Part shown: piece after piece, positions 1 through 25,287 of the stretch
Position numbering within the stretch: the first letter of the stretch is position 1
How the letters are laid out: the number at the start of each line of letters is the position of its first letter
DNA from: a virus
Taxonomy: Duplodnaviria > Caudoviricetes
Virus record (IMG/VR): IMGVR_UViG_3300027683_000020
Location: 1 to 25,287 of that record
DNA: 25,287 nucleotides
Reading direction: 5' to 3' (one strand)
Made by a program: the position numbers and the translations under genes
Notes under the pieces: generated by a model
The model's input: the letters and a program-made list of their open reading frames with translations, nothing else
The model's database searches: none
Told to the model about the DNA's origin: nothing

Positions 1-2
1 TT

Positions 3-737
3 ACTATAGGATTAAAAGATATTGATGAGACTATTAAATATTATTTTGATAATGTTATAAAACCTTACGTCTCTCAAAATGGAGCTAGAGTAGCTGTCCC
101 TGTAATTTATGGTTCACCTGAAAGATGGAAGTCAGTTCAACATGATGGGTATTATAAAGATGTTAATGGTAGGATTATGGCTCCTCTTATCATGTATAAA
201 AGAACATCTATTGATAGAAATAGAGGTATGACTTCTAAAGTTGACTCTAATTTTCCTCAAACTTATGCTGTTTTCCAACAAAAATACACTAAACAAAATT
301 TTTACAATCAATTAAGTGTATTAAATGGAGCTACCCCTATTAAAACTTACCAAGCTGTAGTGATACCAGATTTTGTTACTCTTAATTATTCTTGTATGAT
401 ATACACATATTATATGGAACAATTAAACAAAATTGTAGAAGCTATAAACTACGCTGCTGATTCATATTGGGGTGATCCTCAAAGATTTAAATTTAAAGCT
501 AATATAGGTTCATATCAAACTATAACAGAACTAAATGTTGGACAGCAACGTACAGTTAGAGGATCTTTTGAAATTAAATTAAATGGTTATATAATTCCTG
601 ATGTAATTCAAAAGGATCTTAATGCTGTTAAGAAATTTTCTAGTGATTCAACTATTAACATTTCTTCAGAGAATATTGAAAATCTAGGTAGGTCTACATC
701 TAATAACTTTATAGAAGATATCAATACTAATCTTTAA
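3..737 (+). CDS. Tail terminator / sheath stabiliser-completion protein (T4 gp15-like), 5'-truncated by the window
   Basis: The frame of ORF 177..737 is open back to base 3 (TIGLKDIDETIKYYFDNVIKP...VAVPVIYGSPERWKSVQHDG...), so the true start lies upstream of the window. The VPVIYGSPERW and P(DF)VTLNY...EQLNKIVEAI motifs and the position ahead of sheath and tube resemble gp15-type proteins. Confidence 0.6.
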   Translation, partial: TIGLKDIDETIKYYFDNVIKPYVSQNGARVAVPVIYGSPERWKSVQHDGYYKDVNGRIMAPLIMYKRTSIDRNRGMTSKVDSNFPQTYAVFQQKYTKQNFYNQLSVLNGATPIKTYQAVVIPDFVTLNYSCMIYTYYMEQLNKIVEAINYAADSYWGDPQRFKFKANIGSYQTITELNVGQQRTVRGSFEIKLNGYIIPDVIQKDLNAVKKFSSDSTINISSENIENLGRSTSNNFIEDINTNL

Positions 738-755
738 TTTTACAAGAAAATTTCC

Positions 756-764
756 ATATTTATA
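756..764 (+). promoter_or_regulatory. ATATTTATA motif, putative phage late promoter
   Basis: Intergenic copy 3 nt before the ATG at 768. The same motif recurs ahead of many genes in the window. Confidence 0.55.
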
Positions 765-767
765 TTC

Positions 768-1019
768 ATGGAAAATGTTATAAAATTAGAAGATAGTGAA
801 ATCCTTCAAATCAAAAATTTACAAGACCAACAGGACTCTTTAATTAATTCATTTGGACAACTTGAATATCAAATTCAACTTCTTGAACTACAAAAAAAAG
901 GTTTATTAGAACTTTTAGAAAGTATAAGAACTAAAGAAAAAGACTTAGCCCAAGAATTAACTCAAAAGTATGGTAATGGTACAATAAATATTGAAGAGGG
1001 TGTTTTTACTAAAACCTAA
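768..1019 (+). CDS. Small coiled-coil hypothetical protein (83 aa)
   Basis: Leu/Gln/Glu heptad-like helix ending in KYGNGTINIEEGVF. It fills the gap between the gp15-like and sheath genes and has the upstream motif. Confidence 0.75.
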   Translation: MENVIKLEDSEILQIKNLQDQQDSLINSFGQLEYQIQLLELQKKGLLELLESIRTKEKDLAQELTQKYGNGTINIEEGVFTKT

Positions 1020-1039
1020 TTTTTTTGAAATTTTCCATG

Positions 1040-1048
1040 GTATTTATT
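1040..1048 (+). promoter_or_regulatory. GTATTTATT variant of the late promoter-like motif
   Basis: Intergenic, about 33 nt before the sheath ATG. It is preceded by GAAATTTTCCAT, similar to GAAAATTTCCAT at the 756 copy. Confidence 0.45.
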
Positions 1049-1081
1049 TAAGACAATATATATTAACCTTTTTTAAACAAC

Positions 1082-3190
1082 ATGGCAGAACAAATAATCT
1101 CCCCAGGGGTATTCTACAATGAGAATGTTCCTACCGTCCTTGAGGCGGCTGCTGCTCCTATAGGCGCGGCTATTGTGGGTCCTACAGTATTAGGACCAGT
1201 TGGAATACCAACAGTTGTCACTACTTACAGTGAATTTTTAACTAAATTTGGTGGAGCTATAGTTAGTGGTGGTATACCCCATTCTTACTTCACAGCTATC
1301 TCAGCTCAAAATTACTTTAAGCAAGGTGGTACCAATTTATTGGTGACTAGAGTAGCTAATGGATCATTTACAGCTGCTACTTCTTCAACAGTTACAAATA
1401 ATAGTACAGTTATAGCAGGAGTTAGAGCTACTGGAAGTACTACTTTAGCGGCTGCTTTTACTGATGGAACTGAAGCTAGAATAACTTATAGCAGTACTGT
1501 TTACAGATTCCAGGCTTCTGGTCTTCCTTTACCTCCAGATGATGTTGATGGAAATTTATATTTCTTCTTAACAGGTTCAACAGCTACAGAAACCGCTACT
1601 AATTTAAAAAATGAAATTAATAATGCTTTATCAGGTTCTTTAGCTTCATCAAGTAACTTGTTTATAGCTAATAATGCGGGTGCTGTTATATCTTTATCAG
1701 GTTCAAGTACTGGCACAGCCTTTAATGGTGTTACTTTCTCTACAGGATCTGGTGGTTTTTATGCCACTCAATTTACTTTAGGGGGTGGTGTTAATCAAAC
1801 TGGGACAGGAAATGCTTTTGTATTAAAAACTATTTCTCAAGGGGCTATTATGAACAACTCAGGCACTGAAACTAGTGCAGGTGCTTTAGCTTCAGGTTCA
1901 AACTATAATTTAAGATGGGAAATTTCAACAGTTGATTCTAGCTCAGGTATATTTACTCTCTTAATTAGACAGGGTGATGACAGAACATCTGACAAGAATA
2001 TTCTTGAGACATGGAGAGGAGTTTCTCTTGACCCAACTAGAGAAGACTATATTGCTAAAGTAATTGGTAACCAACAATTCTCAACTGGGTTAGATGGTAC
2101 TGATGCTTATATTTCTATAAATGGTGAATATCCGAATAGAAGTAAATATGTAGTTGTTAGTAATGTTAATGCTCCTACTCCTTATTATCTAGATGGAGCA
2201 GGTAACTTTAAGCCTGAATTTACTTCTTCACTCCCTGCTGTTCAAAGTGGTTCATTTGGGGCTGCTACAGGTGATTTATTTGCTATTGGAGAAGTTAAGT
2301 GGAATAATGATATTACAGCTAATAATACTCAAGGTTTAATAGCTGATAACTATACAGCTTCTCTTAACTTATTAAGAAATAAAGACCAATACGCATTTAA
2401 TGTAATTAGTGTTCCTGGTTTATGGTACGCTGCTCATAGCTCAACTCTTAATACTCTTATCACAAATACAACTACTAGAGGTGATAGTATTTTACCACTA
2501 GACTTAGTAGCTTATGGTGCTAATACAACAGATGTTGTAAACCAAGCTGTTAGTGTTAATAGTAGTTACGCAGCTGCTTATTGGCCTTGGTTGTTAGTTA
2601 AGGATGATAACACCGGAGCTAATGTTTGGTGCCCAGCTTCAACAATTATACCTTCAGTTTATGTTTACAACGACAATACTTCTGAAGCTTGGTTTGCTCC
2701 TGCTGGTTTTACCAGAGGTACAATGCCTAATGTTGTCACTCCTGAAAAAACATTACCAAGAAGTTTAAGAGATACTCTATATAATAATAAAGTTAATGCT
2801 ATTGCTACATTCCCAGGAACTGGTGTTGTAGTTTACGGTCAGAAAACACTACAAACTGTAGCTTCTGCTCTTGATAGAGTTAACGTTAGAAGATTATTGA
2901 TTACTCTAAAATCATATATCGGTACTGTCTCTCAGAACTTGGTGTTTGAACCTAACTCATTACAAACCAGAAACAGCTTCTTAAGTGTTGTTAACCCATA
3001 CTTAGAAACAGTTCAACAAAACCAAGGTCTATACGCCTTTAAAGTTGTAATGGACGCTTCAAACAATGGGCCTGACGTAATTGACAGAAATGAATTGAGA
3101 GGTGCGATCTATTTACAGCCAGTTAAAACTGCTGAATTTATTGTATTGGATTTCAACATTCTCCCAACAGGAGCTGAATTCCCAGCATAA
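1082..3190 (+). CDS. Contractile tail sheath protein (T4 gp18 / Phage_sheath_1 family)
   Basis: N-terminal SPGVFYNE, GP..GPVGIPTVVTTYSEFLTKFG and YFKQGG..LLVTRV. C-terminal YAAAYWPW, WFAPAGFTRG, RDTLYNNKVNAI, VYGQKTLQ..SALDRVNVRRL, FEPN and IYLQPVKTAEFI. Confidence 0.96.
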   Translation: MAEQIISPGVFYNENVPTVLEAAAAPIGAAIVGPTVLGPVGIPTVVTTYSEFLTKFGGAIVSGGIPHSYFTAISAQNYFKQGGTNLLVTRVANGSFTAATSSTVTNNSTVIAGVRATGSTTLAAAFTDGTEARITYSSTVYRFQASGLPLPPDDVDGNLYFFLTGSTATETATNLKNEINNALSGSLASSSNLFIANNAGAVISLSGSSTGTAFNGVTFSTGSGGFYATQFTLGGGVNQTGTGNAFVLKTISQGAIMNNSGTETSAGALASGSNYNLRWEISTVDSSSGIFTLLIRQGDDRTSDKNILETWRGVSLDPTREDYIAKVIGNQQFSTGLDGTDAYISINGEYPNRSKYVVVSNVNAPTPYYLDGAGNFKPEFTSSLPAVQSGSFGAATGDLFAIGEVKWNNDITANNTQGLIADNYTASLNLLRNKDQYAFNVISVPGLWYAAHSSTLNTLITNTTTRGDSILPLDLVAYGANTTDVVNQAVSVNSSYAAAYWPWLLVKDDNTGANVWCPASTIIPSVYVYNDNTSEAWFAPAGFTRGTMPNVVTPEKTLPRSLRDTLYNNKVNAIATFPGTGVVVYGQKTLQTVASALDRVNVRRLLITLKSYIGTVSQNLVFEPNSLQTRNSFLSVVNPYLETVQQNQGLYAFKVVMDASNNGPDVIDRNELRGAIYLQPVKTAEFIVLDFNILPTGAEFPA

Positions 3191-3207
3191 TAGAATTAGT
3201 TTAATTA

Positions 3208-3220
3208 ATATGTATAAATA
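3208..3220 (+). promoter_or_regulatory. ATATGTATA variant overlapping TATAAATA, upstream of the tube gene
   Basis: Intergenic AATATGTATAAATA: a one-mismatch copy of the motif that also contains the T4 late consensus TATAAATA (3213-3220). Confidence 0.45.
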
Positions 3221-3242
3221 ACAATATTAAAATAATAAAAAA

Positions 3243-3731
3243 ATGGCAATTTTAGATCCAAACGAAATATTTTTCACAGCGTTTGAACCCAAACAGCAGA
3301 ATAGATACATAATGTTAGTTGATGGTGTTCCATCATATTTCATTAAGGGTGTCGGAGCGATTTCATTAACACAAGGCGAAGTAACTCTTAACCACATTAA
3401 TGTGTATAGAAAAGTTAAGGGTAAAACAACTTGGGGTAATGTTCAGTTAACACTTCATGATCCAATCTCTCCATCAGGTACACAAACTATTATGGAATGG
3501 GTTAGATTACACCACGAATCAGTAACAGGTAGAGATGGTTATTCCGACTTTTATAAGAAGGATGTAACATTAAACATTTTAGGTCCTGTAGGTGATATCG
3601 TTTCTGAGTGGGTGTTAAAAGGATGCTTCATTGTTGATGCTAACTTTGGTGATTATGGTTGGGATAACGAAAGTGCAGCTGTAAACATTACAATGACTTT
3701 AGCTCCTGACTACTGCATATTAAACTACTAA
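3243..3731 (+). CDS. Tail tube protein (T4 gp19-like)
   Basis: 162 aa directly after the sheath. Motifs FEPKQQNRY, KGKTTWGNVQLTLHDP, MEWVRL..TGRDGYSDFYKKD and GPVGDIVSEWVLKGCF are typical of tube proteins. Confidence 0.9.
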   Translation: MAILDPNEIFFTAFEPKQQNRYIMLVDGVPSYFIKGVGAISLTQGEVTLNHINVYRKVKGKTTWGNVQLTLHDPISPSGTQTIMEWVRLHHESVTGRDGYSDFYKKDVTLNILGPVGDIVSEWVLKGCFIVDANFGDYGWDNESAAVNITMTLAPDYCILNY

Positions 3732-3754
3732 TATCAGAATAGAGACCTTATTAG

Positions 3755-3784
3755 AAAGAGCGCGTGAAAACGCGCTCTTTTTAT
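3755..3784 (+). terminator. Rho-independent terminator after the tube gene
   Basis: Perfect inverted repeat AAAGAGCGCGT-GAAA-ACGCGCTCTTT running into TTAT, GC-rich in an AT-rich context. Confidence 0.85.
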
Positions 3785-3792
3785 CTCTCGAT

Positions 3793-3801
3793 ATATTTAT
3801 A
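3793..3801 (+). promoter_or_regulatory. ATATTTATA motif, putative late promoter
   Basis: Lies immediately after the terminator and 36 nt before the ATG at 3838, where a new promoter would be needed. Confidence 0.6.
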
Positions 3802-3837
3802 TCAAATAAACATTTATATTCAAAAGTTATTAATAAC

Positions 3838-4659
3838 ATGAGTGAAGAAACACCACAATTAAATCCTATTGTAACAGATTCTGTTACACCTGTTCAACCT
3901 GTTGAACAAAGTAAACCAAAATATGACTTCCCAACTGAAGTTGTAGAATTACCTTCTAAAGGTCTCCTTTACCCTAAAGACAATCCTCTCTCTTCAGGTA
4001 AAATTGAGATGAAGTATATGACCGCTAAAGAAGAGGATATTTTAACAAACCAAAACTACATCAAACAAGGTATTGTTCTTGACAAATTGATGCAATCTTT
4101 AATTGTATCTAAGGTTAATTATGATGATCTTGTAGTAGGTGATAAGAATGCTGTTATGGTTGCTTCTCGTATTTTAGGTTATGGTAAAGATTATACCTTT
4201 GAATATGATGGACAAGAAGTAACAGTTGATCTTTCAGAAATTGAACCTAAATGGATTAATGAAGAACATTTAGTTGAGCCTTATACTAATGAGTTTAAAT
4301 ACACATTACCCCACTCAGGTACTCATATAACTTTTAAAATCTTAAGCAATAAAGATGAAAAAGCTATTGAAGCTGAAGTTAAAGGTTTAAAAAAGATAAA
4401 TAAACTTTCTTCTCCTGAGTTGTCTACTCGTTTAAAGCAGATGATTCTTTCTGTAAATGGAGATGATTCAAGAAAGACTATTAGAGATTTTGTTGATAAC
4501 CATTTCTTAGCTCGAGATTCAAGAGCCTTAAGAGAACATATTAAAGAGATACAGCCCGATATGGATCTTACATTTGATTTCTATCCTGAAAATGGAGATG
4601 ATACTCAAGAAAATGTAAAGATTCCTATAGGGGTCACGTTTTTTTGGCCTGACGCCTGA
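3838..4659 (+). CDS. Tail assembly chaperone / baseplate hub assembly protein (T4 gp26-like)
   Basis: VELPSKGLLYP, MKYMTAKEEDILT, DLVVGDKNAVMVASRILGYG, then a second LPHSGTHITFKIL half and a C-terminal FFWP. Located between tube and tape measure genes. Confidence 0.75.
   Translation: MSEETPQLNPIVTDSVTPVQPVEQSKPKYDFPTEVVELPSKGLLYPKDNPLSSGKIEMKYMTAKEEDILTNQNYIKQGIVLDKLMQSLIVSKVNYDDLVVGDKNAVMVASRILGYGKDYTFEYDGQEVTVDLSEIEPKWINEEHLVEPYTNEFKYTLPHSGTHITFKILSNKDEKAIEAEVKGLKKINKLSSPELSTRLKQMILSVNGDDSRKTIRDFVDNHFLARDSRALREHIKEIQPDMDLTFDFYPENGDDTQENVKIPIGVTFFWPDA
4639..4645 (+). other. Putative programmed ribosomal frameshift site (TTT TTT T; +1 or -2)
   Basis: A T7 run lies in the only overlap (4631-4656) between the 3838 frame and the frame of the 4673 ORF. 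The shifted read is FFGLTPEYRIYMFEMIH... Confidence 0.6.
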
Positions 4660-4672
4660 GTATAGAATATAT

Positions 4673-4903
4673 ATGTTTGAAATGATACACGATATCGTGT
4701 TTCATGGGAATGGAGGATTTGATTGGCATACTATATATAATATGCCTATTTGGTTAAGAAAGTTTACTTATAACAAATTAATCAAACATTTTAGAGAAAA
4801 GAATGAGGCTCAAAACTCAACTACTCAAACAAGTAAAGGTAAAGTTCGCCAAATAAACTTCGAAGCTCCTCCATCAGATATTAGACCAGGAGAAAGGATA
4901 TAA
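4673..4903 (+). CDS. Second part of tail assembly chaperone (gp51 / lambda gpT analogue), probably made as a frameshift fusion from about 4640
   Basis: HGNGGFDWHTIYNMPIWLRKF resembles the 'xxxIxxMPxWxR' pattern of chaperone C-terminal extensions. It lies directly before the tape measure gene. Confidence 0.7.
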   Translation: MFEMIHDIVFHGNGGFDWHTIYNMPIWLRKFTYNKLIKHFREKNEAQNSTTQTSKGKVRQINFEAPPSDIRPGERI

Positions 4904-4940
4904 AAAAAGGGTAACGCTAAAAACGTTACCCTTTAATATT
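4902..4940. terminator. Intrinsic terminator-like hairpin, possibly bidirectional
   Basis: AAAGGGTAACG-CTAAAAA-CGTTACCCTTT (4906-4934), with an A7 run on the 5' side and TTTAATATTT on the 3' side. Confidence 0.7.
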
Positions 4941-4944
4941 TATA
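4936..4944 (+). promoter_or_regulatory. ATATTTATA motif, putative late promoter for the tape measure gene
   Basis: Immediately after the hairpin and 18 nt before the ATG at 4963. Confidence 0.6.
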
Positions 4945-4962
4945 ATAAACTATTTCTTTAAT

Positions 4963-7900
4963 ATGGCTTCTGAAGAACAACTAAATAATCAAAAAGAATT
5001 CAATAGTGCTTTAGCAGACGCCCAAGAATTTATAGGGCTAATAACATCTCGAACTAGTGATTTAGTTGACGCTTTTAGAAGACTAAACAACAGAAGCAGA
5101 GATGTTACCAGAGATCAATCTGAGGCTTTAAAGATTTTAAAATCTATAAACACTGCAGCTCGTAATTTAACTAGTGAATATTCTTCTTTAAAAGAAATTA
5201 CTAATAAAATTAAAGAAGCTAAAAAAGATCAAATTAAATTAGATAATACTATATTATCATTAGAACAAAAATTAGAAGATAGTCAAAAAAGCAGAATAGA
5301 AGCTTTTCAAAAAGGTCAATCTGAGATAAATAAAAGAGAACAAGTATATGCTCGATTAGTTGAAAAATCTTCAAAAGAATCTGTAGAAGCTGCCAATCAA
5401 ATTATTTCTTTAAGAGATGAAATAAGCAAAAAACAAAATGCTTATAGTGAGCTTGAAAAGAATATTGATAAAAAAAGTTATGAAGAAAAGAAAAAGAAAG
5501 AAGCCCAATTATTAGCTGCCAAAAAATTAGCCCTAGATGAATTAAATCAAGCCCAAACTATCTCAAACAAAAAAAGTAGAAGGGAAGCTGAAGAAAGTGC
5601 CGCTCGAAAATTAACAGCTTTAAAAGAAGAAGAAAAGATACTTAAAAACTCTTATACAGCTGAAGAAAAAAGATTTGATGCCGCTAGAGAAGTTATAAAA
5701 GAAAAACAAAATGAACTTCAAATAAAAGAATCTTTAGCTGATCAAGAAACTAATACCTTAATAGCAGCCCAGACAAAATTAAATTTATCAAAAGATGAAT
5801 TTGGTCAATTATCTAGAAATTTATCAATTCAAGAAAAACAATACTTACAGCTTCTAGAAGCTAAAGGAGAACATGAAAAAATACTTAAATTTTTAGAAGA
5901 ACAAGAGGAAAAAACAGCTAAAACTTTAAAAGAACAAGAAGAAAAACAAAATAGAATAAATAAAAGTTTAGGTTTATTTAATCTTACTTTAGGAGCAGCT
6001 AGTGGTCTTTTAGAAGGTTTAGGTCTTAAAGGAGCTTCTATAGCTTTAGGATTTGAAGAAGGTAAAAAAGCCGCTGAAGAAATGGCTAGGAAGATTGAAA
6101 GTGGGGAGGAATCAACTGGAGTACTTGGTAAAAATATTAAAGTATTAGGAGCGGGTATTGCTGCTACATTTAAAGGTATAGCTAGTGATATTAAAAAAGC
6201 TTTATCATTTACAGCTTTAGTAGCAGGAGTAAGTAAATTATTTGGAGGACTTGTTAGAAACATAGCTTCAATGATTGGGAAAGGATTAAAAGGTGCTTTT
6301 AATGTCCTTATTAGTCCCGCTAAACAAGTAGTAAGTGAAATTGGAGGTTTATTTTCTGAAGGGATTGATTATATTAAAAATTCTTTCTTTAGTGTAAAAG
6401 GATTTATGGATTCTTTCAAAGAAGGTGAAAGTCTAATGAAAGAATTATCTTTAGCTACTGAAAAAATAGCTACAGATTTAGGTGTTTCAACTAAAGAAGC
6501 TCAAGGATTAACCAATCAAGTAGCTAAATTTAGTGGTGAAATGGGTGCTTTCCCTGAAGTATTAGCCGCAAATATGGTTGAACTTAACAAAGCATTTGGC
6601 ACCACAATGGAATTCTCAGATGCTACAGCCAGATCGTATAATAGACTTATAGAACGTGCTGGATTTGCAACTGAAGAAGCAGCTGAGTTTGTTAAACTTT
6701 CTCAACTACGAGGTGAAAGTGTCAATGACACTTTAAAAGGTTATGAAGATGAGATAATGTATTTAAAAGCCGTCAACAATTCAGCTGTATCTCAAAAAGA
6801 AGTTTTACAAGAAATAGCTAAAGCTAGTTCTGCTACAAGATTAACATTTAGAGGTCAAGGTAAGAATTTAGCAGAAGCTGCCTTCCAAGCTAAATCTTTA
6901 GGTTTAGAAATGAGTAAATTAGAAGATATAGGTGGTAGTTTACTCAATTTTGAAGATTCTATAGCTAAAGAAATGGAAGCTGAATTGCTTATTGGTAGAG
7001 ATTTAAATCTTGAAAGAGCCAGACAAGCTGCCTTACAGGGTGACTCAGCTACTTTAGCTAAAGAATTAGCTAAAAATATAGGATCAGCAGCTGAATTTGG
7101 TAAAAAGAATGTTATTCAACAAGAAGCTTTAGCAGCAGCTGTTGGTATGACTCGTGATGAGTTAGCTAAAACATTAGAAACCCAAGAATTATTAGCAGGG
7201 ACAGGCCTTTCAGATATGAACCAGGCTCAAGCAGAATATAATAAGATGCTTGAAGAGACTGGAGATGCTGAAAAGGCCGCTGCTAAATTTAGACAAAAAT
7301 ATGGTAATGAAGCCTTATCACAACAGGTAGCTAAAGTAGCTTATGCTAAACAGGATGAACTTCGCCAAAGACAATTAGTAGCTACTCAAATGGAGATGGC
7401 TAAAGCTATGTTACCTGTAGCTCAAGCTTTTAGAAGAATACAACAAATTGTTCAAACTTTAAGAAAAGAATTAATAGAAAAAATACAGCCTTTCTTGAAA
7501 GCATTTGGGGGGTTAGTTGGACAGGGTGGAAAAAGTTTTGAAGAAATGGCTAAAGGTCCTGTTGGAAAATTAGGTGAAAAGTTAAATGATATAGGTTTAA
7601 AACTTGTTGAATTTTTTAAGATACATGGGCCTGAAATAAAAAAGATATTTTCACAAATATTTGATGTGTTTGGGGCTATTTACTCTAAAGTTGGAGAAGT
7701 AATTGGTGAACTCTTTAGTATGGAAGATGCTAATAAAGGAGCTTCAGGAGTACTTGGAGGCATGTCTGATATTTTAAGTGGAGTAGTTGAATATATTAAA
7801 AATATAGATGCTAAAAAATTAGCTGAGGATATTAAAGGTTTTGTAGAAAAAATAAAAGGAATTTCTGATAAGGTAAAAGAAACAATAGATAAAGTTGATA

Positions 7901-10900
7901 AGTTTATTCAAAATAACCCAACATTAATTAAATTGTTAGGTGGGGGGGCTTTAGCTATAACTTTAAGTAATAAAGTAGCTCCTGAACTTACTAAAGCTGT
8001 TTTAGGTGCTGGTAGTAGCTTACTTAAAATGGCTGGAAGTAAAGCTGTAGATTTAGGTAAAACTCTTGGAAATAATATTAGTTCAAAATTAGGTTTTGGG
8101 AAAATATTTGGTATGACCAAATCTGATAAAGAAAACTTAGGTACTTCAGCCAGCAATCCTATGTATGTTGAAGTAACTAACGCTGGAGATATTGGGGGAG
8201 GTGCTGGAGCAGCTGGTGAAGGTTTAACTGATATAGTAGGTAAAATGGGAGGAAGGAAAGCTGGGGTTGGGGGTGGGTTTAGAGGTGGGGTTAAGGGAGC
8301 CTTATCTTATGCTAGAGATGCCTTTAAAGGAGGAAGAGCAGGGAAGGTAGGTAGAGCTAGATTAATTAGAGCTGCTAAAGGATTAGTAACAGGTAAAGGA
8401 CCTTCATTTGTTGGAGGAGCCGCTAAAGCTAGTAAAGCTGCCTCTACAGCTGCTCAAGCTGGTAAAGCAGTTTCTACAGCGGCCCGAGTAGGTAAAGTAG
8501 CTTCTACAGGCTTAAAATTAGCCAAAGGAGCTGCGGGTGGAATTGGTAAAGTAGCTTCTACCGGCTTAAAATTAGCCAAAGGAGCTGCGGGTGGAATTGG
8601 AAGTTTGCTTGGAGGTTTAGCTTTAGATTACGCAGCTAATAAAAAGAAAAATGAAGCTGCTGAAAAACGAGCTTTAGCTGCCCAAGCTACTACTGAAGAA
8701 GAACGTCAAAAACTCTTAAAAGAAGCTAGGAAGGCTGACACAACAGGCAAATTAGCTTCTATAGGAAGTTCAGCAGCTACTGGAGCGGGTATAGGAGCTA
8801 CAATAGGTAGTGTTGTTCCTGGGGTTGGTAATGTTATAGGAGGAGCTGTAGGAGGAGTAATTGGTGGTGGGATTGGTGTGGTTAAAGAATATGGTGATGA
8901 AATTAAAAAAGGATTAGGAGATGCTTTTACATCAGTTTCTAAAAAATCATCTGAAGTTTGGTCTTCAGTAAAAACTACAGGAGAAAATGTTTGGGGGGGA
9001 ATCACAGAAAAAGCTTCAGGATATTGGGATACTATCTCAGGTAAAGCAACAGACTCTTGGAATTCTGTAAAAGCAATAGGAGCGGATACTTGGAATTCTA
9101 TTACAGAAACAGCCAATGGAGCTTGGGAAGGTATAAAAGGATTTGGGTCAGGGATATGGGGCTCAATTAAAAGTGAAGGTGAATCTATCTGGGGAGGTAT
9201 AACTTCATCAGCTGATACTGCTTGGGAAGGTATAAAAGGAAAAGGTAAAGAAATTTGGAGTTCAATTAAAACTAAAGGTAAAGAAATTTGGGGTTCAATT
9301 GAAAATATCGCTAAAGCCCCTATTGATAAAATCAAATCTACCTTCTCAAATATATTCAACCTCGACTCAGGAATAATAGGTAAAACTAAAGACATATTTA
9401 AAAATTTACTTCCTGACTCTGTGGTAAGTATTATGACCAGTTTAGGTATATTAGAAGAAGAAAAGAAACCAACTCCTCCACCTAAACCCCAAAAGGTAAA
9501 AGATGGTTCTACAGTCTCAAACAAAGGACCGTTTACTATATCTGATAAATTTGGTAATATAGCCATTACTCATCCTCAAGATAAACTCGTAGTATCCCCG
9601 AATATTTCATATGTCAATGATGGGATATCATCCCCATCAAGAAATCAAGTCTTCCCTGTAAGTGAAGGATTCGGCAAATTAGATGTTAAAGTATCTCCTA
9701 AAGGAGTTATGGTTCAAAAGGTTAAGGATGGAGCTATTCCATCTGCCCCACTTTCTTATCAAGAAGTATTTGGTTCAACCTCTGCTACTCGTGTTATTAG
9801 TTCTAATGTTCTACGTGAATTAGGAATTCCTGGGGTGGATGATAAAAACTTTAAAAATCAATTTAGTTTAATAGCTCAAGGTAATACAAATCTTATACCC
9901 TCTTTAAGTGAAATGGGTAAAAGTAAAAAATTAACTCTTTTTACCCCATCCGGAACTGCTTTAGCTCAAGATTCTTTTATTGTAAAATATGCTGATGGAA
10001 AGACAAGCCAAATTTTAGATGAAGGTAATATTAAATTCCCTCAAGACTCATATCGTACCCAAGACTTAAAAGAAATATCAGCTTCTGGTAATGGTTTATT
10101 AGCTCTATCAAGAGCTCTTAATGAAGTTAAGCCTAAAGAAATAGAAATAGGTGGAGGAACTACTAAAACATTTTATCTCCCAGATCGATACAACATAGGA
10201 TTTAAACAAGAACGTCAAAGTTCTGCTATTAAATTTGATTCAGGTAAAATTAATGATTTATCTGAGATGTCTAATAGTTTAAATGATGCTTTATTATATT
10301 TAGCTGTAAATAGACAATCTATTCCTTTAGTTGAGGGTATTCCTACTACTATGCATAATATAAAAGTAGGTGGTGAGAGATATGAAGATCAATATAATTA
10401 CGCTAAAAATAAATATATTCCTTACACTATTTTAGGAAATACTAGAAATTTTATTCCTAAAGAAATGGGATATGGTAATGAAGCTTTAGCTGCTTCTAGT
10501 TTACCCCCCTATGATTTCTCAGGTGTATATGAGATTGTAAACAAAATTGAAAATAAAGTCCCTCAATTCAAAGACATTCGCACCCCAGAACATGGATCTA
10601 TAATTTCATTAGCTCAAAAAGCTTGGAAATTAATAATGGATTTATTTGTTCCTCAATATAAAGATAGAGCTTTAACCTTTATTGAAAAATATGTTTCTCC
10701 TAGTTTTTATGAAAAATTTAAGAATAATATAAATCCTAAAATAGGATCACCTATTCTTAAATTTGATGGTTTATTTAAAGATGTAAAAGTGTTAGCTGGG
10801 GAAGGTCCTCCTACGGCTAATCTCCAAAAAACAACCAGTCAGTACAGTGAAGGATTATCAGAAAGAATTTCTGATGGGGTTTTATTACCTAAAAAGAAAC

Positions 10901-11976
10901 ATATTCAACAAATTCAAGATGGTTCTTCATCAAAAGGACCATTCACAATAGCAGATCGTTTTGGTAATATAGCAGTTACCCACCCTAAAGATGGTATTGT
11001 TGTATCTCCTAACATTTCATATGTTAATGATGGAGTTACTGATAAAAAAGGACCAGTGTTTCCTATTAGTGAGAAATTTGGAGCTTTAGATGTTAAAGTC
11101 TCACCTAAAGGAGTTATGGTTCAAAAGATTAATGATGGAATTAGTAATAAAGAAATAGATAAAACTAAACAAGAAATTTGGGATAAGTACAAGGGAGAAA
11201 ATAAACGTGTTATACCTGGAAAGCCTGGGATTTATGCTTGGGATAGTATAAATGAAAAAATGTTCTTTATCAATGAAACAGTCAAATCTCCATCTCAGAT
11301 TACATTCGCTAATTCTGAAACTTTTCATAATTACGCTCGAGTTCCTGAACGTGAATTAATAGGTGTAAGAAGTGATATGGGGTTTGCTAATCCTGATAAA
11401 ATTAATCTTAACACATTAAAAAATCTTATCTATGAGGCTTTTGGAGCCTCAGAAGCAAATCCCGCTGGGGTTGGCCAAAAAGGAAATGAATCGACTTTAG
11501 ATTCAATTTTAGATCCTTTCCAACCTGATTTAATTAGGCAAACTATAAAAGGTTACTCTCCTTTATCTCCAACTAAAACTACTTACTTCCATACTCTTCC
11601 AAATAAAGAAGGATACAGACCACCAGATTTAATTAGTATTAGTCAATCAGTTAGTGAAGGTTTATCTTTAGAAGAAGCAACTATGCCTAAATTAGCTGAA
11701 GGAGGAGTAGTGTCTAAGCCAACTGTAGCTTTAATAGGTGAAGCAGGACCAGAGGCGGTTGTACCTCTTGACCAAATTGCCCAAGAATCCCCTCAAACTT
11801 CAACTACAATTGTTGAGTCAGATAATAGTGACCTTAAAAAAGAACTCCAAGAAATGAAGCAATTAATGGCGGGTTTGATATCTCAAATCCCATCTATAGC
11901 TAATCGCCCTATAACTGTAGAATTAAATGGAAATAAAGTTGGTCAAGCTTTAGGTCAAAATGCTTATAGAATGTAA
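4963..11976 (+). CDS. Tail tape measure protein (2337 aa)
   Basis: Long Lys/Glu/Ala coiled-coil N-terminus, LLNFEDSIAKEMEAELLIGRDLNLERAR core, Gly/Ala-rich hydrophobic stretches, Trp repeats with 11-aa spacing and C-terminal LAEGGVV..PTVALIGEAGPEAVVPL. Canonical position after the chaperones. Confidence 0.92.
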   Translation: MASEEQLNNQKEFNSALADAQEFIGLITSRTSDLVDAFRRLNNRSRDVTRDQSEALKILKSINTAARNLTSEYSSLKEITNKIKEAKKDQIKLDNTILSLEQKLEDSQKSRIEAFQKGQSEINKREQVYARLVEKSSKESVEAANQIISLRDEISKKQNAYSELEKNIDKKSYEEKKKKEAQLLAAKKLALDELNQAQTISNKKSRREAEESAARKLTALKEEEKILKNSYTAEEKRFDAAREVIKEKQNELQIKESLADQETNTLIAAQTKLNLSKDEFGQLSRNLSIQEKQYLQLLEAKGEHEKILKFLEEQEEKTAKTLKEQEEKQNRINKSLGLFNLTLGAASGLLEGLGLKGASIALGFEEGKKAAEEMARKIESGEESTGVLGKNIKVLGAGIAATFKGIASDIKKALSFTALVAGVSKLFGGLVRNIASMIGKGLKGAFNVLISPAKQVVSEIGGLFSEGIDYIKNSFFSVKGFMDSFKEGESLMKELSLATEKIATDLGVSTKEAQGLTNQVAKFSGEMGAFPEVLAANMVELNKAFGTTMEFSDATARSYNRLIERAGFATEEAAEFVKLSQLRGESVNDTLKGYEDEIMYLKAVNNSAVSQKEVLQEIAKASSATRLTFRGQGKNLAEAAFQAKSLGLEMSKLEDIGGSLLNFEDSIAKEMEAELLIGRDLNLERARQAALQGDSATLAKELAKNIGSAAEFGKKNVIQQEALAAAVGMTRDELAKTLETQELLAGTGLSDMNQAQAEYNKMLEETGDAEKAAAKFRQKYGNEALSQQVAKVAYAKQDELRQRQLVATQMEMAKAMLPVAQAFRRIQQIVQTLRKELIEKIQPFLKAFGGLVGQGGKSFEEMAKGPVGKLGEKLNDIGLKLVEFFKIHGPEIKKIFSQIFDVFGAIYSKVGEVIGELFSMEDANKGASGVLGGMSDILSGVVEYIKNIDAKKLAEDIKGFVEKIKGISDKVKETIDKVDKFIQNNPTLIKLLGGGALAITLSNKVAPELTKAVLGAGSSLLKMAGSKAVDLGKTLGNNISSKLGFGKIFGMTKSDKENLGTSASNPMYVEVTNAGDIGGGAGAAGEGLTDIVGKMGGRKAGVGGGFRGGVKGALSYARDAFKGGRAGKVGRARLIRAAKGLVTGKGPSFVGGAAKASKAASTAAQAGKAVSTAARVGKVASTGLKLAKGAAGGIGKVASTGLKLAKGAAGGIGSLLGGLALDYAANKKKNEAAEKRALAAQATTEEERQKLLKEARKADTTGKLASIGSSAATGAGIGATIGSVVPGVGNVIGGAVGGVIGGGIGVVKEYGDEIKKGLGDAFTSVSKKSSEVWSSVKTTGENVWGGITEKASGYWDTISGKATDSWNSVKAIGADTWNSITETANGAWEGIKGFGSGIWGSIKSEGESIWGGITSSADTAWEGIKGKGKEIWSSIKTKGKEIWGSIENIAKAPIDKIKSTFSNIFNLDSGIIGKTKDIFKNLLPDSVVSIMTSLGILEEEKKPTPPPKPQKVKDGSTVSNKGPFTISDKFGNIAITHPQDKLVVSPNISYVNDGISSPSRNQVFPVSEGFGKLDVKVSPKGVMVQKVKDGAIPSAPLSYQEVFGSTSATRVISSNVLRELGIPGVDDKNFKNQFSLIAQGNTNLIPSLSEMGKSKKLTLFTPSGTALAQDSFIVKYADGKTSQILDEGNIKFPQDSYRTQDLKEISASGNGLLALSRALNEVKPKEIEIGGGTTKTFYLPDRYNIGFKQERQSSAIKFDSGKINDLSEMSNSLNDALLYLAVNRQSIPLVEGIPTTMHNIKVGGERYEDQYNYAKNKYIPYTILGNTRNFIPKEMGYGNEALAASSLPPYDFSGVYEIVNKIENKVPQFKDIRTPEHGSIISLAQKAWKLIMDLFVPQYKDRALTFIEKYVSPSFYEKFKNNINPKIGSPILKFDGLFKDVKVLAGEGPPTANLQKTTSQYSEGLSERISDGVLLPKKKHIQQIQDGSSSKGPFTIADRFGNIAVTHPKDGIVVSPNISYVNDGVTDKKGPVFPISEKFGALDVKVSPKGVMVQKINDGISNKEIDKTKQEIWDKYKGENKRVIPGKPGIYAWDSINEKMFFINETVKSPSQITFANSETFHNYARVPERELIGVRSDMGFANPDKINLNTLKNLIYEAFGASEANPAGVGQKGNESTLDSILDPFQPDLIRQTIKGYSPLSPTKTTYFHTLPNKEGYRPPDLISISQSVSEGLSLEEATMPKLAEGGVVSKPTVALIGEAGPEAVVPLDQIAQESPQTSTTIVESDNSDLKKELQEMKQLMAGLISQIPSIANRPITVELNGNKVGQALGQNAYRM
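8491..8600 (+). repeat. 54-bp in-frame tandem duplication (GKVASTGLKLAKGAAGGI x2)
   Basis: Copies start at 8491 and 8545 and differ by one synonymous base (ACA/ACC). Confidence 0.95.
8947..9306 (+). repeat. Eleven 11-aa Trp-anchored tape measure repeats
   Basis: SSEVWSSVKTT GENVWGGITEK ASGYWDTISGK ATDSWNSVKAI GADTWNSITET ... GKEIWSSIKTK GKEIWGSIENI. Confidence 0.9.
9490..11139 (+). repeat. Dispersed duplication of an ~80-aa domain in the tape measure C-terminus (copies ~9490-9732 and ~10909-11139)
   Basis: KGPFTISDKFGNIAITHPQDKLVVSPNISYVNDG...LDVKVSPKGVMVQKVKDG versus KGPFTIADRFGNIAVTHPKDGIVVSPNISYVNDG...LDVKVSPKGVMVQKINDG. Confidence 0.92.
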
Positions 11977-11983
11977 CTTCAAT

Positions 11984-11992
11984 ATATTTATT
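11984..11992 (+). promoter_or_regulatory. ATATTTATT motif, putative late promoter
   Basis: Intergenic, just after the tape measure stop and upstream of the small ORF at 12036. Confidence 0.5.
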
Positions 11993-12035
11993 GTTGTTAA
12001 CAATATTAATTAATATTAACTAAAAACGTAAACAC

Positions 12036-12215
12036 ATGGCAAAATCACTTTTCCAGCTCTTACAAACCACTAACTTAGGGTTTAGAGGGCAAACCCCACC
12101 AGTTACTAATCCAAACCCACTTGGTCCTAACGGACAAAAGTGTTTAGATGTCTCTCTTTTAGATAGACTAAATGGCGGAACACCTCCTGGGTATTTAGAT
12201 TCACTTCCCCAATAA
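12036..12215 (+). CDS. Small Pro/Gly-rich hypothetical protein (59 aa), missing from the ORF track
   Basis: MAKSLFQLLQTTNLGFRGQTPPVTNPNPLGPNGQKCLDVSLLDRLNGGTPPGYLDSLPQ*. It has an A-rich start context, fills the gap and stops 9 nt before the next ATG. Confidence 0.75.
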   Translation: MAKSLFQLLQTTNLGFRGQTPPVTNPNPLGPNGQKCLDVSLLDRLNGGTPPGYLDSLPQ

Positions 12216-12224
12216 TTTAATTTT

Positions 12225-13865
12225 ATGGGTCTTATTGATTTAAAAACTAATTTAAGGACCCTTAAATATGGTAGGGATAGAATAGGGGGTACTAGTAGTA
12301 ATGAACCTTATATCAAAAAACAACTTACCCAAGACTATTCTTACACCCCAGGGAATGATGTTTATTTAGGAATTGATTCTATTGGTAGACAAGGTACATC
12401 TTTCGCCGCGGCAGAAGATGTATCTCGTCTTACCAAATTTTTTACTGATGGTAAAAGTGCTAGAGGTTCATTATTTACATTAAAACAAAAACTTTTATCA
12501 CTTAATGGTCCTCCAACTCCTTATGCTCCTACTAGAGGTACCTTTAGATACCAAAATTTAATTTTACAAGCCGGATCTTCAGGGACAGGTATTCATTATA
12601 ATTCATTAGGAGCTTTACCTGATAATCCTTTTATTACAAGTTATGAATTTTTAACTAAAAATGTTTATAACAGAGAAGGAAATAGATTAAATATTTTATA
12701 TAAAAGTAAAATACTCAAACAATCTCCTAAAGAATTAGGTGTAGTAGGGACAGGAGCTGCTTTTCTTTTTGGTATTGATTTAGCTATTAAAGATAATATT
12801 TTAACTTATGCTGGGGGTGCGAATAGCCCTATCACAACTATAAAAAGAGCTACCACCACTTCAGATTATACAGCTGGGAATGGTCAATATAAAAATATTT
12901 TTACTCTAACAGGAACTCAGATAAGTGAAAAAGGAGATTTAACTATTACATCAGCTGGGATAAGACGAAATACTGGTTTTAGTGATATTTCAAATTTTAT
13001 TCAAGAAATAAATGATAATACACCATCAACTCCTGAAAAGAGTAGAATTTTAGGTAGATTAACCAATTATACTTTCTTTAATCGAGTTAGTAAATATGGA
13101 GTAGGAGATCAAGGTAATGATGCTAATCTTGATAGACAAAATTACTACTCAGGAGCTCCTGTAAAAACTGATGGCGTTGATTTAATAAATTATAATACTT
13201 TATATTCAAGTAATGAAGTCAAAACTGGTTTAGGTTATGATGATATAATAAAGTTTTATATAGCGGTTTTAAATAATGATAATCCTGAAAAGAAAACCTT
13301 TATCCACTTTAGAGCTTACTTAAATGAGTTTTCAGATAATTATGGAGCTTCATGGGATTCTTTTAAATATATGGGAAGAGGAGAAGATTTTTATAAATAT
13401 AATGGATTTTCAAGAGACATATCTTTAAGTTTTGATATTCTTGTAGGGTCTCGAGCTGAGTTGTTTCCTATGTATGATAAGTTAAATTATTTAGCTTCTA
13501 TAATGGCTCCCGATTATTCTAAAAGTGGTTTTATGAGAGGAAATATAATTCAATTAACTGTTGGAGATTATATAAATAATGTTTATGGTGTATTAAGTGG
13601 AATTAATTATAATATATCCCAAGAATCATCATGGGAAATAGCTAAAAAAGATGATGGGGAGACAGATGAAAACACAGCTGAGTTGCCATTATTAATAAAT
13701 GTGGGTGGTTTCAGTTTTAAACCTATACACAATTTTGTTCCAAGTACTGTAAGCTCTACTTCAAATCCTTATAATACAGATAGATCAAGATTTATATCAT
13801 TAGGCCCTGAAGGAAAAGGATACTCTGGTAGAATAGCCACAGACGGAAATACTAGACTAAGCTAA
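12225..13865 (+). CDS. Putative baseplate / tail tube initiator protein (gp48/gp54-like tube-fold C-terminal domain)
   Basis: C-terminal FRAYLNEFSDNYGASWDSFKYMGRGEDFYKYNGFSRDISLSF...QLTVGDYI..VYGVLSGINY...WEI...LP looks tube-like. It sits between tape measure and LysM-like genes. Confidence 0.55.
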   Translation: MGLIDLKTNLRTLKYGRDRIGGTSSNEPYIKKQLTQDYSYTPGNDVYLGIDSIGRQGTSFAAAEDVSRLTKFFTDGKSARGSLFTLKQKLLSLNGPPTPYAPTRGTFRYQNLILQAGSSGTGIHYNSLGALPDNPFITSYEFLTKNVYNREGNRLNILYKSKILKQSPKELGVVGTGAAFLFGIDLAIKDNILTYAGGANSPITTIKRATTTSDYTAGNGQYKNIFTLTGTQISEKGDLTITSAGIRRNTGFSDISNFIQEINDNTPSTPEKSRILGRLTNYTFFNRVSKYGVGDQGNDANLDRQNYYSGAPVKTDGVDLINYNTLYSSNEVKTGLGYDDIIKFYIAVLNNDNPEKKTFIHFRAYLNEFSDNYGASWDSFKYMGRGEDFYKYNGFSRDISLSFDILVGSRAELFPMYDKLNYLASIMAPDYSKSGFMRGNIIQLTVGDYINNVYGVLSGINYNISQESSWEIAKKDDGETDENTAELPLLINVGGFSFKPIHNFVPSTVSSTSNPYNTDRSRFISLGPEGKGYSGRIATDGNTRLS

Positions 13866-13866
13866 C

Positions 13867-14184
13867 ATGAGACGTTACCAAGAAATATCAGAACTACAAA
13901 ATTCACCAGTTAGGCCTGGGAAAAGATATTTAGCTACAACTAAATATCCTGAAATAAAGCCATCAGTTAGTGATATATATGTTATAACACAACAAAATGA
14001 TAGGTATGATCTATTAGCTAACCAATATTATAATGATTCTTCTTTATGGTGGATAATATCTATAGCTAATGCTGATACTTTAATACAAAACTCTTTAATT
14101 CCTCCAGTTGGTGTTCAAATTAGAATACCAAGTGACATATCAAATATAATAAATAGTTATAACAAATTAAACCAAAATGGCTAA
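13867..14184 (+). CDS. Baseplate LysM-like protein (T4 gp53 / P2 gpX-like)
   Basis: YVITQQNDRYDLLANQYYNDSSLWWIISIAN...PPVGVQIRIP matches the LysM-type baseplate pattern. Confidence 0.8.
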   Translation: MRRYQEISELQNSPVRPGKRYLATTKYPEIKPSVSDIYVITQQNDRYDLLANQYYNDSSLWWIISIANADTLIQNSLIPPVGVQIRIPSDISNIINSYNKLNQNG

Positions 14185-16648
14185 TATAACTGGGGATCCA
14201 TTAAATGATTATATTTTAAAACAAATTGATATAAGACAAAAAGTTATAGGAAATAATCCTGAGGTTTTAACTTTAGATCAAAGAGTATTATATAATAACA
14301 ATAAAAATGCTTGGGTTAGATTAGCTTCTTCTGTTGATTTAATAGAGGGATCAGATGACTTAAGAAAAAATCTTAATTTACCTAATAATTCTGGAGATTT
14401 ATTAGCCAAAAATTTTGTTTTATTTGGTGGTATATATAGTATAGATAATTCCTATTCTAGATTAGGAGGAGTTGTTACTAACTCAGCTGAGAGGGATGAT
14501 ATATTTCAGACAGCTCAATATTCATACGGTTTGGGATCATCTGACTATGGATATGTACCTATGCCTGGGTTAGATTCTGTAAAAATAACTCATGTTAACA
14601 GAGGAGCTATTAGAAATTATGATATACAGTTAAAAACTCATAATAAAGATCAATTAGAAATAATAGAAGCTTTATATCTAAGAATAGGTTATTATATGTT
14701 ATTAGAATGGGGTCATACTAATTATCTTACTTCTGAAGGTAATTATGTACCCAATCCTGATTTTTTTACTGATGCTTTTAATAATTTTTTTGAAAAAGGA
14801 AAAAAAGATTCTGAGATAGAAAACCATATTAATTCTTATAGAAGAAGCTCAGGGGGAAATTATGATGGTGCTCTTATAAAAATTACTAATTTTTCTTGGG
14901 ATTTTAATGGAGATGGAAGTTATGATATAAGTTTAAAAGGAGTATCAAAAGGAGGTATAATAGATAGTTTAATTCTAGACGGACCTGTTACTTTAAATGA
15001 CACATTAACTAATGTAGTTGATTATAAAATTACAACTAAAACATCGGATGAAAAAACAGCTATCTTAAAAAAATTAGGTGTTAAAAAAGGAAAGGATGAT
15101 AATTTAGATGCTTTATATAATAAAACTATAGCTAATCAATTATCTTTGTCAGGAGGATATACTAAATTAATTGAAGCAGGAGCAGCTGTTAAAGTAGATT
15201 CTACTTCTATTAATCCTCCTACAACATTAGATGTTAAATCTGCCCTATCAGAAGCTAATGATAATAATACTACTGTTATTTTAGATCAAAATAAGTCTGT
15301 TTTTAACAAAGAATTATTTTTATTCAATCTACAGTTAAAAGATATTAAATGGGTGGTTAAAAACAAAATTAACTATAAAAAATCCACCTTAAATAATAGG
15401 GCTGAAGTTTTAATCAATCAAAATGTATCTTCCCTCTCAGAATTAATTTCTATAAAATTTACTAATCCTGAGAATGATAAAAATGCTTTTGAATTTAACT
15501 ATATAACATTAGGAGCTTTACTAGAGGTAATAAAACAGAAAATTCTTCCCCAAGCTAAAAATGGAGCTAATGCTATAGGTATAAGTAATGAGTATAATAA
15601 TAATTATATGTTTACTCATTTTTTTCAACATTCTACAGATCCTGAAGTGTGTTTAATTCCTTTTAATGATGGGGGTGATGTTTTAAAAGAGATTTTAAGT
15701 AATTCTTTTAGAGTTGAAGATAATTTCTATGCTGGGAGATTAATGGCTATTCATGTTAATCTTGAATTTATAGCTGAAACTTTAGCGGCTTCTTTTGATC
15801 CTGACACTAATAGTGCTAATTTATACACTTTTTTAGATAAATTAGTTTATGGCATTCAAAACGCTTTAGGTAATATAAATAATTTTATTGTAACATTTGA
15901 TGAAGAAAATGGTCTTCAAATCAAAGATGACACTATTATACCTGGTGTAGTACTTGATATTGATCAAATTAATGAGACTAAACTTAGATTATATGGAACT
16001 TTACCTAATATAGAAGGAAGTTTTGTTAAAAATGTTTCAATTCAATCTGAAATAACTAATAAGTTAGTAACTCAAATATCAATAGGATCAACTGCTAGTA
16101 ATAATTTATCTAATCCTAATGCTTCACTTTTAGCAAGATGGAATGAAGGTTTATTAGATAGAATACAATTTAATACTAATAATATTGATAATGTTTCTAA
16201 TGATGAGTTTAAAAAAGATTTAGTAAAACAATATAATGATTATAAAACTAAATTTATAACTCCTCTTTATACTAATTTTAAATATCCTGGTAAAGATGTT
16301 TTAACATCAGCTAATAGTACTCTTTCTTTATTATTAGAATATGATTTAGGTATTAAAACTATAAATGGTAATATTCCTGGAAAAGGATTTATTCCTGTAA
16401 ATCTTTCTATAGGATTAGATGGTATCTCTGGGATTTTACCCTACCAGAGATTGTTAGTGACTGATGAAATTTTACCTAAAAATTATGCTAATAAAATTGA
16501 TTTTATAATTCAAGGTATAGATAATACTATCTCAAATAATACTTGGACTACTACTTTAAATACTTTATCAGTACCTAAAAAGTCTGATAAAACTAAGAAT
16601 ATTCAATTTAAAGATAATAATGAATTTAGTCTAAGTCCAACAACTTAA
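14177..16648 (+). CDS. Putative baseplate hub protein (gp27 / late control D position)
   Basis: 823 aa overlapping the LysM-like gene by 8 nt. PMPGLDSVKI, LYLRIGYYMLLEWG, NFSWDFNGDGSYDI and C-terminal LSIGLDGISGI...FIIQGIDNTISNNTWTTTL fit a hub-like beta architecture. The call rests mainly on synteny. Confidence 0.55.
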   Translation: MANITGDPLNDYILKQIDIRQKVIGNNPEVLTLDQRVLYNNNKNAWVRLASSVDLIEGSDDLRKNLNLPNNSGDLLAKNFVLFGGIYSIDNSYSRLGGVVTNSAERDDIFQTAQYSYGLGSSDYGYVPMPGLDSVKITHVNRGAIRNYDIQLKTHNKDQLEIIEALYLRIGYYMLLEWGHTNYLTSEGNYVPNPDFFTDAFNNFFEKGKKDSEIENHINSYRRSSGGNYDGALIKITNFSWDFNGDGSYDISLKGVSKGGIIDSLILDGPVTLNDTLTNVVDYKITTKTSDEKTAILKKLGVKKGKDDNLDALYNKTIANQLSLSGGYTKLIEAGAAVKVDSTSINPPTTLDVKSALSEANDNNTTVILDQNKSVFNKELFLFNLQLKDIKWVVKNKINYKKSTLNNRAEVLINQNVSSLSELISIKFTNPENDKNAFEFNYITLGALLEVIKQKILPQAKNGANAIGISNEYNNNYMFTHFFQHSTDPEVCLIPFNDGGDVLKEILSNSFRVEDNFYAGRLMAIHVNLEFIAETLAASFDPDTNSANLYTFLDKLVYGIQNALGNINNFIVTFDEENGLQIKDDTIIPGVVLDIDQINETKLRLYGTLPNIEGSFVKNVSIQSEITNKLVTQISIGSTASNNLSNPNASLLARWNEGLLDRIQFNTNNIDNVSNDEFKKDLVKQYNDYKTKFITPLYTNFKYPGKDVLTSANSTLSLLLEYDLGIKTINGNIPGKGFIPVNLSIGLDGISGILPYQRLLVTDEILPKNYANKIDFIIQGIDNTISNNTWTTTLNTLSVPKKSDKTKNIQFKDNNEFSLSPTT

Positions 16649-16659
16649 AATTATTAATA

Positions 16660-17244
16660 ATGTATTATCCTAAAAGTCAAGTAAAAATTAATTTATTTAC
16701 TAAAGGTAGTCAACTAAGAGAAATATCTTCTCAAAAAGAATATATTGGGTATTATTGGAAGACCTCAAAGGGAGAATACTTCTCAGGACGTAATCCAAGT
16801 GATGGGACACCTGTTAGTTTAGAATTAATACCTGAAGTGGGTAAAAATAGTTTTAATGCTATAACTTTAAGTGAAGATAATAATTTATATAATAATCTTA
16901 AAGGAATTAATATTTCTCAAATTTTAATAGTACCTTCTTACCAAAAACCAATTCCAACTCAACAGGATTATGAAATAGGTAATTTTATAAGATATTTTGT
17001 TAAAAAAGTTAATGAAAATATATACACAGAAATTTCAAAAAATACTTTTGATAAATTAAGAAATAATGATCCTAATTATGCTTCTTTTTTATATAAAGTA
17101 TTTAATATAGTTTGGGTTATAAAAGGAGATAAAGATTTAGTATCCCAAACTAATGAAAAAATTGTTTCTACAACTGAAAGAAACTTAAGAATTGTAGGAC
17201 TAAAGTCCTACTTAAATAATAATTATTTAGAATTTTATAAATAA
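16660..17244 (+). CDS. Hypothetical protein, probably baseplate-associated (194 aa)
   Basis: Intact ORF closely following the hub-like gene (MYYPKSQ..., YIGYYW, PTQQDYEIGNFIRYFVKKVNE). No family recognised. Confidence 0.65.
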   Translation: MYYPKSQVKINLFTKGSQLREISSQKEYIGYYWKTSKGEYFSGRNPSDGTPVSLELIPEVGKNSFNAITLSEDNNLYNNLKGINISQILIVPSYQKPIPTQQDYEIGNFIRYFVKKVNENIYTEISKNTFDKLRNNDPNYASFLYKVFNIVWVIKGDKDLVSQTNEKIVSTTERNLRIVGLKSYLNNNYLEFYK

Positions 17245-17259
17245 ATATGGTATTTTTTA

Positions 17260-17268
17260 ATATTTATT
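17260..17268 (+). promoter_or_regulatory. ATATTTATT motif, putative late promoter
   Basis: Intergenic, 14 nt before the ATG at 17283. Confidence 0.55.
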
Positions 17269-17282
17269 ACTAAACCAATACT

Positions 17283-17807
17283 ATGGCTGAAGGGTTTAGA
17301 ATAGATTTAGGGTTCCCTAATTTATATGCTTCTTTATCTCTTGATTCAGCAGGGATAGCTGATGGAGTTGTTGTATATGATTCTTCAACCCAACAATTAT
17401 TTTATTCTAGCAGCTTTACAGGTGGGGGTGGTGGAAGTACTATAGATACTGGGTCATTTTTGATAAATGCCACAGCTACTGATAATAATATTACTTTTAC
17501 AAGAGGTAATGGTACTTCTTTTTTTATAACAGTTGATACAGGATCTGCCCCTAGCAATTATTGGAAATTAATAAATAATAACATAGTTAATAGTGGAAGT
17601 TTAGATGTTATTATATCATCTTCTTTAATTATAGTTCAAACTAGTAGTAATGATGATATTTTTATTATTAAAAAGCGAGGTGGTGATACTAGATTAAAAG
17701 TTAATAGTCAAGGTGTATTTACTTTAATGTCTACTAGTAGTTTTCCAACAGCTGTGACTGGTGGTATAATTTATAAAGATGATGAATATTACTTCGGTTT
17801 CCTATAA
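17283..17807 (+). CDS. Short fibre-like virion structural protein (174 aa)
   Basis: Poly-Gly linker and an ITFTRGNGTSFFITVDTGS module shared with the 22751 fibre. The ending TGGIIYKDDEYYFG resembles the C-terminus of the 20461 protein. Confidence 0.6.
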   Translation: MAEGFRIDLGFPNLYASLSLDSAGIADGVVVYDSSTQQLFYSSSFTGGGGGSTIDTGSFLINATATDNNITFTRGNGTSFFITVDTGSAPSNYWKLINNNIVNSGSLDVIISSSLIIVQTSSNDDIFIIKKRGGDTRLKVNSQGVFTLMSTSSFPTAVTGGIIYKDDEYYFGFL

Positions 17808-17815
17808 TATTTATA
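17807..17815 (+). promoter_or_regulatory. ATATTTATA motif, putative late promoter
   Basis: Overlaps the preceding stop codon and lies 17 nt before the ATG at 17833. Confidence 0.55.
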
Positions 17816-17832
17816 ATAAAATACTAAGTTTC

Positions 17833-18042
17833 ATGTCAACATTTCAAGAAATTAAACAAGCCGCGAAAGAATCAGCTCAAGAATCTTTAACTCAAGAAAT
17901 TAAAGTTCCACAATTAGAAATTGAAGAAGCTAAATATCTTTTAGCTTTAGTAGCTCGTTCTGATTTTAAAGGTCAAGATGTTCAAATTGTTTATAACATA
18001 GCTTTAAAATTACAAGAGACTGTAAAAACTTTAAATAACTAA
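17833..18042 (+). CDS. Small helical protein (69 aa), putative fibre chaperone/adaptor; start revised from 17779
   Basis: The ATG at 17833 removes the overlap with the previous gene and follows the promoter-like motif. Similar to the ORF at 22512. Confidence 0.7.
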   Translation: MSTFQEIKQAAKESAQESLTQEIKVPQLEIEEAKYLLALVARSDFKGQDVQIVYNIALKLQETVKTLNN

Positions 18043-18046
18043 TTAA

Positions 18047-20446
18047 ATGGCTGAGTGGAAAAAGGTAGTAGTATCAGGTTCTAATGCTGAGTTAAATAGA
18101 ATATTGGCTAGTGGAGCTATTACAGGAAGTAGTGCTATTAGTGCTAGTGGGAAAATTTACGCGGGAATAACAACAGCTAATAATTCAAATGTTGTAACTT
18201 ACAATACTTCCACTGGGGAGTTTTCTTATACTGGTTCATCTAATGTTGGAGGTACTGGAATTTTTAATAATAGAACAACTTATTATGACACAGCTAATAC
18301 TCTCCAAATAACTGGTTCTACTCTTCGTTCTTCCCTTTCATCTAGTGGACTTGGGACTTCTTCAGATAGTAATGGGGGATCTTCTAATATATATGCTCTT
18401 TTAGTTAGTGAATCTATATATTCTTTTAATCATAATGTAGGATTTCCTACAGCTAATGCTTGGAAAGAAAATTTAGTTGGTTCTTATTTTAATTCTTTTG
18501 ATGCTAATACTAATGTATCTGAAATATTAAGATTTATAGCTGGTTTATTAAGCCAATCAGCTCCATCTCCTTCTCCAAATACTAGAACTTTTAGTGGTAT
18601 ACTTTCTTTATCAAGTAGTTTTGCTACTACTAGTATTCAAGGCTTAACCCCTTCAGAATCAAGTAATAGTGATATCTTATATTTAAGAAGTAAAGGATTC
18701 GCCAACTCAGGATCTGCTAGCTTTCATTTACCTTATGTTTTAGGGAGAGTTTATAGTGGATCTGATTTTTCATTTAGCTATTCTAGTTCAGCTGGGGGAG
18801 CTTTATCTATCAGCTCTTCAAACGATCAACAACTATTTGGGTTAGGTGAAAAAACTTTTATAGCTACTCTTAGTTCTTCCATAGTATATAAATTTTTTAG
18901 CAGTTCTAATGAATCAACACCAACTGAAACTTCAACAGTTAATAGGAGTATTACTTTAACAGGGACAAACCCTTCAGGGAATGGAGGTTTTAATAAATTT
19001 AGCATCCCAACAGCCAACCCAGCTGTTATTCCTTCTCAATTCCAAGATGGTAAATTTACAGGATCTTTTATTTCATCATACAATCCTGTAACTTTTCCAG
19101 GCCCTAGTAATCCAACAATTTTACCTTCAAGTTCAACAGGTTGGTATCATTTTTCTCAAAGTATAACTTTATATACTGGTTCACAACTTTTAGGTCTTGT
19201 TCAAATATCAAATGATAGAGTATTTAGATCTGGTTATACTCAAAGTTCTTTCCCAACTAATACTATAACCCATATACCAACTGTAACTCAACTTACAGCC
19301 ATTTCTAGGTCTTTATCAGGAGCACCTTACTTAACTCAATCTTCATATCTTTATTTATGTACTTCTAGTGGTATTTTTAATCCTATGTACGCTACAGCTT
19401 CTCAGCTGTTTGTTTTAACAACTGGAAGTGCATTTCTTAATAGGACTAATGGTAATCATATTCTGGGTATAGATTCTGCAGGTAGAATTAATACTAATTT
19501 TATAGTTTACTCCAGTAGTGTTAGTACAACTGCTAAAGCTGTTAGCTCATATCCAAGTCAAAATGATATTTTAAGAGTTACAGCTTCTTTTGAATTACTT
19601 CCAACCGCAGGCGCTTCAGGATCTGCTCAAATAGCTTTTACAGGTGCTAATACATCTTCTTCCATTTCAGCCTCTACTTATAATAGACTTAATAATCTTA
19701 TAGCTAGTGGAGCCACTGCTACATATTTTACAGCTGGTACATTTGGTCAAGATGCTGCTTCAGGCACTATGGCTTTATATAACAGACCTCAAGGATATGA
19801 CCCAGGACTTTTAACAAGTACTAGTGAGTCATTTCAAGGTGAAACTTATCGTCTTCAAATAACTGATAAACTTCTTTCTGGTTCTTATGCTTTAGGTGAA
19901 ACTTTTGTTACTAATTCTTTTATAGTTAATAATCTAGGATCAAAAGATCTCCAAGTTAAACCTAGTTACTTAGTTTTCCCAGGAGGAACTTATAAGTATT
20001 GGTTACCTAATCCTGATAGTGGTCAACTTTATAAATACTATGCTAGAGCTTTTAAACGAGTAGCCGCAGCTTCGTCTTTAACTTTAACAGTTGGTCAAGC
20101 TTTAATTCCTTGGACCAGTTCAGCCAATGGTATAGCTGTTGGATTTATATTTTCTTCATCAGGAATACCTGCTTTAGCTACTCCTAGATTATATGATCCT
20201 GTAGATACCGCTGCTAATTTTATTGAAACCACAGCCAATGATAATTTTAAAAATCCATTTAATACAAGTATAAGTATTTATGGTAATACTGGTGCTACTT
20301 CTCCTGTAAGTAATGTTTATACATTACCTTTAAGATCAGCTGATGAAATGCGTTTAAATGGAGCTAATTATTTAGATTTTGTTTTATTAATTAGATATAA
20401 AGGAGATCCTGTTCCTGTTTCATCTTCTATACTAACCTTTAGTTAA
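18047..20446 (+). CDS. Ser/Thr-rich tail fibre-like virion protein (799 aa)
   Basis: The N-terminus MAEWKKVVVSGSNAELN is similar to that of the 22751 gene. Composition is Ser/Thr/Gly-rich and beta-like, and it lies in the tail module. Confidence 0.65.
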   Translation: MAEWKKVVVSGSNAELNRILASGAITGSSAISASGKIYAGITTANNSNVVTYNTSTGEFSYTGSSNVGGTGIFNNRTTYYDTANTLQITGSTLRSSLSSSGLGTSSDSNGGSSNIYALLVSESIYSFNHNVGFPTANAWKENLVGSYFNSFDANTNVSEILRFIAGLLSQSAPSPSPNTRTFSGILSLSSSFATTSIQGLTPSESSNSDILYLRSKGFANSGSASFHLPYVLGRVYSGSDFSFSYSSSAGGALSISSSNDQQLFGLGEKTFIATLSSSIVYKFFSSSNESTPTETSTVNRSITLTGTNPSGNGGFNKFSIPTANPAVIPSQFQDGKFTGSFISSYNPVTFPGPSNPTILPSSSTGWYHFSQSITLYTGSQLLGLVQISNDRVFRSGYTQSSFPTNTITHIPTVTQLTAISRSLSGAPYLTQSSYLYLCTSSGIFNPMYATASQLFVLTTGSAFLNRTNGNHILGIDSAGRINTNFIVYSSSVSTTAKAVSSYPSQNDILRVTASFELLPTAGASGSAQIAFTGANTSSSISASTYNRLNNLIASGATATYFTAGTFGQDAASGTMALYNRPQGYDPGLLTSTSESFQGETYRLQITDKLLSGSYALGETFVTNSFIVNNLGSKDLQVKPSYLVFPGGTYKYWLPNPDSGQLYKYYARAFKRVAAASSLTLTVGQALIPWTSSANGIAVGFIFSSSGIPALATPRLYDPVDTAANFIETTANDNFKNPFNTSISIYGNTGATSPVSNVYTLPLRSADEMRLNGANYLDFVLLIRYKGDPVPVSSSILTFS

Positions 20447-20460
20447 TAAATTTTTAAACT

Positions 20461-22491
20461 ATGCCAATAGATAAAATAAAAAAATCAAATAGGTTACTAG
20501 CCAGTAGAAGATATACTCAGGAATCACTTAGTGATAACCAAGAAGCATTTACTAGAGTATTAGATTTAAACTCTTCTGAGATTTATATCCAACAAAATGC
20601 TATCCCTACATCTTCCCTTCCATATTCAAGTAGTGGTCAAGATCAGCTTTTTGTAACCTCAGGAAGTGAAGATATTCTAAAATTTTGGTATAGAAAACCA
20701 TTAACTCCTTCTCAAAATGATTTTGGTGGTCTCACTGAAACTTATTTCTTTTTAGATCCTGAACCTGGGGCTGATGTTGACCCTCAAACAATTCAGGCTT
20801 CTCAACAAACTAACTTTATTTCTCCTAAATACTCAGCTCCTTCTTTAGCTAATGCTACAACAGAAGATATAACTACAGGTTATAATGTTGTTATTAGAGT
20901 TAATGGAGCTACTGTAGGGGGGGCTACCTATCAATTTGATTATAAAACAGGAGTACTTCAATTTTCTTCTAGTATTCCTACTGCGGGTAGTACAGTCACA
21001 GCTACAGCTTATCAATATGTTGGAAAAACCTTAGATAGTTTTATATCTTCAGGATCAGGAGGAGGAACAGGAGCAGGTTTTCCTTTTACAGGTTCAGCTT
21101 TAATAACTGGTTCACTTGTAGTAACAGGTTCACTTACAGTTAGCAGTAGCACAGGTATAACATTAGTTGGTGGAGGAAATCTTATAGGTACTTCAAGTTT
21201 TGCTCAATATGCTTCTACTGTTTCTATTACTGATAATGGTATATCTGCTCCCTTTCCTATACTTTTTGAAAGTACAACTAATAATATAAGTAAAGATGCT
21301 TCTGATCTAACTTATAACCCTTCTTCAAATAGGTTAGTACTTAATGGAAATATATCTGCTAGTGGATTCACAGGTTCATTATTTGGAACTTCTAGTTGGG
21401 CCTCTAATGCTACTAGCGCTTCATATGCTTTAAATTCTAGTAACGCCACTAGCGCTTCATACGCTTTAAGTTCTAGCTACGCTATGAGCTCTAGCTATGT
21501 TATGAGCTCTAGTTATGCTATGAGCTCTAGTTATGCTATGAGCTCTAGTTATGCTTTTAAAGCAGATAGTGCTAATACAGCTAATACAGCTTCATGGGCT
21601 TCTAATGTTACTATCACTGAACAAAGTACAAATGCTAATTTTTCTATACTTTTTACTGGTAATGATGCCCAAATAAATAGAGACATTAGTCCTCAATTTG
21701 TATATAACCCAGGGACGAACACAGTATTACTCCAAGGGATTATGTCTGCTAGTGGATTTTCAGGTTCATTATTGGGAACTTCTAGTTGGGCCTCTAATGC
21801 TACTAGCGCTTCACACGCTAGAAGCTCTAGTTATGCTATGAGCTCTAGTTACGCTATGAGCTCTAGTTATGCTTTTAATGCCACTAGCGCTTCATATGCT
21901 TTAAATTCTAGCAACGCCACTAGTGCTTCATATGCTTTAAATTCTAGTAACGCCACTAGCGCTTCATATACCTTAAGTTCTAGTTACGCTATGAGCTCTA
22001 GTTATGCTTTTAAAGCAGTTAGTGCTGATACAGCTTCATCTGTAGGTACCTTAAATCAAAATGTTATAATAAATGGTAATTTAACAGTTGATGGTACAGC
22101 CACTTATATTAATGTTGATAATTTATTAGTTGAAGATAAATTTATATTATTAAATAGTGGGGCCTTAGGAGCAGCAGGTGTAGCTAATGAAGGTGGTATT
22201 GTAGTTCAAACATCTTCTAGTTTAGATGGAGGAGTATCTACAGCTTATGGTACCGCTATATTTTATGACCAAACAACTAATAGATGGATGGTAGCTAAAA
22301 GCAGTTCAGTTGCTTTTAACGCTACTTCTATAACAGTAGGAGCTACAACAGACTACATAGTTACTGTTAGTGCTTCAAATGGAGCCCCAACAGGTACTCC
22401 TGTTAATTTTGGTACCGGGAATGATAATTATTCAGTTGGTCAAATGTATATTAGGACAGATGGAGACCGTGATATTTATATATATGCTTAA
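20461..22491 (+). CDS. Tail fibre-like protein with hexapeptide repeats (676 aa)
   Basis: YQFDYKTGVLQF domain, GFPFTGSALITGSL module, (A)MSSSY/ATSASY repeats and GNLTVDGTATYINVDNLLVEDKFILLN, a fibre-type motif. Confidence 0.75.
   Translation: MPIDKIKKSNRLLASRRYTQESLSDNQEAFTRVLDLNSSEIYIQQNAIPTSSLPYSSSGQDQLFVTSGSEDILKFWYRKPLTPSQNDFGGLTETYFFLDPEPGADVDPQTIQASQQTNFISPKYSAPSLANATTEDITTGYNVVIRVNGATVGGATYQFDYKTGVLQFSSSIPTAGSTVTATAYQYVGKTLDSFISSGSGGGTGAGFPFTGSALITGSLVVTGSLTVSSSTGITLVGGGNLIGTSSFAQYASTVSITDNGISAPFPILFESTTNNISKDASDLTYNPSSNRLVLNGNISASGFTGSLFGTSSWASNATSASYALNSSNATSASYALSSSYAMSSSYVMSSSYAMSSSYAMSSSYAFKADSANTANTASWASNVTITEQSTNANFSILFTGNDAQINRDISPQFVYNPGTNTVLLQGIMSASGFSGSLLGTSSWASNATSASHARSSSYAMSSSYAMSSSYAFNATSASYALNSSNATSASYALNSSNATSASYTLSSSYAMSSSYAFKAVSADTASSVGTLNQNVIINGNLTVDGTATYINVDNLLVEDKFILLNSGALGAAGVANEGGIVVQTSSSLDGGVSTAYGTAIFYDQTTNRWMVAKSSSVAFNATSITVGATTDYIVTVSASNGAPTGTPVNFGTGNDNYSVGQMYIRTDGDRDIYIYA
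21355..22014 (+). repeat. Two blocks of 18-bp coding tandem repeats inside a ~390-bp internal duplication
   Basis: GCTATGAGCTCTAGTTAT-type units at ~21463-21555 and mixed 18/36-bp units at ~21800-22010. Both blocks follow near-identical TCTGCTAGTGGATT...GGAACTTCTAGTTGGGCCTCTAATGCTACTAGCGCTTCA at 21355 and 21745. Confidence 0.92.
22472..22480 (+). promoter_or_regulatory. ATATTTATA motif inside the 3' end of the upstream gene
   Basis: 31 nt before the ATG at 22512. It could be a chance match because it lies in coding sequence. Confidence 0.4.
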
Positions 22492-22511
22492 TAAATTAAA
22501 TCTATAATAAA

Positions 22512-22661
22512 ATGTTACAAGTAAGATTAGAACCTCAAGAAATACAATTTGCAATAGCAGCTATCCATAATGTACAAATTTATGGTAAAGATGCCCATAC
22601 AGTGTCAAACCTTTTAAGAAAATTTGAAGAAAAATTAGCTACAATACAAGAAGTAAAGTAA
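22512..22661 (+). CDS. Small helical protein (49 aa), paralogue of 17833..18042, missing from the ORF track
   Basis: MLQVRLEPQEIQFAIAAIHNVQIYGKDAHTVSNLLRKFEEKLATIQEVK* aligns without gaps to LEIEEAKYLLALVARSDFKGQDVQIVYNIALKLQE. Confidence 0.75.
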   Translation: MLQVRLEPQEIQFAIAAIHNVQIYGKDAHTVSNLLRKFEEKLATIQEVK

Positions 22662-22682
22662 AAACATATTATAGTGTTTATA

Positions 22683-22738
22683 CTATTGTTGGCCTGAAAG
22701 GGAAGTAGGCGATTTTAATTCGTATCTAACCACGATAG
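22683..22738 (+). ncRNA. Candidate structured cis-regulatory RNA (three-way junction with GAAA tetraloop) in the 5' leader of a fibre gene
   Basis: P1 CUAUUGU(U)GG/CCACGAUAG, P2 CCU-GAAA-GGG, P3 UAGGCGA/UCG(UA)UCUA. GC-rich intergenic island, no U-tail, ends 12 nt before the ATG. Confidence 0.5.
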
Positions 22739-22750
22739 AGAACCAGAAAC

Positions 22751-25279
22751 ATGCCAAGTTGGAGAAAAGTCATACTTTCCGGCAGTGACGCTGCCCTAAA
22801 TAGTTTAAATACTACATCAATAACAGCTTCTGTTGTTAGTGCTAGCCAATTTACTGGTTCTTTATTTGGTACTTCAAGTTGGGCTAATAATGTTATTAGT
22901 AGTTCCTTTGCAACTACTGCTTCATTTGGTCCTAATATTGGGAATACTAATTTAACCTTAACAGGTAATAGAATATTAACTTTTGGTAGTAATACTTTAA
23001 GATTTACCCATAATGGAGCTACAACCAATTTTAATAATGATGGAATTAATATATCAGGATCTCTTACATCCCAATATGCTTATATTTATGGGAAGCCTGC
23101 TACTCCTGGGGAGATTTATATATATGAGTCTCAGACTAATGGTAGCAGTTCAGTTCAATTAGTAGCGCCTAGTTCATTAACAAATGATGTTAGATTTATT
23201 CTCCCTTCGAGTACAGGATCAGGTGATAATTATGTTTTAAGGGATGATGGAGCAGGTACTTTGTCTTTTACTAATCAAGTACCAACAGCATCATTTGCGG
23301 TAACAGCTTCTTATGCAGCTACTGCTTCATTTGTTAGAAATGCTCAAACAGCTTCATTTTTACCTGTTGGGACTTATAACATCACTGCTTCATGGGCTCA
23401 GTCAGCATCCAATGCTATTAATGCTCAAACAGCTTCATTTTTACCTGTTGGGACTTATAATATAACTTCAAGTTGGGCTACTAATGCTGTTAGTGCTTCT
23501 TATGCTTTAACAGCTTCATATGCTGTTAATGCTAGTGCTGGGACTCTCCAAGAAGTAACAGAGCAGGGATCTAGTACAAATATTCCAATCACAGCCTCTA
23601 TAATTAGTGCTTCCTCATTTACTGGTTCTTTATTTGGTACTTCAAGTTGGGCTATATCAGCTTCAAGAGCTGTAAGTTCAAGCTATGCTTTAACAGCTTC
23701 TTTTGCTTTAAATGGAGGTGGTGGACTTTCAGGTAATCAATATGAAACAGTTTATTTTGAAAATACTAATGACCCTGCGGGAGCTACTTATGTAAATATT
23801 TATCCTCTTCAATCTGAAGGTTGGGGTTTTAAAGTAGGTAGAAATGAACCCACCCCCACTATTCCTAGTGGAGCTCATGTTTTAAAAGATAATAGAGAAT
23901 TATTTACTAATGCTAAAGTAGCAGTACAAGGTGAACCTTTTATCCTTTTAGGATTTGGACAAAAAAATGATGTCAGTTTAACAGCTACAGATAATTTTGA
24001 ACATCCTGGGATAGATGAATATGATGGGGGACTTATACCTGGGAGGGTTTATGGGGGAAGTTTAAAGTTAAGAAAAACTTTATATGGAATACAAGATGCT
24101 GATGGTAATACTAAGTTAGTCGCTGATGGGGGTTTTGTGGTTAAACCTTCCTCCCCAGGTTTTCTTGTAGGTCAAGGAGGTTATTATATATTTGAAAGTG
24201 CTTCAATGCAATTTAATGCTAGTGGAGCTTTAATTTCTCCTGTAACTAGTGCTAGTGTTAGATTAGGTTTAGCTACAGACAGTTCAAGTTTTACTATAGC
24301 TGTTGGTAAAAATAATTTACAAGATATTTTATTTATTTCTAGATCTGGGGCTGATGCTAGAATAGCAGTAGGAGGTAATTATAGAACTCCTAGAAATACC
24401 CTTGATATATCAGGCAGTTTAAGGGTTTTTACAAGTATAACCGCCTCAACTGTTAGTGCTAGTGGAGTTATATCAAGTAGCAATTTAAGTATAACAGGAT
24501 TCCCAAATGTCTCTGCTTCATTAGCTTCTTTATCTACTGGTGTAGGTACTTTACAACAAGTAACAGACGCTGGTAATACTACAACTAATCCTATTAGTTC
24601 TTCATTTGCTGGTGTAGGATTTTTTGGTACTGCTTCTTGGGCCATAAATGTTGTTAATGGGGGTGGTGGAGGAGGAGGTGGATCAGATTCAGCGTTCCTT
24701 AACCAATCTACAGCTGCTACTACGTGGTCTTTCGCCCATAATCTCGGTACTCAATACCCAGTCATAACAGTATATGATACTACAGGATTAGTCATTATTC
24801 CACAAGAAATTGACGGAGAAGATACTAACAACTTAAAAATATACTTCCCTACTTCCCAATCAGGTTATGCTACAGCTGTAGGTGGAACTTCAGCTTTAAC
24901 TTATTATAGCCAATCTTTAACTACAGCTTCTGTTAATCTTAATACAATTACCTTTACAAAAGGTGATGGTTCAACCTTCCCAATTACTGTTAATACAGGA
25001 AGTGGAGGGGGTGGTGGATCAGATTTTCCATACACTGGTTCAGCCATAATATCAGGTAGTTTAACAGTCACAGGAAGTGTTATCTCAACAGGTGGATTTA
25101 CAGGTTCTTTATTTGGGACATCAAGTTGGGCTACTAATGCTTTAACAGCATCATTCTTACCTGTTGGAACCTATAACATTACTGCTTCATGGGCCCAATC
25201 AGCTTCTAACGCTATCAACGCTAGAACAGCATCATTTTTACCTGTTGGAACTTATAGTGTAACAGCTTCATGGGCCTAA
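22751..25279 (+). CDS. Long mosaic tail fibre protein; apparent stop is suspect and the gene probably continues past the window
   Basis: MPSWRKVILSGSDAALN start, TASYA/TSSWA repeats, GTLQ(E/Q)VTxxG twice, TWSFAHNLGTQYPVITVYD domain and poly-Gly linkers. The terminal TAA replaces CAA of the repeat unit. Confidence 0.8.
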   Translation: MPSWRKVILSGSDAALNSLNTTSITASVVSASQFTGSLFGTSSWANNVISSSFATTASFGPNIGNTNLTLTGNRILTFGSNTLRFTHNGATTNFNNDGINISGSLTSQYAYIYGKPATPGEIYIYESQTNGSSSVQLVAPSSLTNDVRFILPSSTGSGDNYVLRDDGAGTLSFTNQVPTASFAVTASYAATASFVRNAQTASFLPVGTYNITASWAQSASNAINAQTASFLPVGTYNITSSWATNAVSASYALTASYAVNASAGTLQEVTEQGSSTNIPITASIISASSFTGSLFGTSSWAISASRAVSSSYALTASFALNGGGGLSGNQYETVYFENTNDPAGATYVNIYPLQSEGWGFKVGRNEPTPTIPSGAHVLKDNRELFTNAKVAVQGEPFILLGFGQKNDVSLTATDNFEHPGIDEYDGGLIPGRVYGGSLKLRKTLYGIQDADGNTKLVADGGFVVKPSSPGFLVGQGGYYIFESASMQFNASGALISPVTSASVRLGLATDSSSFTIAVGKNNLQDILFISRSGADARIAVGGNYRTPRNTLDISGSLRVFTSITASTVSASGVISSSNLSITGFPNVSASLASLSTGVGTLQQVTDAGNTTTNPISSSFAGVGFFGTASWAINVVNGGGGGGGGSDSAFLNQSTAATTWSFAHNLGTQYPVITVYDTTGLVIIPQEIDGEDTNNLKIYFPTSQSGYATAVGGTSALTYYSQSLTTASVNLNTITFTKGDGSTFPITVNTGSGGGGGSDFPYTGSAIISGSLTVTGSVISTGGFTGSLFGTSSWATNALTASFLPVGTYNITASWAQSASNAINARTASFLPVGTYSVTASWA
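23339..23490 (+). repeat. 81-bp (27-aa) tandem repeat NAQTASFLPVGTYNITASWAQSASNAI, first pair
   Basis: Copies start at 23339 and 23420. Confidence 0.9.
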
Positions 25280-25287
25280 TCAGCTTC
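25145..25287 (+). repeat. 81-bp (27-aa) tandem repeat, second pair, running to the window end
   Basis: Copies start at 25145 and 25226 (ACAGCATCATT...CCTGTTGGAAC...). Confidence 0.9.

Follow-up and report, generated by a model that had tools for sequence, protein, structure and literature searches.

Structured RNAs at the initiation region of a single phage gene are known from bacteriophage T4. In the consulted part of PMC3014915, gene 32 and gene 43 are described as autogenously controlled by operators folding into a pseudoknot and a hairpin, respectively, alongside the sites bound by RegA. The same part covers the sequestering hairpins of T4 gene e and I-TevI, whose 5′ arm is cut off when transcription starts at a late promoter. 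Covariation analysis has also revealed candidate cis-regulatory RNAs immediately 5′ of phage genes, namely GP20-a (RF02991), GP20-b (RF03003) and the unnamed DNAVirus_X candidates (Fremin et al. 2023, consulted part of PMC10690425). Here we describe a conserved, structured cis-RNA with covarying helices that lies on the sense strand at a fixed position 5′ of one phage gene family. In its working it would be closest to the T4 gene 32 and gene 43 operators as presented in the consulted part of PMC3014915. Like these and the RegA sites, it places a structured RNA at the site of initiation for one phage gene, and an OFF logic is proposed for it. In contrast to the gene 32 and gene 43 operators, it forms a three-way junction instead of a pseudoknot or hairpin, its binders are candidates only, and the controlled gene codes for a virion fibre-like protein and not for a nucleic-acid-binding protein. 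With the gene e and I-TevI hairpins it would share an RNA structure limiting initiation of a late gene, but the presumed promoter motif is located 5′ of the complete fold, and invariance extends to the bases of the junction itself. The mode of discovery is closest to that of the GP20 motifs and the unnamed viral candidates, although gene and fold differ from those of GP20-a and GP20-b and there is no Rfam match. The motif strings are absent from the tables of PMC10690425 and no description of the motif was found in the literature compared, which comprised neither the alignment files of that paper nor the supplement of PMC5737381; the motif could thus be among the unnamed DNAVirus_X candidates. 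That the RNA represents a real class absent from Rfam is well supported by the data presented below.

The element was found in a 25,287-nt virus sequence, the whole of which is referred to as the window. Annotation of its open reading frames revealed sheath, tube, hub, tape-measure and baseplate genes, and the closest relative of the sheath protein is that of Flavobacterium phage vB_FspM_immuto (48.7%, full length). The tape-measure-like protein (positions 4963–11976; 2337 aa) is more than twice as long as its immuto counterpart. The module of genes starting with a WKK motif follows the baseplate genes in the window and precedes the sheath gene in immuto. It contains an MAEWKK structural gene of 799 aa (18047–20446, plus strand) and, behind it, a gene of 676 aa carrying SSSYAM repeats (both together 18047–22491), the C-terminus of the latter being similar to the end of the gene preceding the small ORFs in relatives. 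The RNA element is located in the spacer between a 49-aa ORF (22512–22661) and an ORF of 842 aa, both on the plus strand. According to the ORF list and its relatives, the latter (22751–25279) encodes a fibre-like protein beginning with MPSWRKVILSGS. Conservation among the relatives of this protein is limited to about 20 N-terminal residues, and the bodies differ completely beyond residue ~20. The best cultured match, immuto gp052, is annotated as 'putative tail fiber-like protein', and 10 of 24 relatives match PHROG tail-fibre families. Since the 842-aa protein itself matches only PHROG families labeled unknown or 'virion structural', the term fibre is used here on account of its family.

Folding and comparative alignment assigned a 56-nt three-way junction to positions 22683–22738 on the plus strand. 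The closing helix P1 consists of a 5′ strand (22683–22692) with seven base pairs, a bulged U22690 and two guanines, and its 3′ strand at 22730–22738; pairs 22683–22689/22732–22738 and 22691–22692/22730–22731 flank the bulge, and G-C/A-U as well as U-A/U-G exchanges occur in this helix. Hairpin P2 (CCU-GAAA-GGG; 22693–22702) begins with an invariant C-G pair and is variable in loop and length. It is connected by the linker AAG (22703–22705) to P3 (22706–22712/22720–22728), in which URG pairs with CYA, followed by a 2-nt bulge on the 3′ side, an R-U and a C-G pair and a variable hairpin. A single adenine (A22729), the end of the P3 segment (22706–22729), closes the junction, and 12 nt separate the element from the ATG at 22751. 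P1, P2, the AAG linker and P3 have the positions drawn by eye in the initial annotation, and its distance to the start codon was confirmed together with its description of a GC-rich island in an AT-rich spacer (41% GC compared with 24% in the remaining spacer and 33% in the window). As a single sequence, the 56-mer folded no better than shuffled controls (z −0.70), so the proof of the element is comparative. The covariance model built here gave the window copy, one of the 68 input rows of the model, a score of 61 bits.

For comparison of structures, 104 distinct leaders anchored on the protein start were collected, and 67 of them were aligned with the window copy. Pairing was maintained in 104/104 leaders at several positions: in P1, the three outer pairs adjoining the bulge and both inner pairs; in P2, the first two pairs; and in P3, two of the three pairs closest to the junction. 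Exchanges between pairs included A-U in 68 and G-C in 32 leaders, and the middle P3 pair was present as G-C in 78 and as A-U in 26. The inner P1 pairs GG/CC were replaced by GA/UC in 4/104 (G-C 100, A-U 4). The linkers AAG and A were invariant in all 104 leaders, although the parse was anchored on both, and L429, which escaped the parse, carries GAG in place of AAG. The P3 bulge comprised two nucleotides in 101/104 leaders, whereas lengths and loops of P2 and P3 varied freely. A GNRA tetraloop, noted in the initial annotation, was present in just 40/104 leaders and is dispensable. A loop containing GGCA recurs at the P2 tip of L339, L340 and L341 and at the P3 tip of L342, L365 and L380 and may constitute an additional binding site. 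With about 14 near-invariant bases in the junction and with free loops and helix lengths, the element shows a pattern that would be expected of a binding site.

In the 68-row alignment, 91.9% of the cells were paired, compared with 79.5% in shuffled alignments and 31–50% in slid registers. Two-sided changes were found at 14 of 19 pairs, a count that kinship inflates and for which the statistics do not correct. None of 500 shuffles matched four of the five covariation measures, and three matched the fifth. The covariation that had been suggested as a check was thus found beyond both kinds of control. Core pairs comprised 168 G-U and 2 A-C cells, which fits an RNA read from the sense strand and not a DNA cruciform. 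This bears on the proposal that the conserved unit is a site in the DNA serving the exchange or recombination of fibre genes. Fibre bodies that differ wholly beyond residue ~20 and endonuclease genes inserting beside the element would suit such a site, but duplex DNA does not account for the G-U excess, the immuto genome contains one copy, and no recombinase was matched among 18 scanned window ORFs. We regard this possibility, raised by the initial annotation, as extremely improbable.

Two mutually exclusive pairings had also been suggested for the window. The first, GCCU with AGGC, is possible with all four pairs in 64/104 leaders but showed no covariation, equaled shuffles on all measures and reached a predicted probability of at most 0.03 in the window. 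The second, AUAGUG with UACUAU, would sequester the 5′ strand of P1 and had a predicted probability of at most 0.02; helices of at least 6 bp between upstream sequence and P1 occurred in 38/104 leaders and in 26 shuffled ones, a slight excess. The concept of a cis-regulatory RNA therefore stands in so far as the element is conserved, covarying, uncatalogued and located in cis ahead of one fibre-like gene, while these two alternative folds found no support. We also considered pairing of P1 UUGGC with the Pro2 codon, which is CCA or CCG in 205/224 leaders, and rejected it as MA paralogues are equally biased (codon 2 GCA in 104/113). In the window, the junction competes with pairing to codons 7–10, and the probability of inner P1 ranges from 0.00 to 0.92 depending on the chosen boundaries; as a general feature this pairing was dismissed, for it recurs in 16/223 leaders.

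The Rfam 15 scan of the window yielded no match, in agreement with the initial annotation, in which the element was not recognized as a known riboswitch or ribozyme. Fifteen homologous loci gave 32 weak matches, all below gathering score and none recurring over the element. No terminator-like site covers the element and no U run follows P1 in the alignment, consistent with the earlier statement that it is not a terminator. A small self-cleaving ribozyme trimming the late transcript could be compact and rich in invariant bases, as is this junction. It is nevertheless very improbable, given that no Rfam ribozyme matched the window or the homologous loci and that a constant association with a single start codon is more readily explained by regulation. 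Furthermore, the hammerhead core is absent from the element.

The association with one gene family was examined from both sides. An 18-base pattern of the element matched 102 IMG/VR loci, nearly all of which continue with an MP(N/S)W(K/R)K gene. Three hits of a separate scan (L246, L247 and L280) were judged to be due to chance. A search by protein start returned 121 matches sampled from 9 of 64 collection parts, corresponding to an estimated ~930, and one of them had too little upstream DNA. Conservation upstream of homologous fibre genes, which the initial annotation had proposed to check, was evident: the element precedes 118 of 120 sampled genes, 117 found by pattern and L429 by the model (58 bits). 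The two MPxWKK loci that lack it, L360 and L420, resemble the upstream paralogue, and L360 shares a contig with the element-bearing L361. The MAxWKK paralogues, represented in the window by the MAEWKK gene, served as internal control, and the element was found in 0/119 usable loci. Conversely, 110 of 112 distinct viral copies retrieved by the element directly precede an MPxWKK gene, and the remaining two precede an endonuclease gene that is itself followed by an MPxWKK gene. The number of viral stretches with the motif in the collection is estimated at ~800–900, and the carriers are Immutovirus-like aquatic myophages. The 160-kb genome of cultured phage immuto contains a single copy, at 137891–137946 of NC_055915.1, ahead of gp052. 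The fibre is far less conserved than the RNA upstream of it.

Cellular genomes were searched as well. Seven pattern matches in GTDB genomes included three real elements, all located on short contigs and each followed by an MPxWKK gene; the other four were rejected because they lacked outer P1 and scored only 12–24 bits. L575, L579 and L581 carry both the element and the MPxWKK gene; these short contigs were assigned to MAGs labeled Pelagibacter, Bifidobacterium and Flavobacteriales but are probably binned phage DNA and so not host evidence. In 121 genomes of the order Flavobacteriales, many of them incomplete and each scored for 47 candidates, a strong model score was obtained on the known contig only. 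This phage-restricted distribution points to a phage product as binder.

The same data reduce the prospects of a site for a host protein, for instance a ribosomal protein at an rRNA-like junction that couples fibre synthesis to the translation state of the host. Junction geometry, with 0, 3 and 1 unpaired nucleotides and a bulge after three pairs, recalls the h20-21-22 junction of 16S rRNA with its S15 site, a putative topological likeness. S15-type ribosomal protein leaders presumably also share a small junction, conserved helix-internal pairs and a G-U beside the bulge. In addition, large Bacteroidetes lake phages encode bS21 in their late region, as stated in the consulted part of PMC9723584. 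Unlike ribosomal protein leaders, however, the element is followed by a phage structural gene and matched no Rfam leader at gathering score. In many leaders P3 does not reach the length needed for a second site at a distance of one turn, and the 120 other Flavobacteriales-order genomes gave no strong match at the above coverage. We therefore consider a host-protein site quite improbable.

The end of P1 lies close to the start codon, with a median distance of 11 nt and no more than 15 nt in 193/224 short leaders. The element thereby abuts the ribosome-binding region like operators of the T4 gene 32/43 type. According to predictions, the junction is marginal without ligand: its median stability was +1.7 kcal/mol relative to the best other ensemble, and the probability of inner P1 exceeded 0.5 in 74/223 leaders. 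Opening of the region from −15 to +18 was costlier in the junction state in 167/224 short leaders (median 6.8 compared with 4.5), a contrast that arises partly by construction because P1 overlaps the chosen footprint. Unconstrained short leaders were no harder to open than those of MA paralogues (4.6 and 4.8), and the window copy showed no predicted contrast between states (6.5 and 6.9), which counts against an off-switch. Hosts of Bacteroidetes phages are reported to disregard SD sequences (PMC7797042, consulted part, which together with that of PMC9723584 provided our background on these phages and hosts), and a reading based on SD occlusion is accordingly less certain for Flavobacterium hosts.

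A pronounced contrast was predicted for a group of long leaders. In 7 of 231 leaders, 114–128 nt separate the junction from the AUG, which makes them ~118 nt longer than the others. Here the junction is predicted to be 6–9 kcal/mol less stable than a competing fold (6–12 kcal/mol across the long leaders as a whole), and its core is nevertheless kept. In the competing fold, a U-rich strand containing CCAAC pairs with the 5′ side of P1, whereas in the junction state the same strand pairs with codons 3–6 around the start. The calculated opening cost was 6.2–11.0 with the junction and 2.7–4.7 otherwise, and this contrast was reached by 0/40 insert shuffles in five of the seven leaders and by 1/40 in two. 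Two more scans extended the group to 15 distinct members after exclusion of four loci (three incomplete, one unparsed). The CC of the strand was predicted to pair with the GG of P1 in 15/15 members when the junction is absent and with the Trp4 codon in 13/15 when it is formed, eight of the 15 having been found by a pattern that already contained the switch strand. Apart from the looser case L687, the platform belongs to one lineage (86% identity among six). The long-leader loci are L003:1491–1666, L011, L051, L072, L079, L429 and L717–L735. Their insert harbors a second hairpin in its middle, and its 3′ part looks like a portion of the element copied in inverted orientation; the complementarity could stem from an old duplication of this kind. 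A core that forms only transiently or when stabilized would correspond to a sensor architecture with an OFF platform.

On this basis we propose, as the likeliest of the readings considered here, that the element may act as a translational off-switch for the fibre-like gene, stabilized by a phage protein, a model for which we see the chances as evenly balanced. A late phage protein would bind the invariant junction and hold P1 shut, keeping ribosomes off the fibre start. In the long leaders, junction formation would release the switch strand for pairing over the start codon. The ligand may be unassembled fibre or a WKK-type N-terminal arm, or one of the small proteins of families A and B described below, the W/K-rich N-terminal arm of the fibre being a candidate binder. 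The outcome would be feedback on the supply of fibre during tail assembly. To our knowledge, there are few reports of feedback control acting on a virion fibre through RNA. A cultured phage-host pair with the motif exists in immuto and Flavobacterium sp. LMO8, and the variant with long leaders offers a ready on/off construct, so that ligand and logic are directly testable.

Instead of a protein, a small molecule or metal ion might turn fibre translation off, as in a phage-specific riboswitch. The ~14 near-invariant junction bases with free loops, the marginal fold and the predicted aptamer/anti-aptamer platform of the long-leader lineage would agree with this. Three-way-junction translational riboswitches for c-di-GMP, glutamine and purines likewise combine an invariant junction with free distal loops, and the competing fold predicted here for one lineage is a further likeness. 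In contrast to such riboswitches, the element has no sequence or model match to them and no cellular or metabolic context. It always stands ahead of one structural gene and never of a metabolic or transport gene; the downstream genes code for fibre-like proteins or inserted endonucleases and are not related to metabolites or ions. With no strong cellular copy in the searched genomes and no Rfam riboswitch match, this reading is unlikely in our judgment. A broader version, a phage-only riboswitch class whose junction aptamer senses a small molecule, an ion or fibre not yet assembled and thereby controls the receptor-binding fibre throughout an extensive aquatic Bacteroidota myophage lineage, with the full platform in one sub-lineage, appears doubtful, if somewhat less so.

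Upstream of the element, many leaders contain the motif TATTTAT, a putative late-promoter motif. It corresponds to the late promoter of T4 in reverse complement, and it was not found in the literature searched for it. TATTTAT was present within 45 nt upstream in 70/104 leaders, mostly 5–11 nt before P1. It also occurs within 100 nt of 8 of the 18 ORF starts in the window (757, 1041, 3794, 4937, 11985, 17261, 17808 and 22473) and, in relatives, ahead of the majority of MAxWKK and MPxWKK genes. Loss of a 5′ arm as in T4 gene e and I-TevI would not apply here, as TATTTAT ends at least 2 nt before P1 in all 70 cases. In the window, the variant TGTTTATA (22675–22682, plus strand) abuts P1, and its role is uncertain. 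A transcript starting at 22687 would lose P1, so the window copy may be read from the TATTTAT upstream of the 49-aa ORF (22473–22479, plus strand), a possible promoter for a transcript comprising ORF, RNA and fibre gene. TATTTAT was absent in 30/104 leaders, many of which both follow the stop codon of a small ORF within 6–9 nt and hold an SD-like AAGGAG inside the 3′ strand of P1. In L339, L344, L353, L372, L384 and similar loci, the small-ORF stop lies 6–9 nt before the P1 bulge and is accompanied by the SD-like AAGGAG. A terminating ribosome could open P1 in this group, i.e. by translational coupling.

A fold placed so close behind TATTTAT would open the transcript, and it might thus be a static structure that, without any switching, serves to stabilize the late transcript at its 5′ end, undergoes processing there, or aids ribosome loading. 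The equal spacing of inserted endonuclease genes behind the RNA and the window copy without contrast between states would be in line with this. However, none of the 119 MAxWKK leaders carries the element though many share TATTTAT, the long leaders keep the core despite its energetic disadvantage of 6–12 kcal/mol, and invariant pairs within short helices point to a partner. A purely static role therefore seems improbable to us, to the same degree as the phage-specific riboswitch.

Returning to the proposed protein-stabilized off-switch, two small proteins encoded nearby were considered as partners. The 49-aa ORF upstream of the element (22512–22661) represents family B and is predicted to fold into a helical hairpin (model pLDDT 88.7); its family has an invariant G and an invariant A. 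A small ORF of family A (17833–18042, plus strand; listed from ATG 17779) is its paralogue, with an hhalign probability of 92.6 (E 4.4e-7). Neither family exhibits a conserved basic patch. A fold search with the 49-aa model returned no match at E 0.001, and Atlas and homolog searches with the protein gave just hypothetical proteins or stray names. Within 900 nt upstream, 68 loci with enough flank contained family B in 34, family A in 60 and either in 65 cases. The 49-aa protein, named as possible partner in the initial annotation, is consequently a weak candidate as sole partner, its own family being present in half of the loci (34/68), although the family or its paralogue is present in 65/68. 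The two helical-hairpin families (17833–18042 and 22512–22661) travel with the WKK fibre genes and are perhaps fibre chaperones.

Finally, HNH or GIY-YIG/NUMOD genes (the GIY-YIG matches being weak) were found 13–22 nt behind the RNA in four distinct loci, all on the minus strand (L027:918–1442, L586:745–987, L648:264–986 and L084:2–259). In three of these insertions, the fibre gene resumes from a new start that is purine-rich and overlaps the stop codon of the endonuclease gene, and the L084 sequence ends before this point. These three new fibre starts lie far from the RNA, which counts against the off-switch. After insertion, control by the RNA could have been passed on by translational coupling, or lost. 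Two of the inserted endonucleases begin with MPNY, as if the first codons of the fibre gene had been taken over.
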